Source of the DNA: Acutalibacteraceae bacterium
GTDB taxonomy: Bacteria > Bacillota > Clostridia > Oscillospirales > Acutalibacteraceae
DNA: 64,000 nt
Direction: 5' to 3'
NCBI GenBank assembly: GCA_045642125.1
Contig: JAZUIE010000012.1
Location: 5,151-69,150 of the forward strand
In this document: positions 1 to 64,000 of the stretch, one piece after another
Position numbering within the stretch: position 1 is the first letter of the stretch
How the letters are laid out: every line of letters starts with the position of its first letter
Program-made: the position numbers and the translations under genes
The notes under the pieces: generated by a model
Seen by the model: the letters and a program-made list of their open reading frames with translations, nothing else
What the model was told of the DNA's origin: nothing
Databases searched by the model: none

Positions 1-1789
1 TTATGTTCATACCCTTACTCGTTCTTGAGCCTTCGGGTATCTCGTATGCCTTAACTCTGTAAACTCTGCCGAGATTTGAGAAGAGCATAATGCGGTCGTG
101 GGACGAGCAAACGAACATATTTGCGACAACATCGTCTTCTCTTGTCGTCATACCCGTTATACCTCTGCCGCCACGGTGCTGAACATTATATGTGTCGGAC
201 GGCAAACGCTTAATATATCCGTTAACCGTCTTTGTAATAACGCACTCTTCTTCGGGGATAAGGTCTTCGATGTCAACCTCGCCTAAGACATCGGAAATTT
301 CGGTTCTTCTGTCGTCCGAAAATCTGTCACGCAGATTTAAGCTGTCCGATTTTACGATTTCGAGTATTCTGCTGCGGTTTGCCAAAATGTCTTCGCAGTC
401 TTTTATAAAGTCGAGCTTTTCTTTAAGCTCGTCTAAAATCTTTTGTTTTTCCATTCCGGCAAGTTTACCGAGCTGCATTTGAACAATGGCGGTTGCCTGA
501 ATGTCGTCAAGACCGAAACGGTCGCATAACGCTTCCTTACTTTCGGGGATAGTCTTTGAATTTCTTATTATCGAAATCACTTCGTCAATATAGTCGAGCG
601 CCTTTTTAAGTCCCTCTAAAATGTGGGCTCTTTCGGCGGCTTTTTTCATATCGAACTCGGTTCTTCTTCTAATAATGTCGCACTGGAAGTCAATGGCATT
701 CTGCAGCATTTCTTTAAGGGTTAAAACCTGCGGTTTGCCGTTAACTATCGCTAACATTATGGCGCCGAATGTCGTCTGAAGAGATGTATAAGAATAAAGC
801 TTATTAAGAACAACCTGCGGGTTTGCGTCCTTTTTAAGGTCAACTATTATCCGCATACCGCCGTCACGCTTTGAAGAGTAGTCAACAACATCGTCAATAC
901 CCTCAATGCGCTTGTCTACCGCAAGGTCGTAAATATGCTTAACAAGGTCTTTCTTTCTTACCTTATAAGGAATTTCGCTTATAACTATACGGAATTTACC
1001 GTTTTTGGTTTCTTCAATTTCCGCTTTACCTCTTACGGTTATCTTGCCCCGTCCCGTTGCATAAGCAGCCCTTATACCGCTTCTGCCCATAATTATGCCG
1101 CCGGTCGGAAAATCGGGGCCTTTAATATACTGGCAAAGCTCCTGTAGGTCGGCTTCGGGGTTGTCGATAAGACAGCACATGGCGTCAATAACCTCGCCTA
1201 AATTATGCGGGGGTATTTCGGTCGCCATACCAACGGCGATACCCGAAGAGCCGTTTACTAAAAGCTGGGGAAATCTAACCGGCAAAACCTCAGGCTCTTT
1301 TAAGCGGTCGTCATAGTTAGGTACAAAATCAACCGTTTCTTTGTCGATATCGTCAAGCATGTGAACGGAAAGTCTGTTCATTTTAGACTCGGTATAACGG
1401 TAAGCGGCGGCAGGGTAGCCGTCTATGTTACCGAAGTTTCCGTGTCCGTCAATAAGCGGATATCTAAGCGAAAAGTCCTGCGCCATACGCACCATTGAAT
1501 CGTAAACCGATGTGTCGCCGTGCGGATGGTATCTACCGAGCACCGCACCTACGGTGTCGGCGCACTTTCTGTACGCTTTTTCGGGGGTTAAACCGTTTTC
1601 ATACATTGTATAAAGTATTCTGCGGTGAACAGGCTTAAGACCGTCCCTTACATCGGGAATGGCACGGCCTACCAAAACCGACATTGAATACTGAAGCATA
1701 CTTTGTTTTACTTCGTCTACAATTTCGACCGGCTTAATATTGGTTTCGCTGTTTTCGGGCCATCTTTTTTCTTCAATATTTTTTGCCAT
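1..1789 (-). CDS. gyrA: DNA gyrase subunit A, N-terminal ~596 codons (3' part lies beyond the window edge)
   Basis: Absent from the ORF track because no stop lies inside the window. Reverse-strand reading from ATG at 1787-1789 gives MAKNIEEKRWPENSETNIKPVEIVDEVKQSMLQYSMSVLVGRAIPDVRDGLKPVHRRILYTMYE...GRYHPHGDTSVYDSMVRMAQDF, and further in FPQLLVNGSSGIAVGMATEIPPHNL. These are canonical GyrA motifs. It lies directly downstream of gyrB. Confidence 0.93.
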   Translation of the reverse strand, partial: MAKNIEEKRWPENSETNIKPVEIVDEVKQSMLQYSMSVLVGRAIPDVRDGLKPVHRRILYTMYENGLTPEKAYRKCADTVGAVLGRYHPHGDTSVYDSMVRMAQDFSLRYPLIDGHGNFGNIDGYPAAAYRYTESKMNRLSVHMLDDIDKETVDFVPNYDDRLKEPEVLPVRFPQLLVNGSSGIAVGMATEIPPHNLGEVIDAMCCLIDNPEADLQELCQYIKGPDFPTGGIIMGRSGIRAAYATGRGKITVRGKAEIEETKNGKFRIVISEIPYKVRKKDLVKHIYDLAVDKRIEGIDDVVDYSSKRDGGMRIIVDLKKDANPQVVLNKLYSYTSLQTTFGAIMLAIVNGKPQVLTLKEMLQNAIDFQCDIIRRRTEFDMKKAAERAHILEGLKKALDYIDEVISIIRNSKTIPESKEALCDRFGLDDIQATAIVQMQLGKLAGMEKQKILDELKEKLDFIKDCEDILANRSRILEIVKSDSLNLRDRFSDDRRTEISDVLGEVDIEDLIPEEECVITKTVNGYIKRLPSDTYNVQHRGGRGITGMTTREDDVVANMFVCSSHDRIMLFSNLGRVYRVKAYEIPEGSRTSKGMNI

Positions 1790-1806
1790 TTTCTTTTCCC
1801 CCTTTC

Positions 1807-3753
1807 TTAAATATCCAAATCGGTAGCAAATACCGCATTTTCTTCAATAAACTGTCTTCTCGGCTCAACCTCTTCGCCCATGAGCATTGTAAACGTTTGG
1901 TCGGCAAGTTCTGCATCGCTCATTGTTACACGAAGCATCGTTCTTTGCTCTGGGTCAAGAGTTGTTTCCCATAACTGCTCGGGGTCCATTTCACCGAGAC
2001 CCTTATATCTCTGAACATCGGCAGTTCCGCCGAATTCTTCTATATATGCCGCCTTTTCTTCTTCGGTGAAAGCGTCCTTATGCTGTTTACCCTTTGAAAC
2101 TCTGAAAAGCGGCGGCTGAGCTAAATAAACATGGCCTTCCTTTATAAGCTCGGGCATATAGCGGAAGAAGAATGTTAAAAGAAGCGTTCTTATGTGGCTT
2201 CCGTCAACATCGGCATCCGCCATAATTACGATTTTATCGTAACGAAGCTTTGTAATATCAAAGTTTTCGGCTATTCCCGTGCCTAACGCAACAATTACGG
2301 GCGACAATTTGTCGTTTCCGTAAATTTTGTCGGCTCTCGCCTTTTCGACATTAAGCATTTTACCCCACAAAGGAAGTATTGCCTGATAGGTAGAGTTTCT
2401 GCCGTCTACCGCACTGCCTCCTGCCGAGTCACCCTCGACTATGTAAAGCTCTGTTTTTGTCGCATCGTTTGAAATACAGTCGGTAAGCTTTTCGGGCATT
2501 CTCGCCTTATTACCGAGTCCCGATTTACTTCTTGATGCTTCTCTCGCCTTTTGCGCCGCTTCACGGGCATTAGAAGATGCGATAGATTTATCGAGTATTA
2601 TCTTTGCTTCCTGCGGGTGTTCTTCTAAATACTGATACATCTTGTCGGCAACAATACCGTTAACAAGTGTACCTATTGAAGTATTACCGAGCTTTGCTTT
2701 TGTCTGCGATTCAAACTGTGCATCGGATAACTTAACGCTGACAACCGCTATAAGACCTTCGTTTATATCGTCCGCCTTAAGATTCGGGTTTGCGTCTTTA
2801 AGAAACTTAAAGTTTCTGCCGTACTTATTAACAACTCTTGCAAGAGAGTTCTTAAAGGCGGCTTCGTGCGTACCGCCGTCTACAGTATGAATGGTGTTTG
2901 CAAAGGACATTATTTTAGTATCGTAAGCCGTACTCCATAAAAGCGCAATTTCGGCTATCGAATTATCCTTATCACTGCCCGAAAGATAGATTACATCGTT
3001 ATTAAGTCTGTTTTTCTTCGATTTTTCGAGCAAGTATTCAACATAAGACTTAATACCGCCCTCAAAACATAAATCGTCTTCACGGTTTTCAATATCGGCA
3101 TCGCTTCTTAAATCTTTAAGAACTATTCTTATTCCGCCGTTTAAGAAAGCCTGTTCACGAAGTCTTTGAAGTAAAATATCGTAATCGTATCTTGTAGTAT
3201 CTGTAAATATTGTCGGGTCGGGCTTAAATGTAACCGTTGTACCCGTTTCTTTTGTATCGCCTATTACTTTAAGGTCTTCTTTAATATTTCCTTTTTCGTA
3301 TCTTTGCTTATAAATATGTTCTCCGTCTTTAACCTCAACCTCGAGCCACGAAGAAAGGGCATTAACAACCGAAGCGCCGACACCGTGCAAACCGCCCGAA
3401 ACCTTATATCCGCTTCCGCCGAACTTACCGCCTGCGTGAAGAATTGTGAAAACAACACTTACTGTCGGTATTCCCTTTTGCGGATGTATACCTACAGGTA
3501 TACCACGACCGTTATCTGTTACTTTAATTATACCGTCATCAAGCAAAAATACTTCTATTTTATCGCAGTATCCCGCAAGTGCTTCGTCTATCGAGTTGTC
3601 AACAATTTCATAGACTAAATGGTGAAGACCTCTTTCACCCGTTGAGCCTATGTACATACCCGGTCTTTTTCTTACCGCTTCGAGTCCCTCTAAAACCTGT
3701 ATTGAGTTTTCGTCATAAGATTCTGTTACGGTAGTTTTTATTTCTTCACTCAT
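1807..3753 (-). CDS. gyrB: DNA gyrase subunit B
   Basis: 648-aa ORF with GHKL ATPase motifs (HHLVYEIVDNSIDEA, GGLHGVGASVVNALS) and a Toprim region (YIVEGDSAGGSA, IMADADVDGSHI). It ends in ...ENAVFATDLDI. Position is between recF and gyrA. Confidence 0.97.
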   Translation of the reverse strand: MSEEIKTTVTESYDENSIQVLEGLEAVRKRPGMYIGSTGERGLHHLVYEIVDNSIDEALAGYCDKIEVFLLDDGIIKVTDNGRGIPVGIHPQKGIPTVSVVFTILHAGGKFGGSGYKVSGGLHGVGASVVNALSSWLEVEVKDGEHIYKQRYEKGNIKEDLKVIGDTKETGTTVTFKPDPTIFTDTTRYDYDILLQRLREQAFLNGGIRIVLKDLRSDADIENREDDLCFEGGIKSYVEYLLEKSKKNRLNNDVIYLSGSDKDNSIAEIALLWSTAYDTKIMSFANTIHTVDGGTHEAAFKNSLARVVNKYGRNFKFLKDANPNLKADDINEGLIAVVSVKLSDAQFESQTKAKLGNTSIGTLVNGIVADKMYQYLEEHPQEAKIILDKSIASSNAREAAQKAREASRSKSGLGNKARMPEKLTDCISNDATKTELYIVEGDSAGGSAVDGRNSTYQAILPLWGKMLNVEKARADKIYGNDKLSPVIVALGTGIAENFDITKLRYDKIVIMADADVDGSHIRTLLLTFFFRYMPELIKEGHVYLAQPPLFRVSKGKQHKDAFTEEEKAAYIEEFGGTADVQRYKGLGEMDPEQLWETTLDPEQRTMLRVTMSDAELADQTFTMLMGEEVEPRRQFIEENAVFATDLDI

Positions 3754-3777
3754 TTTTTTCTCCTTAAAGTAAAGTTT

Positions 3778-4038
3778 TTATATATTGTTTATAAGGTCTT
3801 GCCTTTTAAGTAGCGTTTTTGAAGAAAGCTGTGAAAAATACACCTTTTGTTCGCCGTTTTCTTTTACAACAACAAATGTTTTCGGAATATCCGAAGTTGT
3901 ATTTACTATTTTTCCTTCTTTTTCGGCTCTTTCTAAAAACTGTCTTGCCTTTAGTGAAACGGTGCAGTTGTCAAAATCAAAAATTCCTATAATGTTTTTT
4001 GTGTTAATAATATAGTTGTTTCCTAAATGTATAAACAT
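3778..4038 (-). CDS. remB: DUF370 / RemB (YaaB)-like small protein
   Basis: 86-aa ORF (MFIHLGNNYIINTKNIIGIFDFD...) in the conserved Firmicutes slot between recF and gyrB. The family call rests on size, position and N-terminal pattern recalled from DUF370. Confidence 0.7.
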   Translation of the reverse strand: MFIHLGNNYIINTKNIIGIFDFDNCTVSLKARQFLERAEKEGKIVNTTSDIPKTFVVVKENGEQKVYFSQLSSKTLLKRQDLINNI

Positions 4039-4050
4039 ATATTTTCACCT

Positions 4051-5112
4051 TTATATTATTTCGCCGTTTTTAATCTTAATAATTTTTCCGCTTTTTAAGT
4101 TTTTACTGTTTACAGGGTCGCAACAGGTAATAAAAACCTGCATATTTTTAATTTGATTTATAATATAATTTTGGCGCTTTTCGTCAAGCTCACTCATAAC
4201 ATCGTCAAGCAAACAAACGGGATATTCTCCGCTTATATTTTTAAAAATTTCGGCAAAAGAAAGTTTAATGCTTAATACAATACTTCTTTGCTGACCTTGT
4301 GAAGCAAAAAGCCTTGCATTTATATTATTTAATAAAAATTCTATATCGTCCCTATGCGGTCCTATACCCGTAAAACCGACAAGAGAATCTTCTTTTCTTT
4401 TTTCTTTTAATTTTTCTCTTAAATTTCCTTTTTCATTAGGTTTATATTTAATTGTTGCCTTTTCTTTTTGTTCGGATAAATCAGAATATATTTTTTCAAA
4501 AGGTAAAGATAATTTATTTATAATGTTTTCTCTGTACTTTATTATTTTTTCGCCGTTTTCGGCAATTTCTTTTTCGAAAACATCAAGTAAAATATCAAGA
4601 CTCTTATCATATTTATAGTCTTTTATTATTTTATTTCTTTGTAATAAGGCTTTATTGTAATTTTTAAGTATACTTATATATCTCGGATATATTTGTCCTA
4701 TCGTAAGGTCAATAAATTTTCGTCTTTCGTTAGGTCCTCCCTTAATAAGAGATAAATCGTCAGGCGAAAACACAACCGCACAAAAATGTCCCGCAATATT
4801 AGTAAAATTATTTTCTTTTTTATCATTTATAAAAGCGGTTTTTTTATCGCTATACTCTATTTTTAACTTTTCTTTGCCTTTATTTGATGTAAAAAATATT
4901 TCGTTTACGGCTTTATTTGTTCCAAAATTAATAAAAGCGTCTTCCTTCGAAGTTCTGAAACTTTTAGCGCCGGTAAAAAGCCATAAAGCTTCTAAAATAT
5001 TAGTCTTTCCCTGCCCGTTTTCACCGCAGATAATATTAATATTTTCGTCAGCAGTAATATTTATATCTTTAAGATTACGAAAGTTTTTAATATTTATGCT
5101 TTTAATTTGCAT
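4051..5112 (-). CDS. recF: DNA replication/repair protein RecF
   Basis: 353-aa ORF with Walker A GENGQGKTNILEA, an SMC-like signature region SQGQQRS and Walker B CLLDDVMSELD. Position is dnaN-yaaA-recF. Confidence 0.93.
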   Translation of the reverse strand: MQIKSINIKNFRNLKDINITADENINIICGENGQGKTNILEALWLFTGAKSFRTSKEDAFINFGTNKAVNEIFFTSNKGKEKLKIEYSDKKTAFINDKKENNFTNIAGHFCAVVFSPDDLSLIKGGPNERRKFIDLTIGQIYPRYISILKNYNKALLQRNKIIKDYKYDKSLDILLDVFEKEIAENGEKIIKYRENIINKLSLPFEKIYSDLSEQKEKATIKYKPNEKGNLREKLKEKRKEDSLVGFTGIGPHRDDIEFLLNNINARLFASQGQQRSIVLSIKLSFAEIFKNISGEYPVCLLDDVMSELDEKRQNYIINQIKNMQVFITCCDPVNSKNLKSGKIIKIKNGEII

Positions 5113-5323
5113 TTTTTACAATTAAACCTTTATTATCATATTCTACAGTGTCGTTTTCTCTTATTTTTTTGCCCCTTTGTACACAAATTTCTCCGTTAAC
5201 TTTAACGAGTCCGTCTAAAATAACATTCTTTGCCTGTCCGCCGGAGCCTAAAAGAGAAGAAAATTTAAGCAAACTGTCAAGCTTAATAAAATCGCCTTTA
5301 ATATAAATTTCTTTATATTCCAT
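5102..5323 (-). CDS. yaaA: S4-domain RNA-binding protein YaaA
   Basis: 73-aa ORF overlapping the recF start by 11 nt and abutting the dnaN stop. GGQAKNVILDGLVKVNGEICVQRGKKIRENDTV is S4-like. Confidence 0.75.
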   Translation of the reverse strand: MEYKEIYIKGDFIKLDSLLKFSSLLGSGGQAKNVILDGLVKVNGEICVQRGKKIRENDTVEYDNKGLIVKNAN

Positions 5324-6429
5324 TATTTTAACCTCATCGGCATTATAAGATAGAGAAAGTCTTTGTTGTTTTCGTCCGCCGATGTAATAACAACACCCTG
5401 ATTTGCGCCGTTAAACTTAAACGAAATATTACCTTCGTCACAAGCCTTTAATGCTTCGCCTAAATAACGGCTGTTTAGACCTATTTCGAAGTTTTCTCCT
5501 TCAAGTTTTATATTAAGTGTTTCTTTTGCTCTTCCTATTGATGTAGCACAGTTTATAACAAGTTTTTCTTCTTCAAAATTACATCTTATAGGTGTTGAAA
5601 AAATATCATTTATTATTAACGATATTCTGTCAACAGAGTTAATAATTTCGTTTGAATTAACAGTAATTTTTTGTTTGTATTCGTCAGGAATGATTTTTTC
5701 GTAGTTTACAAATTCGCCTTCAAGTAAACGGGCAATAAACAAATAACCGTCAATATTAAATGAAACAAGTCTTTTTCCTACAATAATATCAATATTGCTG
5801 TTTTCTTCTCCTACAAGCTTAATAACTTCGTTTACGGCTTTTCCCGAAACTACAAACTCAACATTTTCATTTATATTTACTTTTTCTCTTCTTATTGAAA
5901 GTCTGTATCCGTCAATAGCAACTAATTGCAAAATACCGTCTTTAATCGAAATATTTATACCCGTAAGAATAGGTCTTGTTCCCTCAATTTGAGAAACGGC
6001 AAAAATAGTTCTTTTAACCATTTCACAAAAAATTTTGCCGTCTACCGTTATTTTGCTTCCGTCAGAAACGGACGGCATTTCGGGAAAGTCACTCGCAGCC
6101 ATTCCCATAATGTCAAAGGTTGCTTCTCCGCTTTTAATATGACACATCAAAGAGTCGTCAGCTTCTATAATTACCTGTGCGCCGTCAAGCTTTCTTAAAA
6201 TGTCGGACAAGAGTCTTGCATTAATTACAATGTCACCCGCATCTTCGCAGGAGCAATACATTTCCTTTTTCATTCCCATTTCGAGATTGTATGTAGCAAG
6301 AGTTAAAAGTCCCTGTTCGGCAGAAATTAAAATTCCTTCCAAAATAGGCATTGATGTTTTGTTTGTTACAACTTTTTGGAGTTTTGATACAGCATCTAAA
6401 AATGAAGCACGTTCTACGGAAAATTTCAT
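5323..6429 (-). CDS. dnaN: DNA polymerase III beta sliding clamp
   Basis: 368-aa ORF with N-terminus MKFSVERASFLDAVSKLQKVV and C-terminus ...YLIMPMRLK typical of beta clamps. It lies immediately downstream of dnaA. Confidence 0.93.
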   Translation of the reverse strand: MKFSVERASFLDAVSKLQKVVTNKTSMPILEGILISAEQGLLTLATYNLEMGMKKEMYCSCEDAGDIVINARLLSDILRKLDGAQVIIEADDSLMCHIKSGEATFDIMGMAASDFPEMPSVSDGSKITVDGKIFCEMVKRTIFAVSQIEGTRPILTGINISIKDGILQLVAIDGYRLSIRREKVNINENVEFVVSGKAVNEVIKLVGEENSNIDIIVGKRLVSFNIDGYLFIARLLEGEFVNYEKIIPDEYKQKITVNSNEIINSVDRISLIINDIFSTPIRCNFEEEKLVINCATSIGRAKETLNIKLEGENFEIGLNSRYLGEALKACDEGNISFKFNGANQGVVITSADENNKDFLYLIMPMRLK

Positions 6430-6642
6430 TTTTTATCACCTTTTTCTTAAAAATATATAAATAAATACCAGTAGTAGTAAAGTCGGTTAAAACGGTTAGT
6501 TTGTCCCGAAAGCCTTTTTATAAAAGAATTCCTGCGGTTTAAAAAAAAGTAAATAAATTGTTTATAAGTCTAATAACTTTTCACTTTCAACACCTATGTT
6601 AAAAACTCATTGTTTATTAACACTTAAAATGTTGATAATTTT
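6430..6642. other. dnaA-dnaN intergenic region with one near-consensus DnaA box (TGTTGATAA, 6630-6638)
   Basis: Scanned by eye against TTATCCACA/TGTGGATAA. I found only one 1-mismatch 9-mer and some weaker (2-3 mismatch) matches such as TGTTTATAA. Confidence 0.3.
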
Positions 6643-7977
6643 TTAGGTTTCTCCCGTTAAATTTTTGATAATATCGTTGACGAGTTCTTTTTGATAAGGC
6701 TTATCCGCCAAGAACTTTTCAACCTGATTTACATTATATAAAACGGTCGAATGGTCTTTGCCGAAGCTTTCGCCTATTGCCTTATAGGAAAGGTCGGTCG
6801 TTTCTCTCGATATGTACATAGCAACCTGACGGGCGAGAACCAAAGACTGCGTACGGCGGTTAGATAAAATGTCACTCTCGGAAACATTGTAGGTTCTCGC
6901 AACCTCTTCTATAATCTTTTCAATTTTAATAGGCTCGGGCTGCATATCGTTTATAACGTCTTTTATAAAGCCTTGTACAATAGAAATATTAGGCACCTTG
7001 TTTTGTATGTTTACATACGCCTTAAGCTTCTTTATAACGCCCTCAATTTGACGGGTGTTTGCTTTTATGTGTTCGGCAATGTAATATACTATATTTTCTT
7101 CTAAATCAAAGCCGCTTTCGTTTGCCTTTCTTCTTATGATACCGACTCTCGTTTCAAAGTCGGGCGGGGTAATGTCGGCAAACAAGCCACTCGCAAAACG
7201 GGAACGGATACGGTCGTCAAGAGTTTTTATTTCCTTAAGCGGACGGTCGAGCGTTACAACTATCTGCTTGTTGTTTTGGTAAAGAGTATTAAAGGTATTA
7301 AAGAACTCTTCCTGTGTTTGCTCTTTTCCGGCTATGAAGTGAATATCGTCAACAAGCAAAACATCAACGCCCCTGAACTTTGTCCTGAAGTCGTCTATCG
7401 TGCCTAAACCTAACTTACCCTCTTGAATTGCCTGAATAAGACGGTTTGTAAAGTCTTCGCCTCTCGTGTACTCGATTTTCTTGCCGGGAAATTTGTTTTT
7501 TATGTGGTTTTTAATGGCAAGCAAAAGGTGCGTCTTGCCGACACCGGACGGGCCGTAAATAATAAGGGGGTTGTAATTTATAAGTCCGGGGTTTTCCGCA
7601 ACGGCAAAGGCGGCGGCTTGGGCAAACTTGTTAGAAGAGCCGACAACGAAATTGTTAAAGGTGAAGAAATCTTCAAAGGAAAGACCTTCACTGTGTTCTT
7701 CGGCTTTTCTTATCTTGTCTTCGTCACTTTCGTATATAACCTTAGGCGTAAGGTCAATGCCCATAATCGTTTTAATGGAAGCCGTTAAAAGCCCCATATA
7801 GTTTTGCTCTATAACGCCGCAGATGTAATCGTTGTTGTGCGACATAACAAAATTGCCGTCTTCTATGTAGAGAGGTTTAAGACCGCTGAAAAAGCAGTCA
7901 AAAGCAACGGTAGAAATAGTTTTTTTACATTCTTCGCAAATTGCTTCCCAAATATCAAACATAGAATCAGAAGCCAT
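6643..7977 (-). CDS. dnaA: Chromosomal replication initiator protein DnaA
   Basis: AAA+ motifs GPSGVGKTHLL and LLVDDIHFIAGKEQTQEEFFNTFN, plus the C-terminal DNA-binding signature LSYKAIGESFGKDHSTVLYNVNQV. The track ORF runs to 8052. I prefer the ATG at 7975-7977 (MASDSMFDIWEAI...) because the first 25 codons are a translation of pure AT-rich DNA. Confidence 0.93.
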   Translation of the reverse strand: MASDSMFDIWEAICEECKKTISTVAFDCFFSGLKPLYIEDGNFVMSHNNDYICGVIEQNYMGLLTASIKTIMGIDLTPKVIYESDEDKIRKAEEHSEGLSFEDFFTFNNFVVGSSNKFAQAAAFAVAENPGLINYNPLIIYGPSGVGKTHLLLAIKNHIKNKFPGKKIEYTRGEDFTNRLIQAIQEGKLGLGTIDDFRTKFRGVDVLLVDDIHFIAGKEQTQEEFFNTFNTLYQNNKQIVVTLDRPLKEIKTLDDRIRSRFASGLFADITPPDFETRVGIIRRKANESGFDLEENIVYYIAEHIKANTRQIEGVIKKLKAYVNIQNKVPNISIVQGFIKDVINDMQPEPIKIEKIIEEVARTYNVSESDILSNRRTQSLVLARQVAMYISRETTDLSYKAIGESFGKDHSTVLYNVNQVEKFLADKPYQKELVNDIIKNLTGET

Positions 7978-8120
7978 TTTTACCACCCCTATAAATAATA
8001 TTATATATGATAATATATTATATATATATATAAATATATAATAGTATAACATAATATAATATAGTTTTCAACATTTATTTGCGTTTTTGTTGACAAAACC
8101 GCACGGATAAAAGATTTTTG
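7978..8120. other. Putative oriC segment: AT-rich unwinding-element candidate (about 7990-8065) plus DnaA-box-like 9-mer
   Basis: About 75 nt of almost pure A/T (ataaataatattatatatgataatatattatatatatatataaatatata...) lie directly upstream of dnaA. TGTTGATAA (1 mismatch to TGTGGATAA) sits at 8119-8127. No cluster of perfect boxes was seen. Confidence 0.4.
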
Positions 8121-8149
8121 TTGATAAATATGAAAAAATGTGGTATTAT
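8121..8149 (+). promoter_or_regulatory. Sigma-A-type promoter driving the tRNA-Pro transcription unit
   Basis: -35 TTGATA (8121-8126), 17-nt spacer, extended -10 TGgTATTAT (8141-8149). The only downstream terminator lies after tRNA-Pro. Confidence 0.5.
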
Positions 8150-8211
8150 TATCGGGCGTTCAAAAAAAGAGAACAAAACAAACAGTATTGATATAAAAAA
8201 ATTTAATATTT

Positions 8212-8362
8212 CGAGGTGTAGCGCAGCAGGACACGCGCCAGTTTTGGGTGAGAAATGCGAGTGCGTCCTGCGGACGATTAAACGAGCAGTTCGAAGCGCT
8301 GCGGTCGATAGGTGCGCCACGCTCCAAGTGAGCGCAACATCGGGCACCGCAAGAGGGTTGCC
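8212..8362 (+). ncRNA. Unclassified structured element, copy A: truncated tRNA-Pro-like 5' head (8212-8248) fused to a conserved ~115-nt domain (8249-8362)
   Basis: The head repeats CGAGGTGTAGCGCAG and GCGCCAGTTTTGGG of the tRNA-Pro gene at 8420. The domain aligns without gaps to 18321-18434. Helices: 8252-8258/8286-8292, 8264-8268/8272-8276, and a long irregular hairpin 8301-8350. Strand was assigned from the promoter/terminator context. All pairs are Watson-Crick, so pairing alone does not orient it. Confidence 0.55.
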
Positions 8363-8419
8363 AAAACAGGCTGAAAAAAAACATAAACAAATTTTATTAT
8401 ACTTACAATTTAACAATTT

Positions 8420-8495
8420 CGAGGTGTAGCGCAGTTGGTAGCGCGCCAGTTTTGGGAACTGGATGCCGCAGGTTCGAGCCCTGTCACCTCGACCA
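8420..8495 (+). tRNA. tRNA-Pro (anticodon UGG)
   Basis: Cloverleaf read by eye: acceptor CGAGGTG/CACCTCG, D arm GCGC-AGTTGGTA-GCGC, anticodon arm CCAGT-TTTGGGA-ACTGG, T arm GCAGG-TTCGAGC-CCTGT, encoded CCA. Confidence 0.93.
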
Positions 8496-8502
8496 AAACA
8501 AA

Positions 8503-8532
8503 AAACCTATCACGAAAGTGATAGGTTTTGTT
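8503..8532. terminator. Bidirectional rho-independent terminator (tRNA-Pro and the convergent DUF4956 operon)
   Basis: Stem ACCTATCAC/GTGATAGGT with a GAAA loop, an A-run upstream and a T-run downstream. Confidence 0.7.
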
Positions 8533-8563
8533 ATTAAAACTCAAATTTCAAAAGGATAATTTA

Positions 8564-9241
8564 TCAGAATGTAACTTCACCGTCATGGGCAAGAAGAGAA
8601 GCGGTTTTAACGCACGGAAGAGAAGACACTTCTTTTATAAGCTCGGCGCCGTCTTTCGTTCTTACTTCAACGGTAAGATTAAGAGAAGATGCGGTTAAAT
8701 TTCTCGACTTAACGGTGTTATGGGGAGAATACTTTGTTACGGCTTCCATTATACTTTTTTCTGCATCTGTATCGTCTGCGTTTACAATTAAAATAAGCGG
8801 TGCTTTTGCTATGGGGAGTCTGTTAAGAACAAATATTGCAACCGTCATGGCAAGAGCCAAAATAACGGAAAATTCCGCAAAACCGGCACCGCAGATAATA
8901 CCCGTACTTATTGCCCAAAACAAGAACATAAGGTCAATGGGGTCCTTTATGGCGGTTCTGAAGCGGACAATGGAAAGTGCGCCGACCATACCGAGAGAAA
9001 CAACAACGCTTGACTGAATGGTGATAATTATTGCCGATGTAATAAGCGCCACGCCGACAAGAGAGATGTTGAAATTCTTTGAGTAAAAGGTCTTTCTTGT
9101 AATAAGACGGTACACAAAGAAAATATAAAGTGCGATAAGCGCCGTCACGGCAAGAGCGACAATAACGGAAGATGTTGTTATACGGTCACTCGCATAGCCT
9201 TCCAAAAACGATTTTTTGAAGATGTCTTTAAGTGTTAACAT
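8564..9241 (-). CDS. DUF4956-domain membrane protein
   Basis: 225-aa multi-pass membrane ORF with SIVRFRTAIKDPIDLMFLFWAI, a pattern I associate with DUF4956. It sits in the usual CotH-VTC-DUF4956 arrangement. Confidence 0.75.
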   Translation of the reverse strand: MLTLKDIFKKSFLEGYASDRITTSSVIVALAVTALIALYIFFVYRLITRKTFYSKNFNISLVGVALITSAIIITIQSSVVVSLGMVGALSIVRFRTAIKDPIDLMFLFWAISTGIICGAGFAEFSVILALAMTVAIFVLNRLPIAKAPLILIVNADDTDAEKSIMEAVTKYSPHNTVKSRNLTASSLNLTVEVRTKDGAELIKEVSSLPCVKTASLLAHDGEVTF

Positions 9242-9252
9242 AATTTTCTCCT

Positions 9253-9945
9253 TTATTTTAAGTTAAATTTTCTGCACAAATAGTATTTTGAGTAAGCCGT
9301 TTGCCTTAGGTTGTCGAGCGAAAGCAAATTATAGATAAAATCGGGAATAAACTCGTCATATTTTACTTCAAGCAAACTAAGACCGTTTGGCATTATGGGA
9401 CGAAGCGGGTATCCGCCGTCCAAAAAAGACTGTGTAAAGTCGGAAGAAGCCATATTTGTATCAAAGGTTATCCGGACATTACCGTCTTTATAAACATAAG
9501 GAAAGCGCTCATATTCTACAATTATGACGGGGTGGAGAAGATGCGTTTCCTTTTCGAGTAAAAACTTGTTAAGAAGCGCCGGATTTTCTTGCCTTTTTTC
9601 GGGAGTTATACCCGCCATTATAAGACGGGTTTCTTCTTCGGTCAGCATTGTAGATTTTTTTAGTGTTTTTCCCCGTTCTTTTCTCTTAAGCTCTAAAGAA
9701 ATGCGCTCTTTTGAATGGTTATAAATGCGAATTCTGAACTTTTCTCTCGGGTCGGTGCCGTTTTCGTTTTCGTAGTAGCAACGGTTATAGTAGTCGTCAA
9801 AATAAAGGCTTGTTATAGTGTATTTACCGTTAGGTCCGACATGGGAATCGAGCGGAACGGCGCCGGATATTCTGTTTTGTAAAACAGCCATTTGAGCAGA
9901 AGTAATGGGATACTTTAGCTCGTGTCTAAAATTAGGCCCGTCCAT
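9253..9945 (-). CDS. VTC (polyphosphate-polymerase-like) domain protein
   Basis: 230-aa ORF with N-terminal FRHELKY and the size and order typical of bacterial VTC-domain proteins next to DUF4956. Confidence 0.7.
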   Translation of the reverse strand: MDGPNFRHELKYPITSAQMAVLQNRISGAVPLDSHVGPNGKYTITSLYFDDYYNRCYYENENGTDPREKFRIRIYNHSKERISLELKRKERGKTLKKSTMLTEEETRLIMAGITPEKRQENPALLNKFLLEKETHLLHPVIIVEYERFPYVYKDGNVRITFDTNMASSDFTQSFLDGGYPLRPIMPNGLSLLEVKYDEFIPDFIYNLLSLDNLRQTAYSKYYLCRKFNLK

Positions 9946-11803
9946 TTTTCTCTCCTTTTTTACGGTTTTTTATTTCAAAGATTATAAAAACGGCAAAAAT
10001 TACGGCAAAGACAAAAAGTAAAAACAGCTCTAACTTAATATCGCTTATTAAAGCCGTTATACCGCCGTTTGAGGACGAAGCAACATCGGCATATAAGGAG
10101 ATGTTTTCGTACGGTCTGAAGACAGAAAAATCTACAATTTCGTCAGTTTTAAGATTTCTCCAAACAACATTGCCGTTAATGTGAATTTTATCAGTGTCCA
10201 AAACGGGCTCACCGCTTTTAACGGTTACAGATTTAATGGAACTAAACTTGTCGTTTTCGTAAAAAGAAACGGAAACATAATCTTCGCCCGAAAGCCAAAC
10301 CTTATTGAGAAAAGCGGTCTTTTTGTCTAAAAAGTCCGTAAGACTTTCGGTTTGCTCCTCAAAACTCAAGCGGTTTTCGTAAACGCCGTCAAACAAAGTG
10401 TTCCAGCGAAGACTGTTTAATTTTGATGCGGTTTTTATTTCGTTTTCGTATTTCGGAAGCTCTTTTTGCGTTAATTCGTTAATAAGGGGCAAAAATTCCG
10501 TTTTATAAATTTCTATAACCTTTTCTTTGAACTCTTTACATTCATAAAGCGCCTTAACAAAGGAGTTTGAAGAAGTACAGGTGCTGTAAATTTGCTCGGG
10601 GTCACGAGATCTTAAGGCGCTCATATACGCCGTATTTCCCATAGATAGGTCGTAGTCCCAAACGGGACCTGCGTAAAACAAATTTTTCTTACTGTCATAC
10701 CTATAAAACGAACTTGCGGCATCTGTGTCGGTGTTGCTGAAAATTTCGTCTGTTAAAAATCTTCTTGCAAAGGAATTAAGGTCAACTCTTTTAAGGTTGC
10801 CCGACAAAATTTCGGTTTCAAAGGAATTTACAGTATCCTTTATACGGTCTTTTTCTTTGTCTGTAAACTTTTTAGGATAATCGATTGTAAAATAGCGGTT
10901 GTTGTCCGTAACTATGGTGTCTTTTTTGTTTTTTGCCCTTGCTTCGAGAGCCGTTTCAAACAAAAAATCAGACTTTTCGTTATTTAAGGAAACTCTGTTT
11001 TCTGCCACTTCAACACGCTCTGTTAACAAGTAAAGTCCAAAGTATTCGCCGTCTAAATAAAGGTCGGCAAAACGGCAGTCGGGCGACCAGCCGAGCCCTG
11101 CTTTTTTAGCAAAGCCGAGCACCGTTTTGTTTCTTAGGTTTGTTTCGTCAAAGCCGTTTGCCAAAAGAGTTAAAGAAGCGCCCTTTTTCATACCGAGAAC
11201 GCTCGTGTTTTCAAAAAAGTATAGATTAAACGGCTTTTTTTCGAGTCCCCAAGTCGAGTTTCCCCGACCTTTGATTTTATCTGCGCCGTTGCCTTTATAA
11301 TCGAGTTTGCCGTTTTCGTCAAAAATATTGAGCATAACGGACTCTTTTTTGTTTTTATCTTCAAAAACATTTTTAAGACTGCCTTTAGGCGACTTAACAA
11401 AAACGGTTGCAACATTCGAAGATTTAACGAAAACAGCAGTTTCTTTTTTTGAAGAAAAAACGCTTTTTTCTATTACCTGATAGTCCGTATCAAGAGCAAA
11501 ATCAGAGAGTTTTAACGGCCTTTTAAGAGATTTTCCGTTAAATGTTACCCCGTCAGACGAAGAAATAAGTGAAAGCTTCGAAAACTCTGAAAATGACGGC
11601 AAGTAAAAATACCATTTTTGGTCGTTTGATTTTACGGCGGTAATTTTTTGTTCGCCGTTTTCACCTTTAAGTAAAACTGTTATCGGAAGAGATTTTTCGC
11701 CCGATAGTTCTGTCTTTATGCCTATAAAGGCAAGACCCGACAAAAGAAGCAAAAGCAACGCTATACTTACCGTTCTAAACAAATATTGCTTTGTTCTGAG
11801 CAT
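9932..11803 (-). CDS. CotH-family atypical kinase, membrane-anchored at both ends
   Basis: 623-aa ORF. It has an N-terminal hydrophobic segment (VSIALLLLLLSGLAFIGI), a CotH-like core (GRGNSTWGLEKKPFNLYF ... GPVWDYDLSMG) and a C-terminal TM (LFLLFVFAVIFAVFIIF). Confidence 0.75.
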   Translation of the reverse strand: MLRTKQYLFRTVSIALLLLLLSGLAFIGIKTELSGEKSLPITVLLKGENGEQKITAVKSNDQKWYFYLPSFSEFSKLSLISSSDGVTFNGKSLKRPLKLSDFALDTDYQVIEKSVFSSKKETAVFVKSSNVATVFVKSPKGSLKNVFEDKNKKESVMLNIFDENGKLDYKGNGADKIKGRGNSTWGLEKKPFNLYFFENTSVLGMKKGASLTLLANGFDETNLRNKTVLGFAKKAGLGWSPDCRFADLYLDGEYFGLYLLTERVEVAENRVSLNNEKSDFLFETALEARAKNKKDTIVTDNNRYFTIDYPKKFTDKEKDRIKDTVNSFETEILSGNLKRVDLNSFARRFLTDEIFSNTDTDAASSFYRYDSKKNLFYAGPVWDYDLSMGNTAYMSALRSRDPEQIYSTCTSSNSFVKALYECKEFKEKVIEIYKTEFLPLINELTQKELPKYENEIKTASKLNSLRWNTLFDGVYENRLSFEEQTESLTDFLDKKTAFLNKVWLSGEDYVSVSFYENDKFSSIKSVTVKSGEPVLDTDKIHINGNVVWRNLKTDEIVDFSVFRPYENISLYADVASSSNGGITALISDIKLELFLLFVFAVIFAVFIIFEIKNRKKGEKNGRA

Positions 11804-11832
11804 AAAATCCCTCCCGTTTTTAATTTTTACAT

Positions 11833-12954
11833 TTATTTTTTTACGCTGAACATTTCTTTTACAACGCCGAAAAAGTTATGCCATTTTTCTTTGTTTGTTA
11901 AAAGCACAAAAATGCGGTAAACATAGCAAACAAAAATATTTGAGTTATGCTCTTTGAGGTACGGATAAGCCTTATAAAAGCCGTCCTTTGACATTGTAAA
12001 GCGGTAAAAAAGGTGGCGGAGTCTTAAAAAATGTTTGCCCTCTTTTTTCTGCCTTTCAAATTTATGCTTAAAGAAAAGCTCGTTTGTTCCGTGATTTCCC
12101 GCGTCTTTTATATCGTCAAGCAAATAAGAAATATCTTCTTTTGGCGTAACACCTAAGAACAAATAGTCCTTAACCGCCAAAAGCTTTACTTTTTGCTCAT
12201 AAAAGCCGTATTTTTTAAGAACAGAGTCGATATATTCGCCGTCAACCTTACCGCCTATTGCCTTTTCGAGGTAAAAAAGGTCAACTATTCTTCTGAGCCC
12301 CGAGCCCTTTTGTTCGCAGTGTTTTATGGTATGCAAAAGGTGAAAAAGGTAAAAAACCGTAAGAGAAACTTCGGCAACATACCCGTCTTTAAGAGTTGCA
12401 TAAGAAAACGGGTCGTAAAGAGCGGGACGGGTTACCGTTTCATCATCGAAAAACTCGGTATGAAGCTCTGCATAGACATTGCCTTTTTTAATTTCAAGCT
12501 CAATGCCGTTAGGCGACACCGTTTGATAGCCTAAGTTAACAAAAATACCGTTAAGCTTATTAAAATCTTCTTTCTTAACGATAAAATCTATATCCGACAT
12601 CATACGAAGATGCGGTTCGGGATAGTATTTTTTTACAACCGTTCCCTGCACTTCGAGAGAATAAATCTTATTTTCTTTAAGAGCCGTTAAAATTTCGTTT
12701 CTTGCCGATTCTTGCAAAGCGTTTCTCGAAATGCCCCTATAATATTCCTGCTCAAAACCCGACAAAATATCGCTTTCGGGCGGCTCTTTGAGTGTTTTAA
12801 CACCCAAATAGGCTATGTTCGCCACCTCGTGTGTTTTAGCGAGAGCCAAAACATCGTAAAACGAAACATTTTCGGGTATTTGGGGCGCCGTCTTGCCGTT
12901 AAGCGCCGAAGAAAGAAGCTTGGTAAGATACGAAAATGCGTCAGCTTTTTTCAT
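11833..12954 (-). CDS. Uncharacterised nucleotidyltransferase family protein (NTP_transf_5-like)
   Basis: 373-aa ORF. MSDIDFIV and the general layout resemble the nucleotidyltransferases found beside PqqD/HPr-kinase-like genes. The assignment is from memory of the family only. Confidence 0.55.
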   Translation of the reverse strand: MKKADAFSYLTKLLSSALNGKTAPQIPENVSFYDVLALAKTHEVANIAYLGVKTLKEPPESDILSGFEQEYYRGISRNALQESARNEILTALKENKIYSLEVQGTVVKKYYPEPHLRMMSDIDFIVKKEDFNKLNGIFVNLGYQTVSPNGIELEIKKGNVYAELHTEFFDDETVTRPALYDPFSYATLKDGYVAEVSLTVFYLFHLLHTIKHCEQKGSGLRRIVDLFYLEKAIGGKVDGEYIDSVLKKYGFYEQKVKLLAVKDYLFLGVTPKEDISYLLDDIKDAGNHGTNELFFKHKFERQKKEGKHFLRLRHLFYRFTMSKDGFYKAYPYLKEHNSNIFVCYVYRIFVLLTNKEKWHNFFGVVKEMFSVKK

Positions 12955-13273
12955 TTTCGGGTCCCTTTACAACATAAGAAAAATCGTCTTTTAAGAGCTG
13001 TTGTTCGTTAAGCGCATTCAAAAACTCTATAACCTTAGGGCCGACATCGTTTATTTCTCCGCTCTTGAATTCGGTCATACAAGCCAAAATAAGCTCGGGC
13101 AGAGTGATGCCGTCAACAAGCTTTTTGAACATAAAAACGGCGGGTTCGTTTTCGAGTTTTATAACACCGTGATACGAGTCGGCGCCGTCTTCAATACCTA
13201 CGGCGACAAAGCCGTCAGGTGCATTTGTTATGCAAAAGGGATATCTGAGCTTAAGTTTAGGATATACTTTCAT
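12941..13273 (-). CDS. PqqD-family (RiPP-recognition-element-like) protein
   Basis: 110-aa ORF. ...IKLENEPAVFMFKKLVDGITLPELILACMTEF...VIEFLNALNEQQLL matches the PqqD winged-helix pattern. It overlaps both neighbours (14 nt and 4 nt). Confidence 0.6.
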   Translation of the reverse strand: MKVYPKLKLRYPFCITNAPDGFVAVGIEDGADSYHGVIKLENEPAVFMFKKLVDGITLPELILACMTEFKSGEINDVGPKVIEFLNALNEQQLLKDDFSYVVKGPENEKS

Positions 13274-13710
13274 GTTTTTCTCCCAAAAGTTCTTAAAATT
13301 TTATCTTTTATTCGGCAGGGCAGTGCCTTAAGCATTATAAAAAACCGTCTTAAAGGTACAAAAAAGACATATTTTTTGTACTTTTTATCGGTCAAAAGAA
13401 TTTTTTTGCCGTCCTTAACGACTTCCGACAAAATGCCGATAATTTGCTCTTTTTTAACCGTTTCGGCAATATAGCGGTTATCCCCGCAGATTAGGTATTT
13501 ATTGTCGGGCAAAATTTTTATAATGCGGTGCAGTATATAGTTGCCGTTATCACGCAAAAAAAGAACGACATCGTTTTTTTGGAGTTCTCTGTCAACCTTT
13601 TTTATTACCGAAACATCGGCATCTTGTTTTATGAGCGGAAGCATGGACGTTCCCTTGCTCGTAAAAGCGACAAAGCCCGATTTTTCGATTTCAGTCTTAA
13701 AATTCGTCAT
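13270..13710 (-). CDS. S24/S26-family serine peptidase (signal-peptidase-I-like)
   Basis: 146-aa ORF with the candidate nucleophile motif GTSMLPLI and a CGDNR box. There are 4-nt overlaps at both ends. Confidence 0.55.
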   Translation of the reverse strand: MTNFKTEIEKSGFVAFTSKGTSMLPLIKQDADVSVIKKVDRELQKNDVVLFLRDNGNYILHRIIKILPDNKYLICGDNRYIAETVKKEQIIGILSEVVKDGKKILLTDKKYKKYVFFVPLRRFFIMLKALPCRIKDKILRTFGRKT

Positions 13711-14432
13711 ACCCTTAACCCGTTATAAGCGGTAAAAGCCGCTTCGTCTTCCTTGTTACAGTAAAGTGTATATAGTTTAACGGCGCCCATTATATCCGTC
13801 AAATCTTTAACGGTTTTGTTAAGCAAAGCTCCGTCAGTCGGGCGGTAACACTGTCCGAGAAGAAAAGGAAAAAGCTCTTGAAAAGAAGATTTTTCGATAC
13901 GGTTTTCTTTGCTTCTTTCAAGTCGGCAAACCGCAAAAAGCGGTACTTTTTTGTTAGTACCCGAATTTTCCTTACCCATCCAGGGGGTGCCGTAAACAAA
14001 CGGTTTGTTTTCTATCATTCTTATTATCGGCTTGTCGCCGTTTATTATAAAAGAGCCGTCTATGTTTTTAAGCCAAAGGTCTGTATGTGTTGTCTTTCCC
14101 GTACCCGATTTTGCGGTGAAAATGTAAGCCTTATTATCCTTTGCAACCGCCGAGCCGTGAAAAACAAAGGCGTCAAAGTTCGGCAAAACGGCGGCGATTT
14201 TCCGGTAAACCGCCGTGTTTTCGAGCATATAATCGGGATAGTCGGGATAGGGAATGTTTTCGTACTCGCATTCCCTTATGCTTTTTATTCTTTCGTCTTC
14301 GATGTCTTCCTTTTTTAATTCTATTTTAACATCAAAAGGAGTGTCCGTACAATAGTCTTCCGTATTTTTAAGACAGTCGAAAACGGTTGTTATTTCGAAC
14401 ACAATGTCCGCAATTTTAAGTCTTGTTTTCAT
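13707..14432 (-). CDS. HPr-kinase-related P-loop protein
   Basis: 241-aa ORF. FHGSAVAKDNKAYIFTAKSGTGKTTHT resembles the HprK C-terminal-domain P-loop seen in peptide-modification clusters. Confidence 0.6.
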   Translation of the reverse strand: MKTRLKIADIVFEITTVFDCLKNTEDYCTDTPFDVKIELKKEDIEDERIKSIRECEYENIPYPDYPDYMLENTAVYRKIAAVLPNFDAFVFHGSAVAKDNKAYIFTAKSGTGKTTHTDLWLKNIDGSFIINGDKPIIRMIENKPFVYGTPWMGKENSGTNKKVPLFAVCRLERSKENRIEKSSFQELFPFLLGQCYRPTDGALLNKTVKDLTDIMGAVKLYTLYCNKEDEAAFTAYNGLRV

Positions 14433-15486
14433 TTGATTTTTTCTCTTTAAGATACCGTCTTAAGTATGATGTTGCCATACAAAGATAGAAAGATATAACA
14501 AGCGTAATAACGCTTGTAAACTGTGAAATTTGCCAGAAATAGCCTTTACCCAAAAACGCAACGGCGGTTACTATCAAAAAACCTATGGGCTGACAAACAT
14601 AATAAATGACATTTATATCTTGCCTTTCGAGCTTTAACGATTTCTGAAGCTCGGAAACATTTTCTTTTTCGGGCAAAAAAAGCATGAAAAGCGCAATAGA
14701 AATAAAGGGGAAGCCCAAAAGGTGGGAATAATACCCCGTCATTTTGAACGCACCTAAGAAGAACACCTCAAGAACGCAAAGAATAGCCGAGCCGATTATG
14801 GCGCCCACATAAAACGAGCGGTTTAAGTTTGTGAAAAACGACATTTTTTGATGCATGATATTGCCGAGTAAAATATACGGGAGCGCTCTTGTTAAAAAGT
14901 TTCCGCCCAAATATTTATAGCCGAAAAGATTAAGACCTATAAGTGTTGAAAATTCGCCCGACAAAATGTTTAAGAGCATTAAAGCGGCAAATATCCAAAC
15001 GGAAAAGCGCAAAAGATTAAATTTATCGAGAAAATAAATTATTATGTAGGCGATAAGAAGAGCCTCGACATACCAAATTGTTGTACCTATCGGATAGGGC
15101 CAAATGTTAAGCACCAAAAATTCAAACCAAGTGCGCCAGGAAAGAAGAGATACGAAAGCGTTTTTGCCGTTTAGGGCAAAAAAGATAATATTTAAGATAA
15201 AATAACAAACGAGCAACACTAAAAAGGTTATAGCAGTTCTTTTTATTGTCCTTAATATTCTTTCGCTTCTGTTAGGCGAGTCCCTTAAAACGAGATAACC
15301 CGAAACAAGGAAAAATGTTGTCGGCACAAAGCCCAAAAGCACTTGACCGAACTTGCCGTAAACGGTCGGGAGTCCTAAAGCCTGAAAACAAAAAAGACAC
15401 ATAAGAACAAGCCGAAAACGGTCTATTGACGGACGGTAATACGAAGTCGTTACCGGTGTTTTAATGTCGTTTTTTTCGTTGTTCAT
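14416..15486 (-). CDS. Integral-membrane acyltransferase (acyltransferase-3-like)
   Basis: 356-aa ORF with about 10 hydrophobic segments. The family call rests on topology and size only. Confidence 0.5.
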   Translation of the reverse strand: MNNEKNDIKTPVTTSYYRPSIDRFRLVLMCLFCFQALGLPTVYGKFGQVLLGFVPTTFFLVSGYLVLRDSPNRSERILRTIKRTAITFLVLLVCYFILNIIFFALNGKNAFVSLLSWRTWFEFLVLNIWPYPIGTTIWYVEALLIAYIIIYFLDKFNLLRFSVWIFAALMLLNILSGEFSTLIGLNLFGYKYLGGNFLTRALPYILLGNIMHQKMSFFTNLNRSFYVGAIIGSAILCVLEVFFLGAFKMTGYYSHLLGFPFISIALFMLFLPEKENVSELQKSLKLERQDINVIYYVCQPIGFLIVTAVAFLGKGYFWQISQFTSVITLVISFYLCMATSYLRRYLKEKKSNENKT

Positions 15487-15532
15487 TGTTTTTCACCTTG
15501 TCTTTCTGAGCGAAAAAGCGATAATTTTTATA

Positions 15533-17341
15533 TTAATCGTCTTCTTCGGGAATTTCGCTTGTGTCTTTCATAGTGTAAACGGTGGGTTTGCGGTCTTTTA
15601 TGAAATAAACCCGTTTGCAGTGTCTTAAAATACTCTTTCGGTGGGTTGACACAATGCAGGTTTTATCGGGGCAGGAGAAAAGAATGTTATTAAGCACTCT
15701 TTTTTCGGTTTCGGTGTCCAGTGCGCTTGTCGCTTCGTCCAAAAGAATTACGGGAGCGTCACGCAGAACGGCACGGGCAATGGCAATTCTTTGCGCCTGA
15801 CCTTCGGAAAGACCGGCGCCCCGTTCGCCTATTTTGGCGTTTATGTTGTCGGGGTGAAGACTTATAAACTCCCAGGCACAAGCGGTTTTAAGGGCATTTA
15901 TAATTTCTTCGTCCGTTGCGTCTTCCTTAACGAGTCTTAGGTTGTCCGCTACGGTACCCGCCATAATGGAGTTGCCCTGCGGAACATAGGAAAACAGCGG
16001 TCTTAAATCGGCGGTCATATCAAAGGTGTTGCCGTCCTTATCGGTCACCGTAACGGAGCCTTCAGACGGATGTATAAGGTCAAGCAAAAGACGAAGCATA
16101 GTCGTTTTTCCTTCGCCGGACGGTCCTAAAACCGCCACTATTTCACCCGGCTTTGCCTCAAACGAGCCGTTTTCGTAAACTTTTTTGTTTTCGTTGTATG
16201 CAAAGGAAACACCGTCCATTTTTACGGTGATACCGCCGTTGTTTGCGGTGTTTATTTTGTTAAGAACTTCTTTGTTATGCCTTTCTTTCGGCAGGTCAAC
16301 AAGCTCTCTTATTCTATGCGCCGAAACGGCGGAGGTTATCATGGCGGGGAAAGTTGAAACAATGGTGTTAAACTGAGCGGTTAGGGCAGAGCGCTGTTGT
16401 AAAAAGAAGGTCATATCGCCGTACTGTATATCGCCCGACCAAAGACGCCATAAGCAGTAGCCGAAAGCGAGTAAGGCAACAAGCGAAGAAACAAGCGAAA
16501 CGGCAATATTTGCCTTTATTTCGAACTTGTTGTAATCGAGATTATATTCTTTGTACTTGCTTTGCCACCATTTAAGCTTGTTTTCGGTCGCACCCGAAAC
16601 ACCGAAAGATTTTATCATATCGAAGTTATAAAAGGTTTCGACCTCAAAAGCCATCATGCCGGAGTTCATTTCGAGAACTTTCTTTTTGTAGGCTCTCATT
16701 TTGCGCATTATCACTCTTGACATAAGCAGTAAAAACGGAGCCGAACCGAGCGCTATCCAAGCCATGTTCGGGTCGGTCTTGAAGAGCAAAATGAATGTTG
16801 CACCAAAGGTGTAAACCGATATGATTATTTTCGGTATCCAGCCGATAGCGTTACCGGCAACCGAGCCGACATCGTTGGAAAAGCGGTTAAGCAGGTCGCC
16901 GTTTGAAAAACGGTTTAATTCTTTCCACTCCGCATCAATAATCTTGCCGAAAATATTACTTTGAATGTCGTTATTAACGAAAATCGAAATTTTAAGACCT
17001 ATCCGGCTTAAAAGACTGTTTGTGAAAATCGAAAAAACATACGAAAAAATCATTATAAGGAGAAGAAACCAAAGCTTGTCCGTCTCTTTTCCGACAATAA
17101 TGTTTATAAGAAGTTTTGATACCCATGCGGCGCCGAGCGAAAGGGACGAGCCCAAAAGCCCCAAAAGGGTATAAAAAACAATAACACCTTTGTATCTTTT
17201 TGAAAAAGAAAATATCCATTTCCAATCGTCAAAAAAATCCTTAAAGGTGCCGTCATGTTGTTTGTCAAGTAAAGTTTGAAGAGAATTAAGGCGCAAAAGC
17301 TTGTTAATTCCTGTGTATTTTTGCTTTACGGAGTTTGACAT
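15533..17341 (-). CDS. ABC exporter, fused permease/ATPase
   Basis: 602-aa ORF with an N-terminal 6-TM region, Walker A GPSGEGKTT, signature LSEGQAQRIAIARA and Walker B ILLDEATSALD. There is no C39 peptidase domain. Confidence 0.9.
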   Translation of the reverse strand: MSNSVKQKYTGINKLLRLNSLQTLLDKQHDGTFKDFFDDWKWIFSFSKRYKGVIVFYTLLGLLGSSLSLGAAWVSKLLINIIVGKETDKLWFLLLIMIFSYVFSIFTNSLLSRIGLKISIFVNNDIQSNIFGKIIDAEWKELNRFSNGDLLNRFSNDVGSVAGNAIGWIPKIIISVYTFGATFILLFKTDPNMAWIALGSAPFLLLMSRVIMRKMRAYKKKVLEMNSGMMAFEVETFYNFDMIKSFGVSGATENKLKWWQSKYKEYNLDYNKFEIKANIAVSLVSSLVALLAFGYCLWRLWSGDIQYGDMTFFLQQRSALTAQFNTIVSTFPAMITSAVSAHRIRELVDLPKERHNKEVLNKINTANNGGITVKMDGVSFAYNENKKVYENGSFEAKPGEIVAVLGPSGEGKTTMLRLLLDLIHPSEGSVTVTDKDGNTFDMTADLRPLFSYVPQGNSIMAGTVADNLRLVKEDATDEEIINALKTACAWEFISLHPDNINAKIGERGAGLSEGQAQRIAIARAVLRDAPVILLDEATSALDTETEKRVLNNILFSCPDKTCIVSTHRKSILRHCKRVYFIKDRKPTVYTMKDTSEIPEEDD

Positions 17342-17394
17342 AGAGCCTCCACATTTTTAAGTTTAAGAACAGCACTTAAAGATTAAGCACCCTT

Positions 17395-17440
17395 CTTAAA
17401 ATTAAAATGCAAGTGTGCTTTTTGGGGAAAGCACACTGCA
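17395..17440 (-). terminator. Terminator/attenuator between the small-protein gene and the ABC exporter
   Basis: On the minus strand GCAGTGTGCTTT-CCCCAA-AAAGCACACTTGC is followed by ATTTTAATTTT. Confidence 0.6.
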
Positions 17441-17450
17441 AAAAAATTAA

Positions 17451-17819
17451 TTAGTTAGCTGTACCGAATGTATCCAACCACTCAAGAATTTCGCCGAGCG
17501 GAGTACCCGACATACCGGAGAAGACAATGAAGTTGGAGTTCGGGCCGTAAGCCTCAAAGTCGATGGAATCAAGAGTCTCGCCGAGTGTGAAGTCAACAAC
17601 GCCGCCAACTTCGGTATATCCGAGAATCTCTGTGTACTTACCGCCGGTAACGGTCGGAAGACCCGTGTAACTTGTATAACCACTCATTCTTTCGGTTTTT
17701 CCGCTTGCGCCGAAGTAGTTAGCAGGATTACCGGTGTAGAAAAGTGCATCGGGAAGTCCGCTTGTCTGGATAACATCGGCAGAGTCGAAAGTTACAAAGC
17801 TTAATTTTGCATTAGTCAT
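17451..17819 (-). CDS. Small (122-aa) uncharacterised protein, first gene of the operon
   Basis: The ATG at 17817-17819 lies 10 nt after AGGAG, whereas the track's upstream start at 17864 lacks an RBS. The sequence is MTNAKLSFVTFDSADVIQTSGLPDALFYTGNPANYFGASGKTERMSGYTSYTGLPTVTGGKYTEILGYTEVGG... It is G/T/Y/S-rich with no signal peptide or double-glycine leader. Confidence 0.55.
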   Translation of the reverse strand: MTNAKLSFVTFDSADVIQTSGLPDALFYTGNPANYFGASGKTERMSGYTSYTGLPTVTGGKYTEILGYTEVGGVVDFTLGETLDSIDFEAYGPNSNFIVFSGMSGTPLGEILEWLDTFGTAN

Positions 17820-17988
17820 TAGACATAATCTCCTTTCTTCTTGAGAAAAGTTTTTAGGGTTCAACTTTCAGCTGATAAATTGAAACCTTCGTCCAAAAGT
17901 CTTTCCCAACAAAGACAAAGGTCGAAACTTCTCCCAAAAAATTACTTAATAAAGGCAATAAAAACACTACCGCATATTAAGTTAATTA

Positions 17989-18017
17989 ATTATACCACCG
18001 TGTAATATAAATTGCAA
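17989..18017 (-). promoter_or_regulatory. Strong sigma-A-type promoter for the small-protein operon
   Basis: On the minus strand: TTGCAA (18012-18017), 17-nt spacer, extended -10 TGgTATAAT (-10 hexamer at 17989-17994). This implies a 5' UTR of about 160 nt. Confidence 0.6.
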
Positions 18018-18060
18018 CAAAAAAATGCAAATTCGAGCAATTTTCAAAAAGATTTTTAGG

Positions 18061-18089
18061 TTGACTTTTTTGAGTCTTTGTGATAAAAT
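18061..18089 (+). promoter_or_regulatory. Sigma-A-type promoter of the tRNA-Ser operon
   Basis: -35 TTGACT (18061-18066), 17-nt spacer, extended -10 TGaTAAAAT (18081-18089). Confidence 0.6.
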
Positions 18090-18104
18090 ATTTTGGTCAC
18101 ATAC

Positions 18105-18191
18105 GGAGAGGTATCGAAGTGGTCATAACGAGGCGGTCTTGAAAACCGTTTGGGGCAACCCACAAGGGTTCGAATCCCTTCCTCTCCGCCA
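18105..18191 (+). tRNA. tRNA-Ser (anticodon UGA)
   Basis: Acceptor GGAGAGG/CCTCTCC, anticodon arm GCGGT-CTTGAAA-ACCGT, long variable arm, T arm AAGGG-TTCGAAT-CCCTT, encoded CCA. Confidence 0.92.
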
Positions 18192-18294
18192 TTTTTAAGA
18201 AAACTTTCCGCTTTTTTTGAACACAAAACGAAAAAAACGAGAAAGTTACACATAGACGACAATTTAATACCAAAGATATTTATGTTATCAATAC

Positions 18295-18434
18295 GGAGTA
18301 GTACAGGGGCTGGTGACGGGCTACGGTTTCGAGTGCGTCCGGTGGACGAAGAAACGAGAAACGGTAGGCGCAGCGGTCGATAGGTGCGCCACGCTCCAAG
18401 TGAGCGCAACATCGGGTACCGCAAGAGGGCAGCC
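18295..18434 (+). ncRNA. Unclassified structured element, copy B: truncated tRNA-Ser-like 5' head (18295-18320) fused to the conserved domain (18321-18434)
   Basis: The head shares GGAGTAGTAC and GCTGGTGACG with tRNA-Ser(GCU) at 18516. The 37-nt leader 18258-18294 is 34/37 identical to 18479-18515. Domain helices: 18321-18330/18358-18367, 18336-18340/18344-18348, and hairpin 18373-18422. Confidence 0.55.
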
Positions 18435-18515
18435 GAGGAACGTATATAAAACACAAAAAAGTTAAAGCAGAATATAAAGACAATTTAATACTAAAGATAT
18501 TTTAGTTATCAATAC

Positions 18516-18606
18516 GGAGTAGTACTCAAGCTGGTGACGAGGCACCCCTGCTAAGGGTGTAGGTCGGGTAACCGATGCGAGAGTTCGAATCTCTCCTACT
18601 CCGCCA
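18516..18606 (+). tRNA. tRNA-Ser (anticodon GCU)
   Basis: Acceptor GGAGTAG/CTACTCC, anticodon arm ACCCC-TGCTAAG-GGGTG, long variable arm, T arm GAGAG-TTCGAAT-CTCTC, encoded CCA. Confidence 0.92.
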
Positions 18607-18610
18607 AAAA

Positions 18611-18660
18611 AGAAATCGCTTTTGTCTACCAAGGCAAAGGCGATTTCTTTACGCATTTTA
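18611..18660 (+). terminator. Terminator-like hairpin after tRNA-Ser(GCU)
   Basis: AGAAATCGCTTTTG ... CAAAGGCGATTTCT (14 bp including one G-U) is followed by TTACGCATTTT. The U-run is weak. Confidence 0.45.
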
Positions 18661-19024
18661 GGGCAAAATACAGGCAAAATCGCATAAAATAAGGCAAAAC
18701 GGGCTTCGAGACGGTCATCACGGCTATCCCGGAGCCCGTTTTTTCGTTTCCGGCACCGAAAACCAGCCGAAAACGCTGGTGTACTTTTTCGATTTCTTTA
18801 CGCTGCAAAGAAATTCTGCTCTGAATAGGCGTAGGGATTTGAACTAAAAAAGTGATGAAAAAATTGGCTAAATCACGAAATCGTTACTTCCACCTCTTGA
18901 AAATCGACAGAATTCATGTTATTCTATTTGTGACTTTTTATACCTACTGATAAGAGGGATTTGAGTGAGACAAGAAAATCGCCAGAAAATATCGCAACAC
19001 ATTGGAAAAGAACGGCGTGCATAG

Positions 19025-19201
19025 GGGCGCCGAGCCAATGGCGAAGCCGACGTCAGCAACACGGATGCCAAAGTCGTAATAGCGCTGCTCATCGGAGCCG
19101 ACCGCGCCGAGCGTTTCTGCGACGGAGCATTCCAGGAGTTCATCGAGAACGGCAGCATCGCACGCTGGCTGGAACGCCTGGCCAAAATTGATCTACAATA
19201 A
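19025..19201 (+). pseudogene. Possible C-terminal remnant of a truncated gene
   Basis: The frame ending at TAA 19199-19201 reads ...NGEADVSNTDAKVVIALLIGADRAERFCDGAFQEFIENGSIARWLERLAKIDLQ. This looks protein-like, but it has no start codon after the upstream stop at 19022-19024. Confidence 0.25.
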
Positions 19202-19231
19202 AAAACAATCGTTTGAAGGACGGTTTTAGAA

Positions 19232-19786
19232 ATGGGCGAATACATAAAAAAGAAAAAAGAAATGAATTTTAGCAACGTCGGTGCGCTTCAGCCCGTCGTA
19301 AATGTGGTGAACGAAGCAGCCGCAGCATTGAACGACAAGACAAGAACGATAAGAGAAAGCGCGATCCCCGAAGTTCTCGCTGGAGCATTGGGCGCTGGTA
19401 TAGGTGGTGTCGTATCATTTGCGGCGCTTTATGGCCTCGGAACGGTCGTCGGATTGAGCGCAGCAGGTATAACGTCCGGCCTTGCTACTGCAGGCGCGAT
19501 TGTGGGAGGCGGAATGGTGGCCGGAGTGTTTGTGCTGGCGGCGCCGGTAGCAATTTTGGCAGCCGGAGGCGTAGGATTAGCATCACATCTCAAAAACAAG
19601 CAGCTAAAGCAAGAAAAAGAGCGCTTATATAAAGAGGTGTTGAAAAAGCACGAGGCCATCATCAAAGCATTGAAAGACGAAGCAGACGCCAGCAAGGAAC
19701 GCATCGATTATTTGCAGAGCTTGAACATTTTGCTAACACAGGCAATTAAAGACCTGCAACATGACCTTGGTGTAACTGCAGCATGA
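19232..19786 (+). CDS. Glycine-zipper membrane protein with C-terminal coiled coil (uncharacterised)
   Basis: 184-aa ORF with RBS AAGGA 11 nt upstream. The Gly/Ala-rich hydrophobic core is VLAGALGAGIGGVVSFAALYGLGTVVGLSAAGITSGLATAGAIVGGGMVAGVFVLAAPVAILAAGGVGLA, followed by a charged helical tail. Its stop overlaps the next start (ATGA). Confidence 0.6.
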   Translation: MGEYIKKKKEMNFSNVGALQPVVNVVNEAAAALNDKTRTIRESAIPEVLAGALGAGIGGVVSFAALYGLGTVVGLSAAGITSGLATAGAIVGGGMVAGVFVLAAPVAILAAGGVGLASHLKNKQLKQEKERLYKEVLKKHEAIIKALKDEADASKERIDYLQSLNILLTQAIKDLQHDLGVTAA

Positions 19787-21144
19787 AAAAATACAGCTAT
19801 TCGGAAAAGGAACAAGACATAAACACCGTTCTAAGCCGTCAGCAAAAGCAGCTTGACTCGGTGATTATACCGGCTGTGGATGAGGAAAAGATTAGCGAAA
19901 GTGAGGCAATCCTTCAATCATTAGGATATTCCCTGCCTGAAAAGCGAGCCACAGAAATCGTCCGGGAAAAGAAGGAAATCATCGTCCCTTCCTGGGAACA
20001 GCTATTGAGCACAGCAAAAGACGACGTTGGCGACGGTCATGCATTAACCGAGCTATTCACAGACGACGAGATTAGAGACAACGCGCTATACATAAGAACG
20101 CTGGCAAGCGATTACAACGCATTACACCGCCTCGATTTGATCGATTATTCGATATGCGCCATCGCCGGAATATTGTCCGGCGCTCTCGACATCTTATTGG
20201 TCGGAATACCAAAGGCCACTCCAGACGGACTAAAAGCGGGAACGTTATCCAACTACATCCGCGACCAATTCAACAAAAAATTCTCGAAGGATGAAATGGA
20301 GAAACTCGCCAACTCCAAGGAAAGCAAAGTCCCATTTGATGCGCAGGACAACCGGCATACAACAGAGCACGTAGAAGGACTTTCGGCATATTACCATAGA
20401 ATGCTGTCGCTCGGCCACGATCCGCTCCTGGGCTTTGTCGTCGGAGTTTTCGACATCATAACCGGCAGAATGACCACAATAGATAAGACAGGAAAGTTTG
20501 TTTCACAGGTCATGGAGAACTATGCCGACCGCAAAGAAACAAACATTTTCGCAGCGATAGCAAAGCAGTTTATTCATTTCAAATCGGATATCACAACGTC
20601 CATGGGGCTACCAGCGCCACTGATGAGCTTGTTCAATTTGCTCCAGTTCGGCAGCATTGGAGAAGAAGAACAAACCATAGCTGAAATCGTACAGGGCATG
20701 TACTACGAAGGATACGACTTCATCCATTTCTGTTCGACATCGATCCCCGTCCTTTTGACCGAAGTCATTGTGCGCATCAGCTACGCAATAAGGCGGCTAC
20801 GAGAAGGCCACTCAATAAAAGAGTCGATACCGTTCTCGTTAAACAGAGAGAAGCATCCGAAGCTGGCTACGATGCTATTTATAGCACACTCAGCAGCCAC
20901 GGCAATTAACGCTGGCAAGGTTTATTTCACGAAAAACCCGATGGCTATCAATTACCCTCAGTGGGTATCGTTCGCCAAATATTCCTACAAACAATTAAAA
21001 TGGGCGCTGATCGAAAAGCCCATGCTGCGGGACAAATACATCCAAGGATACATGGACGCAGAATTCGCAGACATACTTGAATCAGTCGACGAAACAACAA
21101 AACGCTTTTCGGAGACCTACACATTTATCCTCGCGGAGGAATAA
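19783..21144 (+). CDS. Uncharacterised 453-aa protein with several hydrophobic segments
   Basis: Long ORF translationally coupled to the upstream gene. I recognise no family. Features seen are a hydrophobic stretch DYSICAIAGILSGALDILLVGI and the motif GLSAYYHRMLSLGHDPLLGFVVGVFDIITG. Confidence 0.65.
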   Translation: MKKYSYSEKEQDINTVLSRQQKQLDSVIIPAVDEEKISESEAILQSLGYSLPEKRATEIVREKKEIIVPSWEQLLSTAKDDVGDGHALTELFTDDEIRDNALYIRTLASDYNALHRLDLIDYSICAIAGILSGALDILLVGIPKATPDGLKAGTLSNYIRDQFNKKFSKDEMEKLANSKESKVPFDAQDNRHTTEHVEGLSAYYHRMLSLGHDPLLGFVVGVFDIITGRMTTIDKTGKFVSQVMENYADRKETNIFAAIAKQFIHFKSDITTSMGLPAPLMSLFNLLQFGSIGEEEQTIAEIVQGMYYEGYDFIHFCSTSIPVLLTEVIVRISYAIRRLREGHSIKESIPFSLNREKHPKLATMLFIAHSAATAINAGKVYFTKNPMAINYPQWVSFAKYSYKQLKWALIEKPMLRDKYIQGYMDAEFADILESVDETTKRFSETYTFILAEE

Positions 21145-21161
21145 CGAAAAGAGGACGGCAC

Positions 21162-21371
21162 ATGGCACAAAGCACAATGAACAACGAGGCCGACCTCACG
21201 CCAGAGGAAAAGCGCCGGCAGCTATACGACCGGCAGGTGGAACTACTCAGAACGTTTTTGGAGCACGGAACAATTAGCCAAGCGCAGTATGATAAAAGCT
21301 ACGGCGACCTGACCGAAAAGATGGGCTATGGCGACAAAGGGAAAAACGACAAAAGTGATTTCTTACCTTGA
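21162..21371 (+). CDS. Small SHOCT-like protein
   Basis: 69-aa ORF with RBS AGAGGA. ELLRTFLEHGTISQAQYDKSYGDL resembles the SHOCT short C-terminal domain pattern. Confidence 0.45.
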   Translation: MAQSTMNNEADLTPEEKRRQLYDRQVELLRTFLEHGTISQAQYDKSYGDLTEKMGYGDKGKNDKSDFLP

Positions 21372-21402
21372 ATATACGACGTTTGGTCGTTCTTATACAA
21401 AA

Positions 21403-21432
21403 AACAACATCGCATTGCGGTGTTGTTTTTTT
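21403..21432 (+). terminator. Rho-independent terminator closing the three-gene cassette
   Basis: AACAACATCGC-ATT-GCGGTGTTGTT followed by TTTTT. Confidence 0.7.
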
Positions 21433-21598
21433 ATCCAAGCCATAGGCTTTATATATAATCTGCCGTTAGGCAGTATATCTCCAAAGGTTGGCTTTCCGCC
21501 TTTGTATCTCATAACGCCGAAGGCGAGGTATGCAACGCTTTGTATTGGTGATATGCAACATTGCGTGTTGATTTGCTGTTGCAAAAGCAACCTTCTTG

Positions 21599-21710
21599 CT
21601 TTACTTTGCTGTGTAAGTCTTTACTTTTTTCCTAAAATCTTTACTTGTTTTTATAAAAATCTTTACTTTTTCGGTCGTTTTTAACTTATTTTTATAAAAA
21701 CTTTACTTTT
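21599..21710 (+). repeat. Five phased direct repeats CTTTACTT(T/G)(T/G) upstream of the HTH-Fic gene
   Basis: Copies start at 21599, 21619, 21639, 21661 and 21701, giving spacings of 20, 20, 22 and 40 bp. Two copies are embedded in a longer repeat TTTTTATAAAAA(T)CTTTACTTTTT. The -10 TATAAT lies at about 21725-21730. Confidence 0.6.
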
Positions 21711-21753
21711 TGTGAGAAATGGGGTATAATCATTTTAGATGGGAAGTGATTAG

Positions 21754-22665
21754 GTGTATTCATACAAAAAATTAGAGCAAATGCTTAAAGCAAAAGGCCA
21801 TACAAAGTCGGAACTTTGCAAGGTGTTGGGCGTTTCTTCGAGAACTCTCGCAAAAATCGCAAAGGGCGAAAAGATAGCCGACAGAGTTTTGATTAGAATT
21901 GCCGATTTTCTCGGGTGCGGTGTAAACGACCTTTTTGAAAGCATTTCGCAAAACAAGCTTTTAAGTGTTTTAAGGGAAGAAAAAAACGCTAAAATTTCGG
22001 GCGGAATTTACCACGAATTGCAGGTTCGAATGACCTATAACTCAAATCATATTGAGGGCAGTAAACTAAGCGAAGATCAGACCCGTCTTATTTTTGAAAC
22101 AAACACGGTTGATGCCGGTGACGGCGTACCGGTTGACGACATTATAGAAACGGTTAACCACTTTCGTGCTGTCGACTATTGTTTGGATATTGCAAACGAA
22201 GAGCTTTCGGAAGAAATAATAAAAGAGCTTCACCGCATTTTGAAGCAAGGCACTAAGGACGGGACTCTTTTGTGGTTTTCCGTAGGTGATTATAAAAAAA
22301 GAGCAAATGTTGTCGGCGGAAGCGAAACGGCAAAACCAAAAGATGTACCGAAAAAAATGCAGGAGCTTTTAAGTGCTTATAACAAAAAAGAAAACAAAAC
22401 ATTTTTTGATATTGTCAAGTTTCATTCAGATTTTGAGCATATACATCCGTTTCAGGACGGAAACGGCAGGGTGGGACGGCTTATAGCACTTAAAGAATGC
22501 CTTAAAATAAACGAAGTCCCGTTTATAATCGAAGACACTAAAAAAATGTTTTATTACAGAGGCCTTTCAAAATGGAACGAAGACAGCGGCTATTTAACCG
22601 ACACCTGTCTTGACGGGCAGGACACCGTAAAAAGACTCCTTAAAGCGCTTGATATTGAACTGTAA
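21754..22665 (+). CDS. Fic-family protein with N-terminal XRE-type HTH
   Basis: 303-aa ORF with a GTG start. The HTH region is LEQMLKAKGHTKSELCKVLGVSSRTLAKIAKG. The Fic active-site motif is HPFQDGNGRVGRL. An S-x-x-x-E-G inhibitory-helix motif (SNHIEG) lies upstream of the core. Confidence 0.85.
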   Translation: MYSYKKLEQMLKAKGHTKSELCKVLGVSSRTLAKIAKGEKIADRVLIRIADFLGCGVNDLFESISQNKLLSVLREEKNAKISGGIYHELQVRMTYNSNHIEGSKLSEDQTRLIFETNTVDAGDGVPVDDIIETVNHFRAVDYCLDIANEELSEEIIKELHRILKQGTKDGTLLWFSVGDYKKRANVVGGSETAKPKDVPKKMQELLSAYNKKENKTFFDIVKFHSDFEHIHPFQDGNGRVGRLIALKECLKINEVPFIIEDTKKMFYYRGLSKWNEDSGYLTDTCLDGQDTVKRLLKALDIEL

Positions 22666-22847
22666 ACTATATACCGCTAATATTTACTTCGATACTTTCT
22701 AAAGTGCATTTCCGTCTTTTTCGTATATACAAAATCTGTTTTGGCAGTTCATATTTTTACCGAAACAAAAAACACACCTGTATAGTGATAAATATTAAGT
22801 TTTTGTGTGGTACAAACATGGTAGCATAAGAATTATAAAGTATCAAC

Positions 22848-22880
22848 TAAAAAAGACGGTCAGTTTTGACCGTCTTTTTG
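22848..22880. terminator. Bidirectional terminator
   Basis: AAAAAGACGGTC-AGTTTT-GACCGTCTTTTT lies between the convergent Fic and UPF0210 genes. Confidence 0.65.
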
Positions 22881-22891
22881 CTATGTTTAAT

Positions 22892-24250
22892 TTAGTTTTT
22901 AAGGCTTTGCATAGGGGCGGGAATTCTTCCGCCTCTGTTAATGAACTTTTCGGGGCTTTTGCTTAAGTTTATGTCCATAACGGGACCGGCACCCAAAAGT
23001 CCGCCGAAATTAAGTTCGTCACCCACATCCATACCGATAGCGGGGATAACTCTTACGGCAGTAGTCTTTGTGTTGACCATACCGATAGCCGCTTCGTCCG
23101 CTATTATTGCCGAAATTACATTTGCGGGAGTTTTGCCGGGCAAAACTATCATATCAAGACCGACAGAGCAAACGGCGGTCATAGCCTCGAGCTTTTCTAT
23201 CTTAAGAGTTCCGTTTCTTGCCGCCTCTATCATACCGGCGTCCTCCGAAACGGGGATAAATGCACCCGAAAGTCCGCCTACGGACGAAGACGCCATAACA
23301 CCGCCTTTTTTAACGGCGTCATTAAGCATCGCAAGGGCGGCGGTAGTGCCGTGGATACCGCACTGCTCGAGTCCTATTTCTTCTAAAATTCTTGCAACCG
23401 AGTCGCCAACGGCAGGAGTCGGGGCAAGGGACAAATCGACAATTCCGAACGGTACGCCGAGTCTTTTTGAAACAACATTTCCGACAAGCTGTCCCATACG
23501 GGTAATCTTAAATGCGGTCTTCTTAATGATTTCCGCAATTTCTCCCAAATCGCCCGATTCGCATTTTTTAACTGCCGACTGAACAACACCCGGTCCCGAA
23601 ACACCGACATGGATAACGCAGTCAGGCTCACCCACACCGTGAAAAGCACCCGCCATAAAGGGGTTGTCTTCGGGTGCATTGCAAAGGCAAACGAGCTTTG
23701 CGGGGCCTATGCAGTTGTTGTCCTTAGTAAGCTCGGCGGCTTCTTTTACCGTTTCGCCCATAAGCTTAACGGCGTCCATATTTATACCCGATTTTGTCGA
23801 GCCGATATTAACCGAAGCGCAGATATTTTCGGTTTCGGCAAGAGCTCTCGGTATTGCTTTAATAAGCTCTTTGTCACCTGCGGAAAAGCCCTTATGAACA
23901 AGAGCGGAAAAACCGCCTATAAAGTTAACACCCGTTTTATCGGCTGCCCTTTGAAGCGCTTTTGCATACAAAACGGGGTCACCGCCCGAAACGGCAACAA
24001 GCATCGAAATGGGGGTTACCGAAATTCGTTTGTTTATTATCGGGATACCGTACTCACATTCAACATCGTTGACCGTTTTTACGAGATTACCCGCAAGTTT
24101 TGTTATTTTGTTATATACCTTTTCGCAAGATTTTTCTATGTCGGCATCGGCGCAGTCGAGAAGCGAAATTCCCATAGTTACGGTGCGGACATCGAGATTT
24201 TCCTGCTCGAACATATTAACGGTTTCTACAATATCATTAAGATTAAGCAT
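22892..24250 (-). CDS. UPF0210 (DUF711) family protein
   Basis: 452-aa ORF. The N-terminus ...[25 protein letters not shown] is typical of UPF0210. It is paired with the ACT-domain UPF0237 gene, as in many Firmicutes. Confidence 0.8.
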
Positions 24251-24266
24251 AAATATCTCCTAAAAA

Positions 24267-24536
24267 TCAAACATGGTACATCGAGTTAAAAACATCTTCG
24301 TTTATAATGCGGATATCGAGTCCCGTTTCGTCACTTGTTTTTTTAAGGCACTCGGAAAAGTCCTTAAAGGAGCAAGTCAGCTTGTCGTTCTCGGTAAGCA
24401 TTACCATAACGAAAAGGTCTTGCAAAACCGACTGCGAAATATCGATTATATTTGCACCGCACTTTGCGCAAACGGCACTTATTTTTGCGGTAATACCCAT
24501 AGCATCTTTACCTATTACGGTGATAACACTTTTCAT
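24267..24536 (-). CDS. ACT-domain protein (UPF0237-like)
   Basis: 89-aa ORF MKSVITVIGKDAMGITAKISAVCAKCGANIIDISQSV..., lying upstream of UPF0210. Confidence 0.75.
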   Translation of the reverse strand: MKSVITVIGKDAMGITAKISAVCAKCGANIIDISQSVLQDLFVMVMLTENDKLTCSFKDFSECLKKTSDETGLDIRIINEDVFNSMYHV

Positions 24537-24540
24537 AATA

Positions 24541-24978
24541 TCAGTCCTTTTTTTCTTTCTTTATAAGATAATTTCTCAAAACATCGTTAAATGTTTTAAT
24601 TATGAGAGCACAGAAAATTGCCGAGCCGCCCGAAATATAAAAGGGCATATAAAAGCTTCCGGCAACAAGCATTATAAGACCTGCCGTAAAACAGCAGATA
24701 CTCATCTTAAACAGATTTTTTGCGTTCTTTTCGGTTACCACTTCGTCTTTAAGAACATTTCTTAAGAAATTGCGCAGTGAAAAAAGACAAACGGCGGCAA
24801 ACGGAGCGCAAGGATAGCATGTAAGCATAACCACTTTGGCAAGGTCGGCAGGGCGCTGCATTTTTTCGACATACCAAGTTACACCCCACGGCAGAGCAAT
24901 GGCAAGACCTAACAAAACAAGCATTAAAGCATAGGTAATACCGAGCGTTATACGGACACTTTTTTTATAATCGTTCAT
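24541..24978 (-). CDS. DUF2975-like membrane protein
   Basis: Four hydrophobic segments. I prefer the ATG at 24976-24978 (MNDYKKSVRI...), which lies about 11 nt after AAGGA, over the track start at 25080. Confidence 0.5.
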   Translation of the reverse strand: MNDYKKSVRITLGITYALMLVLLGLAIALPWGVTWYVEKMQRPADLAKVVMLTCYPCAPFAAVCLFSLRNFLRNVLKDEVVTEKNAKNLFKMSICCFTAGLIMLVAGSFYMPFYISGGSAIFCALIIKTFNDVLRNYLIKKEKKD

Positions 24979-25205
24979 AAATATCATATCCTTCTTAAAA
25001 AAGTACGGTTTTAAGGACCGTGCTTTTTTGTTTTTTTTACCGAAGACATTATAACAAGAACCGTGCCGGTTTTCAAGCAAAAAACAATTTTCCGTTAAAT
25101 AAATTATGTCGGTGAATGTCGCAAAACAAAACCTTAAGATAAGTATGGCGCAAGGGTAACACCGGTAAAGCCCGAGCGCCTAAAAAAGCGGAAAGGAAAA
25201 AAGTT

Positions 25206-25466
25206 ATGCAAAAAACCGAAGGCTTAAAAAAAGCAGCCGAAAGCTTACTTAAAGAGCAGTTACCGAAAGCCGAAGCAGATTCGCTTAGAAAAGAAGGCTT
25301 TTTACTTAAAAAGCCCAACAGAGAAACGGCACTTTTGATAGCTCTCTACAAAAAAGCAAAAAACGGCGACCTTTCCGCTTTTAAGGAAATACGCAGTATT
25401 GTGTCGGGAGAAAATGCCGATGCAAAAAAGAAAGCGGTGATAATCGTTGACGACATCAAAGCTTAA
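25206..25466 (+). CDS. Phage terminase small subunit, C-terminal part only
   Basis: ALLIALYKKAKNGDLSAFKEIRSIVSGEN resembles the C-terminal region of TerS proteins. The same frame is open only back to 25143 (stop at 25140-25142), so there is no room for the N-terminal DNA-binding domain. Confidence 0.45.
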   Translation: MQKTEGLKKAAESLLKEQLPKAEADSLRKEGFLLKKPNRETALLIALYKKAKNGDLSAFKEIRSIVSGENADAKKKAVIIVDDIKA

Positions 25467-26751
25467 AACCTCTTCGGTCATAGGACAGGGCTATGAAGAG
25501 TTTTGGAACTGCAAGGCGAGATACAGAGTGCTAAAGGGCGGAAAGGCGTCAAAGAAGAGCACGACTACGGCGCTTAACTTTATTTTCCGTCTTATGAAAT
25601 ACGAAAAAACCAACCTGCTTGTTGTACGCCGTATTATGAGCACTCACCGAGATTCAACCTTTGCCCAGCTTAAATGGGCGCAGGAGGCTTTGGGTGTATC
25701 GCACCTTTGGGTCAACACGGTATCGCCTATGGAAATGACCTTCATTCCGACAGGGCAAAAGATACTGTTCAGAGGTTTTGACGATGTATTAAAACTCGCT
25801 TCAACCACCGTATCTAACGGTTACCTTAATTTTGTTTGGATAGAAGAAGCGTTCGAAATCGAGAGCGAAGAAGACTTTAACAAGCTCGATTTATCGGTGC
25901 CGAGAGGAGCCGTCCCCAAAGAAATTTTTAAGCAGACGACACTCACCTTTAACCCTTGGAGTGAAACACACTGGCTTAAAAAACGGTTTTTTGACAAGAA
26001 GCCTAAAAACTGCAAAACCTTTTCGGTTAACTACCTTATAAACGAATACCTTGACAAAACCGATTTGGAAGTTTTTGAGGAAATGAAAAGGACAAACAAA
26101 AGAAAATACGATGTTGCGGGGCTTGGTAACTGGGGAATATCGGAAGGGCTTGTTTACGAAAATTTTTCGGTAGATACCCTTACGGTTAAAAAAGAAGACG
26201 AATACAAGTGGAAAAACTTTTTCGGGCTCGACTACGGGTATTCAAACGACCCTACGGCATTTATCGCCTTTGCCGCAAACCCCATAGACAAAAAGGTTTA
26301 CATCTTTGACGAGTTTTACAAGAAGAAAATGTTAAACTCGGACATAGCAAACGAGATAATAAAGCGTGGCTATAAAAAAGAACGGATACGGGCGGACTCT
26401 GCGGAGCCTAAGTCGAATGACGACCTTAAAAGGCTCGGAATACAAAGAATACTGCCTTCGGTAAAAGGTCGGGACAGCATATTAAACGGAATAGCGCAGA
26501 TTTGCGAATACGAAATTATTGTAAGCCCGACCTGCGTTAACACCATAAGGGAATTATCGAGCTACTGCTACGATAAAACGAAACCCGAAAACGGACAGAT
26601 TATGCCTAAGGACTGCGACAACCACCTTTGTGATGCGTTGCGGTATGCTTTTTATGATGTTAAATTCTTTAAGCCGAAAAAAGAAGAACCGGTAAAGGCC
26701 GACTTTTCGGGTGTTTATAAAAACGATTTTTACAAAGGATGGAATGTATGA
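25447..26751 (+). CDS. Phage terminase large subunit (PBSX/Terminase_3-like)
   Basis: 434-aa ORF with a TTG start. Motifs: GQGYEEFWNCKARYRVLKGGKASKKS (P-loop region), VWIEEAFEI (Walker B-like), and nuclease-half motifs GLDYGYSNDPTAF and DALRYA. Confidence 0.82.
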   Translation: MTTSKLKTSSVIGQGYEEFWNCKARYRVLKGGKASKKSTTTALNFIFRLMKYEKTNLLVVRRIMSTHRDSTFAQLKWAQEALGVSHLWVNTVSPMEMTFIPTGQKILFRGFDDVLKLASTTVSNGYLNFVWIEEAFEIESEEDFNKLDLSVPRGAVPKEIFKQTTLTFNPWSETHWLKKRFFDKKPKNCKTFSVNYLINEYLDKTDLEVFEEMKRTNKRKYDVAGLGNWGISEGLVYENFSVDTLTVKKEDEYKWKNFFGLDYGYSNDPTAFIAFAANPIDKKVYIFDEFYKKKMLNSDIANEIIKRGYKKERIRADSAEPKSNDDLKRLGIQRILPSVKGRDSILNGIAQICEYEIIVSPTCVNTIRELSSYCYDKTKPENGQIMPKDCDNHLCDALRYAFYDVKFFKPKKEEPVKADFSGVYKNDFYKGWNV

Positions 26752-26942
26752 CAGTTTACACAATAATTTGCACATTTTTATTTTCTTTGCTTTTGGGCGC
26801 CGACATACTTTACGGTCTGCTTTTTATAAGAGCCGTTAAGGTGTCGCCCGTAAAGAAAGAACAAAACGGCAGTCTTCCGTTTGCCGAACTAAACGGCGAA
26901 ATTAAAAACTTTTTAAGCTATGACGGAAGCGAACAGTCCTGA
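26739..26942 (+). CDS. Small single-TM hypothetical protein
   Basis: 67-aa ORF overlapping the terL stop, with one hydrophobic helix. There is no other support. Confidence 0.3.
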   Translation: MECMTVYTIICTFLFSLLLGADILYGLLFIRAVKVSPVKKEQNGSLPFAELNGEIKNFLSYDGSEQS

Positions 26943-26958
26943 TTTTCGGAGGTAAGTT

Positions 26959-27246
26959 ATGGAAGAAAACGAAATTATTAAAGAAGAAATTAAAGAAACA
27001 AAAGAAAACGAAAAAGAAACAGAAACAAGAGAGCCTGACGATAAACAAAAAAGGCTCGAAATGTTGGCTCAAAAGAGGGGCGTTACGGTCGAAGAATACC
27101 TATCGGAGCTTGAAAAAAGTCTTATAACAAAGGAAGAAATCGTATCCGCCCAAAACAGAAGCACCGGTTCTCAGACAAAAAACGAAAGTATGGGCTTTGA
27201 CCCTACGGGAACGGAATTTGTCAAGGGAATTTGGGGCAAAAACTAA
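26959..27246 (+). CDS. Acidic helical protein, possible scaffolding protein
   Basis: 95-aa Glu/Lys-rich ORF directly upstream of the capsid gene, with RBS GGAGG. Confidence 0.4.
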   Translation: MEENEIIKEEIKETKENEKETETREPDDKQKRLEMLAQKRGVTVEEYLSELEKSLITKEEIVSAQNRSTGSQTKNESMGFDPTGTEFVKGIWGKN

Positions 27247-27264
27247 AGAAATGAGGAAAATTTT

Positions 27265-28440
27265 ATGTCAATTAATTCAATAGAAAACGCATCAAGATAT
27301 TCAGACGAGCTTGATAAAGTATTTGCGCAAAAGAGTCAGACCGGCTTTTTTGCCGACAACACACTTGCGACTAAATTTGTAGGCGCAAAAACAGTTATTA
27401 TCCCCGATGTTGATTTCCAAGGCCTTGCGGACTACGACCGTGACAACGGCTTTACAAGAGGCGCTATCAATGTTTCAAACACATCTTACACAATGGCTAT
27501 GGACCGTGCCCGTTCACTCTCCATTGACCGTGAAGATATGGACGAAACGGGCATTGCAAACCTTGCCGGTAAGATTTTGGGCGAGTATGTAAGAACAAAG
27601 GTTGTACCCGAATGTGACGCTTATGTTCTTTCGAAGCTTTCCGCTCTTGCAGAAGCGAGAGCAAACACCGTAAGCGGTGATGTTGAAAAGCCTTACGAAA
27701 CACTCTTAAAGCTTATAAGCGAAGTACAAAGCAAGGTAGGTTTTGACGAAGAGCTTGTCGCTTTCGTTGACAGTTCAATGTATGCGATACTCCAAAACTC
27801 TTCGGAAATTTCGCACCTTATCTGCGTATCCGACTTTAAGCAGGGCGATGTTGACTTAAAGGTTAAGACCATTAACGGTGTTGCTATCATTCCGGTAGTT
27901 TCCGAGAGAATGAAGACCGCCTATACCTTTAACAACGATACCGCCGGTGGCTTTACCCCCGATGCAGACGCAAAAGAGGTTTATATGCTCGTATGCCCCA
28001 AGTCGGGAGCGCATCTGGTTAAGAAAACCGAGCAGATGAGAATTTTCACACCCGAACAGAACATTGATGCCGATGCATACAAGTTCGATTACAGAATTTA
28101 CTACGATGTATTCGTTAAGAAGAGCGGACTCGATGCTGTTTGGGCATGGATATCTCCCGACATTAACATTACCGCACAGCCCGAAGACAAAACAGTAACC
28201 GAAGGCTCAATAAGCGGTTCGTTAAGTGTAACCGCACAAAGTGACGGCGACTTAACATATCAGTGGTATTCCTGCAGTGATACCGATATGACCGATGCCG
28301 TTAAAATAGCAAACGCAACCTCTTCTTCGTTTACCATTCCGACAACTCTCGAAGAGGGAAATTACTTCTACTTTGTTAAGATTACCGTTGACTCACTTGC
28401 AAGTACCTTAAGTGATGTTGCGACAGTAACCGTAGAATAA
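27265..28440 (+). CDS. Phage major capsid protein with C-terminal Ig-like domain
   Basis: 391-aa ORF in the capsid position with a strong RBS. The C-terminal ~90 aa (ITAQPEDKTVTEGSISGSLSVTAQSDGDLTYQWYSC...YFYFVKITVD) has an Ig-like repeat pattern. Confidence 0.7.
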   Translation: MSINSIENASRYSDELDKVFAQKSQTGFFADNTLATKFVGAKTVIIPDVDFQGLADYDRDNGFTRGAINVSNTSYTMAMDRARSLSIDREDMDETGIANLAGKILGEYVRTKVVPECDAYVLSKLSALAEARANTVSGDVEKPYETLLKLISEVQSKVGFDEELVAFVDSSMYAILQNSSEISHLICVSDFKQGDVDLKVKTINGVAIIPVVSERMKTAYTFNNDTAGGFTPDADAKEVYMLVCPKSGAHLVKKTEQMRIFTPEQNIDADAYKFDYRIYYDVFVKKSGLDAVWAWISPDINITAQPEDKTVTEGSISGSLSVTAQSDGDLTYQWYSCSDTDMTDAVKIANATSSSFTIPTTLEEGNYFYFVKITVDSLASTLSDVATVTVE

Positions 28441-28509
28441 ACTTAAAACCGTAGGTCTTTGCCCTAAGTCTTTTAGGGCAAAGGCTATTGTCGGGGGAAA
28501 GGAGAAAAA

Positions 28510-30099
28510 ATGATAAATTTAGAGCCTAAAAGCATATATAACGAATACACCCTTTCGGTAGATTTCAAGAATTCTTTGGGTGATAAGGGGCTTTATGAGC
28601 AGACCGACATCAACGAAAGATTTTTTGCGGGTGACCAGTGGTACGGCGCAAAATGCGGAAATTCCCGACCGCTTGTAAGACACAATGTCATTAAAAGAAT
28701 AGGAGATTTTAAGCTTTCGCAGATTTTGGGAAGCGGTGTGGATATAGACTATTCGGTTGACGGCACCGCCGACATAAACCACTCTAAAACGAGTCTTAAA
28801 AAACGGTTTTCCGGCTTAAGGCTTAAGGGTGAACTTTCGAGTGACGAAATAGCCGCCGTAAGGGAAGCCTTTAACAACTACTTTTCGGTTACGGCGCTTC
28901 GCACGGGACTTGACGGACTTTGCGCAAAAGTTTTAAGAAACGCCTATATTTCGGGAACGGGAATCATATATACTTATTGGGACCCCGATGTTAAAACGGG
29001 TATAATTAAAAACTCTGTCCCTGTTACGGGCGATATTAAATGCGAAGTTCTCAATGTGAAAAATGTTTACTTTGCGAGTCCCTTTGAAGAAAATATCGAA
29101 GCCCAGCCCTACATTATTATAGCTTCGGTAAGAGAAGAAAAGGATGTACGGTACGAAGCGGAAAAATACGGCGCAGACGAGTTTACGATTAAAAATATAA
29201 AGGGCGACCGAAACGGCAAAATTCTTGTACTTACAAAGCTTTATAAGGAAAGAAAAGAAGACGGAAGCGAAACGGTTATGTGTGTTAAGGTAACCGAAAA
29301 AGCAACCGTAAGACCCGCTTTTGATACGCTTTTGCGCAGATATCCGCTCTCGGTTTTCAAGTGGGAAGAGCGAAGCGGTCTTGTTTACGGCGAAAGCGAA
29401 ATTACCTACCTTATACCGAACCAAATCGCCATAAACAGAATGATAACCGCAAATGTATGGGCATCGATTTTAAGCGGTATGCCTATGATGGTGGTAAACG
29501 GAGATACGGTAACGGGCGAAATAACAAATGAGCCCGGTCAGGTAGTTAAGGTTTACGGTACAAACGAAGATGTTGCAGGGGCCATTAAGTATGTAACACC
29601 GCCCGACAGCGCAATAAATTTCGGAAACAATGTAAATATGCTAATCGAAAACACGCTCGTTCAAAGCGGAGCAAACGAAGTGGCATTAGGCGACAGCCGA
29701 GCCGACAATATGAGTGCTCTTAATGCCATGCGAAAGGCGGCGGTTATGCCGCTCGAACTCGCAAAAAACCGCTATTTGGGTTTAGTTTGCGATATTGCTC
29801 TTACATGGGCGGACTTTTGGATAACGCAGTACAAACAAAGAAAGATTAAAATTTACGAAAACGGCAGAGCGGTTTATATTCCGTTTAATGCCGACAGATA
29901 TAAAGATTTAAGCTTTTCGGCAACGGCAAAAGAGAAAACGCAAAAAACGGACTCGGAAAAAACTCAGCTTTTGCTTACTCTCTTCGACAAGGGTGTTATT
30001 TCAAAAGCAGAGCTTATAAAAAGACTGCCTGACGGTTTAATTGACGAAAAAGAAGAGCTTTTTTGTGAAAATAAAGAAGAAAAGGGGGAAGAAAAATGA
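28510..30099 (+). CDS. Phage portal protein
   Basis: 529-aa ORF. INERFFAGDQWYG near the N-terminus resembles portal proteins, and the size is appropriate. Confidence 0.65.
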   Translation: MINLEPKSIYNEYTLSVDFKNSLGDKGLYEQTDINERFFAGDQWYGAKCGNSRPLVRHNVIKRIGDFKLSQILGSGVDIDYSVDGTADINHSKTSLKKRFSGLRLKGELSSDEIAAVREAFNNYFSVTALRTGLDGLCAKVLRNAYISGTGIIYTYWDPDVKTGIIKNSVPVTGDIKCEVLNVKNVYFASPFEENIEAQPYIIIASVREEKDVRYEAEKYGADEFTIKNIKGDRNGKILVLTKLYKERKEDGSETVMCVKVTEKATVRPAFDTLLRRYPLSVFKWEERSGLVYGESEITYLIPNQIAINRMITANVWASILSGMPMMVVNGDTVTGEITNEPGQVVKVYGTNEDVAGAIKYVTPPDSAINFGNNVNMLIENTLVQSGANEVALGDSRADNMSALNAMRKAAVMPLELAKNRYLGLVCDIALTWADFWITQYKQRKIKIYENGRAVYIPFNADRYKDLSFSATAKEKTQKTDSEKTQLLLTLFDKGVISKAELIKRLPDGLIDEKEELFCENKEEKGEEK

Positions 30100-30446
30100 C
30101 GGGATATGATGTTTACAAATCGGCGGTTTTGAAACTCGGTATGAACACCGAAAACGGCACCGCCGAAAGAGAAGCAGCCTTTAAGGCGGCGGCTGTCGAT
30201 GCCATAAATGTCATAGGTGACGACCTTGTTAAAATGAAGCCGATTAAAGACCTGCTTGACGAAATAAGCATAGACGAAAAGGGCTTTACCGCTCTTTCTT
30301 ACGGTGTTGCAATGATGCTTTCGGTACTGTATGCCGACACCGAAAGGAATGTTATTATGACCGCCATTTACAACGCAAGGCGCGCGGCATATTTGTCGGA
30401 AACTAAAAATGTGAAAGACATTTCCCCTTATTCTTTGGAGGCGTAG
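30096..30446 (+). CDS. Hypothetical phage protein (116 aa)
   Basis: Translationally coupled to the portal gene (ATGA overlap). Confidence 0.45.
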   Translation: MTGYDVYKSAVLKLGMNTENGTAEREAAFKAAAVDAINVIGDDLVKMKPIKDLLDEISIDEKGFTALSYGVAMMLSVLYADTERNVIMTAIYNARRAAYLSETKNVKDISPYSLEA

Positions 30447-30449
30447 CCT

Positions 30450-32480
30450 ATGAAATATGTAACCAAAAGCGGTACCGAAAAAAAGGAAAAAACGGTGCTT
30501 TTTAGGGACAAAGGACTTAATCTTAAGGACACAAAAAGCCAAATTGCCGACAACGAGTTAAGCCTGTCAAAAAACATTATACTTAAAGACGGCGCCTTAA
30601 AAACGAGAAACGGTTTAAGGGCTGTTTTAAGCACGAAAATCGACACGGACGAATACGGGCAAATAGAAATGCCCTTTACCGTCACCGATGTTTATTATGA
30701 ACACGAGGGCGAAAAAAAGCGCATAGCATACGATGTGGTGGGTGACAGTAACACCTACCAAACACTAAGGGTTTACCTGATAAGCGACAGCCTTAACATA
30801 ATAAAAATCGGTGAGCTTCAAATAAACAGAGCGTCCTCAGAGCAGTTCCTTAAAATAAAGAGTCTTTTCTTTACGGTGGCAAGGGGACAAAAAAGCGGTA
30901 TATTCCTGTTTTTGCACCGCAAGAGCGAAGACGACCCGTCACTTGCCGACTTTTTTAGAATTTACGAGTACGATTTTGAAACGGAAGCATTTGACGGGGT
31001 GAACGAAGAAAACGCCTATGTTCCGGTAGTTTTACTAAACGGCAGAGGCACCCGTTTTGCCGAGGCGCTCAAACAGAATGCTGCCTACGATGCCGAGCCT
31101 AAATTCCCCGAAGACATAAACCTTTTGTTCGGCAAGTTTAAGGCGTATTTCAGTTCTGACGGATACTCGTCCGTCTTCAAGCTCCCCATAGCACCGCTTA
31201 AGACAGACAGTTATGTTTACTGCAGAGTTTATGCAAACGGAAGCGACTACTCGCAGTGGACGGTTTTGCCGGGGGAAAGCTCGGCGGTTGCGTCATATAA
31301 GGGTCAGGACATTACATTCTTTTGCAACCGAAGCTCGGGGTATGTAAGATTTTCTTCGTCAACCGGCGACTATGCGGTACCGAGAGTCTTCGATGTACAG
31401 GGCAACAACATTATAGTTACCGCCTTTAAGGCGGACGAGGGTACGAGAGAAGCGGTTTTGGGCTGTACTGCGACTGTTTCTTCGGGCAACAGTCTTTGCC
31501 TTTACGGAAACGAAGACACAAAAAACGAAATCTTCGGAATGACAACCGACAAGTACCTTTATTTCCCCGAAAGTATGAATGTAAAAATAGGTTTAGATTC
31601 AGAAAAGATAAACAGGGTAATAAAAAAGAGTGAAAGCTTTATGATTTTTAAGGAAAACAATGTTTACACTCTGCCCATAAAGAAAAGAAGCGAAATATCA
31701 AGGCTTTATACTCCGCTTGAGCGAAGCGAAGCGTTTTCAAAATACGAAAAATACGATTCCCCCGTCTTGTTTTCGGAAACGGGAAGCTTTAATAAAAACA
31801 CCTTTAATGTTTACGGTAACACCGCAGTGTTTCTGTCGAAGACAAAAAGTATATATAAGGCCGATAAGACATTAAGCGAAATATCCGAAAAGATTTCGCC
31901 CTTGCTCGAAAGCTATTCGGACGAAGAGCTTAAAGACGCATTCTTAATTTTAAGCAAAGACGAAAACGCATTTTTTATAAACAACACCGCCATAGCGTTT
32001 ATAAAACTTAAAAACGGCGAGTATGCGTTTTATGAACTTTCGTTCCCCGAAGATATGAATATAACAAGCGCCTTTTTAAGCGGGTGCGGTATAAGTCTTG
32101 TTGTTAAGGACTCTGACGGTATGTTCAGTTATGTTGCGGTCTTTGACGGAGAAAGCGATATGCTTTTAACCGAAGACGGCGAAAGATATGCCGATATACC
32201 GTTTGAAATTTCCTTAAAAAAGGAAGACTTTACACTGCCCTTTAACAAGAAAATTTTGGAAAAGGTCAGTCTTTCGCTCGGCGGAAAAGGAATTTTCACG
32301 GTGACGGTTTCTTCCGACAAAAAGATTTCCGTACAGCATATAAATCTTAAAAATTTCGACAGAGCGGTTGCCGAAATTCTGCCGTTTCTCGAAAGCGACA
32401 TAAGCTTTAATGTTTCGTTAAGCGGTAAAGCGCCGTTTTGGCTTTGTTCTGTTAAGTACGACTATAAAGTGTTAGGGTGA
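30450..32480 (+). CDS. Hypothetical phage structural protein (676 aa)
   Basis: Long ORF following the head genes. I recognise no motif. Confidence 0.5.
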   Translation: MKYVTKSGTEKKEKTVLFRDKGLNLKDTKSQIADNELSLSKNIILKDGALKTRNGLRAVLSTKIDTDEYGQIEMPFTVTDVYYEHEGEKKRIAYDVVGDSNTYQTLRVYLISDSLNIIKIGELQINRASSEQFLKIKSLFFTVARGQKSGIFLFLHRKSEDDPSLADFFRIYEYDFETEAFDGVNEENAYVPVVLLNGRGTRFAEALKQNAAYDAEPKFPEDINLLFGKFKAYFSSDGYSSVFKLPIAPLKTDSYVYCRVYANGSDYSQWTVLPGESSAVASYKGQDITFFCNRSSGYVRFSSSTGDYAVPRVFDVQGNNIIVTAFKADEGTREAVLGCTATVSSGNSLCLYGNEDTKNEIFGMTTDKYLYFPESMNVKIGLDSEKINRVIKKSESFMIFKENNVYTLPIKKRSEISRLYTPLERSEAFSKYEKYDSPVLFSETGSFNKNTFNVYGNTAVFLSKTKSIYKADKTLSEISEKISPLLESYSDEELKDAFLILSKDENAFFINNTAIAFIKLKNGEYAFYELSFPEDMNITSAFLSGCGISLVVKDSDGMFSYVAVFDGESDMLLTEDGERYADIPFEISLKKEDFTLPFNKKILEKVSLSLGGKGIFTVTVSSDKKISVQHINLKNFDRAVAEILPFLESDISFNVSLSGKAPFWLCSVKYDYKVLG

Positions 32481-32484
32481 TAAT

Positions 32485-33618
32485 TTGAAAAGGGTGCTTC
32501 TTATAACCTTTTGTTTTATTGTGTTTTTGTCGGGTTGCAAAAGCACCCCTAAAAAAGCCCAAACGAAAACCGAAAAGGATATTTATATAAAGGGTGTTTT
32601 CATAACGCAAAACGAAATAAAGCCGTATCTTGTTAAAAACACCAAAAAAAGCATAAAAGGTCTTGCAAACGAGCTTGACGGGTGCGGTATTACCGATGTT
32701 TTTCTCCAGACAAGAGCATACGGCGAAAGTCTTGCAAAAATAAAAAGCTTTCCGCAGTTAAGTTATGCAAAAAGCTTAAACTTCGATGTGCTTTCCTACA
32801 TAATAAAGACCTTTAAGGAGAAAAGCATTAGGACACATATCTGGATAAACCCGTTAAGGATAAAAACGGACGGCACCGATAAAAACGAGCTTAATAAAGA
32901 AAGTCCCGTATATAAAGTGTTAAGTAACTCCGACACAGAAGACGACAGTCTTGTTTGCTTTACCGAAAACGGAATTTATCTGAACCCCGCAAGTGACAAG
33001 GCGGTGGGGCTTATAACCGAAGAAGTAAGAGAAATAATAAACAAGTATAAACCTGCGGGAATAAGCTTTGACGATTACTTTTATCCGACAGCGGACGAAA
33101 GCTTCGATAGTGAGTCATACGGACTTTATAAGTCGTTATGCGAAAGTCCGCTTTCGCTTTCGGAGTGGCGCATAGCCAACATAAACTCCCTTATTTCTTC
33201 GGTTTATACGGCGGTTAAGTTTTGCGATAAGGACACCCTTTTTACGGTAAGTCCCGCCGCTTCGGCTAAGCGGAGTAAAGAAGAACTGTTTGCCGATGTT
33301 TACACTTGGTGTAAAAACGGGTGCATAGACATAATAATTCCGCAGCTGTATTTCGGGTTTAATTATCCCGACAAAAACTACTCCTTTTTGTCGCTTTTGT
33401 CCTTTTGGGATAACTTATCAAAGGAAACGGACACAAAAACCGCTTCGGCTCTTGCGACCTACAAAATAGGCACCGACTCTCCGCCCGACAAGGAAGAATG
33501 GGCGGACGGAAAGAGTGTTATAAAAAAGGAAACGGACTGTATAAGAAAAGACAAAACGCAAAGCGGATATGTATATTTTTCTTTAACATCCTTTAGAAAA
33601 TACAAAAATCTCTCTTGA
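32485..33618 (+). CDS. Lipoprotein, glycoside-hydrolase-like (GHL10/YngK-like)
   Basis: TTG start, with lipobox FLSGC in MKRVLLITFCFIVFLSGCKS. The TIM-barrel-like pattern is recalled from the GHL10 family, and this assignment is weak. Confidence 0.5.
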   Translation: MKRVLLITFCFIVFLSGCKSTPKKAQTKTEKDIYIKGVFITQNEIKPYLVKNTKKSIKGLANELDGCGITDVFLQTRAYGESLAKIKSFPQLSYAKSLNFDVLSYIIKTFKEKSIRTHIWINPLRIKTDGTDKNELNKESPVYKVLSNSDTEDDSLVCFTENGIYLNPASDKAVGLITEEVREIINKYKPAGISFDDYFYPTADESFDSESYGLYKSLCESPLSLSEWRIANINSLISSVYTAVKFCDKDTLFTVSPAASAKRSKEELFADVYTWCKNGCIDIIIPQLYFGFNYPDKNYSFLSLLSFWDNLSKETDTKTASALATYKIGTDSPPDKEEWADGKSVIKKETDCIRKDKTQSGYVYFSLTSFRKYKNLS

Positions 33619-33642
33619 AACTATCTTCAAGAGAGATTTATT
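33607..33642. terminator. Bidirectional terminator
   Basis: AATCTCTCTTGAA-ACTATC-TTCAAGAGAGATT overlaps the stop codon at 33616-33618. Confidence 0.6.
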
Positions 33643-33646
33643 GATA

Positions 33647-33988
33647 TTAAAGTCCGAAGCTTACGGACAGAGCCTTATCCACCATATTCATAGAAAGGTT
33701 GTCAAGACTGCCCATTTTTTCTTTAAGCCGTCTTTTGTCTATGGTTCGCACCTGCTCTAAAAGAACTACGGAGTCTTTTTGGAGTCCGCAGCCGTTTGCG
33801 TCAACCTTAATATGCGTAGGGAGATTTGTTTTGTCTTGCTGACTTGTTATCGCCGCCGCTATTACCGTAGGGCTGTACTTGTTGCCGACATTGTTCTGTA
33901 TTATAAGAACGGGTCTTACTCCGCCCTGCTCGGAACCGACAACGGGACTTAAATCAGCGTAATATATTTCTCCTCGTTTTATATTCAT
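33647..33988 (-). CDS. mazF: MazF/PemK-family endoribonuclease toxin
   Basis: 113-aa [53 protein letters not shown]..., closely resembling EndoA/MazF. Confidence 0.88.
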
Positions 33989-34115
33989 TTCGATTTCACA
34001 CTCCGAAAAACGTCTAAAAGTATTTTTGCCATAAAAGTCTTTTTTTAATCAGACTTTTAATAATTCCTTCAATATTATTTTATTCAAGAGTGTGATAAGG
34101 GTGAATTTATCGGGC

Positions 34116-35039
34116 TTATATAAAACGGGTTGTTATTTGTTTTTTGGCGCACTCGGGCGAATAATTAAACTCGTCAATGCGGTCGCCGTCATAAAAATAG
34201 GAGAATTTTTTGTCGTTTGTTTCGTCAAAGCTGTCTATAATAATAAGCTTTATTTTCATTTTGTCTTTTATAATGCTTTTTATGTAAACACTTGCCGTCT
34301 GTCCCACCTTAACATCTTCCTTAGGCTCGGCAAGTCCCGCAAGATTAGGCGCCAGTTCCACAAATATGCCGTAGCTTTCGACACTTCTCACAATTCCCGA
34401 CACCGTTTCGCCCTCCGAGAACTTTTCGGCGTTTTCTTCCCAAGTTCCCAAAAGCTCTTTAAGGGAAAGAGTAATTCTTCCGTTTTCGTCACGGGACTTT
34501 ACCACCGCCTTTATGTTTTGTCCTACGAAAAAGCGGTCGGACGGGTGGCGTATTCTCGATACCGAAATAGAGTCGATAGGCAATAGCGCTATGTTTCCGC
34601 AACCTATGTCGCAAAAGGCTCCGAACGGCTCAAGACGGGTGATTTTTGCGCTTATAATATCGCCCGGATACAAAAGATTTAATTTGTTGTTAAGGCATAA
34701 AAGCTGTGCCTTTTTTCTCGACAAAACGGCATACGGCACTCCGTTTTCGTTCTCTTTTATTTCTTCTACCGTAAAGCAGACGGGCCGTCCGACTCTCGAA
34801 ATAAGAGCAATATCTCTCGTTTGTCCTTCGCTTATTCCGACAGCGCCGTCTTCTCTTTTGATTATGCCCTTAACGGCACCTAAATTAACCGTCATATTCT
34901 TGTTTTGGTCGCACATAATTACGGGGCTCTCCAAAATAACGCCGTTTTCCTTAGCCGTAATAAGATTTTTGAGCGACTGCTTGTAAAAGCGGTTTTGCGG
35001 GTCGTCTTTAAGCCATCCTTCGGGATAATATTCGTTCAT
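34116..35039 (-). CDS. S1 RNA-binding-domain protein
   Basis: 307-aa ORF with two S1-like segments (GDIISAKITRLEPFGAFCDIG; GETVSGIVRSVESYGIFVELA). Confidence 0.75.
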   Translation of the reverse strand: MNEYYPEGWLKDDPQNRFYKQSLKNLITAKENGVILESPVIMCDQNKNMTVNLGAVKGIIKREDGAVGISEGQTRDIALISRVGRPVCFTVEEIKENENGVPYAVLSRKKAQLLCLNNKLNLLYPGDIISAKITRLEPFGAFCDIGCGNIALLPIDSISVSRIRHPSDRFFVGQNIKAVVKSRDENGRITLSLKELLGTWEENAEKFSEGETVSGIVRSVESYGIFVELAPNLAGLAEPKEDVKVGQTASVYIKSIIKDKMKIKLIIIDSFDETNDKKFSYFYDGDRIDEFNYSPECAKKQITTRFI

Positions 35040-35110
35040 ATTTTTGTCTTTCCTTTCGTTTCTTTAATTTTATCCGCATTAAAGTTTATGTTAAAAAGAA
35101 AGAAAGAAGA

Positions 35111-35143
35111 ACAAAAAAACGGCCGACCGCAGGGGTCAGCCGT
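35111..35143 (-). terminator. Rho-independent terminator
   Basis: On the minus strand ACGGCTGACC-CCTGC-GGTCGGCCGT is followed by TTTTTTT. Confidence 0.6.
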
Positions 35144-35165
35144 ATAAATTTTTGAAAATTTAATA

Positions 35166-35846
35166 TTATTTTATTTCGATATCGTAGGTTTTAAGCGTTA
35201 CCTTAACAAAAGATTCGTTAAGATTTGCAAAATTAGAGTCGCTTAAAATATGAATTTTATAAGTGCCCGTCTTAATTCCCGCTTTGGGCTTTAATACGAG
35301 ATTTGCAAGTGTGCCCGTCTTCGTAACATCGACAGAACCCGCCTTAAGTTCGCTTGTTATAAGCGAATACAAAATACCGTCTTTAAGATTTGAAGAACAG
35401 TTTTCGCAAATATCGCCGTTTTTAAGGGCGACAAGGTCGAAAGCGTCCGTATCGTATCTTAAAATAAGGTTTGAAGCATAAAAGCCGGGATTTTTTGTAA
35501 TTTTAATCGGAACGGTAATTTCCTTATCGGAGGAAGACGCAATTATTTTATCTTCTTCCTTTTTAATTTCGGGAGCGATAGGCTCTTTAACTATCGGAGT
35601 CGAGGTAGAAGCGCCGCCGCCCTTTTTGTTGCCTGATTCGGTTTTTTCCGATTCGGTTTTGTTTAGGGCAGAGTCGTTTTCTTCTTTTTCGTTTTCTCCC
35701 TTTTCGCTGCCGCTTACTGTATCGGAAGTATAACTTTCGTTCTTTTCGGGGACATTCTTTTTACCGCTTAAAATAACGGCAACGGTTGCGAGAAGCACAA
35801 CGAGTATCGCAATAATAATGAGAGTTACAGTCGTCTTTTTGTTCAT
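35166..35846 (-). CDS. Membrane-anchored protein with cohesin-like C-terminal domain
   Basis: N-terminal TM, a low-complexity Glu/Lys/Ser linker, and a C-terminal ~130 aa (ITVPIKITKNPGFYASNLILRYDTDAFDLV...) resembling type-I cohesin modules. Confidence 0.45.
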   Translation of the reverse strand: MNKKTTVTLIIIAILVVLLATVAVILSGKKNVPEKNESYTSDTVSGSEKGENEKEENDSALNKTESEKTESGNKKGGGASTSTPIVKEPIAPEIKKEEDKIIASSSDKEITVPIKITKNPGFYASNLILRYDTDAFDLVALKNGDICENCSSNLKDGILYSLITSELKAGSVDVTKTGTLANLVLKPKAGIKTGTYKIHILSDSNFANLNESFVKVTLKTYDIEIK

Positions 35847-35862
35847 AACAAAAACCCCTTAA

Positions 35863-36741
35863 TTAAAATTTATATTCGCCGTTGTCTATTTTTTGTGTCA
35901 ACGCCTTTGAAACATCGTCTTTATCTTCCTTATAGGTAACGCCGTACCACTTGTCCTCCGCTACCAAAACCTTAACGGCTTTCTTGTTTTCTTCTATAAG
36001 CGAAGAAACAACACTCGGCAAATAGCACTCTTTTTTAGGCTCGTTTATATTATCCTTAAGGAAAGATACAAAACAGTCTTCGGTAAAGTTAAAGATGTCG
36101 GGAGTAAAGCCCCACATATTCATTGAAACAACAGTGTCTTCTTTAAGCGGTATCCAGCTTTCCCCGCCGTCAGGAGAGTATTTGCAGTCTTTAATGTCGG
36201 TGCGCTCGGTTATCGACCTTAAAACACCGTCTTCTATATCGCAGACACCCCTTGAAACGGTACCGTTGTCGGTAAGGGTGTTGGCAAGACGGAAGCCTAC
36301 CATACAGTAATCTTCCGAGCCGAGCTTTAAGAAATCGTAAAGCTTCTTATAAGCGCCTTTTCCGTAATAGTCGTCCGCATTTATTACCGCAAACGGAGTC
36401 TTAACGGTATTTTTACAGCAAAGTATCGCATGTGCCGTACCCCAAGGCTTAATTCTTGTATCGGGGCAGGTAAAACCGCAGGGTAATTTATCCGTTTCCT
36501 GATAAACATAATCGACATCTATTATCTTTTCGATTCTCTTGCCGACCGTTTCCTTAAACTCTTTTTCTATTGCGTGTTTAATAATGAAAACAACCTTATT
36601 AAAACCAGCCTCTTTTGCGTCATAAACCGAAAAGTCAAGAAGAGCCTCGCCGTTTTTGCCTATCGGCTCAATTTGTTTAAGTCCGCCGAAGCGGCTGCCC
36701 ATTCCTGCCGCAAGGACAACAAGTGTCGCATCAAATGCCAT
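35863..36741 (-). CDS. Sugar-phosphate nucleotidyltransferase
   Basis: LVVLAAGMGSRFGG glycine-rich loop. I prefer the ATG at 36739-36741 (MAFDATLVVLAAG...), which overlaps the upstream gene by 11 nt. Confidence 0.75.
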   Translation of the reverse strand: MAFDATLVVLAAGMGSRFGGLKQIEPIGKNGEALLDFSVYDAKEAGFNKVVFIIKHAIEKEFKETVGKRIEKIIDVDYVYQETDKLPCGFTCPDTRIKPWGTAHAILCCKNTVKTPFAVINADDYYGKGAYKKLYDFLKLGSEDYCMVGFRLANTLTDNGTVSRGVCDIEDGVLRSITERTDIKDCKYSPDGGESWIPLKEDTVVSMNMWGFTPDIFNFTEDCFVSFLKDNINEPKKECYLPSVVSSLIEENKKAVKVLVAEDKWYGVTYKEDKDDVSKALTQKIDNGEYKF

Positions 36742-38125
36742 TATTTTCACCGTCTTTCGAAATTTTAACGTTGGGTTTTTTGGCGTTTTTGTTTGCGCTC
36801 TTGTCAAACCCTTCGGTACTTTCTTTCATAAACAAAATCTTAAAGGTCAAAATTATAAGCTTTAAGTCTTTAAGAAGCGAATAAGTTTCTATATAGGTCA
36901 GGTCCATATTAAGCTTGTCCTCAGGAGAAGTGTTATACTTTCCGTACAACTGCGCATATCCCGTAAGACCCGCTTTAACACGGTGCCTTAACTCAAACTC
37001 GGGATAGGCCTCCGTGTATTCGTAAACATTTTCTATTCTTTCGGGTCTGGGTCCCACAACCGACATATCGCCGAGCAGAATATTGAAAAGCTGCGGCAGT
37101 TCGTCAACTCTACAAGCTCTTATCACCTTGCCTACGGGGGTAATGCGGTCGTCACCGTTCTCCGCTTTTTTGGCGCCGTCCTTGTCGGCATCGGGTATCA
37201 TTGAGCGGAATTTCAGAATATTAAATATCTTGCCGTTTACGGTTATCCTGTTTTGCTTAAAGAAAACGGGACCGCCGTCACACAGCTTTATTGCGATAGC
37301 CGTAACAAGCATAATGGGTGATGTTATAATTATACCGAGTCCCGAAAGGACAACATCGAAAACACGCTTTATTGCCGCCTGTTCGGTGGTAAGACCACGG
37401 TTGCGGCTCATAATAACGGGCGTATCGCCTATTTGTATTTCGTAACCGTTATTTATAATAATATCCGTTATATCGGGCAAAAGATACGTTCTTTTTTGCC
37501 GTTTATAACAATAGGAAATAATTTCCTTTTGAAGCTCTTTGTCGATGTTGCAAATTGCAACGGCATCGTTTTTGTCTATCTGGCGCTTTATATCGTCAAG
37601 CGAAGAATGCATTGCATTAAGACCGCAGGTTATTCTGAACCGCTCTTTTATCGAGCTCATTTTGGTTATAAGGTTAAAGCCCTCGGCTTCGTCACTGAAA
37701 ACGGCGACAATTTTTCTTGCCGCATAAAGCTTAAAGTATATAAAGTTCGCACTGCAAGAGCATAGGAAAATAATTAAAAACTGAATTAAAAGGCATAAAA
37801 ACATCGGCGACAGTGCGACAAGCTGACGGGCTATAAGGCTCAGTTCAAGATACATAACTGCGTCCGCAAAAAGCGCCGCCAAAGTAAAACTGTAAATGAT
37901 TTCGTGTATTCGGGATATTCCGATATTAAATGCGCCGTAAAGTGAAGAAAACGCAACGAAAATCAAAAGGAAAGAGAAGATAACAACATAGTTACCTCTG
38001 TTACTGAACAAAGTTTCAACATAGTTTTCGTTCCATATTTCGATAAAACAGGCGGCACATGCGAAAACGGTTAAGAGCTTTACTGAGAACATAACCGATT
38101 TTCTTAATTTTATAAGAAATTTCAT
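36731..38125 (-). CDS. Polyprenyl-phosphate glycosyl-1-phosphate transferase (bacterial sugar transferase)
   Basis: N-terminal TM block plus the C-terminal sugar-transferase domain (KRVFDVVLSGLGIIITSPIML..., DELPQLFNILLGDMSVVGPRPE). I prefer the ATG at 38123-38125. Confidence 0.85.
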   Translation of the reverse strand: MKFLIKLRKSVMFSVKLLTVFACAACFIEIWNENYVETLFSNRGNYVVIFSFLLIFVAFSSLYGAFNIGISRIHEIIYSFTLAALFADAVMYLELSLIARQLVALSPMFLCLLIQFLIIFLCSCSANFIYFKLYAARKIVAVFSDEAEGFNLITKMSSIKERFRITCGLNAMHSSLDDIKRQIDKNDAVAICNIDKELQKEIISYCYKRQKRTYLLPDITDIIINNGYEIQIGDTPVIMSRNRGLTTEQAAIKRVFDVVLSGLGIIITSPIMLVTAIAIKLCDGGPVFFKQNRITVNGKIFNILKFRSMIPDADKDGAKKAENGDDRITPVGKVIRACRVDELPQLFNILLGDMSVVGPRPERIENVYEYTEAYPEFELRHRVKAGLTGYAQLYGKYNTSPEDKLNMDLTYIETYSLLKDLKLIILTFKILFMKESTEGFDKSANKNAKKPNVKISKDGENNGI

Positions 38126-38230
38126 AAAGGCCAAAACCTCACAGAAAACGGTAATTAAAAGTAGACTTTCACAAGTACAGTATATATGTATTGTGACAAA
38201 AAAGCAAGAATTATTTAACCGAAACGGCAC

Positions 38231-38260
38231 AAAAAAGACGGAGTAATCACTCCGTCTTCA
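38231..38260 (-). terminator. Rho-independent terminator
   Basis: On the minus strand GACGGAGT-GATT-ACTCCGTC is followed by TTTTTT. Confidence 0.6.
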
Positions 38261-38269
38261 AAATTAAAT

Positions 38270-38626
38270 TTATTCGGCATCGCCTGAGGCTATTATGCTT
38301 ACACCCGTATCGCAAACATTTTCAATTAAAACATCGCCACGGTGAACGGGGGCTTTAAGATTTAATTTTCTTATTTCTTCCATACACGAAAAAAGCTTGT
38401 CCTTAGGAACGGGAGCTTTGCTTCTTACGGCAATAAGCGGACTTTTTGTCCCCGTTATTTTTGCGGTTGATGTTAAAATGCGAACGGGCGAAATAAACTC
38501 GTTTTCGGCATAGGTCTTGCCTCTCTTGCACGAAAAGCCCTCAATTTTTGTTATTTCTTTGCCCTCGCCCTCAACACAAATGGTGCAACCCGTAGGGCAA
38601 ACGGTACAGATAATATCCTTTTTCAT
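38270..38626 (-). CDS. DUF1667-domain protein
   Basis: 118-aa ORF with CTVCPTGCTICVEG, downstream of two FAD oxidoreductases as in the usual three-gene arrangement. Confidence 0.7.
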   Translation of the reverse strand: MKKDIICTVCPTGCTICVEGEGKEITKIEGFSCKRGKTYAENEFISPVRILTSTAKITGTKSPLIAVRSKAPVPKDKLFSCMEEIRKLNLKAPVHRGDVLIENVCDTGVSIIASGDAE

Positions 38627-38627
38627 A

Positions 38628-39869
38628 TTACTTTACCTCCGTAACACTGACGGTTATTGACGAAACACCGTTCATTTTTATTGTAGCCTTTTCCATTTCG
38701 CCGGGGTTAACCTTTATTGAAGGCTTCTTAAACAAAACCTTATCGCCGTCACAAACGGTGATTTTTACCTTTTTCTGCGGTTTTGCAACACGGAAATAAA
38801 GGTTAACATCGCCCGAGCACGGAACTACCCTTTGCGGACAGACATAACGGACATTTTCGCCCAAAGTAACCTCTATCGCTTTTTCGTCTTTTAACTTGCC
38901 TAAAGCGTAAAGGGCGGCAGACTCACCCGCTTTTGCCGACTCTGCCGAAACATTATCGACAAGGTCGTTAACATGAACAACATTGCCACAGGCAAAAATG
39001 CTTTTTATTGAGGTCTGCATATACTGGTTAACCGTAGGACCTTTGGTAATCGGGTTAAGTAAAACACCCGCCTTGTCCGAAAGCTCGTTTTCGGGAATAA
39101 GACCTACGCTTAAAAGAAGTGTATCGCACTCGATTTCCTGCTCGGTACCGCTAATCGGCTTTTTGTTTTCGTCAACCTTTGCTATAACTACACTTTCTAC
39201 TCGGTCGTTACCCTTAATGTCTACTACCGTATGCGAAAGCAAAAGCGGAATACCGAAGTCGTCAAGACACTGAACACGGTTTCTCGTAAGACCTGCCAAA
39301 AAGTCCATAAGCTCGACAACCGCCTTAACCTCGGCGCCCTCAAGGGTCATACGCCGTGCCATAATCATACCGATATCGCCCGAGCCTAATATAACAACCT
39401 TTTTGCCGACCATTTCGTTTTGGCGGTTCATAAGTCGCTGTGCCGTTCCGGCGGTATAAACACCGGCAGGGCGGGTGCCCGGAATTAAAATATTTGCTCT
39501 TGTTCTTTCTCTGCAACCCATTGCAAGAATAATGGCTTTGGCATTAACAGAACAAGCGCCGTGTTCTTTGTTTATTAAGAAAACACTGTTTTCTTTAACT
39601 TCGAGGACCATACTGTTAAGAAGAGTTTTAACGCCGCACTCTTTGGCTCTGTCGGCAAATCTTCCGAAATATTCGGGGCCCGTCAACTCTTCGCCGAACA
39701 GCTTAAGACCGAAGCCGGGGTGTATACACTGCTGTAAAATACCGCCTACGGCTTCGTCACGCTCAACAATTAAAACATCTTTTGCGCCGCTGTTTTTAGC
39801 GGCAACGGCTGCGGAAAGTCCCGCAGGACCGCCGCCTACCACGCAAACATCACAACTAATATTATACAT
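38628..39869 (-). CDS. FAD/NAD(P)-dependent oxidoreductase
   Basis: CVVGGGPAGLSAA and VVILGSGDIGMIMA dinucleotide-binding motifs. Confidence 0.8.
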   Translation of the reverse strand: MYNISCDVCVVGGGPAGLSAAVAAKNSGAKDVLIVERDEAVGGILQQCIHPGFGLKLFGEELTGPEYFGRFADRAKECGVKTLLNSMVLEVKENSVFLINKEHGACSVNAKAIILAMGCRERTRANILIPGTRPAGVYTAGTAQRLMNRQNEMVGKKVVILGSGDIGMIMARRMTLEGAEVKAVVELMDFLAGLTRNRVQCLDDFGIPLLLSHTVVDIKGNDRVESVVIAKVDENKKPISGTEQEIECDTLLLSVGLIPENELSDKAGVLLNPITKGPTVNQYMQTSIKSIFACGNVVHVNDLVDNVSAESAKAGESAALYALGKLKDEKAIEVTLGENVRYVCPQRVVPCSGDVNLYFRVAKPQKKVKITVCDGDKVLFKKPSIKVNPGEMEKATIKMNGVSSITVSVTEVK

Positions 39870-39880
39870 AAGTAATACCC

Positions 39881-41317
39881 CTATTTAACCTTTCCGCAAA
39901 CCATATAAGAATTTTCGTTGTTCTTTTTAACATCTTTAGGCTCAATTCCCAGTTCTCTTGCGATAATTTCTATAACCTTAGGACCGCAGAAACCGCCCTG
40001 GCATCTTCCCATACCGGCTCTGAGTCTTCTCTTTATGGCGTCAACGCTTGTAGCGGGAATAGGCGAATGAATCGCATCTACGATTTCGCCTTCCGTTACC
40101 GTTTCACAGCGGCAGACTATGTTTCCGTAAAGCGGGTTTTCGAGAATTTTCTTATGCTGTTCTTCGGGGGTTAACTCGCAAATTCTCGTAATACCCTTTC
40201 TCTTGCTTATAAAGTTTTCCTTAAATTCCATTTTAAGGCCCATATTCTTTAAGAGATTTGCAACATAAGTTCCGCACGAAACGGAATTTGTAAGTCCCGT
40301 AGAACGAACGCCCGAAAGATTTACATAATGCTTACAGTCGTCATAGGTGTCTATGTTAAGACCATCGGGGTTTCTGGCGGCACGAAGACCGGCAAACTGC
40401 GTAATCGTATCGTTAAGCCTTACATTCGGAATTAACTTTTTAACATCTTGGCTTATTGACTCAAGACCTTCGGTGTTTGTCGATTTGTCGAGCTTGTCCG
40501 ATATGTCTTCGGCAGTAGGGCCTACAAGCATATTACCGTGAATGGTGGGGGTCATAAGCTTACCCTTTGTCGTAGCTGTGGGGATAGGCAAAACAATGTG
40601 GTTTACTTTGCAGCCCGTATTCTTGTCGAGTATATAAAACTGACCCTTTCTCGGGATAACCTTATAGTCGTCCTTTCCGACCATTGCGGCAACCTCGTCA
40701 CAGTAAAGACCGGCGGCATTAACTATGTAATCGGCTTCTATATATCCTTTTGTCGTTTCTGCGCCTAATACTCTGCCGTTTTCTTTTTTTATTCCCGTTA
40801 CCTTTGTGTTAAGCAGGAACTTTGCGCCGTTTGCAACCGCATTTTCAGCCATTGCAACAACATAAATAAAAGGGTCTATGATACTTTCTCTCGGTATGAA
40901 AAGACCGCCCTTAACATCGGGGTTAACATTAGGCTCCATTTCCAAAACCTGTTCTCTTGAGAGAAATTCTATATCATAAACCTTGTTTTTGAATGCTTTT
41001 TCTTTAATGGCGGGAAGCTCGTTAAGCTGCTCGTCCGTAACGGCAGGAAGAACTGCGCCTATTCTCTTAAACGGTATGTCAAGGTCGCTTGTGAGCTTGT
41101 CATACACGGGGTTTGCGGAAACAACAAGCTCGGACTCGAGTGTGCCCGGCTTTGCATCATATCCCGTATGAATAACAGCGGAGTTACTTTTAGAACAGTC
41201 GCCTCCGACATCTTCACGCATGTCAACACAAACCACATCAAGTTTGTATTTTGTAAGTTCACGGGTAATAGCCGTTCCGACAGCACCCGCACCGACAACC
41301 AAAACATCAGTTTTCAT
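39881..41317 (-). CDS. FAD-dependent oxidoreductase, glycerol-3-phosphate-dehydrogenase-like with BFD-type Fe-S C-terminus
   Basis: VLVVGAGAVGTAI N-terminal motif, plus C-terminal CRCETVTEGEIVDAI...GMGRCQGGFC. Confidence 0.78.
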   Translation of the reverse strand: MKTDVLVVGAGAVGTAITRELTKYKLDVVCVDMREDVGGDCSKSNSAVIHTGYDAKPGTLESELVVSANPVYDKLTSDLDIPFKRIGAVLPAVTDEQLNELPAIKEKAFKNKVYDIEFLSREQVLEMEPNVNPDVKGGLFIPRESIIDPFIYVVAMAENAVANGAKFLLNTKVTGIKKENGRVLGAETTKGYIEADYIVNAAGLYCDEVAAMVGKDDYKVIPRKGQFYILDKNTGCKVNHIVLPIPTATTKGKLMTPTIHGNMLVGPTAEDISDKLDKSTNTEGLESISQDVKKLIPNVRLNDTITQFAGLRAARNPDGLNIDTYDDCKHYVNLSGVRSTGLTNSVSCGTYVANLLKNMGLKMEFKENFISKRKGITRICELTPEEQHKKILENPLYGNIVCRCETVTEGEIVDAIHSPIPATSVDAIKRRLRAGMGRCQGGFCGPKVIEIIARELGIEPKDVKKNNENSYMVCGKVK

Positions 41318-41475
41318 AAGCGTACCCCCAAAAATAATGTTGTAAACCTTAAAAGATTGTTATAAAATTATCATACAACAAAACACCACAAAAGTCAACA
41401 AAACATCACAAAAATGTTGAAAATTTTTTTAATTTATGATAATATCGGGGTAACGGCAAAAGAAAGGGGACGCCT

Positions 41476-42258
41476 ATGTTATCTGACTCAAGACAAAACT
41501 TTATAAAAGAAGCCGCCTTTCGTGACGGCGAAGTTATAATAAGTGATATTGCCCAAGAGCTCGGAGTTTCGCTTGAAACGGTGCGCAGAGATATAAATGC
41601 GCTCTGTTTGGCGGGTGTGCTTTCCAAGGTTCACGGCGGTGCCGTTCCCGCACTTATTAACGAAAACGAGTACGAAAACAAGTACAGCGAGAGAAAAAAC
41701 ACAAACGGCATTGTAAAAAAACGGCTCGGCTACCGTATAGGAGAGATAGTAAAAGACTGCAAAACGCTTTTTTTATCTACGGGTACTACGGTCGAGTCAA
41801 TAGCGAATTTAGGCACAGGCCCTATAAAAACAACGGTTATAACGAACTCGGTCGCAACCGCCGAAACACTGTTAAATACGGCGACCGACAGCAAATATTT
41901 AGATGTTGTTTTGCTCGGCGGACGGGTAAACGCCGAAGAGCATTTTACCTATGGCTCGGAGGTTGTTTCGGGCATTAAAAAGTACCACGCCGATGTTGCG
42001 GTAATAAGCGCTGTCGGAATAGACGAAAAGGGCGCCATGTGTGCGTCTGCCGAAGAGGGCGCCGTAATAAGCGAAATGGTAAGAGCGTCTTCGAAGGTTA
42101 TTTTGGTGGCGGACAGTACGAAGTTCGGCAAAAAGTCGTTTTACAGGACCTGCCCCGTAAACAAAATAAACAAAGTTGTAACTGACGGAGAAAACCCGCT
42201 TTCGGAAGCAGTTTTGAAAGCTTTTAAGAAAGAAAAAGTAAAACTCGAAATAATTTAA
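41476..42258 (+). CDS. DeoR-family transcriptional regulator
   Basis: N-terminal HTH (ISDIAQELGVSLETVRRDINAL) and a C-terminal sugar-phosphate-sensor-like domain. It is divergent from the GlpA-like cluster. Confidence 0.85.
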   Translation: MLSDSRQNFIKEAAFRDGEVIISDIAQELGVSLETVRRDINALCLAGVLSKVHGGAVPALINENEYENKYSERKNTNGIVKKRLGYRIGEIVKDCKTLFLSTGTTVESIANLGTGPIKTTVITNSVATAETLLNTATDSKYLDVVLLGGRVNAEEHFTYGSEVVSGIKKYHADVAVISAVGIDEKGAMCASAEEGAVISEMVRASSKVILVADSTKFGKKSFYRTCPVNKINKVVTDGENPLSEAVLKAFKKEKVKLEII

Positions 42259-42300
42259 TCTTTAGGGTCAAAAAAACATATATTTATATATGTTAAATCA

Positions 42301-42329
42301 TTGACAAGCGATAATGTTTGTGCTAAAAT
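42301..42329 (+). promoter_or_regulatory. Sigma-A-type promoter of the aminotransferase gene
   Basis: TTGACA, 17-nt spacer, extended -10 TGcTAAAAT. A perfect 9-bp inverted repeat AACATATAT-TT-ATATATGTT lies just upstream (42275-42294). Confidence 0.6.
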
Positions 42330-42397
42330 TTATCTATCGGTGTGCGAAAAACATCGTTTTTTGGCATATCAGACTTAATTGAAAGAGGATTTTTACG

Positions 42398-43501
42398 ATG
42401 AACGAGAAAAAATGCGCAAAGAAATCTATTCTCTTCAGCCCCGGCCCCGTTATGGTAGAGGCTCCCGTTCGTAAGGCTTTAATGCATTACGATATTTGCC
42501 ATAGAAGCCCCGAGTTTGAAGAAATGTTCGCAAATGTTCAGGAAAAGGTTAAGCGTCTTTTTCAGGCGGACGACAGTTATTATTCGCTTATAGTATCGGG
42601 TTCGGGCACTTCGGCTAACGAAACCTGCTTAAGCTCCGTATTTAAGGGTGACGATATGGCTCTCCTTCTTAACAACGGTGTTTTCGGCGGCCGTTTAGAC
42701 GAAATTCTTACAAAGTATGAAGTTCCGACCGTTCGCCTTGAATTTGAGTGGGCAACCATGTTCGATATGGAAAAGGTTGAAGAAGCTCTCAAGGAAAACC
42801 CGAAGATTACATATATTTGTATGGTATTCCATGAAACAAGTACCGGTATGATTAACTCGGTACACGAAGTAGGCGAGCTTGCAAAGAAATACGGCAAACG
42901 CTTGTTTGTTGACTGCGTAAGTGCTGCCGCAGGTCAGTTCATTGATGTTGTTAACAACAACATTGATATTTGTACATCTGTTGGCGGTAAGTGCCTCGGT
43001 GCTTTCCCCGGCGCTGCTTACATCTGCGCTAAGAAAGATTTGCTCGACAGCGTTCCCGCAGAGCAGGGCAAGAATGTTTACCTTAACTTAGGTAAGCACT
43101 ATGATATTGCAAAGTCTAACCATCAGACTCCGAACACCCCGAATGTTACATTGTTCTGGGCTTTGGATGCCGCTCTTGACTGGACTCTTGACAGAGAAAC
43201 CTTAAAGGGCAGAGTTGCAAGATATAAAGAATGCGCAAAGATTTTGCGTGACGGTATGAAGGAAATGGGACTTAAGTTCCTTCTCCCCGAAGAGCAGATG
43301 GCAAATACCGTAACATCGGTATTCCTTCCCGAAGGTAAAGATGTTTCCAAGTTCGTTGCCGAAATGGCAGAAGACGGTTACACCGTTTATCCCGGCAAGG
43401 GCAAGTACTTCGTTATGATTATGTTCCAGGTTGCAAACATGGGCGCTATCTATCCGAAGGACTGCTACAAGTTCCTTAAGACTCTTAAGAAACACATCTG
43501 A
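42398..43501 (+). CDS. Class-V pyridoxal-phosphate aminotransferase (PhnW/serine-pyruvate type)
   Basis: 367-aa ORF with ILFSPGPV at the N-terminus, SGSGTSANE, and a candidate PLP lysine in SVGGKCLG. Confidence 0.75.
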   Translation: MNEKKCAKKSILFSPGPVMVEAPVRKALMHYDICHRSPEFEEMFANVQEKVKRLFQADDSYYSLIVSGSGTSANETCLSSVFKGDDMALLLNNGVFGGRLDEILTKYEVPTVRLEFEWATMFDMEKVEEALKENPKITYICMVFHETSTGMINSVHEVGELAKKYGKRLFVDCVSAAAGQFIDVVNNNIDICTSVGGKCLGAFPGAAYICAKKDLLDSVPAEQGKNVYLNLGKHYDIAKSNHQTPNTPNVTLFWALDAALDWTLDRETLKGRVARYKECAKILRDGMKEMGLKFLLPEEQMANTVTSVFLPEGKDVSKFVAEMAEDGYTVYPGKGKYFVMIMFQVANMGAIYPKDCYKFLKTLKKHI

Positions 43502-43517
43502 TAGAAACACTAAAACT

Positions 43518-43546
43518 AAAGGACGGTCAAAAGACCGTCCTTTTTT
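43518..43546. terminator. Bidirectional terminator
   Basis: AAAGGACGGTC-AAAA-GACCGTCCTTT followed by TTT. Confidence 0.65.
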
Positions 43547-43559
43547 ATATGATTATTTT

Positions 43560-44540
43560 TTAATAGTAAAAATCGCCTTCGGGTAATTTTCCGCCTATAA
43601 AGGCAGGGTTTTTATCGAATAAAACCTTGTAAAAGTTTTGGGCGCTTTTTTTAAGCTCGTTTCCCGTAACCGAAACGATATTACAATTAGGTATCGCTTT
43701 TTTTGCGATATTTTCGTCAACAATGCCGTATTTGCCTACGAGCTTTGCGCCGTTTTCGGGGTCGCCGTTAATAAACTCGGCACTCTTTTTATAGCCGTCT
43801 AAGAATGTTTTAACGGCTTCGGGGTTTTTATCGCAAAACTCTTTTCTTGCAAAAATACCGGCGGTGATAAACTCACTTTTTTTGTCCGCCTTTTCCCATT
43901 CGTCAGACAGGTCAAGACAAACATTAAGACCGCTTATTTTAGATTTTGCAACCGTAAGATACGGCTCGGGCAGTACGCAAATTATGTTTTCGCCCGAAGA
44001 CATAAGCCCCAAAATTTCGGACGGCTCGTTCTTAAATATGATGTTAACATCTTTTTCGCTGTCTAAACCGTTCTTCTCTAAAATGTGGCGGAACGCATAC
44101 TCGGGTACCGAGCCTTTGGCGGTCATATAAACGGTTTTTCCCTTAAGGTCGAACACCTTGTTTACGGTTTTTTCGCCGTTTTGTGCGACATAAACAACAC
44201 CTAAAGTAGAGACGCCGAGCATTTTAACCTTTTTGTCCGTCTTTGAATACAAAACAGCGCCCAAATTACTCGGAACTACGATTATATCAATATCGCCCTT
44301 AAGAAATTTAGGCGTTAATTCGTCTGCGGTACCTGCGAGAGTAAAATCGTAAGTTTTTTCGTCCGAAGACTCGTCTTCGTCAAGCATTTTTACAAGTCCC
44401 ATCGCCGTAGGCCCTTTAAGAGCACCTATGCGGACCTTTTCGCTCTCTGTATTTTTTTCGGTGTTTTGACTGCCACAGGCGACAAGCGAAAAAGCAAAGG
44501 CAAAAGACAGTAAAACTGCAATAATTTTTTTAAGATTCAT
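43560..44540 (-). CDS. Lipoprotein, NMT1/THI5-like ABC substrate-binding protein
   Basis: The internal ATG at 44538-44540 follows GGAAAAGGGGAA and gives MNLKKIIAVLLSFAFAFSLVACGS (signal peptide plus lipobox). The track merges it with the upstream amidase into a 594-aa ORF. Confidence 0.75.
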   Translation of the reverse strand: MNLKKIIAVLLSFAFAFSLVACGSQNTEKNTESEKVRIGALKGPTAMGLVKMLDEDESSDEKTYDFTLAGTADELTPKFLKGDIDIIVVPSNLGAVLYSKTDKKVKMLGVSTLGVVYVAQNGEKTVNKVFDLKGKTVYMTAKGSVPEYAFRHILEKNGLDSEKDVNIIFKNEPSEILGLMSSGENIICVLPEPYLTVAKSKISGLNVCLDLSDEWEKADKKSEFITAGIFARKEFCDKNPEAVKTFLDGYKKSAEFINGDPENGAKLVGKYGIVDENIAKKAIPNCNIVSVTGNELKKSAQNFYKVLFDKNPAFIGGKLPEGDFYY

Positions 44541-45344
44541 AAGAAATTCCCCTTTTCCGCAGACAAATTTACCATAAATCATAAAAATGTTGCGTTGCAA
44601 ATGCAACAAAAGGCAGAAAGCCGAGTTGTTCTCATTTTGCAGACAATTAAAAAAAGACGGATTACCCGTCTTTTTCGGTATTTCTATTTTGGTTTTTAAC
44701 ATTTTGTCCTTAACATCGAGCTTAAACTGTCGCCAAGCATCTTTGTTTTTAACATAGTATTTAGGACAGTCTTTACCCGTTATATCGTAATGTCTTATAA
44801 CATCGTTAAAATTAAGCCCCGAGTTTTTGCAAAGCCAAGCGGTAAGCTTTACGGCAGAATCGTATGCTTCCTTTGAAAACTTACCCGATTTATCCTTATG
44901 GCAAACCTCAACCGATATAGTATCAATGTTGCGGTTGTTACTTGCCGCCGACTTTTCATTTATCGGCAGACACTGTATTATTTCGCCGTCAATACCGACA
45001 ACGAAATGCGAACAGACCTCGGTGTCCTTTTGCGCAAAATAATCACGGTTGTTTTTAGCCGTTGTACCTGGGTTTGCCGTATAGTGAATAACTATATTTT
45101 CGACCGAGCTTAGTTTTTCGCCCGTTCTTGCCTTACCCTTTTTTATGTAGTCCTTTTTAACATAATCGGGGAGATGCGTTGTCCTTACATTAAGGTCTTT
45201 TCCGATAAAGTAGATGCCTTTTCCGTTTGAAAGGCGGTCGACCGTCACAAAAAAGCCTAAAACGAGAGCGATACAAACGGTTAAACACAAAATAAATTTG
45301 ACTGAGGGGCGCAGTTTCCTGCGCCCTGACTTTTTATTCTTCAA
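44541..45344 (-). CDS. N-acetylmuramoyl-L-alanine amidase (Amidase_2) with N-terminal TM; no in-frame stop before the next gene
   Basis: IVIHYTANPGTTAKNNRDYF and SHFVVGIDGEIIQCLP are amidase_2 motifs. The frame reads through a terminator hairpin (44649-44676) into the lipoprotein gene. Confidence 0.7.
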
Positions 45345-47034
45345 TTTGCTCTACACGACCTTCTAAATCTAAACTTTTAATATACGAAAGAGTTTCGGTA
45401 TACTTATCGTCAAGAGCGAACGAATGCCACGCATAGTCGCCGTCTTTTACATATATATTAAGCGACATTTGCGAGTCTGAAGAGAACAAAGGCTCAAGAT
45501 TTTTGGTGTTTAACTCTTTTTCGTAAATGTCTATAAGCTGTTTTGTTTCGCCGTATGTCATATAAGAGCCGTAAACGGAGTCGCTTTCTCCGTTTGCAAA
45601 ATCTACCTGATAAGCGGCACTCTTTTTGGCTTCCAGTTTAGCCTTTAAGGTGTTAAAACGGGCATCTCCTTTGGCGATAGCCAAAATTTCGTCTTTTGCC
45701 TTACTCTTATCTAAATTGATTTCGTAGTTGCGGTCAACGGTTTTGCCCGACTTTAGCGTATATTCTATTCCTACATTAGCCGTAATATATTTGTTTTTAC
45801 CGCTAAGCATTTTTTTGTCGTCCGTAAGCGCCTTATGAACAGCCAAAACCTCAGTGAAGTCACCGTCATAGTCCGCCTTAAAATCGTGGAGTGAAACGGT
45901 TGCACTTTTAATTTCCGATTTTTCGGGGAGATAGGTATTAAAGCCCGTAAGGTCCAATTTAACGAACAGTACACCGGCACACAAAACCGCAAATGCGACA
46001 ACACCTAATATATGCGATTTTTTTAAGGTCTTAAAGCCTCTGTATGTTATCGCTCCGTAGGTTACGGCGGCAAGTACTGCGCCTATAAGTCCGAACAAAA
46101 CGAACCTTAGCGAGTTTGCCGAACCGTCTGCAAAAACCGTGCCTATGGCATAGCTGCCGCAAATACTTATTATAACCGAGCAAACGCAGTACATATAGTT
46201 ATATGCGAACGCCTTACCTGCCGATTCCGATTTTCTGTACTTAAAGAGTATTAAGGAGAAAAGGGAAGACGCAAGTATTAAAATAAGACTTTTTATTATA
46301 AAGCTTAAAACCGTTACGGTTATTTTCTTTGTAAATACGAGCGTGTAGAATGCGCCGAACTCATAGATAAACGGCGAAACCGCTTTTAACATTTCTCCAA
46401 AGAAGCCCTCACTGTAACCGCCCAAAAATTCTTCGCAAAGACTTTCTGCTATTACGGCTGTTATAATAAGTCCGCCGTTTACCGCAAAGAACGAAACGAG
46501 AAAATCGAAAACGCTCGAGGCGGACACAACGAATATTAATGAAAACGAGCTAATTGCCAAAAGCACCAATGCCGAATATCCGAAGTTTACAAAAACTCTT
46601 AAAATAAAGTCCGTATTTCCGCTTATTAACGCCGTAATTGCCAACGAAAGAGAACACAAGAAAACGGGAATTAAAATAAGGACATATCCCGAAAGCGCCT
46701 TTGATATAAAAAGACTTCTTTTCTTAACGGGTAAACTGTCAACCATATCGGACGATGAGCGTTTATACATATAAGAAAAGTTTGCAACATTAAAGCCTGT
46801 TACACCGATAGCGCCGACAACCGAAATGCCGTAAATAAAGGCGTTTATCCACGCCGAAAGCATCATTCTGTATTCTGCGGACGGGCAGTCTTTTAACTGC
46901 ATTAACATATATACGGGACAAATAAGTAAAAAGCCTATCGAAATAAGCGCCATTATACCCGCATTTCTTTTTAAGGTAAAGCCGAAGAGATTAAGTGCGG
47001 GGTTTACCTTATTCGATGATGTTTTTGACATCAT
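45334..47034 (-). CDS. ABC-2-type transporter permease-like membrane protein with C-terminal extracytoplasmic domain
   Basis: 566-aa ORF with about 10 TM segments followed by about 190 soluble residues. It lies downstream of the ABC ATPase. Confidence 0.65.
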   Translation of the reverse strand: MMSKTSSNKVNPALNLFGFTLKRNAGIMALISIGFLLICPVYMLMQLKDCPSAEYRMMLSAWINAFIYGISVVGAIGVTGFNVANFSYMYKRSSSDMVDSLPVKKRSLFISKALSGYVLILIPVFLCSLSLAITALISGNTDFILRVFVNFGYSALVLLAISSFSLIFVVSASSVFDFLVSFFAVNGGLIITAVIAESLCEEFLGGYSEGFFGEMLKAVSPFIYEFGAFYTLVFTKKITVTVLSFIIKSLILILASSLFSLILFKYRKSESAGKAFAYNYMYCVCSVIISICGSYAIGTVFADGSANSLRFVLFGLIGAVLAAVTYGAITYRGFKTLKKSHILGVVAFAVLCAGVLFVKLDLTGFNTYLPEKSEIKSATVSLHDFKADYDGDFTEVLAVHKALTDDKKMLSGKNKYITANVGIEYTLKSGKTVDRNYEINLDKSKAKDEILAIAKGDARFNTLKAKLEAKKSAAYQVDFANGESDSVYGSYMTYGETKQLIDIYEKELNTKNLEPLFSSDSQMSLNIYVKDGDYAWHSFALDDKYTETLSYIKSLDLEGRVEQIEE

Positions 47035-47908
47035 AGCCGTTGCCCTCCATTTCGTAAATAAATATTTCTTCTAAAGTAGGCTCTATACATTCATAGAAAA
47101 CGGGGGAAAGTCCGCCTATAAACTTTTCTATTTTTTCTTTGTCGCCACGAACTACGAGCGTGACAACCGAGCCGCTTCTTTCGATTTTTAAGGTGTTAAG
47201 CTCACCGAAAATTTCCGTTTCGGGAACATTCGTAAACACCGCCTGAATTTTATGCATATCGTTACAAAGATTTGAGATTTCGCCTGTTCTTAAAAGCTTT
47301 CCGTTATGGATAAGCGCAATATGGTCGGCAATGTCTTCAAGCTCTTTTAGATTATGCGAAGCGATAACAACGGTTAAGTTGCTTTCCTCTATGGCAAGGG
47401 AGAGAATGTTTGCAAGTGTTCTTCGCATAACAACATCGAGTCCGTCAAACGCCTCGTCCATAAGAAGATATTTAGGTCTTGTCGATATAGCCAAGATTAA
47501 AGACGCCTGACGCTGCATTCCCTTAGAAAAAGACGAGATTTTTTTGTTTTCGTCAAGCGGGAATATTTTAAGCATATTTTTATATGCGTTGTAATCAAAG
47601 CTCTCATATAAAGACGCATAAAATTTTGCCATTTCTTTTAAGGTGCTTTGATTAAAGAAGTACGGTGTATCACCTAAAAAGGCGATTTTAGATTTAATAT
47701 AGGGGTTATCAAAGCTTTTTACACCGTCAACACCTATTACACCGTTGTCGGCTTTAAGTACACCCGCTATAAGCCTTAAAAGTGTAGACTTGCCCGAGCC
47801 GTTTGAACCCACAAGCCCGAAAATCGAGCCGTCTTTTATGGTGAACGAAACATTGTCGAGTGCGGTAAAGCCGTCAAATTTTTTTGTAACACCGGTAGCG
47901 GTTATCAT
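47009..47908 (-). CDS. ABC transporter ATP-binding protein
   Basis: GSNGSGKSTLL, FSKGMQRQASL, LLMDEAFDGLD. Confidence 0.9.
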   Translation of the reverse strand: MITATGVTKKFDGFTALDNVSFTIKDGSIFGLVGSNGSGKSTLLRLIAGVLKADNGVIGVDGVKSFDNPYIKSKIAFLGDTPYFFNQSTLKEMAKFYASLYESFDYNAYKNMLKIFPLDENKKISSFSKGMQRQASLILAISTRPKYLLMDEAFDGLDVVMRRTLANILSLAIEESNLTVVIASHNLKELEDIADHIALIHNGKLLRTGEISNLCNDMHKIQAVFTNVPETEIFGELNTLKIERSGSVVTLVVRGDKEKIEKFIGGLSPVFYECIEPTLEEIFIYEMEGNGYDVKNIIE

Positions 47909-48276
47909 ATATCACTTTCTCCTTTTACGGTTTTTATAAGTTCTTCCTTTGTAAGTCCCAAAGAAAGCGCCGCCTTTACGGCCTTTGCGAAATTTTCCGT
48001 TGCTTCGGCTTTTATGGCGCCGTTTACCGTTTCGTCATCGGAAATAAAAGAGCCTTTGCCCTTAACGGTACATATAATTTTCCGTTCTTCGAGCAGTAAG
48101 TATGCCTTTTGAACAGTGTTAGGGTTAACGGCGAGTTTTGAAGCAAGAGCCCTTACACTCGGGAGCTTTTCTCCGCTCTTCATAACACCGAGCGCCTTTA
48201 GTTTTACTATTCCGTTTACTATCTGTTCGCAAATGGAAATTCCGCTTTTGTAGTCGAGTTGTATCAATAAAGTCAC
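47905..48276 (-). CDS. GntR-family (YtrA-like) transcriptional regulator
   Basis: 123-aa ORF with EKLPSVRALASKLAVNPNTVQKAY. It has a 4-nt overlap with the ATPase gene. Confidence 0.85.
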   Translation of the reverse strand: MTLLIQLDYKSGISICEQIVNGIVKLKALGVMKSGEKLPSVRALASKLAVNPNTVQKAYLLLEERKIICTVKGKGSFISDDETVNGAIKAEATENFAKAVKAALSLGLTKEELIKTVKGESDI

Positions 48277-48418
48277 CTCTTTTTCAAGTGTACTATTGCA
48301 ATTAGTACAGTTGCATAATACACCCTTTTTTATTTTTTGTCAAGCAAATTTTCAAAATTTTGTATTTTTAGGCAAATTTGCGAAAAGATAAAAATGAAAA
48401 AAAGAAAGGAGTTTATTT

Positions 48419-49747
48419 ATGAAAAAATTACAAGCATTACTACTTGCCGCCCTTTTGGCGTTACTGCCTCTTGCGGGTTGCAAAAATGACAAAGGCACGG
48501 TTTATTTCCTTAATTTCAAACCCGAATCGGCAGGTATTTACAACGAGATTGTAAAGGCATACGAAAAAGAAACGGGTGTTAAGGTTAAGGTTGTAACCGC
48601 CGCCGCAAACACCTACGAGCAGACCTTAAAATCGGAAATTGCAAAGAAAAACGCACCGACAATTTTTCAGGTCAACGGCCCTATCGGTTATAAATCTTGG
48701 GCAAAGTACTGCGAAAAGCTAAACGACTCAAAGCTTTATTCGTATCTTTCGGACAAGAGTCTTGCAATAAAAGACAAAGAAAATGTTTATGCGATACCCT
48801 ATGTAATGGAAGGCTACGGTTTAATTTATAACGAAGAGTTAACCGATAAATATTTTGCCCTAACGGGACGCAACAATAATTATTCTTCAATGGAAGAAAT
48901 AAACAACTTTGCGGCACTTAAAACGGTCTGCGAAGATATGACCGCCAAAAAAGACGCACTCGGCATAGAAGGTGTTTTCGCATCGACTTCGCTTTCGTCA
49001 GGCGAAGACTGGCGTTGGCAGACGCATCTTCTTAACATTCCGCTTTACTATGAATTTTCAAAAAATGACGACTATCCCGACCCGACACTTGCGGGACTGA
49101 ACGCCAAAAAAATAGATTTCCGCTACGGTGAAAACTTTAAGAACATTTTCGATTTATATACCGACAACTCTGTAACCGAAAAAAAGCTTTTAGGCTCTAA
49201 ATCGGTTGAAGACTCAATGGCGGAATTTGCGCAAAGAAAGGTCGTTTTCGTTCAAAACGGAAACTGGGCTTGGTCGCAGATTAACAATGTTTCGGGTAAT
49301 AAGGTTAAAAAAGATAAGGTTAAATTTTTACCCGTTTATATGGGAATTGACGGCGAAGAAGAGCAGGGACTTTGTATAGGCACCGAAAACTATCTTGCCA
49401 TAAACAAAAACGCTTCCGCCGAGTCGAAGAAGGCATCGCTCGACTTTTTAGACTGGCTTTTCTCTTCGAAAACGGGCAAAAGATATGTTACAAAAGAGCT
49501 TAATTTTATAACACCCTTTAACACATTTACCGAAAAAGAGCTTCCGAGCGACCCGCTTGCAAAAGAGGTTATAAGATATCTAAACGACTCGGAAAAAAAG
49601 ACAATTCCGTTTGTTTTCGCATCCTTCCCCAACGAAACATTTAAGTCAGATGTCGGAAGTGCGCTTTTAAGTTATGTTCAGGGTGATATTGACTATGAAC
49701 AGGTAGCAAAGAGTATTGCCGACAGCTGGAAAAGAGAAAGGAAATAA
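48419..49747 (+). CDS. Sugar ABC transporter substrate-binding lipoprotein
   Basis: Signal peptide with lipobox LPLAGC. The size and position are appropriate, ahead of two MalFG-type permeases. Confidence 0.85.
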   Translation: MKKLQALLLAALLALLPLAGCKNDKGTVYFLNFKPESAGIYNEIVKAYEKETGVKVKVVTAAANTYEQTLKSEIAKKNAPTIFQVNGPIGYKSWAKYCEKLNDSKLYSYLSDKSLAIKDKENVYAIPYVMEGYGLIYNEELTDKYFALTGRNNNYSSMEEINNFAALKTVCEDMTAKKDALGIEGVFASTSLSSGEDWRWQTHLLNIPLYYEFSKNDDYPDPTLAGLNAKKIDFRYGENFKNIFDLYTDNSVTEKKLLGSKSVEDSMAEFAQRKVVFVQNGNWAWSQINNVSGNKVKKDKVKFLPVYMGIDGEEEQGLCIGTENYLAINKNASAESKKASLDFLDWLFSSKTGKRYVTKELNFITPFNTFTEKELPSDPLAKEVIRYLNDSEKKTIPFVFASFPNETFKSDVGSALLSYVQGDIDYEQVAKSIADSWKRERK

Positions 49748-50593
49748 ATGAACAGAGGCATAAATAAGCATTTCCCCGTTTTTGTTTTGCCGACACTTTT
49801 GGCATTCCTTATTGCCTTTTTAATTCCGCTTGTTATAGGTCTTTATTTGTCCTTTTGCGACTTCAGAACGGTAAGCGATGCGGTTTTTGTCGGAACGGAA
49901 AATTATGTTAAGGCTTTCAGCATAAACAAAGATTTTGTAAATTCGCTTGTCTTTACCGTTAAATTTACCGTTCTTGCCGTAATTTCGGTTAATGTTTTGG
50001 CATTTGCTTTGGCGCTCATTCTTACAATGGGAATAAGGGGAGCAAATTTTCTTAAAACCGCATTTTTTATGCCTAACCTTATAGGTGGAATAGTATTAGG
50101 CTATATATGGCAGCTTATAATAAACGGTGTTCTTTACAATTACGGTGTTTCGATAACATCTTCGGCAAAATACGGTTTTATAGGTCTTATCATTCTTACT
50201 AACTGGCAAATGATAGGCTATATGATGGTAATATATATTGCGGGAATAAGTAATATAGACCAGAGCGTTTTAGAAGCGGCAAAGGTTGACGGCGCTTCTA
50301 AAATAAGGACACTTTTTAATGTAATTATCCCGTCTGTTATGCCGTCTGTTACAATTTGTCTTTTCTTAACGCTTACAAATTCCTTTAAGCTGTTTGACCA
50401 GAACTTGGCGCTTACGGCAGGTGCTCCGGCAAAGAGTACGCAAATGGTGGCGCTCGACATTTATAACACCTTTTACGGCAGAGTGGGGTTTGAGGGTGTA
50501 GGACAGGCGAAGGCGGTAATTTTTTCTTTAATAGTCGCCGCAGTAGCCCTTTTGCAGCTTTACTTTACCCGTAAAAAAGAGGTTGAAAACTAA
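49748..50593 (+). CDS. Sugar ABC transporter permease
   Basis: 6-TM ORF with EAA loop EAAKVDGASKIRTLFNVIIP. Confidence 0.88.
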   Translation: MNRGINKHFPVFVLPTLLAFLIAFLIPLVIGLYLSFCDFRTVSDAVFVGTENYVKAFSINKDFVNSLVFTVKFTVLAVISVNVLAFALALILTMGIRGANFLKTAFFMPNLIGGIVLGYIWQLIINGVLYNYGVSITSSAKYGFIGLIILTNWQMIGYMMVIYIAGISNIDQSVLEAAKVDGASKIRTLFNVIIPSVMPSVTICLFLTLTNSFKLFDQNLALTAGAPAKSTQMVALDIYNTFYGRVGFEGVGQAKAVIFSLIVAAVALLQLYFTRKKEVEN

Positions 50594-51426
50594 TGGAGAA
50601 AAAACCGTTTTACACCGTTATTATAAGCATCGTTCTGTTTTTGTTCGCCGCCGCCTTTGCTTTTCCCGTTTTGGTTGTTTTAATGAACTCGTTTAAGACT
50701 AAGTTTTCCATTAGTCTTACACCGTTTGTTTTTCCAAATAAAGAAACCTTTGCGGGAATAAGCAATTACACTTCCGGAATTTTGAAAACGGGTTTTTTAA
50801 GCGCCTTTTTCTACTCGGTTTTTATTACCGTTTTTTCGGTTGCGGCAATAGTTATCTTTACTTCTATGACCGCTTGGTTTATTGTCCGTGTAAAAAATAA
50901 AATGACATCGCTTTTATACTATCTTTTTGTTTTCTCTATGATAGTACCGTTTCAAATGGTTATGTTTCCGATGTCAAAAATGGCGAATGTTTTGGGACTT
51001 GACAACCCTCTCGGAATTATAATAATATATTTAGGGTTCGGTGCGGGACTTTCGGTCTTTATGTTTACGGGCTTTATTAAATCGGTGCCCATAGGCATTG
51101 AAGAAGCGGCGCTTATTGACGGAGCCGGTCCCTTAAGAACCTTTTGGCAGGTCGTTTTTCCGATACTGAAGCCTACCGCAATAACCGTTGCGATATTAAA
51201 CACTATGTGGATATGGAACGATTATCTGTTGCCGTATCTTGTTATAGGAAGCGACTATAAGACGATACCCATTGCCGTTCAGTACCTTAAAGGCGGTTAC
51301 GGTTCGGTTGATATGGGCGCTATGATGGCTATGCTCGTTTTGGCTGTCGTACCGGTCGTTATATTCTATCTTTTCTGCCAAAAATATATTATAAAGGGAG
51401 TGGCATCGGGTGCTGTCAAGGGATAA
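50593..51426 (+). CDS. Sugar ABC transporter permease
   Basis: 6-TM ORF with EAA loop EEAALIDGAGPLRTFWQVVFP. Confidence 0.88.
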   Translation: MEKKPFYTVIISIVLFLFAAAFAFPVLVVLMNSFKTKFSISLTPFVFPNKETFAGISNYTSGILKTGFLSAFFYSVFITVFSVAAIVIFTSMTAWFIVRVKNKMTSLLYYLFVFSMIVPFQMVMFPMSKMANVLGLDNPLGIIIIYLGFGAGLSVFMFTGFIKSVPIGIEEAALIDGAGPLRTFWQVVFPILKPTAITVAILNTMWIWNDYLLPYLVIGSDYKTIPIAVQYLKGGYGSVDMGAMMAMLVLAVVPVVIFYLFCQKYIIKGVASGAVKG

Positions 51427-52879
51427 TCTTCCCCGCCAAAGCGGAATACTTCTTGCCGTTTCGTCTTTGCCGTCACCGTACGGCATAGGCTCTTTCGGTA
51501 TAGAAGCATATAAGTTTATTGATTTTCTTAAAAAGACAAATCAGTCATATTGGCAAATGCTCCCGTTAGTACCCTTAGGCGAGGGCAATTCGCCTTATAA
51601 GTCCCCGTCTTCCTTTGCAGGTGAAATTCTTTATATTGACCTTGATTTTTTGGTGCGTGACGGACTGTTAGACAAAAAAGATTTATCCGACAGTTTCCCT
51701 GACGGCTTTACCGATTACGAGAAAGTAAAAAAGTATAAAATACCGCTCATTAAAAAAGCGGCGCAAAATTTTGACACCGATAATTCCGATTATAAAGAGT
51801 TTTTAAGCGATAACGAATACTGGATAAACGATTACGCCTGTTTTGCGGCGGCGCAAAAGGTGTTTGACTGCGAAACATTAACAGAGCTTCCCGATGGCAT
51901 AAAGTACCGTTTGCCAAACGAGTTAAACGAGTTTAAGGCGCAGTACGGCGATGTTATAGAGTTTTATAAAATTTCGCAGTACTTTTTTTACGCACAGTAT
52001 TTTCCGCTTAAAAGATATGCCGAAAAATCAGGAATAAAAATAATAGGCGATATTCCGTTTTATGTTTCGCCCGACAGTGCCGATGTTTGGGCGCACCCCG
52101 ACAATTTTGTTTTGGAAAGAGATTTTTCGCCAAAGCTTATATCGGGTGTTCCGCCCGATATGTTCTCGAAAACGGGACAGCGCTGGGGGAACCCCCTTTA
52201 TGACTTTTCGTATCTTGCCGAAACAAAATACGACTTTTTATTAAAGCGCTTTGCCCACTGTCTTAACATTTTCGATGTTGTCCGAATAGACCACTTTAGG
52301 GCCTTTGCCGATTATTATTGTATAGACGCAAATGCCCCCGATGCGACTTCGGGTAAATGGTTAAAAGGTCCCGGTATGGACTTTTTCGAAACGGCAAAAG
52401 AAAAACTAAAAAACCTTAATTTTATTGCGGAAGATTTAGGCGGAGAAACGGACGAGGTTAAAAAACTCGTTAACGATACAGGCTTTCCTAATATGAAGGT
52501 TTTACAGTTCGCCTTTAACGGCACAAAGGATAACCCCCATTTACCGCAAAACTGCGGTGAAAACTGTGTTTTATATACGGGTACCCACGATAACAACACA
52601 ATGCTCGGTTACTATAAATCTGCGCCCGTTTACGAAAGAGCGTTTGCCGACAGTGTTTTAAGAGAGTATTCTTTTTTGCCCGTTCCCTATAATTTTATAA
52701 AGTATGCGTACGACTCTAAGGCAAGGCTTGTTATAGTTCCCATGCAGGACATTTTGGGGCTTGACGAAAGCGCAAGAATGAATGTTCCGGGTGTCGCAAA
52801 GGGCAACTGGACATGGCGGTTAAAAAGTAACAGTATAACAGAAGAAATAATAAACCGCCTTATAAACCTTAAAAGATAA
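51410..52879 (+). CDS. malQ: 4-alpha-glucanotransferase (amylomaltase)
   Basis: GTG start. SGILLAVSSLPSPYGIGSFG, RIDHFRAF and IAEDLG are motifs of GH77 enzymes. Confidence 0.88.
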   Translation: MLSRDNLPRQSGILLAVSSLPSPYGIGSFGIEAYKFIDFLKKTNQSYWQMLPLVPLGEGNSPYKSPSSFAGEILYIDLDFLVRDGLLDKKDLSDSFPDGFTDYEKVKKYKIPLIKKAAQNFDTDNSDYKEFLSDNEYWINDYACFAAAQKVFDCETLTELPDGIKYRLPNELNEFKAQYGDVIEFYKISQYFFYAQYFPLKRYAEKSGIKIIGDIPFYVSPDSADVWAHPDNFVLERDFSPKLISGVPPDMFSKTGQRWGNPLYDFSYLAETKYDFLLKRFAHCLNIFDVVRIDHFRAFADYYCIDANAPDATSGKWLKGPGMDFFETAKEKLKNLNFIAEDLGGETDEVKKLVNDTGFPNMKVLQFAFNGTKDNPHLPQNCGENCVLYTGTHDNNTMLGYYKSAPVYERAFADSVLREYSFLPVPYNFIKYAYDSKARLVIVPMQDILGLDESARMNVPGVAKGNWTWRLKSNSITEEIINRLINLKR

Positions 52880-52984
52880 AAAAGACCGCTGTAGTTTATT
52901 ACTACGGCGGTTTTAGTATTTGTAATATTGATTTTTGCAAAAACAATGTTATAATAAATAAAAAGACTTTTAAGGAGAACTTTT

Positions 52985-53554
52985 ATGGAAAACACAATTT
53001 CAGGCGTTCGCAGAACGGTGCAGATTATCGGTATACTTATTTGCATTTTGTCAATAGCTGTAAGCGCATTTATTATTGTTGACGGACTTAAAGAAACCGC
53101 AGACGAAACACCCTATGCCGTCTTAATACTTGCGAATATTTCGGTTTTAGGTATCGGTCTTGCCTATTTTTTGGGCGGATTCAGTAAAAAGGACGCAGAA
53201 TGGTTCAGATTCTTTATGATAGCCTTTGCCGGTTGTCAGCTTCTTAATTTTGTTTTGTCGTTTTTTATTACCGAAGTATCGACAACAGAATTTTTTGTAG
53301 GCTCGGTAGTTACGCTTTTGTGTTACGGCCACTGTCTTATTCTCGCCGAGGCTAAAGACTTAGGAAAGGTATGGAGCTTCATTTTAATGGGCTTCGTAGC
53401 ACTCGCTTACCTTTGCTTCGCTTTCAGCACTTCGGGGCTTTTGGGCTTCGCAACGGCAGGAATGAGATTTATTATGGCGGTTATCGGACTTATTATGATT
53501 TTTGCAAAATATGTCGATAAAAAAGAGCGCTACGAAAACACCGCAAACAAATAA
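52985..53554 (+). CDS. Hypothetical multi-pass membrane protein
   Basis: 189-aa ORF with about 5 hydrophobic segments and RBS AAGGAG. Confidence 0.5.
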   Translation: MENTISGVRRTVQIIGILICILSIAVSAFIIVDGLKETADETPYAVLILANISVLGIGLAYFLGGFSKKDAEWFRFFMIAFAGCQLLNFVLSFFITEVSTTEFFVGSVVTLLCYGHCLILAEAKDLGKVWSFILMGFVALAYLCFAFSTSGLLGFATAGMRFIMAVIGLIMIFAKYVDKKERYENTANK

Positions 53555-53577
53555 AGATGTTAAGGAATATTCGGAAA

Positions 53578-54741
53578 ATGAAAAAAACTTATAAAGCGGT
53601 TGCGGTTTTTCTTTGCGTTTTGTGTTGTGTCAGCCTTTTTGCATCTTGTAAAGGCACAAAAGCGACTGTGGAAATTGATTGCGTATATTTAGGCGTTAAA
53701 AACAGCAAAAAAGCCACAAGAGAAGATGTTTTGAGCGATAAAAACGCCGTTTTCAAGTTTAAGGTTGACGGAAAAACAAAATATTATTGTGTTGACTGCG
53801 GCGAAGACAATTATACAATTCAAAACACACTTATGAACGGTTACGAATACCGTATTACCGTTAAAGGCGACAAGATTTTATCGGCAAGACTTTTAGACGG
53901 GTCTGCCGGTAAAGGCAAAGTAAGCGGCTATACGGCGGGAGAAAAAACGGTTAAAAATTTTTTGTCTTGCGCCGTTTCTCCTATCGGTAAGGCCTTGTAT
54001 GTTTACGGCGGCGGCTGGAATTTTGAAGACAGCGGAAGCTCAACCATTGCAAGAACGATAGGCCTTTCTCCCACATGGGAAAAGTTTTATAAGTCTCAAG
54101 ATTTTACTTACGACCACAAAAAGCAAACATATCCCGATAACGGTTGGAACGAATATTATTATGCAGGTCTTGACTGCAGCGGTTTTATCGGCTGGACGCT
54201 TTATAATACATTTAATACCGAAAGCGGTAAAGACGGCTTTGTTATGCCGTCAAAGAAAATGGCAAGTACATTCGGAAACGACAAGAAGTTAGGAAGCTTT
54301 GTTCACCCCGAAACAAAAGACTATGCGAAAATAATTAAAATGTTACACCCCGGCGACATTATAAGCATAGACGGACATGCTTATATCGTTTTAGGCACCT
54401 GTGATGACGGCAGTATGATTATAGTACACAGTACGGAGGTCAAGTCGGTATCGGGTGATAGCGGCGGCGGTGTGATGTTAAGTGCAATAAGCATAAACGG
54501 TGACGAGGACAAGTCCTGCAAAGCTTATAAGCTTGTTGAGGAAACAAACAGAAAGTACTTCCCCGAATTTGAAAAAAGATATCCTGCCGGTATGAAACCC
54601 GTAAGTTTATATTTCGATTTCCCCGAAGATTTGCCGATAACCGGAATTTTCACTTGGGACAACCCCGAAAACGGACTTAAGGACCAAGAAAACATAAGAA
54701 ATATGTCGGCTGAGCAGGTGCTTGAAACAATATTCAGTTAA
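53578..54741 (+). CDS. NlpC/P60-like cysteine peptidase lipoprotein
   Basis: MKKTYKAVAVFLCVLCCVSLFASC lipobox, with catalytic-Cys context GLDCSGFIGW and later DGHAYIVLG. The track start at 53557 is also possible. Confidence 0.65.
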   Translation: MKKTYKAVAVFLCVLCCVSLFASCKGTKATVEIDCVYLGVKNSKKATREDVLSDKNAVFKFKVDGKTKYYCVDCGEDNYTIQNTLMNGYEYRITVKGDKILSARLLDGSAGKGKVSGYTAGEKTVKNFLSCAVSPIGKALYVYGGGWNFEDSGSSTIARTIGLSPTWEKFYKSQDFTYDHKKQTYPDNGWNEYYYAGLDCSGFIGWTLYNTFNTESGKDGFVMPSKKMASTFGNDKKLGSFVHPETKDYAKIIKMLHPGDIISIDGHAYIVLGTCDDGSMIIVHSTEVKSVSGDSGGGVMLSAISINGDEDKSCKAYKLVEETNRKYFPEFEKRYPAGMKPVSLYFDFPEDLPITGIFTWDNPENGLKDQENIRNMSAEQVLETIFS

Positions 54742-54752
54742 TAAAAAATATT

Positions 54753-54783
54753 AAAGACCGTTTCTTTAGAAACGGTCTTTTGT
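54753..54783. terminator. Bidirectional terminator
   Basis: AAAGACCGTTTC-TTTA-GAAACGGTCTTT. Confidence 0.65.
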
Positions 54784-54799
54784 TATTATAAAAAACAAA

Positions 54800-55783
54800 T
54801 CAAAGTAAAGTTTTAAGCAATGTTTCTTGTTCTGTAGGCATTAAAGCGGCAGGGGGGATATCGAAAACGGTTTTGCAGCCGAAATCGCCGTTTTTGTTAA
54901 GTTTATATGCGGCTCTTGCGTATGACACAAGTACACTGCCCGTAAATTCGGGGTTTGAGTCGAGCTTTAAGCTAAACTCGACCGTATGACGGTTTTCGCC
55001 GTTTTCTCCCGTTACACCGGTTCTTATAACCGTTCCGCCGTGCGGTAAGCCCGAATGGTTTTTCTTAAGTTCTTCTTCCGACACAAAATGAACGGTTGTT
55101 TCGTAATCGGCAAAGTAATTCGGCATATTTTTAATTTCTTTTTCTATTCTTTCTATGTCGGCACCGTCACAAACGGCAACAAAGCATTCTCTTTTGTGCT
55201 TTTGTCCTGCGGTAAGTGTCGGGTTTTCGCCGTTTCTGACACTTTTAACGGCTTTTTCTATGGGGATAGTGTACTGCCGTGCGTCCAAAACACCGTCAAT
55301 ACGGCGGATAGCGTCCGAATGTCCCTGACTTACGCCCTTGCCCCAAAAAGTATAATCGCTTCCGTTCGGCAAAACGGCATTCATATATATACGGCTAAGC
55401 GAAAACAGTCCGGGGTCCCAGCCTACCGAAATTACGGCAACCTTTTTGCCTGTGACCGCCTTTTTGTCGGTGCTTAAAAAGTGTTCGTTTATTTTTGCGT
55501 GAGTATCAAAACTGTCGACAACATTAAAGTGCTCTGCCAAATAGGGTGTTGTCACGGGCAGGTCGGTAGCACTTCCGCCGCAGTTTATCAAAACATCAAT
55601 TTTGTCTTTATATTTTTCTATGTCGTCAAAGGAGGCGACAAAAGCGTCTTTTGTTTTAATCTTTACGGTGTCGGGGCTTCGCCTTGTAAATACACCGACA
55701 AGAGTCATATCGTCAGCGTTACTGACGGCAGACTCGGCGCCTTTGCCCAAATTACCGTATCCTGCAATTGCTATTTTAATCAT
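54800..55783 (-). CDS. ddh: meso-Diaminopimelate D-dehydrogenase
   Basis: MIKIAIAGYGNLGKG N-terminus, with length and GWDPG/SQGHSDA motifs typical of Ddh. I prefer the ATG at 55781-55783. Confidence 0.82.
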   Translation of the reverse strand: MIKIAIAGYGNLGKGAESAVSNADDMTLVGVFTRRSPDTVKIKTKDAFVASFDDIEKYKDKIDVLINCGGSATDLPVTTPYLAEHFNVVDSFDTHAKINEHFLSTDKKAVTGKKVAVISVGWDPGLFSLSRIYMNAVLPNGSDYTFWGKGVSQGHSDAIRRIDGVLDARQYTIPIEKAVKSVRNGENPTLTAGQKHKRECFVAVCDGADIERIEKEIKNMPNYFADYETTVHFVSEEELKKNHSGLPHGGTVIRTGVTGENGENRHTVEFSLKLDSNPEFTGSVLVSYARAAYKLNKNGDFGCKTVFDIPPAALMPTEQETLLKTLL

Positions 55784-55933
55784 TTTTATCACCGAAATAA
55801 AGTATAACACATTTTTATTAAAACTTACAACTTAAAATTAAAATATTCTTTACCAAATATTAAAAATTTGATATAATACTTATATAATAGAAGAAACAAG
55901 ATATATTTTTACGGAAAAGTTACGGTGATAACT

Positions 55934-57352
55934 ATGGAACTTAACATAACCGAAGAAAATTACAAAGAAAAAAGAGAAGAATTAGTAAGACTTAATTCAA
56001 ATATGTTAGGCCTTGTTATGAGAGAAAACGAGCTTAAAGCGGACTCTTATTTAACAAAGCTTAAAAAAGATTTTAAGCGTTCTTTCGGCAATAAAAACAT
56101 TTACGATATGCCCGTTTTAACCGATATGAGCATAACGGAAAGTGAGCTTTATAAGTTTTTAATAAGACTTCCCAAAGGCGCCGATTTGCATGTACATGAT
56201 ATGGCGCTTTTACCCGCAGGTAAGCTTATAGACTTTTTATCTTTTAGGGAAGACTTTTATATAAATGCCGATAAAAAGTCATACGACTTAATTTATGCCG
56301 CCAAAAAAAGCGACAAAAAGGACGGATATATAAGCCTTAAAAAAGCCTTAGAAGACGGGTATTATACCAAAGAAGAACTAAAGTACAACTGGACGGTTGC
56401 TTCCGCTTGTGACTCGGCTCTTAATATTTGGGACTTTTTTGAAACTCTTTTTGACCGTCACGGCGCACTTTCGAGCAACCCTGAGTTTGCAAAGGAATAC
56501 TATGAATATACATTTAGGTATTATGTAAACTCGAACATCTACCATATTGAAATACATAATATGTTAACCGAGAGCCTTGACGACAGTTTAGATTATGTAA
56601 GGGCGGTTAGGGAAGCATATTATGCGGTTAAAAAAGACTATCCGTTTTTTACGGTGCGGATAATAGGTGCGGGTGTTAAGTCGGACAACGATAAAATTCA
56701 AATGACAAAAACCTGCTTTCTTAATACCACACTTGCGCAGGAGCTTGTTAAAGACGAGTCTAACAAGGACAATATAACAAATTTTGTTATCGGGTTTGAC
56801 CTTGTAAACGAAGAAGACACGAGTCTTCCTTTATATCAGTTTGCCGATATGCTGATAAAGGCAAAACGGCGCTATCCCGATATGAAGCTTTATATCCACA
56901 GTGGAGAGAGTCTTGACGCAAACAACGATAATTTGATAGACGCTTATCTTTTGGGCGTTTCGAGAGTGGGGCACGGGTTAAACCTATATAGGTATCCCGA
57001 TTTGCATTCAAGATTTGTAAAATCGGAAATTTGTCTTGAGGTTTGCCCAATAAGTAATCAGGTTTTAGGCTACACAAAGGACATAAGAAACCACCCCGCA
57101 ACCGAATATCTGCGCTCGGGTATGGCGATAGCGCTCTGCTCGGACGACCCTGCGTATATGGAAAACGAAACGCTTACAGACGATTTCTTCGCAGGTACTG
57201 TAGGCTGGGACTTGTCACTTGCCGACCTAAAGCAACTCGGAATAAACTCTATTATGTATTCGGGACTCCAAAACGAAGAAAAGTTTTCGCTTCTTAAAAC
57301 ATATAACGAAAAATGGAACGAATTTATCGAAGAAACAGTTAAAAACATATAA
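55934..57352 (+). CDS. Adenosine/adenine deaminase-family metallohydrolase
   Basis: Metal-binding motifs HVHDMA, HSGES and CSDDP. The ATG at 55934 lies about 5 nt after GGTGAT, and the track GTG at 55925 is also possible. Confidence 0.78.
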   Translation: MELNITEENYKEKREELVRLNSNMLGLVMRENELKADSYLTKLKKDFKRSFGNKNIYDMPVLTDMSITESELYKFLIRLPKGADLHVHDMALLPAGKLIDFLSFREDFYINADKKSYDLIYAAKKSDKKDGYISLKKALEDGYYTKEELKYNWTVASACDSALNIWDFFETLFDRHGALSSNPEFAKEYYEYTFRYYVNSNIYHIEIHNMLTESLDDSLDYVRAVREAYYAVKKDYPFFTVRIIGAGVKSDNDKIQMTKTCFLNTTLAQELVKDESNKDNITNFVIGFDLVNEEDTSLPLYQFADMLIKAKRRYPDMKLYIHSGESLDANNDNLIDAYLLGVSRVGHGLNLYRYPDLHSRFVKSEICLEVCPISNQVLGYTKDIRNHPATEYLRSGMAIALCSDDPAYMENETLTDDFFAGTVGWDLSLADLKQLGINSIMYSGLQNEEKFSLLKTYNEKWNEFIEETVKNI

Positions 57353-57364
57353 AATAAACCTACT

Positions 57365-57397
57365 AAAAAAGACTTGTCGCAAGACAAGTCTTTTTTT
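57365..57397. terminator. Bidirectional terminator
   Basis: AAAAAAGACTTGTC-GCAA-GACAAGTCTTTTTT. Confidence 0.7.
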
Positions 57398-57408
57398 GCT
57401 TCTATTAT

Positions 57409-58242
57409 CTAATTTTCGTTTTGTTTTTCGGCGTCATACTGCCGTTTGTGTATATATGTTTTATCGGGATATATTAAACCCCAAAAAATCACATCAAGTT
57501 TATGTAACACTTTCTTCTTAATTTTTGTAATACGCTTTATATTTTTCTTGTTATCGGAAAATGCGTAATTTTTATTTCTCGTTTCTTTGGGAATAATTTC
57601 GCTTTCCAAAAACTGCTTTATTGATTTGTTAGAAGATGAGGGAACTCTGCAAACAGTATCGTTTGTATCTTTTTTTACAAAAAAGAAATTGATGTCTTTG
57701 TTATCAAACACAGCATTGCTGTCTATAACAAACAAAATTTCATTTTCTTTGTTGTGTTTTTTGATTTCGTTAACTATAAGCTGATAATTTTTATTTATCC
57801 AGACAATCTCGCTTTCGGAAGCACAGTATCTTATGAAAAGAGTCGGCTTAGATATCGCCTCATAAAAAGTCTTAATTCTTCTTTGGTACTTTTTCTTTAC
57901 CTTTCTATACTGAACACATAACGGCTTAAAGGGAACAAAATCGTGGTAAAAATGCAATTTATTTAGTTTGTCATAATAATAACCGCAATTATTATTGTAT
58001 TGCAGTAAGTTTTTATAGTCCATAAATCCGTCAAAACGATTTTGAATTAAAAAAAACAACCGCGCTAAGCTATCCGATATTAACCAGTCAAACGGTCCCG
58101 AGTGCGACCTCAAACCGTATCTTTCCGTATCTTGCGCAACACCGCAAAAAAAGCCCAAAGAAATTATGTTAGACCACTGTTTTCCTTTTTGATAGCTAAT
58201 AACTGATTCAGACGGCATCGTTTTTACTAATGTATTTTTCAA
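57409..58242 (-). CDS. DUF1796-like (papain-fold) protein
   Basis: 277-aa ORF. ISLGFFCGVAQDTERYGLRSHSGPFDW resembles DUF1796, recalled from memory. Confidence 0.6.
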   Translation of the reverse strand: MKNTLVKTMPSESVISYQKGKQWSNIISLGFFCGVAQDTERYGLRSHSGPFDWLISDSLARLFFLIQNRFDGFMDYKNLLQYNNNCGYYYDKLNKLHFYHDFVPFKPLCVQYRKVKKKYQRRIKTFYEAISKPTLFIRYCASESEIVWINKNYQLIVNEIKKHNKENEILFVIDSNAVFDNKDINFFFVKKDTNDTVCRVPSSSNKSIKQFLESEIIPKETRNKNYAFSDNKKNIKRITKIKKKVLHKLDVIFWGLIYPDKTYIHKRQYDAEKQNEN

Positions 58243-58293
58243 GTCCCGCCAACACCAACTTAAAACAAAATTTCGCTTACCGCAAAGACATTA

Positions 58294-58310
58294 TAGACAT
58301 TTTATGTCTA
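58294..58310. promoter_or_regulatory. Candidate operator palindrome upstream of the XRE regulator
   Basis: TAGACAT-TTT-ATGTCTA is a perfect inverted repeat. A further half-site ATGTCTA lies at 58329-58335, overlapping the -10 region. Confidence 0.45.
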
Positions 58311-58360
58311 ATTGTCAATAGAAATTTAATGTCTATCATATAATATTATCGGGTGATATT

Positions 58361-58588
58361 ATGTGTTTGAACTTTGGAGAAAAAATCCGAGATTTACGAG
58401 AAGAAAAGGAATTAAACCAGACCGAACTCGGTAAAGCATTAAATATGACGCAAAGAAAAATATCATATATTGAATGTGGTAAATTCGAGCCGTCTATTGA
58501 CGATATTAAAGCGTTTTGCAATTACTTTAATATTTCCTCTGATTATTTAATAGGCATCAAAAAAGGAATGAATTATCCTGAAAGATAA
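58361..58588 (+). CDS. XRE-family HTH transcriptional regulator
   Basis: 75-aa ORF with LREEKELNQTELGKALNMTQRKISYIECG. Confidence 0.85.
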   Translation: MCLNFGEKIRDLREEKELNQTELGKALNMTQRKISYIECGKFEPSIDDIKAFCNYFNISSDYLIGIKKGMNYPER

Positions 58589-58624
58589 ACCGCCGAACAG
58601 AAAATTTCTGTCGGCGGTTTTTTA
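58588..58624. terminator. Rho-independent terminator
   Basis: AACCGCCGAACAGAAA-ATTTCTGTCGGCGGTT followed by TTTT. Confidence 0.65.
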
Positions 58625-58672
58625 CGCTGTCACAATTTTTTATTTTTAGCTTTTCAGGACTTAAATTTTCGG

Positions 58673-59035
58673 TCACTCGCAGCTTTTAAGGGCAACACAA
58701 ACGGCGGTATACTCTTTTTCGAGCTCGGAAAACATCTTAAAATAATCGTCAAAAGAATAATTGTCACGGTTTTGCGGACGCAGGGCATCGGTAAGGACTA
58801 CTGATGCTTTCGAAAGTCTGTCAAAAGCAAGGTTAAGAGATACACCTTTAAGGGTATGCACAGCCGAAAATGCCGTTTCGGCATCTTTGTTATTCAGTGC
58901 GGTTTTCAGCATATCGAAGCTTTTGTCGGCGGGAAATTTCATAATAAACTTATAAACAAGAGAGTCATTCATAAGTCTTTGCAAGACATCGTTATAATTT
59001 CCGCCTATTTCGGCATAAAATTCTTTTACCGTCAT
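58673..59035 (-). CDS. Hpt (histidine phosphotransfer) domain protein
   Basis: 120-aa ORF with AVHTLKGVSLNLAF. Confidence 0.75.
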   Translation of the reverse strand: MTVKEFYAEIGGNYNDVLQRLMNDSLVYKFIMKFPADKSFDMLKTALNNKDAETAFSAVHTLKGVSLNLAFDRLSKASVVLTDALRPQNRDNYSFDDYFKMFSELEKEYTAVCVALKSCE

Positions 59036-59045
59036 ACTCTTCTCC

Positions 59046-60743
59046 TTAATGCTTGTTATTTATGAGATACTGTCTGAACTCACTTTGCTCAAGCGGTTTT
59101 GAAAAATAATAGCCCTGAATATAATCACAGCCGAAAGCTTTGAGTATTTCAAACTGTTCTTTGGTTTCAACACCCTCTGCAACTGTCTTATGTCCCAAAG
59201 CGTGAGCGAGGGAAATTATCATTTTAACTATTTCTTTTTGCTTTTCTATATTGCGGACGAAACTCATATCAAGCTTAATAATATCCGTAGGAATATCACG
59301 AAGTGTGCCGAGCGAAGACTGTCCCGAGCCGAAATCGTCAAGCTCTATTTTTATACCTATATTACGAACGGCCTTAACCTTTTCGAGAATAACGCTGTCG
59401 TTTACACTTGCCGATTCGGTTATTTCAATATGAAGAAGCTTTGTATCTATGCCGTTTTTGTCGGCGGGGAGTAAAAGCGTGTCGGGAGTATCAAGGGAAA
59501 GCAAGTCTCTCCTTGATGCGTTAACCGAAACAGGAACAGGTTTTATTCCATCGTCTATCCAGCTTTTTATATCTTCGCATACCTTATTCCAAACATATAA
59601 ATCAAGCTTTGTTATAAAACCGTTTTCTTCAAAAAGTGGTATAAAATCGGCAGGTGATAAAAAGCCGTATTCGGGATGTATCCACCTTACAAGTGCTTCC
59701 GCACCCGAAATTTCGCCTGTTTTTGCATCGTGCTTAGGCTGGTAATATACCGAAAACTGATTTTCTTTGAGCGCATCTTTCATACAGTCTTCTATTTTTT
59801 TGAGATGCTTGGCTTTTTCTGCCATTTCGTTGCTGTAAAATGCGAGTTGCATATCATAACGGCGTTTTACCGTTTTCATTGTTGCCGAAAGTCTTTCGCA
59901 TAAAGCCGCAACGGGAACAGATATATCGACATCGGTATATACGGCAAATTTAAGGACGAAGTTATTTATCGGAGCGTTTTCGTGAATTTTCTCATTATAT
60001 ACCACGACTTCGTCTTTTACATCGGAATCACTGTGAACCCGCATAAGAATAAATCTGTCGCCGATATAACGGCAGGACATCAGCGCACCGAAATTACAAA
60101 CCGAAATAACATTTCCGATATGTTTTAACAGCTTTTCGCCCCTTGCAACGCCGTAAAGCTCGTTTATATAAGAAAAGTCTTCAACATTTATCATTAACAT
60201 ATCAAACTTTTCGGTTTTGTTTTCGTCAGCATATCGCTCAAAATGGTGAATAAACGCATCTTTGGTATAAAGTCCCGAAACGGGGTCGACTTCGACCGCT
60301 TTAAGGGTTGCCATAGATTCGCTTAACCGTATTATTGCCTCTATCCGCCTTATGATTATTTTGGAATTATAAGGCTTAGTGACAAAATCAGAAGCACCCA
60401 AAGCAAGACATCTTTCTTCGTCTTCCGAAACGGTGCTGCCCGTTATTACGATTACGGGGACTGATGCTAATAATTCGTCCTTTCTTTGTTGCTCTAAGAA
60501 CTCATAGCCGTTCATATTCGGCATCTGAACATCGAGCAAAACAAGGGACAAATCACGGTAGCCTTCCTTTAGCTTTTTCAGTCCTTCAACACCGTCTGCC
60601 GCTTCGGTGATTTCATATTTGTCTTCTAAAATGGTTTTAAGCATTTGACGGTTTATATCGTTGTCTTCAACTATCAAAATGCCCCGTTTCTTTTGGGCGA
60701 CATAGGTTTCAAATTTATTTACCATGTTTCTTCTCCGCAACAC
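59046..60743 (-). CDS. Response regulator with GGDEF-like and EAL domains
   Basis: Receiver LVLLDVQMPNMNGYEF, and EAL-domain motifs GAEALVRW and ELDDFGSGQSSL. The central GGDEF-like region looks degenerate. Confidence 0.85.
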   Translation of the reverse strand: MLRRRNMVNKFETYVAQKKRGILIVEDNDINRQMLKTILEDKYEITEAADGVEGLKKLKEGYRDLSLVLLDVQMPNMNGYEFLEQQRKDELLASVPVIVITGSTVSEDEERCLALGASDFVTKPYNSKIIIRRIEAIIRLSESMATLKAVEVDPVSGLYTKDAFIHHFERYADENKTEKFDMLMINVEDFSYINELYGVARGEKLLKHIGNVISVCNFGALMSCRYIGDRFILMRVHSDSDVKDEVVVYNEKIHENAPINNFVLKFAVYTDVDISVPVAALCERLSATMKTVKRRYDMQLAFYSNEMAEKAKHLKKIEDCMKDALKENQFSVYYQPKHDAKTGEISGAEALVRWIHPEYGFLSPADFIPLFEENGFITKLDLYVWNKVCEDIKSWIDDGIKPVPVSVNASRRDLLSLDTPDTLLLPADKNGIDTKLLHIEITESASVNDSVILEKVKAVRNIGIKIELDDFGSGQSSLGTLRDIPTDIIKLDMSFVRNIEKQKEIVKMIISLAHALGHKTVAEGVETKEQFEILKAFGCDYIQGYYFSKPLEQSEFRQYLINNKH

Positions 60744-60752
60744 ACAATTATA

Positions 60753-62669
60753 TCAGTCAACTAAAAGCCTTTTAATTTCCGACACGAGAACCGGAAAGTC
60801 AATCGGTTTGGTTGTATGGGCATTAAAACCTGCTTCAATTGCTTTTATTTTGTCTTCGTCAAAGGCATTTGCCGTCATAGCAACAATGGGAATTTTAGCC
60901 GCATCGGTATGACCTGATGCTCTTATGGCCTTTGCCGCTTCATATCCGTTCATATTCGGCATCATAATGTCCATAAGGATAACATCAAATGTACCCTTAT
61001 CGCTGTTTACAAACATTTCGTAGGCGATTTTGCCGTCCTCTGCCGTTTTGACACTTGCTCCGGCGTCTTCCAAAAGTGCAACGGCTATTTCCATATTAAG
61101 CTCATTGTCTTCTGCAAGAAGTATTTTCAGTCCGTCAAGACTGTTGCCCGAAACGGTTTCTTTTTTCTTTTCATATAACGGCTTTTCGGAATTATCGACT
61201 TGGAGAGAAAGGTTTACCGTAAATTTGCTTCCTTGCCCCTTAACACTTTCAATGGCAATATTTCCGCCCATAAGCTCTATAAACTGTTTTGATATGGACA
61301 TTCCGAGCCCCGTTCCGGTGTAATTCGCTCTACTGCCGTTGTTTTCTTGAGAAAACGGCTCGAAAATATGCTCGATAAATTCCTCGCTCATTCCGATACC
61401 CGTATCTTTAATAACGAACATTATTTGAGCCTTGCCGTCCGCATATCCCGTTTCAACTGCACTGAAATCGATGGTTCCGCCATCGGGAGTGAACTTTACG
61501 GCATTGCCCAAAATATTTATAAGCACCTGTCTTAAATGCAGAACATCAACAAAAACTCTCGTGTGGTCAACACGTATTTCGCAATTAAAATTGATGCCTT
61601 TTTCTTCAATTTGGCTCTTTACTATTGAATAGCAGTTATCGACAACTATTGCAATATCCGTGGCATCGTTTGATATAACGACTCTGCCGCTTTCTATCCG
61701 GCTCATGTCAAGAACATCGTTTACAAGGGAAAGCAAGTGGTTTGATGCCGTATCAATTTTATCTATATAATTTGCAACAGCCTCGTTCATTTCTTCCTTT
61801 CTTGCAAGTGTTACCATACCCATAATACCGTTTATCGGAGTTCTTATATCGTGGGACATATTTGCAAGAAATACACTTTTTGCGGAGTTTGCAGACTCCG
61901 CTTTTTCGAGCGCTTCCTCTATTTTGGCATGAGATTTTTCCGCTTCCTTTGCCTCATATACTGCGGCAAGATGCGCTTCCCGTTGTTTCGTAACATTAAA
62001 AGCATACATGGTTACGGCGGTAATCAAAAAGCCGAGAGAATAAAACGGGCCGTCAGGATAAAGCATCTGAAGAAATCCGAATGCCAAAGGCAAAGCGGAA
62101 AAAATAAGTGCCGTGCGGTAGGTATAAAGCCTTTCGGTTTTTCTCGAAAGAATCATTGATATAAGCGAAAAAACGATAATCGGAATATAATGGCAAAACT
62201 GAAGATAAAAAGAAACGGGACGCAAAAAGTTCGAGTGGTACACCGCATTTTCGTCAATGGTAAAGAAATATCCCGTTTTAAGATTTTGCAAAACGAGTGA
62301 TAGTTGCGCTACTATCAAAGTATAGCGAAGACAGGTAAAGAAAATTCGCCAACCTTTATGTAGTTTAAGGGTTGAAAGAACGTATAACGAGCATACAAAA
62401 GAAGCAAAAGCCGCCATAAAATGAAAGCCGTAGGTTGAGATAACATAAGCCGTACGGTTTTGACCTAAATAGGGTGTGCCGATAATTCCCCATGCCGAAT
62501 CAACAAGACAAAAGATAATGAAAAATCTCAGCGCATGGCAAAAATTGCGGTCAACGGTTTCCTTAAATTCCGTTGCCTTAACACGGTTTAGTACTATTGC
62601 GATTATTCCGGCACAAATAGCTCCTACATAGGCGTACAATAAATAGACATCCATTTTAAGTGTCAGCAT
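60753..62669 (-). CDS. Hybrid sensor histidine kinase/response regulator with N-terminal 7-TM sensor
   Basis: H-box MSHDIRTPINGIMG, N/G boxes NILGNAVKFT and GTGLGMSISKQFIELMGG, and C-terminal receiver ILMDIMMPNMNGYEA. Confidence 0.88.
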   Translation of the reverse strand: MLTLKMDVYLLYAYVGAICAGIIAIVLNRVKATEFKETVDRNFCHALRFFIIFCLVDSAWGIIGTPYLGQNRTAYVISTYGFHFMAAFASFVCSLYVLSTLKLHKGWRIFFTCLRYTLIVAQLSLVLQNLKTGYFFTIDENAVYHSNFLRPVSFYLQFCHYIPIIVFSLISMILSRKTERLYTYRTALIFSALPLAFGFLQMLYPDGPFYSLGFLITAVTMYAFNVTKQREAHLAAVYEAKEAEKSHAKIEEALEKAESANSAKSVFLANMSHDIRTPINGIMGMVTLARKEEMNEAVANYIDKIDTASNHLLSLVNDVLDMSRIESGRVVISNDATDIAIVVDNCYSIVKSQIEEKGINFNCEIRVDHTRVFVDVLHLRQVLINILGNAVKFTPDGGTIDFSAVETGYADGKAQIMFVIKDTGIGMSEEFIEHIFEPFSQENNGSRANYTGTGLGMSISKQFIELMGGNIAIESVKGQGSKFTVNLSLQVDNSEKPLYEKKKETVSGNSLDGLKILLAEDNELNMEIAVALLEDAGASVKTAEDGKIAYEMFVNSDKGTFDVILMDIMMPNMNGYEAAKAIRASGHTDAAKIPIVAMTANAFDEDKIKAIEAGFNAHTTKPIDFPVLVSEIKRLLVD

Positions 62670-62704
62670 TTTTTCACCCCTTAAAATACACTTTTCCTAT
62701 TTAC

Positions 62705-62732
62705 ATTATAACAAATATTCACAAAATGTAAA
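62705..62732 (-). promoter_or_regulatory. Sigma-A-type promoter of the kinase operon
   Basis: On the minus strand: TTTACA, 16-nt spacer, TATAAT. Confidence 0.5.
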
Positions 62733-62871
62733 GACAGATTAGTAATATTGACAGCGCCTAAAATTATACCGTAAAGCAAAACAAATTTACTTATAGAACT
62801 GCCGAAACAATAAACTAAACCGCCGAACAGTTTTCATTGATAGGTAAAAGGTAAGAGGTAAGAAGAAAATC

Positions 62872-62990
62872 AAGGCGCAAGCCTTGTATGTAATCAATCC
62901 GAAGGACATACACGCCGGCATACGATGCCATACAGCTTCGCTGACTACATACGCCTTACGGCGATTACATACCAATCCTTCGGACCGGAT
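62872..62990. repeat. Array of short GC-rich hairpins punctuated by CATAC pentamers
   Basis: CATAC occurs at 62907, 62919, 62929, 62948 and 62968, and its complement GTATG at 62886. Hairpins: AAGGC-GCAA-GCCTT, TCC-GAA-GGA, GGCAT-ACG-ATGCC, CAGC-TTC-GCTG, CGCC-TTAC-GGCG, TCC-TTC-GGA. Confidence 0.5.
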
Positions 62991-63023
62991 AAAAAATCCT
63001 CGTTCCGAAGAACGAGGATTTTT
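62990..63023. terminator. Bidirectional terminator downstream of tRNA-Cys
   Basis: AAAAAATCCTCGTTC-CGAA-GAACGAGGATTTTTT. Confidence 0.7.
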
Positions 63024-63097
63024 TGGAGGCACCACCCAGATTCGAACTGGGGATAAAGGCTTTGCAGGCCCGCGCCTTACCACTTGGCCATGGTGCC
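63024..63097 (-). tRNA. tRNA-Cys (anticodon GCA)
   Basis: Reverse complement is GGCACCATGGCCAAGTGGTAAGGCGCGGGCCTGCAAAGCCTTTATCCCCAGTTCGAATCTGGGTGGTGCCTCCA. Acceptor GGCACCA/TGGTGCC, anticodon loop CTGCAAA, T arm CCCAG-TTCGAAT-CTGGG. Confidence 0.88.
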
Positions 63098-63152
63098 GAA
63101 TATGTAATTTTTAGTTTATTAAAGGGCACTTAAAAGACTTTTAAGTGCCCTA

Positions 63153-63228
63153 TGGAGCGGATTACGTGGCTCGAACTCGCTACCTCAACCTTGGCAAGGT
63201 TGCGCTCTACCAGATGAGCTAAATCCGC
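63153..63228 (-). tRNA. tRNA-Gly (anticodon GCC)
   Basis: Acceptor GCGGATT/AATCCGC and anticodon arm CAACC-TTGCCAA-GGTTG. By my reading the T stem carries one A-A mismatch. Confidence 0.85.
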
Positions 63229-63231
63229 AGA

Positions 63232-63307
63232 TGGTGCCTCCGGTCGGAATCGAACCAACGACACGGGGATTTTCAGTCCCCTGCTCTACCGACTGAGCTA
63301 CAGAGGC
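63232..63307 (-). tRNA. tRNA-Phe (anticodon GAA)
   Basis: Acceptor GCCTCTG/CGGAGGC, anticodon arm GGGGA-CTGAAAA-TCCCC, T arm GTTGG-TTCGATT-CCGAC. Confidence 0.92.
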
Positions 63308-63310
63308 AAA

Positions 63311-63387
63311 TGGCGACCTGGATGGGGATCGAACCCACGACCTCTAGCGTGACAGGCTAGCGTTCTAACCAGCTGAACTACCAGGCC
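63311..63387 (-). tRNA. tRNA-Asp (anticodon GUC)
   Basis: Acceptor GGCCTGG/CCAGGTC, anticodon arm CTAGC-CTGTCAC-GCTAG, T arm GTGGG-TTCGATC-CCCAT. Confidence 0.92.
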
Positions 63388-63390
63388 AAA

Positions 63391-63466
63391 TGGTGGGAAC
63401 AATAGGGCTCGAACCTATGACCCTCTGCTTGTAAGGCAGATGCTCTCCCAGCTGAGCTATGCTCCC
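63391..63466 (-). tRNA. tRNA-Val (anticodon UAC)
   Basis: Acceptor GGGAGCA/TGTTCCC, anticodon arm TCTGC-CTTACAA-GCAGA, T arm ATAGG-TTCGAGC-CCTAT. Confidence 0.92.
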
Positions 63467-63548
63467 ACATGTAGCCAAGTTCGCTTAAAACTCACCGGCG
63501 ACAAATAGCATTCTATCACAACAAAAAATAAAAGTCAAGCATTTTTTG

Positions 63549-64000
63549 TTATTTTTTTGTTTTGTTTTGACTGCAAACGGCAGTTAAGCAGTATACATTT
63601 TGGGCACCCGACAAAAGAAGCTGTTTTGCGCAGAAACTCAGTGTTGCTCCGCTTGTTTTAATATCGTCAACAAGCAAGACATTTTTTGCCCTTAGAGTCT
63701 TTTTGTGATAAAATTTATCTTTTGCATACAAAAACCGTTCGGCATAGGTCTTGTTGTGTTGATTTGAGCCTTTGCTTTTAGCGCCCAAAACATTTTTAAC
63801 AAGCGGAATATCCTTGTTTTTTGAAACACCTTTTGCTAAAAGATATGAATGATTAAAGCCGTTTAGCACAAATTCCTTTTTTGACGGCGAGACAAAGGTC
63901 ACATAATCGAAAGCAATATCTTTGTATTCCTTATTAAATGTTTCGGTCATATAAAAGGTCAAATAATTTGCATAATGCATTTTATTTGAAAGCTTGTAAG
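63549..64000 (-). CDS. comFC: ComF-family phosphoribosyltransferase-domain protein (N-terminus beyond window edge)
   Basis: C-terminal PRTase motif VLLVDDIKTSGATL. The frame stays open from 63980 to the window end. Confidence 0.72.
   Translation of the reverse strand, partial: YKLSNKMHYANYLTFYMTETFNKEYKDIAFDYVTFVSPSKKEFVLNGFNHSYLLAKGVSKNKDIPLVKNVLGAKSKGSNQHNKTYAERFLYAKDKFYHKKTLRAKNVLLVDDIKTSGATLSFCAKQLLLSGAQNVYCLTAVCSQNKTKK

Follow-up and report, generated by a model that had tools for sequence, protein, structure and literature searches.

The tRNA-Pro(UGG) locus

An intact tRNA-Pro(UGG) gene lies on the plus strand at 8420-8495 of the window, by which we mean the whole 64-kb stretch of DNA that was analysed. 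ARAGORN and the Rfam tRNA model (68.4 bits) both call this gene, and they call no other tRNA between 8150 and 8500, as the first-pass annotation had expected. Upstream on the same strand is a truncated tRNA-Pro(UGG) copy that holds positions 1-37 (8212-8248) and, by repeat comparison, ARAGORN and Rfam, is not a tRNA. The first 15 nt of tRNA-Pro and a later stretch had been described as copied here, and the copy is exact: CGAGGTGTAGCGCAG is present at 8212-8226 and again at 8420-8434, and GCGCCAGTTTTGGG at 8235-8248 and 8443-8456. The D-loop of the truncated copy is changed and reads CAGGACAC in place of TTGGTAGC. A leader repeat of about 13 nt had also been reported. The leader is indeed duplicated, but the length was understated, and the copy spans ~46 nt. 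Leader copy 1 (8166-8211, plus strand) duplicates the real tRNA-Pro leader (8374-8419, plus strand), and the repeat finder aligns the full duplication, 8166-8248 versus 8374-8456, with 71% identity over 83 nt (repeat family D6).

The truncated copy breaks off directly after tRNA position 37 (TTTTGGG followed by TGAG) and runs into a structured domain (copy 1, 8246-8357, plus strand), which is matched by a 113-position covariance model with 91 bits (E=5e-23). The first GGG of the domain is at the same time G35-G37 of the tRNA-Pro fragment. Behind the domain stands TTGCCAAAAC (8358-8367, plus strand), a 3' extension that is kept in all Pro-type units with the consensus YKRCCAAARC and that persists as a relic at two further loci (L128 and L001). 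The earlier statement that no 3' exon follows is right for tRNA positions 38-76, yet the 10 nt of TTGCCAAAAC resemble the tRNA-Pro 3' terminus plus trailer, GACCAAAAC (8491-8499). We conclude that the look-alike does not represent a separate RNA device but is the rest of a second tRNA-Pro gene, which has kept its leader, positions 1-37 and a few bases of the 3' terminus and whose interior is occupied by a highly structured 113-nt element.

A promoter-like site (TTGATA, 17 nt, TATTAT, with a TG extension of the -10) lies ahead of the entire unit at 8121-8149 on the plus strand; the scan recovered it as a consensus match only, with 10/12 matches. The unit is closed by a terminator-like symmetric hairpin with flanking T-runs at 8502-8529. 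The terminator scan put the hairpin and T-run on the minus strand, and the hairpin is symmetric, so that a hairpin followed by a T-run is also found after the real tRNA-Pro, as had been claimed. These two elements agree with the proposal of a single precursor transcript. However, the second leader contains a weaker promoter-like site (8371-8400) and one transcript is therefore likely, not certain.

The same architecture is found at the orthologous dnaA-proximal locus in two related genomes, where the domain is 75-78% identical and differs by compensatory changes while the adjacent spacers have diverged. The likeness to tRNA-Pro is thus reproduced in relatives, and 47 loci of the same type occur elsewhere. 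Since the architecture recurs at the two orthologous loci and at these 47 loci in other genomes, chance is excluded.

A second copy at the tRNA-Ser locus

Recurrence of the domain some 10 kb away had been noted from the sequence, and the covariance model confirms it: copy 2 (18318-18429, plus strand) scores 97 bits. It is located in a tRNA-Ser operon on the plus strand, which begins with a promoter-like site from the promoter scan (18061-18089) and tRNA-Ser(UGA) as its first gene (18105-18191, ARAGORN). A leader duplicate (18258-18294) then leads into positions 1-24 of tRNA-Ser(GCU) (18295-18318), and the domain is followed by CAGCCGAGGAAC (18430-18441), which unit comparison identifies as a 3' extension kept in Ser-type units, and by the intact tRNA-Ser(GCU) (18516-18606, ARAGORN). 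The repeat finder aligns 18258-18318 with 18479-18539 at 89% identity over 61 nt (family D8), a repeat that covers the leader and tRNA-Ser(GCU) positions 1-24. Here too the D-loop of the partial copy is changed, with AGGG in place of TCAA. Inside the window, no other observation points as clearly as this tRNA-Ser look-alike to a systematic fusion of tRNA and domain. The first-pass annotation had overlooked it.

ARAGORN and Rfam RF00005 call no tRNA at 8212-8362 or 18295-18429, and the covariance model scan found no third domain copy in the 64-kb window. No recombinase lies between the two copies; Pfam gave only housekeeping-type domains for the genes there. Both copies belong to tRNA operons, share the strand of the tRNA and lack a terminator of their own; they are therefore most likely co-transcribed with the tRNA and freed when RNase P generates the 5' end of the genuine tRNA.

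The domain is a conserved fold

In copy 1 the domain consists, in this order, of GGG, the helix P1, tandem G.A pairs, the P2 hairpin (8264-8276), the helix P3a, in which 8301-8305 pairs with 8346-8350 around a variable hairpin P3b, and the tail AAGAGGG (8351-8357). The corresponding parts of copy 2 are P2 at 18336-18348, P3a formed by 18373-18377 and 18418-18422, and the tail at 18423-18429; the two copies do not differ in their P3 regions. Covariation across the copies is very strong. Bases are paired in 95.9% of the cells, double changes occur in 23 of 25 pairs, and the covariation score is 0.458, compared to 0.125 in shuffles and 0.05-0.07 in slid controls. The fold is genuine and conserved. 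This structure rests on covariation, since single-sequence folding (z of -0.7 and -0.9) is uninformative alone.

Many unpaired positions are conserved as well, and the compact core contains conserved junction purines. The ends, GGG and AAGAGGG, are sharp and conserved in pattern-matched copies, whereas P2, P3a and the final GGG vary in divergent covariance-model matches. In the alignments GGACGA, GCGGTC and ACCGCAAGAGGG are invariant, in part because the search pattern required them. Covariation is Watson-Crick-only, and G.U pairs in the helices (32 cells) are about as frequent as A.C mismatches (29 cells). The P3 arm resembles the anticodon arm of tRNA-Trp with a local alignment score of 12.5, compared to values of at most 10 for all other tRNA species.

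We rejected a closing helix between the flanks as a general feature: the duplex energy against shuffles had a mean z of -0.38, and only 7% of cases fell below -2. Obligatory flanking hairpins were likewise discarded. Their enrichment is weak, both before GGG (30% versus 20%) and after GAGGG (14% versus 5%), and stems mainly from the units named type B below.

Distribution, unit types and tRNA partners

A pattern scan together with the covariance model recovered ~150 domain copies in more than 100 Acutalibacteraceae, Oscillospiraceae and Ruminococcus MAGs, with ~2-6 copies per genome among the genomes seen. A tRNA gene lies within 700 nt of 73% of the 112 evaluable copies, and copies that adjoin a tRNA are joined to a piece from the 5' or the 3' part of this tRNA. 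Three arrangements can be distinguished among 130 pattern-matched copies. Type A (47 copies) has a 5' tRNA fragment and the intact tRNA downstream; type B (21 copies) has the intact tRNA upstream and a 3' fragment after the domain; type C (4 copies) is inverted and antisense to the tRNA. In every one of these type A, B or C copies (72 of 130) the fragment matches the neighbouring intact tRNA gene, and no case was found among them in which the interrupted tRNA is the sole copy. The tRNA segment measures 24 to ~53 nt and comes with leader or terminator. Furthermore, type B units carry a ~20-nt antisense copy of a segment of the intact tRNA that spans the junction.

The tRNAs involved belong to more than ten species, including Pro-UGG, Pro-CGG, Ser-GCU, Trp, fMet, Arg, Leu, Gln and Gly. 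The domain would have joined them at a GGG, namely G35-37 in Pro, the T-stem GAGGG in Trp and Ser, and an anticodon-stem GGG in fMet. Neighbouring tRNAs are on the same strand as the domain in 121 cases and on the opposite strand in 10. Units of the Pro, Ser and Trp types have a conserved 3' extension that is particular to the type, and each type is present in 8-24 genomes. No tRNA lies within 700 nt of thirty copies, and the examined ones among these lack a tRNA-derived flank. A flanking direct repeat is absent from copies away from tRNA genes, and the long duplication is thus not an automatic product of insertion.

Units are ~200-330 nt long and without an ORF. All-against-all clustering of 751 ORFs from ~115 loci did not reveal a partner gene, the largest ORF family being present in 7 loci. 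No TnpB, IscB, Cas protein, IS110-type recombinase or nuclease recurs in these ~115 loci, and no HUH (Y1) transposase was found in the 8-kb loci. In the commonest type the domain is located between the operon promoter and the tRNA, with no terminator in between. A terminator-like hairpin lies within 130 nt upstream of 37% of the copies, compared to 9% of control positions, and the copies inspected have no consistent promoter ahead of the domain.

Arrays, relics and copy similarity

Tandem arrays of two (L002), three (L062) and four units (L091) occur, and partial units (L032) and relics (L001, L128) are found as well. Dispersed copies inside one genome are 83-99% identical, whereas the identity between genomes has a mean of 74% and a 95th percentile of 83%. 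One Ruminococcus MAG contains five near-identical units of ~215 nt in unrelated flanks. Two loci that are 3.4 kb apart (L008 and L097) share a block made up of tRNA 3'-end sequence, terminator, 5' segment, domain and tRNA 3' fragment. Recent copies therefore include flanks.

A clean empty site was not found at the dnaA/tRNA-Pro locus, where closer relatives hold the unit or a relic. One related genome without the full domain still has the 3' tail, and distant relatives have no tRNA at this position.

Searches against known families, phages and plasmids

Rfam 15 gave no match at the gathering score in the whole window, none at E<=10 in 8050-8600 and none at E<=1 in ten other members of the domain family. 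Hence no known family explains the unit, in line with the first impression that its architecture belongs to no described RNA class. A full-text literature search returned no description of the element. The strict pattern had no match in IMG/VR viral contigs. The loose pattern gave 120 loci, of which 100 were screened with the covariance model and two contigs proved real. In the one examined (L138/L177) the units lie in host DNA beside a prophage border. BLAST against phage and plasmid collections found no match.

The domain was tested against several known element classes. A group I intron in a tRNA does not fit a length of 113 nt, compared to more than 200 nt, nor the 10-nt extension and AT-rich spacer that follow, and Intron_gpI did not match. 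An HDV-like P1 cannot form, because by inspection the consensus has no complement to GGGCA or GGGTGAG; the HDV families gave no match either. A MITE is at odds with ends (GGG(CA/TGAG)... and ...CAAGAGGG) that are direct and not inverted, with flanks that are generally unpaired and with the lack of a short duplication at non-tRNA copies. With an IS200/IS605-type PATE or REPIN, the two hairpin arms, the strong orientation bias, the Watson-Crick-only covariation and the left GGG (present in pattern-matched copies, not in all divergent ones) would be compatible, but the arms are unlike known LE/RE ends. An autonomous version with its halves split by genes was also looked for, and the loci contain no separated halves. 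The short, ORF-less units and the lack of a recurring recombinase family in the loci speak against the attachment-site scar of a tRNA-targeting integrative element.

A proposed repeat module in tRNA loci

The module, of which the domain is the core, is small and multi-copy, has no protein gene, is restricted to Oscillospirales gut bacteria and resides mainly in tRNA loci. Our best explanation, to which we give an even chance, is a non-autonomous repeat module in tRNA loci that spreads by recombination via its tRNA-derived flanks and by segmental duplication, survives only beside an intact tRNA and is co-transcribed with it in the window. Of the three hypotheses in the first-pass annotation, the Campbell-type scar formed through homology of leader and 5' tRNA part comes closest, and the duplicated flank, the arrays and the near-identical dispersed modules agree with it; an RNA or ribozyme set free by tRNA processing, also suggested there, is less likely. 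Mobility would here describe the patterns of the copies, since neither terminal inverted repeats nor a short target duplication nor a mobilising enzyme was identified.

The element would join a tRNA gene at a GGG and destroy that gene copy. Because an insertion would destroy its own target, only arrangements in which an intact copy of the same tRNA adjoins could persist. Fragment and intact tRNA form direct repeats that may drive unequal crossing-over and so give rise to tandem arrays and relics. They would also permit excision and re-insertion of the whole module, or segmental copying, in a Campbell-type manner via the tRNA-derived flanks. Gene conversion may hold copies of the same genome alike, and the copies in the window would be old, inherited insertions. 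The conserved fold might be recognised by a trans-acting recombination or copying machinery, or it might have a role as RNA.

Some observations count against the module reading. The arrangement is old and stable, with the same types in 8-24 genomes each, and no clean empty site was found. At the dnaA locus the fold is kept while the spacers diverge, and a host-useful RNA would look alike. Nor does the module model account for the antisense copy that type B units have of the intact target site.

The main rival, possible albeit doubtful, is that the domain is a host non-coding RNA family, maybe tRNA-derived, which is matured by tRNA-processing enzymes and for which the flanks are processing or stability handles. 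The very strong covariation, the conserved unpaired positions and the compensatory changes in orthologous dnaA copies speak for such an RNA, as do the bias towards the tRNA strand, the terminator-free position between operon promoter and tRNA in the commonest type, the maintenance at equivalent loci in many species with type-specific 3' extensions, and the resemblance of the P3 arm to tRNA-Trp. However, many copies stand behind terminators without a recognisable promoter, four are antisense to the tRNA, and partial, degenerate and head-to-tail copies occur. The fragment can be 5', 3' or absent, hence there is no single conserved mature architecture, and neither flank pairing nor flanking hairpins are general. 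Moreover, G.U pairs no commoner than A.C mismatches are atypical for selection on an RNA helix. We consider it unlikely that the domain is a new active RNA or ssDNA element, possibly descended from tRNA-Trp, that inserts specifically at GGG in hairpin loops of tRNA genes. Such an element would use its own catalysis or a recruited host enzyme. One conceivable route is ligation of the domain RNA to tRNA halves with subsequent reverse transcription, another a structure-specific recombinase that works on the fold. Among the mobile elements described in bacteria it would be the first to derive from tRNA and also to target it, and the antisense target copy of type B would serve for homing or priming.

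We regard it as quite unlikely that the RNA cleaves or splices itself, as a new small ribozyme or in an intron-like way, by cutting at the GGG boundaries or by leaving tRNA precursors; theta (HDV-like) ribozymes next to tRNAs and group I introns of anticodon loops would be its analogues. The 5' boundary of Pro units at tRNA position 37/38 is the classic intron position, the ends are sharp, the compact core has conserved purines at its junctions, and gut-phage ribozymes that cleave next to tRNAs provide a precedent (PMC10879173). On the contrary, no Rfam ribozyme or intron model matches, nothing complements the first 5-7 nt as an HDV-like P1 would demand, and the 3' GGG varies in divergent copies; type A units lack a 3' exon and have an intact tRNA alongside, so that nothing needs splicing. 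The att scar of a decayed prophage or ICE, integrase-driven and placed in tRNA genes, seems very unlikely. Direct repeats of the tRNA 3' part around inserted DNA are the signature of tRNA-targeting integrases. One viral contig has its prophage border in the same tRNA-Pro anticodon arm. However, the same 113-nt fold occurs at more than ten tRNA species and on both their 5' and 3' sides, no integrase remnants were seen in the units, the phage, plasmid and viral searches gave the results described above, and base-pair covariation is unexpected for integrase arm sites. We hold it scarcely credible that the unit encodes a guide RNA, on either strand, with the domain as protein-binding scaffold and the tRNA segment as guide against the tRNA or its gene. 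It is true that the tRNA-matching segment adjoins a scaffold-like conserved fold and that type B has its junction-spanning antisense segment. Yet the segment is 5' (47), 3' (21) or inverted (4), sense or antisense, and of variable length, which leaves no fixed scaffold-plus-guide geometry; the 30 copies remote from tRNA genes, where examined, have no tRNA-derived flank, the internal loops are conserved and do not co-vary with the target, and no effector, nuclease or other protein gene recurs. This also speaks against the guide RNA on the opposite strand that the first-pass annotation had suggested.

If the repeat-module explanation is true, an undescribed family of structured repeats has spread into the tRNA loci of gut Clostridia that form a large group and have been little studied. 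Such a family would account for the recurrent "pseudo-tRNA" fragments and the tandem arrays, which would otherwise be confusing in tRNA annotation and in MAG assembly, and it would show how essential single-copy RNA genes can be occupied by an element that persists only beside a duplicate. Should the fold act as an RNA, be it as a ribozyme, as a scaffold for proteins or in the regulation of tRNA precursors, it would constitute a new bacterial RNA class with comparative data from more than 100 species. Whatever its role, the domain merits a family entry in Rfam, which lacks it, since its covariation is of textbook quality.

Comparison with known systems

Several short bacterial repeats, such as REPIN/REP, the IS200/IS605-derived PATEs and the MITE-like bcr1, RUP and Correia elements, share features with the module. 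They are short, ORF-less, multi-copy, folded and intergenic, often follow terminators, occur in tandem and degenerate copies that are closer within a genome, and have their mobilising function encoded elsewhere. The element described here differs in that it has no terminal inverted repeats or short target duplication and forms a two-arm fold with conserved junctions instead of a simple palindrome. It also has a strong preference for tRNA genes, long tRNA fragments and a low copy number, and no cognate transposase was found in the 8-kb loci. Campbell-type integrative elements that target tRNA genes are alike in that a partial tRNA duplicate flanks the insert, the tRNA stays intact, crossovers lie in the anticodon or T-arm and tRNA-derived repeats form the bounds. 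On the contrary, the module is only ~200-330 nt long, has no integrase, involves mostly 5'-part duplications and uses one fold across many tRNAs.

Theta (HDV-like) ribozymes are also small structured elements with a 5' boundary at tRNA sequence in gut microbiome genomes; they follow complete tRNAs, are phage-borne and adopt the HDV fold (PMC10879173). The domain, in contrast, is chromosomal, stands behind a truncated tRNA copy and has neither a match to an HDV model nor an HDV-like P1. Group I introns of bacterial tRNA anticodon loops and the split tRNA genes of Nanoarchaeota share the interruption of the anticodon loop, at position 37 in Pro units. However, the module has neither a 3' exon nor a separate 3'-half gene, it is too small, no model matches, and an intact tRNA lies alongside. 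Spacer RNAs of tRNA operons, such as 3'ETS-leuZ of E. coli, are short, unstructured sponge sequences from a single locus. Like them, the domain would be transcribed within a tRNA precursor and released by tRNA processing, but it differs from them as a dispersed, covarying 113-nt fold that is joined to tRNA fragments.

Two tRNA loci of the window carry the same fused layout

ARAGORN and the Rfam tRNA model both confirm that only 8420-8495, the intact tRNA-Pro(UGG), scores as a tRNA in this interval. The look-alike ahead of it again contains the first 15 nt of tRNA-Pro (8212-8226) and the stretch GCGCCAGTTTTGGG (8235-8248), as the first-pass annotation had described, and it ends exactly at tRNA position 37, after the anticodon-loop position, where the GC-rich domain takes over. 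The leader repeat is likewise present, but it is longer than the approximately 13 nt reported before and reaches about 46 nt in the repeat finder, which aligns 8166-8248 with 8374-8456 at 71% over 83 nt. A promoter-like site with a TG-extended -10 element lies at 8121-8149 and a hairpin with T-runs follows the real tRNA-Pro at 8502-8529. Both fit the proposed single precursor transcript of decoy, domain and tRNA-Pro, but a weaker promoter-like site within the second leader copy (8371-8400) lies in between, and such a transcript is therefore likely, short of proof.

The D-loop of the decoy is altered (8222-8233 compared with 8428-8439), and it is rewritten in several decoys of the family, including those of loci L027, L028, L029, L084 and L106 from other genomes. 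In these decoys, TTGGT is replaced by CCCAA, CTCTA, CCCTT or CAGGAC, and TCAA by GGGG in the Ser units. The rewritten loops lack the conserved G18 and G19, and some of the new loops (CCCAAA) are complementary to a UUUGGG located 5' of the domain.

The second domain copy lies between tRNA-Ser(UGA) (18105-18191) and tRNA-Ser(GCU) (18516-18606). It also has a look-alike, overlooked in the first-pass annotation, consisting of the leader and nucleotides 1-24 of tRNA-Ser(GCU) (18258-18318 versus 18479-18539, 89% over 61 nt). Hence, the order leader and 5' tRNA fragment, domain, spacer, leader and intact tRNA is found at two places in the window, each time with a different tRNA, which excludes a chance resemblance. 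The two domain copies are 84% identical overall, with identical P3 regions. A compact tRNA cluster on the minus strand (Val-Asp-Phe-Gly-Cys, 63024-63466) is devoid of the domain.

The domain has a genuine and conserved fold

The domain starts with GGG followed by CA or TGAG. Helix P1 (4-10 bp) covaries freely and leads into tandem G.A pairs and a 2-bp helix. The P2 hairpin is mostly CGTCC-NNN-GGACG, with GCTGCC/GGCAG, GCACTC/GAGTG and others as variants, and is followed by a five-base bulge, the return strands and GGCGCA. In P3a, GCGGT pairs with ACCGC and encloses P3b, a long variable hairpin with CUCCAAG as a frequent loop; the domain ends with AAGAGGG. Standard pairs fill 95.9% of the cells of the alignment, and in 23 of the 25 pairs both partners have changed. 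Covariation scored 0.458, compared to 0.125 in shuffles (none of 500 reached the observed value) and 0.05-0.07 in slid registers. The fold is thus genuine and conserved. G.U pairs do not outnumber A.C mismatches (32 versus 29 cells), while G.A and U.U mismatches occupy 58 cells and their opposite-strand equivalents only 15. This excess argues that the plus strand is the folded one, as RNA or as single-stranded DNA. Modular variants occur at locus L013 (5772-5887) and twice at L059 (190-306 and 495-609); one combines a normal P1/P2 half with a different long 3' hairpin, and in the others P2 is changed to GCCGCC-GGG-GGCGG.

P3a and its apical loop are similar to the tRNA-Trp anticodon arm (GCAGCGGTC..CTCCAA..ACCGC) in the window (8301-8357 and 18373-18429) and in all family members, and the terminal GAGGG is reminiscent of the 5' strand of a T-stem. 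In local alignments with the domain tRNA-Trp scored 12.5 and every other tRNA species 10 or less. Judged from this similarity, the domain may have arisen from tRNA-Trp by extensive expansion.

The element forms a family in gut Clostridia

A gapped search pattern derived from four copies matched at least 119 stretches in a species-representative genome collection. Among the matches listed, nearly all come from Acutalibacteraceae, Oscillospiraceae or Ruminococcus MAGs of animal and human guts. A covariance model trained on 75 non-redundant copies found 151 copies in the gathered loci, including divergent ones outside the pattern, and exactly two in the window. It rejected the five pattern matches in unrelated phyla. 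A known Rfam family does not account for the unit, since neither the window domains nor those of ten other members matched one. A full-text literature search yielded no published description of the element.

We sorted 130 pattern-matched copies by context, using a limit of 700 nt for tRNA proximity. The arrangement seen in the window, with leader and 5' tRNA fragment, domain and a downstream intact tRNA (type A), accounts for 47 copies (Pro-UGG 24, Ser-GCU 12, Trp 8, fMet 2, Pro-CGG 1). In 21 copies (type B; fMet 9, Trp 4, Ser-GCU 3, Ser-UGA 2, Pro-CGG 2, Arg 1) an intact tRNA and its terminator are followed by a short 5' segment, the domain and a 3' fragment of that tRNA; the terminator is often present in a second copy as well. 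Four copies are inverted relative to a convergent tRNA (type C; Leu-CAG, Leu-GAG, Gln, Gly), ten lie within 700 nt of various tRNAs with no duplication detected, 30 have no tRNA within this distance, and 18 sit at contig ends where context cannot be evaluated. Neighboring tRNAs were on the same strand in 121 cases and on the opposite strand in 10.

The domain regularly joins the tRNA at a GGG, namely G35-37 of tRNA-Pro, the T-stem GAGGG of tRNA-Trp in types A and B, and the anticodon-stem GGG of fMet. Pro units continue past the domain with YKRCCAAARC, a sequence similar to the tRNA 3' terminus, so that the unit reads as a tRNA-Pro gene in which other sequence has taken the place of positions 38 to about 70. 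Conserved 3' extensions of their own are also found in Ser and Trp units. In type B units of fMet, Trp, Ser and Pro-CGG (loci L114, L066, L007, L044 and L103) the domain is preceded by an antisense copy of the uninterrupted, junction-spanning tRNA segment and then by a short sense stub ending in GGG.

Signs that copies proliferate within genomes

The element frequently forms tandem arrays of 2-4 units, and partial units and relics are frequent as well. Within a single genome, identity between dispersed copies is 83-99%, compared to a mean of 74% and a 95th percentile of 83% between genomes. In the Ruminococcus MAG CAZKUO01, five units of about 215 nt are nearly identical although their flanks are unrelated (L006, L026, L035, L073, L099). 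This genome is rich in CCTCCC/GGGAGG hairpin repeats, and each unit sits inside the loop of one. The unit, which includes an 85-nt 3' extension, was copied at least five times. Flanks are copied along with the domain in recent blocks. L008 and L097, 3.4 kb apart, share a block of tRNA 3'-end sequence, terminator, 5' segment, domain and tRNA 3' fragment, with tRNA-derived sequence at both borders. Two further pairs share terminator and domain, and the one of these two with its 3' side inside the locus also shares about 45 nt past the domain. Within the 130 nt upstream, 37% of copies have a terminator-like hairpin, versus 9% of control positions. Copies away from tRNAs showed no flanking direct repeat.

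Protein genes beside the element do not form a recurrent family (the largest cluster is present in 7 of about 115 loci), and no recombinase was found between the two window copies. The strict pattern had no match in viral contigs, and BLAST of the window copy against phage and plasmid collections returned none. Only two true viral contigs with the element were found; in the one examined (L138/L177, IMG/VR 3300000356_000136) the units adjoin a prophage border. There, three tandem Pro units precede a tRNA-Pro copy broken at about position 41 by unrelated DNA, apparently a prophage that integrated into the anticodon arm of this same tRNA. The two flanks of the domain do not generally pair with each other, there are no obligatory flanking hairpins, and no domain halves separated by genes were found.

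The tRNA-Pro unit is retained beside dnaA

The window contains dnaA, dnaN and recF (gyrB-like, recF, dnaN and dnaA at 1807-8200, minus strand), and its cumulative GC skew has a minimum at about 6-8 kb. By these markers it is the chromosomal origin region, which places the tRNA-Pro unit directly beside oriC. An AT-rich stretch with TATA repeats lies upstream of dnaA (about 7990-8060), and the unit adjoins a recurring trio of adjacent minus-strand genes with DUF4956, VTC and CotH-kinase domains (8564-11803). The top DnaA matches come from MAGs of uncultured Clostridia, Acutalibacteraceae and Ruminococcaceae. The similarity of decoy and tRNA-Pro is reproduced in relatives, as two of them (DnaA 82 and 77% identical) have decoy, domain and tRNA-Pro upstream of dnaA, one with two tandem units. 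A third relative (DnaA 81%) kept tRNA-Pro, and its leader holds only a 23-nt relic of the domain 3' end. In the more distant relatives examined there is no tRNA-Pro at the dnaA-proximal position. Such relics of about 23 nt, comprising the domain 3' end and extension (GAACCGCAAGAGGGTTACCAAAAC), stand alone in the tRNA-Pro leader just past the promoter (approximately 2790-2770 in L128 and 9795-9770 in L001, both minus strand). The lone relic suggests either a separate role for this tail or recurrent deletions between repeats.

A proposed repeat module in tRNA loci

The look-alike is what is left of a duplicate tRNA gene in which the element resides, and not a designed tRNA-half RNA. Several observations suggest a small, non-autonomous repeat module resident in tRNA loci: the fusion recurs with many tRNAs and the fragment always matches the neighboring intact tRNA, copies away from tRNAs lack duplications, arrays and relics are common, similarity within genomes is unusually high, recent copies include the flanks, and the element has neither its own promoter nor a partner gene. 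The module would spread via recombination through the tRNA-derived repeats and segmental duplication. A tRNA copy occupied by it is dead, and the module would hence be seen only beside a remaining intact copy. Both window units are old, inherited copies inside tRNA operons and, judging from strand, promoter-like sites and the lack of an internal terminator, are probably transcribed with the tRNAs.

A purely selfish reading is opposed by the long persistence of the arrangement at equivalent loci. Furthermore, the fold and the short 3' extension are evidently under purifying selection at the orthologous dnaA locus. Together these make a function as host RNA a serious rival, even if we consider it rather improbable. 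We regard a ribozyme or an intron as less likely, the domain being unmatched in Rfam, and the same holds for a guide RNA with the domain as scaffold. A scar left by an integrase is also less likely.

The fold and the tRNA association are robust, with excellent covariation support, and new to databases; mechanism and function are inferred. Judged by sequence and structure, the element is neither a tRNA nor a group I intron nor an HDV-like (theta) ribozyme. It works most like structured repeats of the REPIN, PATE or MITE type and likewise resembles tRNA-targeting integrative elements, which preserve the tRNA through a partial duplicate. It shows no inverted ends, short duplication, integrase or identified transposase, which are defining features among these families. 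We place the element among the small structured repeat elements, where its tRNA-fusion architecture is unusual and undescribed.

Follow-up and report, generated by a model that had tools for sequence, protein, structure and literature searches.

A conserved two-domain repeat at partial duplications of tRNA and other genes in gut and rumen Clostridia

Two tRNA operons within the 64,000-nucleotide stretch of DNA analyzed here (the window) each contain a copy of a repeat of about 112 nt, termed E, that extends from GGG to AAGAGGG and is organized into two hairpin domains, D1 (helices P1 and P2) and D2 (helix P3). The family is found in over a hundred gut and rumen Clostridia, the E fold is under selection, and copies of E are located at partial duplications of neighboring genes. 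The preferred explanation, which is given an even chance and no more, is that E is a non-autonomous mobile repeat whose fold is needed for propagation and that is transcribed as part of tRNA operons.

The two copies in the window and their tRNA operons

Copy A (8246–8357, + strand) is part of a tRNA-Pro unit and is supported by a covariance-model match (8243–8357, 100.2 bits), by its fold and by covariation within the family. A strong promoter-like site (TTGATA-17-TATTAT, TG-extended, 10 of 12 matches) is located upstream of the fragment-E-tRNA-Pro unit at 8121–8149 on the + strand, and a weaker one (9 of 12 matches) lies between E and the tRNA gene at 8371–8400. Further upstream, between a minus-strand reading frame ending at 8052 and the tRNA-Pro unit, positions 7990–8075 form a very AT-rich, low-complexity divergent promoter region (tatatatatataaatatat...). 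A comparison of the filled with the intact gene identifies 8212–8248 (+ strand) as L_A, a truncated duplicate of positions 1–37 of tRNA-Pro(UGG) with a diverged D-loop, which terminates at the anticodon-loop GGG that is also the first GGG of E. The similarity of L_A to the intact gene ends at ...TTTTGGG|AACTGG, and the breakpoint reads ...CCAGTTTTGGG|TGAG in the filled and ...CCAGTTTTGGG|AACTGG in the intact version; judged from this comparison, the point at which copy A entered a duplicate of tRNA-Pro follows G37 in the anticodon loop. Within copy A (all + strand), D1 consists of P1 (8252–8258/8286–8292), the tandem GA motif and P2 (8264–8268/8272–8276), followed by the linker (8293–8300), D2 with P3 (8301–8350) and the tail (8351–8357). 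The tail is followed by an antisense copy of the end of L_A (TTGCCAAAACAGGC, 8358–8371, + strand) that matches the antisense of tRNA-Pro positions 26–39. In the minimum-energy fold, this segment (8361–8371) pairs with 8237–8247 and thereby forms an outer helix, P0, that encloses E. The intact tRNA-Pro(UGG) gene (8420–8495, + strand) and a bidirectional terminator (8502–8529) complete the unit.

Copy B (18318–18429, + strand; covariance-model match 18315–18429, 104.1 bits, with the same fold) is located between two tRNA-Ser genes. The operon opens with a promoter-like site (18061–18089, + strand), followed by tRNA-Ser(UGA) as its first gene (18105–18191, + strand). A first direct repeat (18258–18318, + strand) comprises 37 nt of leader and L_B, a truncated duplicate of positions 1–24 of tRNA-Ser(GCU) (18295–18318, + strand), and the second (18478–18606, + strand; a 60-nt repeat with a score of 85) comprises the leader and the intact tRNA-Ser(GCU) gene (18516–18606, + strand) called by ARAGORN. 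Between them, P1 (18321–18330/18358–18367), P2 (18336–18340/18344–18348), P3 (18373–18422) and the tail (18423–18429) of copy B are arranged as in copy A on the + strand. The similarity of L_B to the intact gene ends at ...GGTGACG|AGGCAC, with ...GGTGACG|GGCTAC in the filled and ...GGTGACG|AGGCACCCC in the intact version, which places the entry point of copy B, by alignment, at TGACG|AGG in the D arm of a copy of tRNA-Ser(GCU). No further promoter-like site was found on the + strand before tRNA-Ser(GCU) other than the one at 18061–18089, and copy B must therefore be co-transcribed with the tRNAs of the unit tRNA-Ser(UGA)-[fragment-E]-tRNA-Ser(GCU). More generally, the location of E inside tRNA operons in the orientation of the tRNA genes leads to the inference that it is transcribed with the tRNA precursor. 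The tRNA-Ser(GCU) gene was not reported by the Rfam tRNA model at the gathering threshold, probably because of its long variable arm. Elsewhere in the window, five tRNA genes (Cys, Gly, Phe, Asp and Val; 63024–63466, minus strand) are not accompanied by a copy of E.

The first-pass annotation had described a gap-free alignment over 104 nt (8259–8362 and 18331–18434) with 15 differences between the copies, and a recount gave exactly 15. In copy A coordinates, the differences affect the P2 loop (8269 and 8271), the bulge (8278 and 8279), the 3' strand of P1 (8287, 8289–8293 and 8295), the linker (8300), the 3-nt bulge of P3 (8345) and the sequence past the tail (8358 and 8359). The statement that the copies differ almost only in loops thus applies to eight of the 15, located in loops, bulges and linkers, but not to the seven in the 3' strand of the closing helix, which, as the same annotation also stated, are compensated by changes 5' of 8259. 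The closing helices of both copies pair as claimed, the small hairpin CGTCC-NNN-GGACG is present in both, and the 50-nt hairpin said to carry a single difference occurs exactly twice in the window (8301–8350 and 18373–18422, C/T), with a chance expectation of none. D2 is identical at 49 of 50 positions, and P1 is diverged. The annotation had not included the 5' tRNA fragments directly upstream of both copies (8212–8248 and 18295–18318), the large size of the family, or the fact that the association is not specific to tRNA-Pro and tRNA-Ser. Folding of both strands had been put forward as a check; the minimum-energy folds of copies A and B display the same two-domain structure, but the energies are unremarkable (z between −0.6 and −2.2 on either strand). 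Stability is therefore unusable as evidence, and the case for the fold rests on covariation within the family.

A widespread family with a covarying fold

A scan of species-representative genomes for the pattern GCGGTCG-N(25-55)-CGGGNACCGCAAGAGG(G) identified at least 120 E loci, and the same pattern identified eight loci on viral contigs, all with the tRNA-Pro arrangement. The taxa among the matches listed are all Clostridia, mostly Oscillospirales together with Anaerovoracaceae and others, and a cultured strain, Ruminococcus flavefaciens 007c, is among the carriers of E. With a covariance model based on 18 diverse copies, 109 copies were recovered in 98 sources, and the only matches within the window were copies A and B. 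A search of a phage collection returned one distant relative with compensatory changes (contig unverified), and a search of plasmids returned no match. Rfam 15 reported nothing on E in the window at the gathering level, nothing on E within 8100–8520 with E-values up to 10, nothing on E in 12 other loci at the gathering level and nothing in E and the tRNA fragment of locus L077; a literature search found no description of an element like E.

The element begins with GGG(C/T). P1 comes next, with roughly 10 bp that are free in sequence; a tandem G.A motif and two base pairs separate it from P2, a hairpin of 5 bp that has a loop of 3 nt and a bulge of 5 nt (AUACA). By way of the linker GGCGCA, the element continues into P3, which consists of GCGGU/ACCGC, a 3-nt bulge and a long variable stem, and the element ends with the tail AAGAGGG. 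Near-identical domains are common to E copies at different loci within one genome, D1 and D2 recombine independently (the copies in the window are nearly alike in D2 but not in P1, and locus L128 contains the same D1 with a different D2), and internally deleted "solo" forms occur. Head-to-tail copies with a single common GGG were identified at L054 and L128, indicating that GGG is the point at which E, acting as a unit, can be permuted or concatenated; a terminal redundancy beyond this common GGG was considered and rejected since it is inconsistent among copies.

Among 107 distinct E sequences, 94.3% of the pair cells are standard pairs compared with 72.9% after shuffling (none of 500 shuffles reached the observed value), and sliding the partner strands as a control left 26–51% paired. 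Changes on both sides were found in 21 of the 27 pairs, and double-change cells were observed 544 times where 167 are expected. The apparent invariance of the P3 base results from the search pattern, which fixed those letters: in a metagenome scan anchored on D1 and the tail, the P3 base covaries as well (GCAGU/ACUGC and GUGGU/ACCAC, and CA..UG replacing CG..CG). The earlier proposal of selection on a fold rather than on a coding sequence, made from two copies, is much strengthened by these homologues.

D2 and the tail resemble tRNA-Trp from the 3' strand of the D-stem through the 5' strand of the T-stem (GGCGCA-GCGGU...ACCGC-AA-GAGGG in E, GAGCA-GCGGU-CUCCAAA-ACCGC-GUGCC-GAGGG in tRNA-Trp). 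The motif GCU(C/A)CAAG is present in P3 in 19 of 80 representative sequences, usually at the tip, and at L053 the 5' part of a tRNA-Trp continues straight into P3. On the strength of this resemblance, D2 probably descends from, or recombined with, a tRNA-Trp gene (anticodon arm). The tRNA covariance model gave no score on E in either of the regions searched (8100–8520 and L077).

Which strand is functional is less clear. G-U pairs make up only about 1% of the pair cells in the helices; over all pairs they are about as frequent as A-C (34 vs. 30), and in the well-aligned helices they are more frequent (24 vs. 7), which leans weakly toward the + strand, that is, the tRNA strand. The latter counts fit a function of RNA or of the + strand as well as a function of DNA. 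The first-pass caveat that the strand is undecided and that a single-stranded DNA or mobile-element structure cannot be excluded proved apt, given the insertion-like location of E at partial duplications of target genes.

Several of these observations are also expected if E serves the host, either as a non-coding RNA or as a leader or spacer that acts in cis in tRNA operons. It would be cut from the tRNA precursor and influence how tRNAs mature, how stable they are or how they are transcribed, or else act in trans as a small RNA; the tRNA fragments would then be functional decoys or pairing partners. The strong structural covariation, the preference for G-U over A-C in well-aligned helices and the roughly 45 unpaired positions that are near-invariant agree with such a function, as do the location of E between promoter and tRNA or within operons, the recurrence of the same loci across many species, and the orientation of E, which is shared by 75 of the 78 tRNA genes within 400 nt of a copy. 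The recurrent arrangements (E 5' of tRNA-Pro(UGG), and tRNA-Ser(UGA)-E-tRNA-Ser(GCU)) could reflect long vertical retention under host selection instead of mobility. However, a host RNA accounts poorly for copies that follow guaA, lie in the duplicated 5' end of a protein gene, are antisense to 6S RNA or are found in REP-like hairpins, for the 3'-type copies downstream of a tRNA terminator (see below), for the tandem, truncated and solo forms and the homogenization of copies within genomes, and for the rarity of G-U pairs. As a complete account it is considered unlikely, although it remains a serious contender; a host RNA function alongside mobility is not excluded, and the two may coexist.

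Target duplications and breakpoints

A survey of direct repeats was conducted on the 84 copies with at least 250 nt of flanking sequence, and repeats with a score of at least 36 were classified as clear (the maximum among shuffled sequences was 25). A clear direct repeat was identified around 46 of the 84 copies: 19 of the 5' type, 15 of the 3' type, four tandem and eight other. In the 5' type, to which both copies in the window belong, the leader and the 5' part of a gene are followed by E, 26–60 nt and the intact gene, and the duplication is 27–90 nt long. In the 3' type, an intact tRNA gene with its terminator is followed by 65–110 nt, E, 0–25 nt and the 3' part of the same tRNA, often with its terminator, and the duplication is 21–106 nt long. 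The truncated copy of the target abuts E in every case of either type, which leaves an intact gene beside E. The remaining 38 copies lack a clear direct repeat at this threshold, and several of these show degraded repeats; the absence of a clear flanking repeat from 38 of 84 copies speaks against mobility. A look-up of the exact protein sequence of the neighboring gene, used for an empty-site comparison, found no record.

Antisense copies of the target are a second component of these loci. The 5' flanks of 3'-type copies contain an antisense tRNA segment of 15–36 nt across the junction (antisense of positions 29–62 at L046), so that the target is arranged sense-antisense-sense, and the 3' flanks of 5'-type copies often contain the antisense of the last 9–20 nt of the fragment. 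The suggestion that hairpins were already present and received E in their loops agrees with tRNA-Pro and with the REP-like hairpin; it fails at L064 and L090, where the antisense arm is new. A second suggestion, that the left end of the direct repeat is a transcription start, was rejected because loci of the L001 type do not fit.

The breakpoints follow a simple rule. On the left, the breakpoint is at a GG(G) of the target in every filled/intact comparison: TTTGGG|A in the anticodon loop of tRNA-Pro, GACG|AGG in tRNA-Ser, GCCG|AGGG in tRNA-Trp, CTCG|TTGGG in tRNA-Met and TTTGT|CGGGG in an RNase III frame. On the right, it is at GAGG, GAGGG or CAAGAG of the target, as in GAGGG|TTCGA of tRNA-Trp and CAAGAG|GCC of tRNA-Pro(CGG/GGG). 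These motifs match the ends of E itself, GGG... and ...CAAGAGGG. All three tRNA-Pro isoacceptors are targeted, which fits an NGG anticodon followed by G37.

The targets are not restricted to tRNA genes. At L090, E is located in the 5' end of a mini-RNase III reading frame, where 48 nt are duplicated and the frame is restored; at L060, in R. flavefaciens 007c, E directly follows the guaA stop codon; and identical repeats of 94 and 99 nt flank E at L045 and L112. The 3' flank at L045 contains a foreign piece of a tRNA T-arm, indicating that donor flank travels with E. Some copies lie in a hairpin loop of the REP-like type (CTCCCTC-TGAC-GAGGGAG). Near E, several genomes contain a recurring palindrome of this type, GGCTCCCTC-TGAC-GAGGGAGC (L094 at 2511–2528; L024, L036, L057, L065 and L126), and some E copies are located in its loop, following TGAC; the palindrome is absent from the window. 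At L064 (307–504, minus strand), the end of a 6S RNA gene identified by an Rfam match is duplicated (59 nt) around an E copy on the opposite strand.

Other loci display more complex arrangements. At L113 (370–1270, minus strand), a 355-nt unit consisting of E, a short tRNA-Met fragment, an antisense anticodon arm, an intact tRNA-Met and a terminator is repeated, such that each tRNA-Met has E on both sides. L026 contains two matches to Gut-1 RNA (RF01706; 5003–5077 and 5123–5189) just 3' of E in a tRNA cluster. L129 and L120 contain arrays of tRNA-Pro 3' fragments with another insert of about 48 nt in the T-loop. At L001 (440–820), L005 (after 6700), L129 and L120, tRNA-Pro 5' halves are located 3' of E arrays, each with about 150 nt of a different sequence on its 3' side (GCATAGACGG..., repeats of TTTGACCAC, and ACAATTTAATAA before the next half); these sequences look like the ends of integrative elements or prophages that enter the anticodon loop of tRNA-Pro and supply a 5' half. 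At L010 (59–1195), the order is a tyrosine-integrase gene, a 3' half of tRNA-Met just beyond the end of that gene, E, and another 3' half; the latter is degraded, and the divergence of its terminator is accompanied by compensating changes.

Duplicated tRNA parts are the hallmark of a further alternative, according to which E is the leftover attachment-site region of integrase-mobilized islands or prophages that target tRNA genes and the partial tRNAs are old att repeats. In such elements, partial tRNA repeats typically begin in the anticodon loop or T-loop and continue to the 3' end (bioRxiv 10.1101/2020.12.28.424599, and general background). An integrase gene adjoins the L010 copy, and on viral contigs the different sequence that abuts the tRNA-Pro 5' half beside E arrays can be read as a prophage in the anticodon loop. 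The direct repeat corresponds to the 3' part of a tRNA in the 15 3'-type copies and to the 5' part in the 19 5'-type copies, and several targets lie outside tRNA genes. Against this reading, the breakpoints are spread over many tRNA positions and over other genes; the repeats are only about 200 nt apart, with E alone between them; an integrase is encoded by only two of the 150 nearest reading frames; and compensatory evolution of three helices is unexpected for protein-binding arm sites. An origin of E as an att remnant is unlikely, and we would be surprised if it proved correct.

Known classes of elements and the mode of spread

No protein was found to be linked to E. Among the 150 nearest reading frames at more than 75 E loci, no Pfam family was represented more than four times, and none of the 25 families listed was a reverse transcriptase or transposase family; an associated integrase, reverse transcriptase or transposase was therefore rejected for lack of enrichment. 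Known classes of small elements also fit poorly. E does not qualify as a MITE, since there are no element-constant terminal inverted repeats (those around E are local target copies and site-specific) and no fixed short target-site duplication (those of E are 21–106 nt and variable). The hairpins of D1 and D2 and the invariable GG(G) at the left breakpoint are as in IS200/IS605-type or REP elements, but the long duplications are not, and no transposase is among the families listed near E, a search restricted to the neighbors. An integron attC site was excluded because the family consensus lacks the R''/R' core (RYYYAAC ... GTTRRRY) and ends in GGG(C/T) and CAAGAGGG. A group I intron in the tRNA anticodon loop would agree with the insertion after G37 of tRNA-Pro, but the 3' exon is missing, the insert is 112 nt long and no intron model matched. 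A tRNA gene with a giant insert was rejected because the fragments have no 3' (or 5') acceptor partner and ARAGORN calls only the intact genes. The consensus of E contains CGGGNACCGC, which resembles part of the T-box sequence; a T-box leader was rejected since no T-box model matched, the downstream genes are tRNAs and the UGGN bulge is absent. For the self-cleaving ribozymes found next to tRNAs (HDV-like "theta", hammerhead, twister, hatchet and pistol), no match to a class consensus was found on E.

A ribozyme of a new class is one form of another alternative, in which E is an RNA that processes itself, either as a self-cleaving ribozyme of a new kind or as a small circle resembling a viroid. 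Its DNA copies would arise when a reverse transcriptase jumps to abundant RNAs as templates, and E would then correspond, in bacteria, to retrozymes or to SINEs with a tRNA head. The two-domain fold with conserved internal loops, the GGG-bounded unit that can be joined head to tail (L054 and L128) and the choice of highly expressed RNAs as targets are in line with this proposal, and the GGG junctions, snap-back antisense segments and A-rich 3' flanks resemble the products of template switching by reverse transcriptases. It is weakened by the lack of a match to any known ribozyme model, by the lack of a reverse transcriptase among the families listed for the neighboring reading frames and by the lack of cleavage data; moreover, leaders and terminators are included in the direct repeats, which rules out mature RNAs as the templates. 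We assign this proposal only a slim chance. Slimmer still is its most specific version, in which E is the genomic trace of a self-propagating, GGG-bounded RNA of about 112 nt that is reverse-transcribed, jumps at GGG onto highly expressed RNAs (tRNA precursors, 6S RNA and mRNAs as proposed acceptors) and recombines into the genome as chimeric cDNA; if true, it would be the first bacterial analogue of a tRNA-headed SINE or retrozyme.

The closest known systems each share part of these features. REP/BIME and IS200/IS605-derived palindrome-associated elements are mobilized in trans by HUH Y1 transposases. Like E, they are short, non-coding, multi-copy and strand-specific, lack a gene of their own, are defined by hairpins rather than terminal inverted repeats and have a short target motif beside one end (GGG for E). 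Unlike them, E is far more conserved across genera, contains two elaborate domains, has no transposase link that could be found, and is associated with target duplications of 21–106 nt and antisense target copies that are not products of peel-and-paste transposition. The rtT locus downstream of tyrT in Escherichia coli consists of units of about 178 bp, each with a tRNA-Tyr 3' end. It resembles E loci in its tandem units within a tRNA operon, each with part of the adjacent tRNA and transcribed with it, but is known from a single locus of one lineage and not as a conserved structured element at many genes and in many species. Eukaryotic tRNA-derived SINEs share with 5'-type copies a tRNA-related head, a structured body, an A-rich flank and target duplications of variable length, whereas the tRNA head at E is a copy of the neighboring gene and not part of the element, and 3'-type copies carry the tRNA at the other end. 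We know of no partner reverse transcriptase for E. Att-site arrays of tRNA-targeting integrative elements (tycheposons, bioRxiv 10.1101/2020.12.28.424599) likewise contain partial tRNAs beside an intact tRNA, sometimes arrayed, but at E there is no integrase or cargo between the repeats, duplications of 5' parts are common and some targets are not tRNAs. Template switching during replication is reported to generate tandem duplications and small inverted triplications with templated insertions (PMC13334657, PMC11293582). Such rearrangements resemble 3'-type E loci in their sense-antisense-sense order and 5'-type loci in their X-insert-X order, and microhomology is found where the parts join, but they are sporadic, whereas E loci have the same conserved element at the junction each time. 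The general kind of element, a small hairpin-defined bacterial repeat, is already known; REP, MITE and IS200/IS605-derived elements, attC sites and att remnants are not characterized by a conserved two-domain fold, by long duplications of the target together with antisense copies, or by junctions that follow the GGG/GAGGG rule.

The multi-copy nature of the family, the duplication junctions at many kinds of genes, the microhomology at both ends, the donor flank carried along, the tandem and deleted forms and the homogeneity within genomes all make a purpose-built regulator of tRNA-Pro and tRNA-Ser unlikely. For the non-autonomous mobile repeat favored here, the products look like a duplication or triplication with a templated junction insert, an outcome that in other systems marks iterative template switching, and copy-choice guided by GGG/GAGGG microhomology is inferred from it. 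On this view, E and part of the sequence flanking it at the donor site would reach a new site when the template is switched while DNA is being synthesized or RNA reverse-transcribed, the source being single-stranded DNA at a fork or an RNA intermediate. The target would end up either duplicated in tandem or as a small inverted triplication, and E would lie where the copies meet. The hairpins would be kept because the folded single strand (DNA or RNA, possibly circular) is what is copied. In the tRNA operons, E would presumably be removed from the tRNA precursor during processing, and the outer helix formed by the target fragment and its antisense copy may keep E folded apart from the tRNA. No enzyme, intermediate or pair of empty and filled alleles was found, and template switching is inferred from the architecture of the products only. 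The strict conservation of the two-domain fold implies a specific partner, be it an enzyme, a behavior of a polymerase or self-catalysis, the identity of which is unknown.

The covariance model allows E loci to be annotated, and with it the adjacent tRNA-like pieces need not be mistaken for tRNA genes that are split or contain an intron. If E is mobile, it is a gene-less element that enters essential, highly expressed genes without killing the host, since the interrupted part is duplicated, and pseudo-tRNA fragments, tandem arrays and rearrangements in Clostridia of the gut and rumen would have in E a widespread source that has so far gone unannotated.

Follow-up and report, generated by a model that had tools for sequence, protein, structure and literature searches.

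A structured RNA module seated in partial tRNA gene duplicates of uncultured Clostridia, and its apparent chimeric pseudo-tRNA gene at tRNA-Ser(GCU)

Described systems associated with tRNA genes

In the E. coli tyrT-tyrV-rttR locus, three 178-nt repeats each take in the final 19 nt of tRNA-Tyr, and a small RNA, RttR, is annotated. RttR is freed from the tRNA primary transcript, and the rtT repeats, which we take to be Rfam family RF00391, promote unequal recombination. The locus described here, located in a 64,000-nt stretch of an Acutalibacteraceae genome (the window), is similar in that tandem units of about 180-220 nt occur in a tRNA operon, each containing a piece of the neighbouring tRNA. 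The resemblance goes no further than layout, however: the module at the centre of the units has no sequence or structural similarity to rtT and no Rfam match, is inserted within a tRNA stem-loop and belongs to a different host phylum. Furthermore, rtT units lie downstream and carry a tRNA 3' end, whereas the present units are mostly upstream and carry a leader and a 5' part.

Non-translational RNAs derived from, or housed in, tRNA elements include YrlA, mascRNA, Bacillus cereus tRNA-Other and engineered tRNA scaffolds. The module is of this general kind and likely makes similar use of tRNA processing and stability, but those RNAs keep an acceptor and T arm recognisable by RNase P or the CCA-adding enzyme, whereas the module units keep one acceptor strand, have lost the T arm in most lineages and match none of the Rfam tRNA-like families. 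Introns are also found in tRNA anticodon loops, as group I introns in bacteria and at position 37/38 in archaea. The module at tRNA-Pro likewise interrupts the loop after G37 and is closed by the anticodon stem, but the 112-nt sequence lacks a group I core (no Intron_gpI match), and the junction of other lineages falls within a T loop, a D arm or the 3' end of a protein gene. As the interrupted copy is incomplete, with neither T arm nor acceptor 3' strand, no tRNA could be spliced from it.

According to PMC4383910, an island inserted in a tRNA gene has a piece of that tRNA displaced to one of its ends, while the gene is regenerated at the opposite end. The module loci resemble such islands and prophages in having a partial tRNA near an intact gene, junctions in the anticodon or T loop and integrases near several loci. 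The module 'island', however, measures only 150-220 nt, has no integrase, places the same sequence on several tRNAs and has a fold under selection. A tRNA fragment does stand at the far end of the insert, as expected of an attachment-site duplication (61 nt at 89% identity at tRNA-Ser, positions -12 to 37 at tRNA-Pro), but the 208-221-nt units contain no real open reading frame, let alone an integrase with cargo, and no single tRNA sublocation is used: the junctions fall at position 37 in tRNA-Pro, 31 in tRNA-fMet, about 27 in tRNA-Ser, in the T stem of tRNA-Trp, and at guaA.

The serine unit and its proline sister

The element between the two serine tRNA genes is best read as a chimeric pseudo-tRNA gene, in which the 5' flank of tRNA-Ser(GCU) and its first ~27 nt have been partially duplicated in tandem and, from a GGG onwards, a structured RNA module of 112 nt stands where the remainder of the copied tRNA would be (Table 1). 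A repeat search gave a direct repeat of 61 nt with 89% identity and a spacing of 221 (18258-18318 against 18479-18539), the first copy of which comprises the leader and start of the tRNA and then runs on into the module. An earlier note, made from the letters alone, had reported this arrangement, and its particulars were borne out: the leader copies differ at three positions, the start of the tRNA (GGAGTAGTAC) is the same in both, and so is the D-loop block GCTGGTGACG, with AGGG in place of TCAA in between. The note had named chance-level similarity of leader and head as fatal to its claim; local alignment of the 5' flank with the downstream tRNA gave z = 24 (300 shuffles) over tRNA positions -25 to 28. 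The shuffles, the 61-nt repeat and the alignment z scores together exclude a chance repeat. Within the head, the acceptor 5' strand and the D loop are retained and the D stem is changed on both sides; the head terminates in GGG, which precedes P1 in every family member. A possible closing helix, CAGCC (18430-18434) with GGCUG (18308-18312), was not significant (z = -0.8).

A promoter-like site was found where the note had placed the operon promoter, and consensus scans called neither a terminator from this site to the downstream tRNA nor a promoter within the unit. The A-rich spacer, put at about 80 nt by the note, is 81 nt when taken from the domain to the tRNA but only 44 nt from the domain to the second leader copy. 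The serine-type unit was not found outside the window. The contig of the nearest strain begins just after tRNA-Ser(GCU), and more distant relatives have no tRNA at the corresponding locus.

Table 1. Features of the serine and proline units in the window
Feature	Position	Strand	Basis
Promoter-like site of tRNA-Pro unit, TTGATA-17 nt-TATTAT	8121..8149	+	promoter scan
Pro pseudo-tRNA head, tRNA-Pro(UGG) positions 1-37 with 5 D-loop substitutions	8212..8248	+	
Sister module, P1 through tail AAGAGGG	8249..8357	+	covariance model, shared core
Closing helix P0, 3' strand CCAAAACAGG	8361..8370	+	z = -4.1, 0/200 shuffles
tRNA-Pro(UGG), intact	8420..8495	+	tRNA calls
Promoter-like site of Ser tRNA operon, TTGACT-17 nt-TAAAAT, TG-extended	18061..18089	+	consensus match only
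tRNA-Ser(UGA), intact, first gene of operon	18105..18191	+	ARAGORN; Rfam tRNA 57.6 bits
Copied 37-nt leader of tRNA-Ser(GCU)	18258..18294	+	34/37 identical to 18479-18515
Ser pseudo-tRNA head, tRNA-Ser(GCU) positions 1 to about 27	18295..18320	+	sequence reading, repeat search, alignment
Module arm 1 (P1, P2, P3), Ser unit	18321..18367	+	
P1, Ser unit, CUACGGUUU/AAACGGUAG	18321-18329 with 18359-18367	+	
P2, Ser unit, CGAGU/ACGAG with tandem G.A	18330-18335 with 18354-18358	+	
P3 hairpin, Ser unit, CGUCC-GGU-GGACG	18336-18348	+	
A-rich internal loop of arm 1, Ser unit	18349-18353	+	
Junction strand GCGCA, Ser unit	18368..18372	+	
Module arm 2, Ser unit, P4 GCGGU/ACCGC and P5	18373..18422	+	
P5, Ser unit, apical loop GCUCCAA	18378-18414	+	
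GGU bulge of arm 2, Ser unit	18415-18417	+	
Conserved 3' tail AAGAGGG, Ser unit	18423..18429	+	
A-rich spacer, Ser unit	18430..18478	+	
Leader of intact tRNA-Ser(GCU), second direct-repeat copy	18479..18515	+	
tRNA-Ser(GCU), intact	18516..18606	+	ARAGORN; Rfam tRNA 52.1 bits
Imperfect hairpin without U run, 3' of Ser operon	18612..18650	+	not called by terminator scan

The 112-nt module recurs at 8246-8357, upstream of tRNA-Pro. This second copy, also proposed by the earlier note, is real, as the two share a 44-nt identical core for which 100 shuffles gave 0 matches. The copies score 106.8 and 104.1-104.2 bits with the covariance model, and a search of the 64 kb with filters off returned only these two. 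In the proline lineage the module breaks the anticodon loop exactly after G37, and the tRNA remainder 3' of it is reduced to 5-10 nt of anticodon-stem 3' strand. The anticodon stem thereby closes the module as helix P0, in which the anticodon-stem 5' strand and anticodon loop of the head, CCAGUUUUGG (8238-8247), pair with CCAAAACAGG; z values of -3 to -4.7 were obtained for this helix in the window unit and in three related loci (L013, L038 and L030). The proline unit contains no terminator by consensus scan, and its spacer holds one weak promoter-like match (9/12, 8371-8400).

Comparison of the two window copies contradicted the view that the domain has stayed nearly invariant, as they are identical at 89/109 positions and P1, P2, P3 and P5 covary across the family. 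Their 3' 62 nt are 60/62 identical despite lying 10 kb apart, and the P1 strands differ almost completely yet remain complementary. Conversely, the note's opinion that the duplications are not recent was upheld by the proline head, which matches the first unit of L013 at 37/37 positions, including the five D-loop substitutions, in a species whose DnaA is only 77% identical to that of the window; the leader (24/40), P5 (22/40) and spacer (33/62) of the same units have diverged. The tRNA-head duplications are thus old.

Fold, family and tRNA association of the module

From 5' to 3', the module consists of GGG, a variable P1, a P2 with an invariant tandem G.A (25/25 copies), the P3 hairpin, GCGCN, P4, a variable P5 and AAGAGGG. 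P4 (GCGGU/ACCGC) does not vary among the aligned copies, and the junction reads GCGC in 24 of 25 and GCGU in the other; parts of P3, P4 and the tail were fixed in the search patterns used for retrieval, so their invariance is partly due to ascertainment. The fold is strongly supported by covariation. Standard pairs fill 88.6% of pair cells, compared with 74.5% after shuffling, covariation scores 0.365 against 0.133 for shuffled alignments (0/500 shuffles) and at most 0.095 when the partners are slid, and two-sided pair changes are seen in P1, P2, P3 and P5. On the best reading the module is formed by two arms, P1-P2-P3 and the invariant P4 with the variable P5, joined by conserved purine-rich junction strands, and in the proline lineage the closing helix from the pseudo-tRNA anticodon stem-loop makes a three-way junction. 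As P1 differs with compensation and P5 has been rebuilt by compensatory changes between species, the pattern is that of prolonged purifying selection on a fold, and the core sequence is retained among species whose DnaA proteins are 75-82% identical. The strand is assigned from co-orientation with the tRNAs and from the tandem G.A; a strand call from wobble pairs was dropped, since the well-supported helices contain 6 G-U and 7 A-C cells, from which the strand is not identifiable.

About 31 copies of the module were found in about 26 contigs, with scores of 50-133 bits (covariance model R1), and the hosts are best described as uncultured gut-type Clostridia of Acutalibacteraceae/Ruminococcaceae-like affiliation. 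The family is uncatalogued, being absent from Rfam 15 and, as a motif, from the literature found in our search. Scans against Rfam 15 gave only tRNAs for the whole window at gathering score, and left the module unmatched in region 17900-18800 at E <= 10 and in seven related loci at E <= 1; assignment to a known family (tRNA-like, T-box, rtT, ribozymes, omega/HEARO, ROOL/GOLLD or raiA) was rejected accordingly. Phage and plasmid collections gave nothing relevant by blastn, and IMG/VR 'viral' matches proved to be host tRNA loci at prophage borders, so that a phage or plasmid element was also rejected. A 20-mer scan of a genome collection returned one chance match (a Binatia MAG) and a 16-mer viral scan 10 chance matches, and of 48 further loci from a looser viral pattern none was confirmed by the covariance model.

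In each of the 16 loci where a tRNA is visible, module and tRNA share a strand, and nearly every copy of the module sits in a partial duplicate of the neighbouring tRNA. The proline-type architecture occurs in at least 12 contigs at tRNA-Pro(UGG), an initiator-tRNA head was found in L024, and the tRNA-Ser(GCU) form in the window. The cognate pieces align with z = 17-33 for the proline and serine heads, and with z = 27.6 for the tRNA-Trp 3' part in L050, where the duplicated piece takes in the tRNA's 3' end, its trailer and its terminator. The specificity claimed by the earlier note therefore stands insofar as the fragment always comes from the adjacent tRNA, far beyond chance, but a copy directly 3' of the guaA stop codon (L021) has no tRNA piece, which on the note's own terms refutes the association in part. 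Similarly, a leader and 5' end taken from the downstream tRNA, which the note ascribed to each copy, were seen for Pro, Ser and fMet; in the tRNA-Trp lineage it is the 3' end that is duplicated, with the module downstream. Together with the guaA copy, this lineage contradicts the proposition that every copy is preceded by a 5' fragment of the tRNA that follows. In the Trp and Leu lineages the module lies downstream of both the tRNA and its terminator, and in L029 it follows gltX. A diverged tRNA-Leu T-arm copy before the L030 module was seen by eye but was not significant.

Although the position in the tRNA varies, the junction is always at GGG; the module's own end is also GGG, two abutting modules in L045 have one GGG in common, and GGG is present 5' of P1 and at the tail end in all copies, where it may be a short fixed insertion motif resembling the element's own 3' end, as in IS200/IS605-type elements, or equally part of a functional junction. 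Altogether, the module is fused to four or five different tRNAs and to the guaA 3' end. The units form tandem arrays of variable copy number; relatives have one to two full units, together with truncated remnants, at the corresponding locus. The neighbouring genes are unrelated housekeeping genes, so that a dedicated partner in cis is absent. Judged from sequence, the module is not a passive repeat. The note had looked to element-free strains for the insertion boundaries, but no clean empty site was found: at the proline locus relatives either lack tRNA-Pro beside dnaA or keep a remnant, and the seemingly empty L065 retains a 3' remnant.

The variable-size arrays were missed by the earlier note, as was the probable tRNA derivation of the module itself. 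The anticodon arm and T-stem of tRNA-Trp are the probable source of the P4-P5 arm and the tail, as GCAGCGGUC, ACCGC and GAGGG match tRNA-Trp in tRNA order. The apex loop reads GCUCCAA in 9 of 19 lineages, a sequence complementary to the anticodon loop of tRNA-Pro(UGG). In L050 the sequence stays colinear with tRNA-Trp beyond the module, through its T loop, acceptor 3' strand, CCA and trailer as far as the terminator. By simple alignment, the z score for this ancestry is only about 3.

Proposed function and competing explanations

The explanation we favour, with a probability of roughly one half, is that the module is a functional, tRNA-derived structured RNA that is co-transcribed with tRNAs, is held in a pseudo-tRNA scaffold and occurs in arrays reshaped by recombination. 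The module lies within tRNA transcription units, on the tRNA strand and with a promoter-like site upstream of each unit, and would accordingly be transcribed along with the flanking tRNAs. RNase P and 3'-end processing of these tRNAs could then release an RNA whose compact GC-rich fold, closed by tRNA-derived stems, may allow it to accumulate as a stable small RNA acting in trans, most likely as a partial tRNA mimic that binds a protein. The duplicated tRNA segments would serve as recombination substrates through which, as the arrays suggest, units expand, contract and homogenise.

An unlikely alternative is that the module is a protein-less, non-autonomous mobile insertion (MITE-like, an IS200/IS605-type hairpin or a tRNA-derived retro-copied module) that enters 3' of GGG in tRNA-gene stem-loops and whose hairpins serve mobilisation rather than RNA function; as such insertions would survive only where an intact tRNA copy was left or created, the partial duplications would follow. 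The constant GGG junction and terminal GGG, the abutting pair in L045, the range of fusion partners, the variable copy number, the near identity of the 3' ends of the window copies, a B-I-B unit structure like that left by Campbell-type insertion, and sites that are classic for integration (anticodon loop, T loop, guaA 3' end) are all consistent with this. However, the window holds two copies only, every copy is co-oriented with its tRNA, the compensated P1 difference and rebuilt P5 point to long purifying selection on the fold, phage and plasmid collections gave no matches, clean empty sites are absent, and no transposase, TnpB/IscB or reverse transcriptase adjoins any copy. Near-identical copies in either orientation beside TnpA, TnpB or IscB, as expected of IS200/IS605 elements or omega RNAs, are likewise not what was found, given the co-orientation in 16/16 loci and the unrelated P1 sequences. 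A guide RNA (IscB/TnpB omega RNA, bridge RNA or CAST homing guide) was rejected on the missing nuclease or transposase, the scaffold size and the Rfam misfit, and because its tRNA-like portion repeats the neighbouring tRNA in sense and is not an unrelated flank. Eukaryotic tRNA-derived SINEs have a tRNA head, an unrelated body and an A-rich tail, and a quite unlikely variant makes the module their protein-less analogue, derived from tRNA-Trp, which, through template switching or through recombination at a GGG, would copy itself into tRNA genes and occasionally into mRNA-gene 3' ends, so producing chimeric pseudo-tRNAs with tRNA-preserving partial duplication, and which may self-cleave there into tRNA 5' fragments. 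The tRNA-derived head, the conserved and itself probably tRNA-derived body and the A-rich sequence fit such an analogue; however, the promoter logic of RNA polymerase III does not exist in bacteria, the copies are undispersed, the head always matches the adjacent tRNA, and retroposition of the module is unsupported.

It is improbable that the units are scars of site-specific integration, in which an element carrying a tRNA 5' part displaced the host fragment and then lost all but its att-proximal end. The layout of fragment and intact gene is that of tRNA-gene islands, the junctions in the anticodon loop (Pro, fMet) and T loop (Trp) are reportedly classic crossover sublocations, tyrosine integrases adjoin tRNA-Pro in L046 and L044 and the pseudo-tRNA-Trp in L042, and foreign DNA interrupts an additional tRNA-Pro copy after GGGAGCA in L043, L044, L047, L039 and L049. 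The integrases are always outside the units, however, which are too small to hold one, and the occurrence of one 112-nt sequence on different tRNAs, at different positions and with zero spacing, makes a single attP impossible. In addition, the fold covaries where att arms need no covariation, the L050 duplicate extends into trailer and terminator, past a normal att core, and the displaced piece is 5' for Pro and Ser, which is unusual for tRNA-gene islands. A cis-acting leader that senses a ligand, protein or tRNA, whose sense tRNA 5' copy competes for the tRNA 3' half or whose module tunes processing of, or read-through into, the downstream tRNA, is given an equally low weight. It would suit the Pro, Ser and fMet units, which lie upstream of the tRNA in the same transcript with acceptor 5' strand and D arm kept in the head, the aptamer-like junction fold with its conserved strands, and a CCA-containing linker of the proline lineage whose pairing with the head's UGG anticodon resembles the contact of a specifier and anticodon. 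Against it, no terminator or sequestering helix follows the module, the T-box family is unmatched in Rfam (the sites are either 3' regions or positions upstream of a tRNA gene), and the module lies beyond the tRNA and terminator in the Trp and Leu lineages and after guaA and gltX. T-box-like sensing of CCA through the GGN bulge was rejected, as N, read by eye from the alignment, shows no correspondence to the neighbouring tRNA's discriminator base. A new self-cleaving ribozyme, cutting at the GGG/P1 junction or the tail to free a tRNA 5' fragment and unit-length RNAs, is highly improbable: the compact ~110-nt fold with invariant junction nucleotides, the tandem arrays with a constant junction sequence and the prophage integrases of the neighbourhoods would agree with one, but no hammerhead, twister, twister-sister, pistol, hatchet, HDV-like or other Rfam ribozyme was matched at E <= 10, inspection by eye revealed neither a nested double pseudoknot nor a known catalytic core, and none of the sequence data requires cleavage. 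HDV-like and kink-turn assignments were rejected by eye, the needed pairings or bulge geometry being absent.

If the module is indeed a functional RNA released from tRNA transcripts, it would represent a strongly structured family of RNAs, not catalogued before, whose expression in abundant uncultured gut-type Clostridia is driven by tRNA promoters. A tRNA, probably tRNA-Trp, would have been remodelled into a new fold and then lodged in truncated copies of other tRNAs, providing a case for the birth of non-coding RNAs from tRNA genes, for the tolerance of tRNA operons to inserts and reshuffling, and for asking what a ~110-nt fold of this kind binds. Because the junction is constantly GGG and the tRNA fragments are cognate, the choice between a functional RNA and a protein-less mobile element is directly testable with transcriptomes and strain comparisons.

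The serine unit and the proline unit beside dnaA

The arrangement described in the earlier note, in which a duplicated leader and tRNA-Ser(GCU) head precede a domain shared with a proline site at 8.2 kb, was confirmed through a repeat search, which returned a 61-nt direct repeat of 89% identity (18258-18318 versus 18479-18539), and a shuffle test of the head and leader against the downstream tRNA (z = 24). Base-by-base reading showed the 37-nt leader copies to differ at three positions. The head matches the intact tRNA-Ser(GCU) exactly at tRNA nucleotides 1-10 and in GCTGGTGACG, differs at four D-stem bases, has a broken D stem, and remains similar to about tRNA position 27 if a one-base deletion is allowed. 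A candidate closing helix of the Ser unit, GGCUG/CAGCC, was not significant. The sequence after the head, termed the module, is the same as that at 8246-8357 upstream of tRNA-Pro(UGG), where tRNA-Pro positions -12 to 37 precede it; a 44-nt core is identical between the two modules (0/100 shuffles match), and a covariance-model search of the window with filters off found no copies beyond these two. A 13-nt repeat, AA(A/G)AAACGAGAAA, was also noted (18232-18244 versus 18349-18361). The spacer 5' of the Ser unit resembles the 3' strand of module helices P2/P1, and may be the remnant of an older copy or a chance likeness in A-rich sequence.

The window is part of an uncultured Clostridia genome. 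One NCBI MAG protein matches the host DnaA (6643-8052, minus strand) at 100% identity, and the nearest named relatives are MAGs of Clostridia, Ruminococcaceae and Acutalibacteraceae. An extremely AT-rich, repeat-like stretch (7990-8120) separates the tRNA-Pro promoter from the start of dnaA (8052, minus strand), and the gene order dnaA-dnaN-S4-like-recF-remA-gyrB is kept in relatives; the Pro unit therefore adjoins the probable replication origin and the dnaA promoter. In other relatives (contigs L052-L056, 500-2100), dnaA is flanked by tRNA-His, with one to three (strain-variable) genes of 86-90 aa upstream that have no Pfam match, and a DUF6883 gene either accompanies them or is absent. At window positions 19232-21144, two overlapping genes encode proteins of 184 and 453 aa that lack Pfam domains. 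Homologues of the larger protein number more than 2,600 at E <= 1e-20 among MAGs of Clostridia and Bacilli, and it keeps its smaller partner, at 184-192 aa. Mechanically called antisense ORFs, one of 113 aa at 8075-8416 (-) and one of 132 aa at 18056-18454 (-), span the two units and the tRNAs; they can almost certainly be dismissed as genes but could give rise to annotation miscalls. In a 97%-identical strain (L123, 1-40), the contig starts exactly after tRNA-Ser(GCU), as if the assembly had broken at the tRNA operon with its repeats, which suggests that short-read assemblies often miss units of this kind.

The module fold is under selection

Relatives of the module were retrieved from dnaA-upstream loci of related genomes and by degenerate-pattern scans of metagenome and IMG/VR contigs, with chance matches from the scans discarded by a covariance model, resulting in about 31 copies on about 26 contigs (50-133 bits).

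Features of the Ser operon in the window and of the aligned module (some of P3, P4 and the tail was already prescribed by the retrieval patterns, and their conservation is to be read accordingly)
Feature	Position or form	Remark
Promoter-like site	18061-18089	Promoter scan
tRNA-Ser(UGA)	18105-18191	ARAGORN and Rfam
tRNA-Ser(GCU)	18516-18606	ARAGORN and Rfam
5' start of module	GGG	Alignments A2 and A3
P1	9-10 bp in most lineages, Ser unit included	Alignments A2/A3
P2	CGAG(Y)/(R)CGAG	Central G.A and A.G in 25/25 copies
One-sided A-rich loop	ANNA(A/C)	After P2
P3 hairpin	CGUCC-NNN-GGACG	Covaries to CUGCC/GGCAG and CCGCC/GGCGG
Junction strand	GCGCN	5' of P4
P4	GCGGU/ACCGC	Never varies in aligned copies; GGN bulge
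P5	Hairpin	Compensatory rebuilding in almost every species
3' tail	AAGAGGG	

Selection on the fold was shown by alignment of 25 sequences, in which standard pairs filled 88.6% of pair cells (74.5% in column shuffles) and the covariation score was 0.365, versus 0.133 when shuffled (0/500 shuffles) and <=0.095 with partners slid by 1-3 columns. The view that the domain is nearly invariant did not hold, as the module varies, with compensatory changes in helices such as P3 and P5. P1 of the Ser unit is formed by CUACGGUUU/AAACGGUAG with one G-G mismatch; one large Pro/fMet/Trp subgroup has a P1 of only 3-4 bp and a conserved internal loop, UGAGGU/AAACGA. The strand was not told by wobble pairs (6 G-U versus 7 A-C); pointers to the + strand are the tandem G.A, which would be a U.C/C.U mismatch on the other strand, and co-orientation with the adjacent tRNA at every one of the 16 loci that show one. 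No Rfam 15 family matched the module even at E <= 10, nothing similar was found among phage and plasmid records, and no description was found in the literature searched. The element, which has no Rfam entry, is of the kind of the tRNA-operon repeat RNAs or of structured RNAs derived from tRNA.

tRNA contexts across lineages

A specific link between module and cognate tRNA proved real, but the 5' head that the earlier note attached to it is not universal. The Pro lineage comprises the window and contigs L012, L013, L032, L036, L038, L039/40 and L043-L049, probably also L017 and L029. Its layout runs from promoter and leader through tRNA-Pro 1-37, module and a 7-nt linker (CCAAAAC, CCAAAGC or ACAAAGC) to remains of the anticodon-stem 3' strand, an A-rich spacer, a second leader and the intact tRNA-Pro. 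Pairing of the linker with the head, at its anticodon loop and the 5' strand of its anticodon stem, forms closing helix P0 (z of -4.1 for the window unit, -4.7 for the first L013 unit, -3.6 for L038 and -2.3 for L044), so that the module is a three-way junction set in the anticodon arm belonging to a truncated copy of tRNA-Pro.

The Pro heads of the window and the first L013 unit are identical at 37/37 positions and share five D-loop substitutions absent from the real tRNA, whereas the leader (24/40), P5 (22/40) and spacer (33/62) have diverged and the DnaA proteins are 77% identical. Because gene conversion from the tRNA could not have produced the shared substitutions, constraint acts on at least this head and is partly accounted for by P0; beyond the linker, the 3' remnants are decaying freely. 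CAGGAC in the substituted D loop (8226-8231) is a perfect complement of GUCCUG (8265-8270, P3 5' strand and loop), with a 5/6 match only in L013, and could reflect an alternative pairing or coincidence.

Pro units occur singly, doubly (L013, L044, L046 and L049) or with 5'-truncated remnants. In L045 (5099-5326, minus strand), two modules abut, the AAGAGGG tail of the first supplying the GGG before the second P1, and the second ends in AAGGGGG. A solitary AACCGCAAGAGGGTTACCAAAAC, made up of the 3' strand of P4 with tail and linker, precedes either tRNA-Pro or the first head by about 50 nt in L012 (~2780-2800), L032 (~270-290) and the otherwise "empty" L065 (1770-1795), all on the minus strand, with one 5' boundary common to the three species.

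In L024, tRNA positions 1-31, which we take to be from initiator tRNA (fMet), are followed by the module, a small hairpin and CCCGA, the anticodon-stem 3' strand. The Trp lineage (L026, L042, L050) carries the module downstream of tRNA-Trp and its terminator, with a 3' tRNA part instead of the head; in L050 it is followed by a copy of the 3' part of the tRNA-Trp T loop, the T-stem and acceptor 3' strands, CCA, trailer and terminator (44 identities, z = 27.6). The module lies 59 nt past tRNA-Leu(CAA) in L030; L034, a short contig with no tRNA visible, has the same P1 type. In L021 it begins directly after the guaA stop codon, which forms part of P1, with neither head nor tRNA.

Origin and proposed role of the module

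Beyond the picture in the earlier note, the domain itself is probably tRNA-derived. The tRNA-Trp of L026, L042 and L050 reads ...GAGC A GCGGU CUCCAAA ACCGC GUGCC GAGGG UUCGAAU..., and the module reads GCGC N GCGGU C[P5]GGN ACCGC AA GAGGG. The P5 apex is G-CYYCAA in 9/19 lineages, and GCUCCAA in the window (18399-18405, 8327-8333) is the anticodon loop of tRNA-Trp with a one-base shift. In L050 the module runs colinearly into the remainder of tRNA-Trp. P4-P5 is thus a probable lengthened tRNA-Trp anticodon arm and the tail a probable T-stem 5' strand, graded as such rather than as shown because a simple alignment of module and tRNA-Trp gave z of only ~3. The anticodon loop of tRNA-Pro(UGG), UUUGGG, has its complement in the Trp-type loop CUCCAA.

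The genes flanking modules are unrelated housekeeping genes, and tyrosine integrases adjoin tRNA-Pro (L046, L044) and pseudo-tRNA-Trp (L042), such loci being integration hot spots. In L043, L044, L047, L039 and L049, an extra tRNA-Pro copy following one or two units (e.g. L044 6720-6990) ends at GGGAGCA, where some 210 nt of foreign DNA begin. A different complete tRNA-Pro and a pair of tyrosine integrase genes come next, an arrangement suggestive of a prophage that disrupts the host tRNA-Pro and brings a substitute. A protein-less mobile insertion targeting GGG would account for the occupation of classic integration sites, the constant GGG on both module sides and the abutting L045 copies, but is rather unlikely given the compensatory rebuilding of P1 and P5, strict co-orientation with tRNAs, low copy number and lack of a mobilising gene. 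That the module is an integration scar, or a cis-regulator of the downstream tRNA, is in either case improbable, and a new self-cleaving ribozyme more improbable still.

A stable trans-acting RNA, co-transcribed with tRNAs and released by their processing from recombining arrays, is the preferred reading, to which as a whole a probability of about 0.5 was given. The module lies within the tRNA transcription unit, on the tRNA strand; the scans called no terminator in either the Ser or the Pro unit, nor any promoter in the Ser unit; the Pro-unit spacer has one weak 9/12 promoter-like match (8371-8400). Following co-transcription, RNase P and 3'-end enzymes processing the flanking tRNAs would release the module, which would owe its stability to its compact folding, with stems of tRNA origin closing it. 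The arrays would expand, contract and become homogenised as the duplicated tRNA segments recombine, for which there is a precedent in E. coli tyrT-tyrV-rttR, where each 178-nt unit overlaps 19 nt of the tRNA-Tyr 3' end. The released RNA would act in trans, probably through protein binding, as a partial mimic of tRNA.
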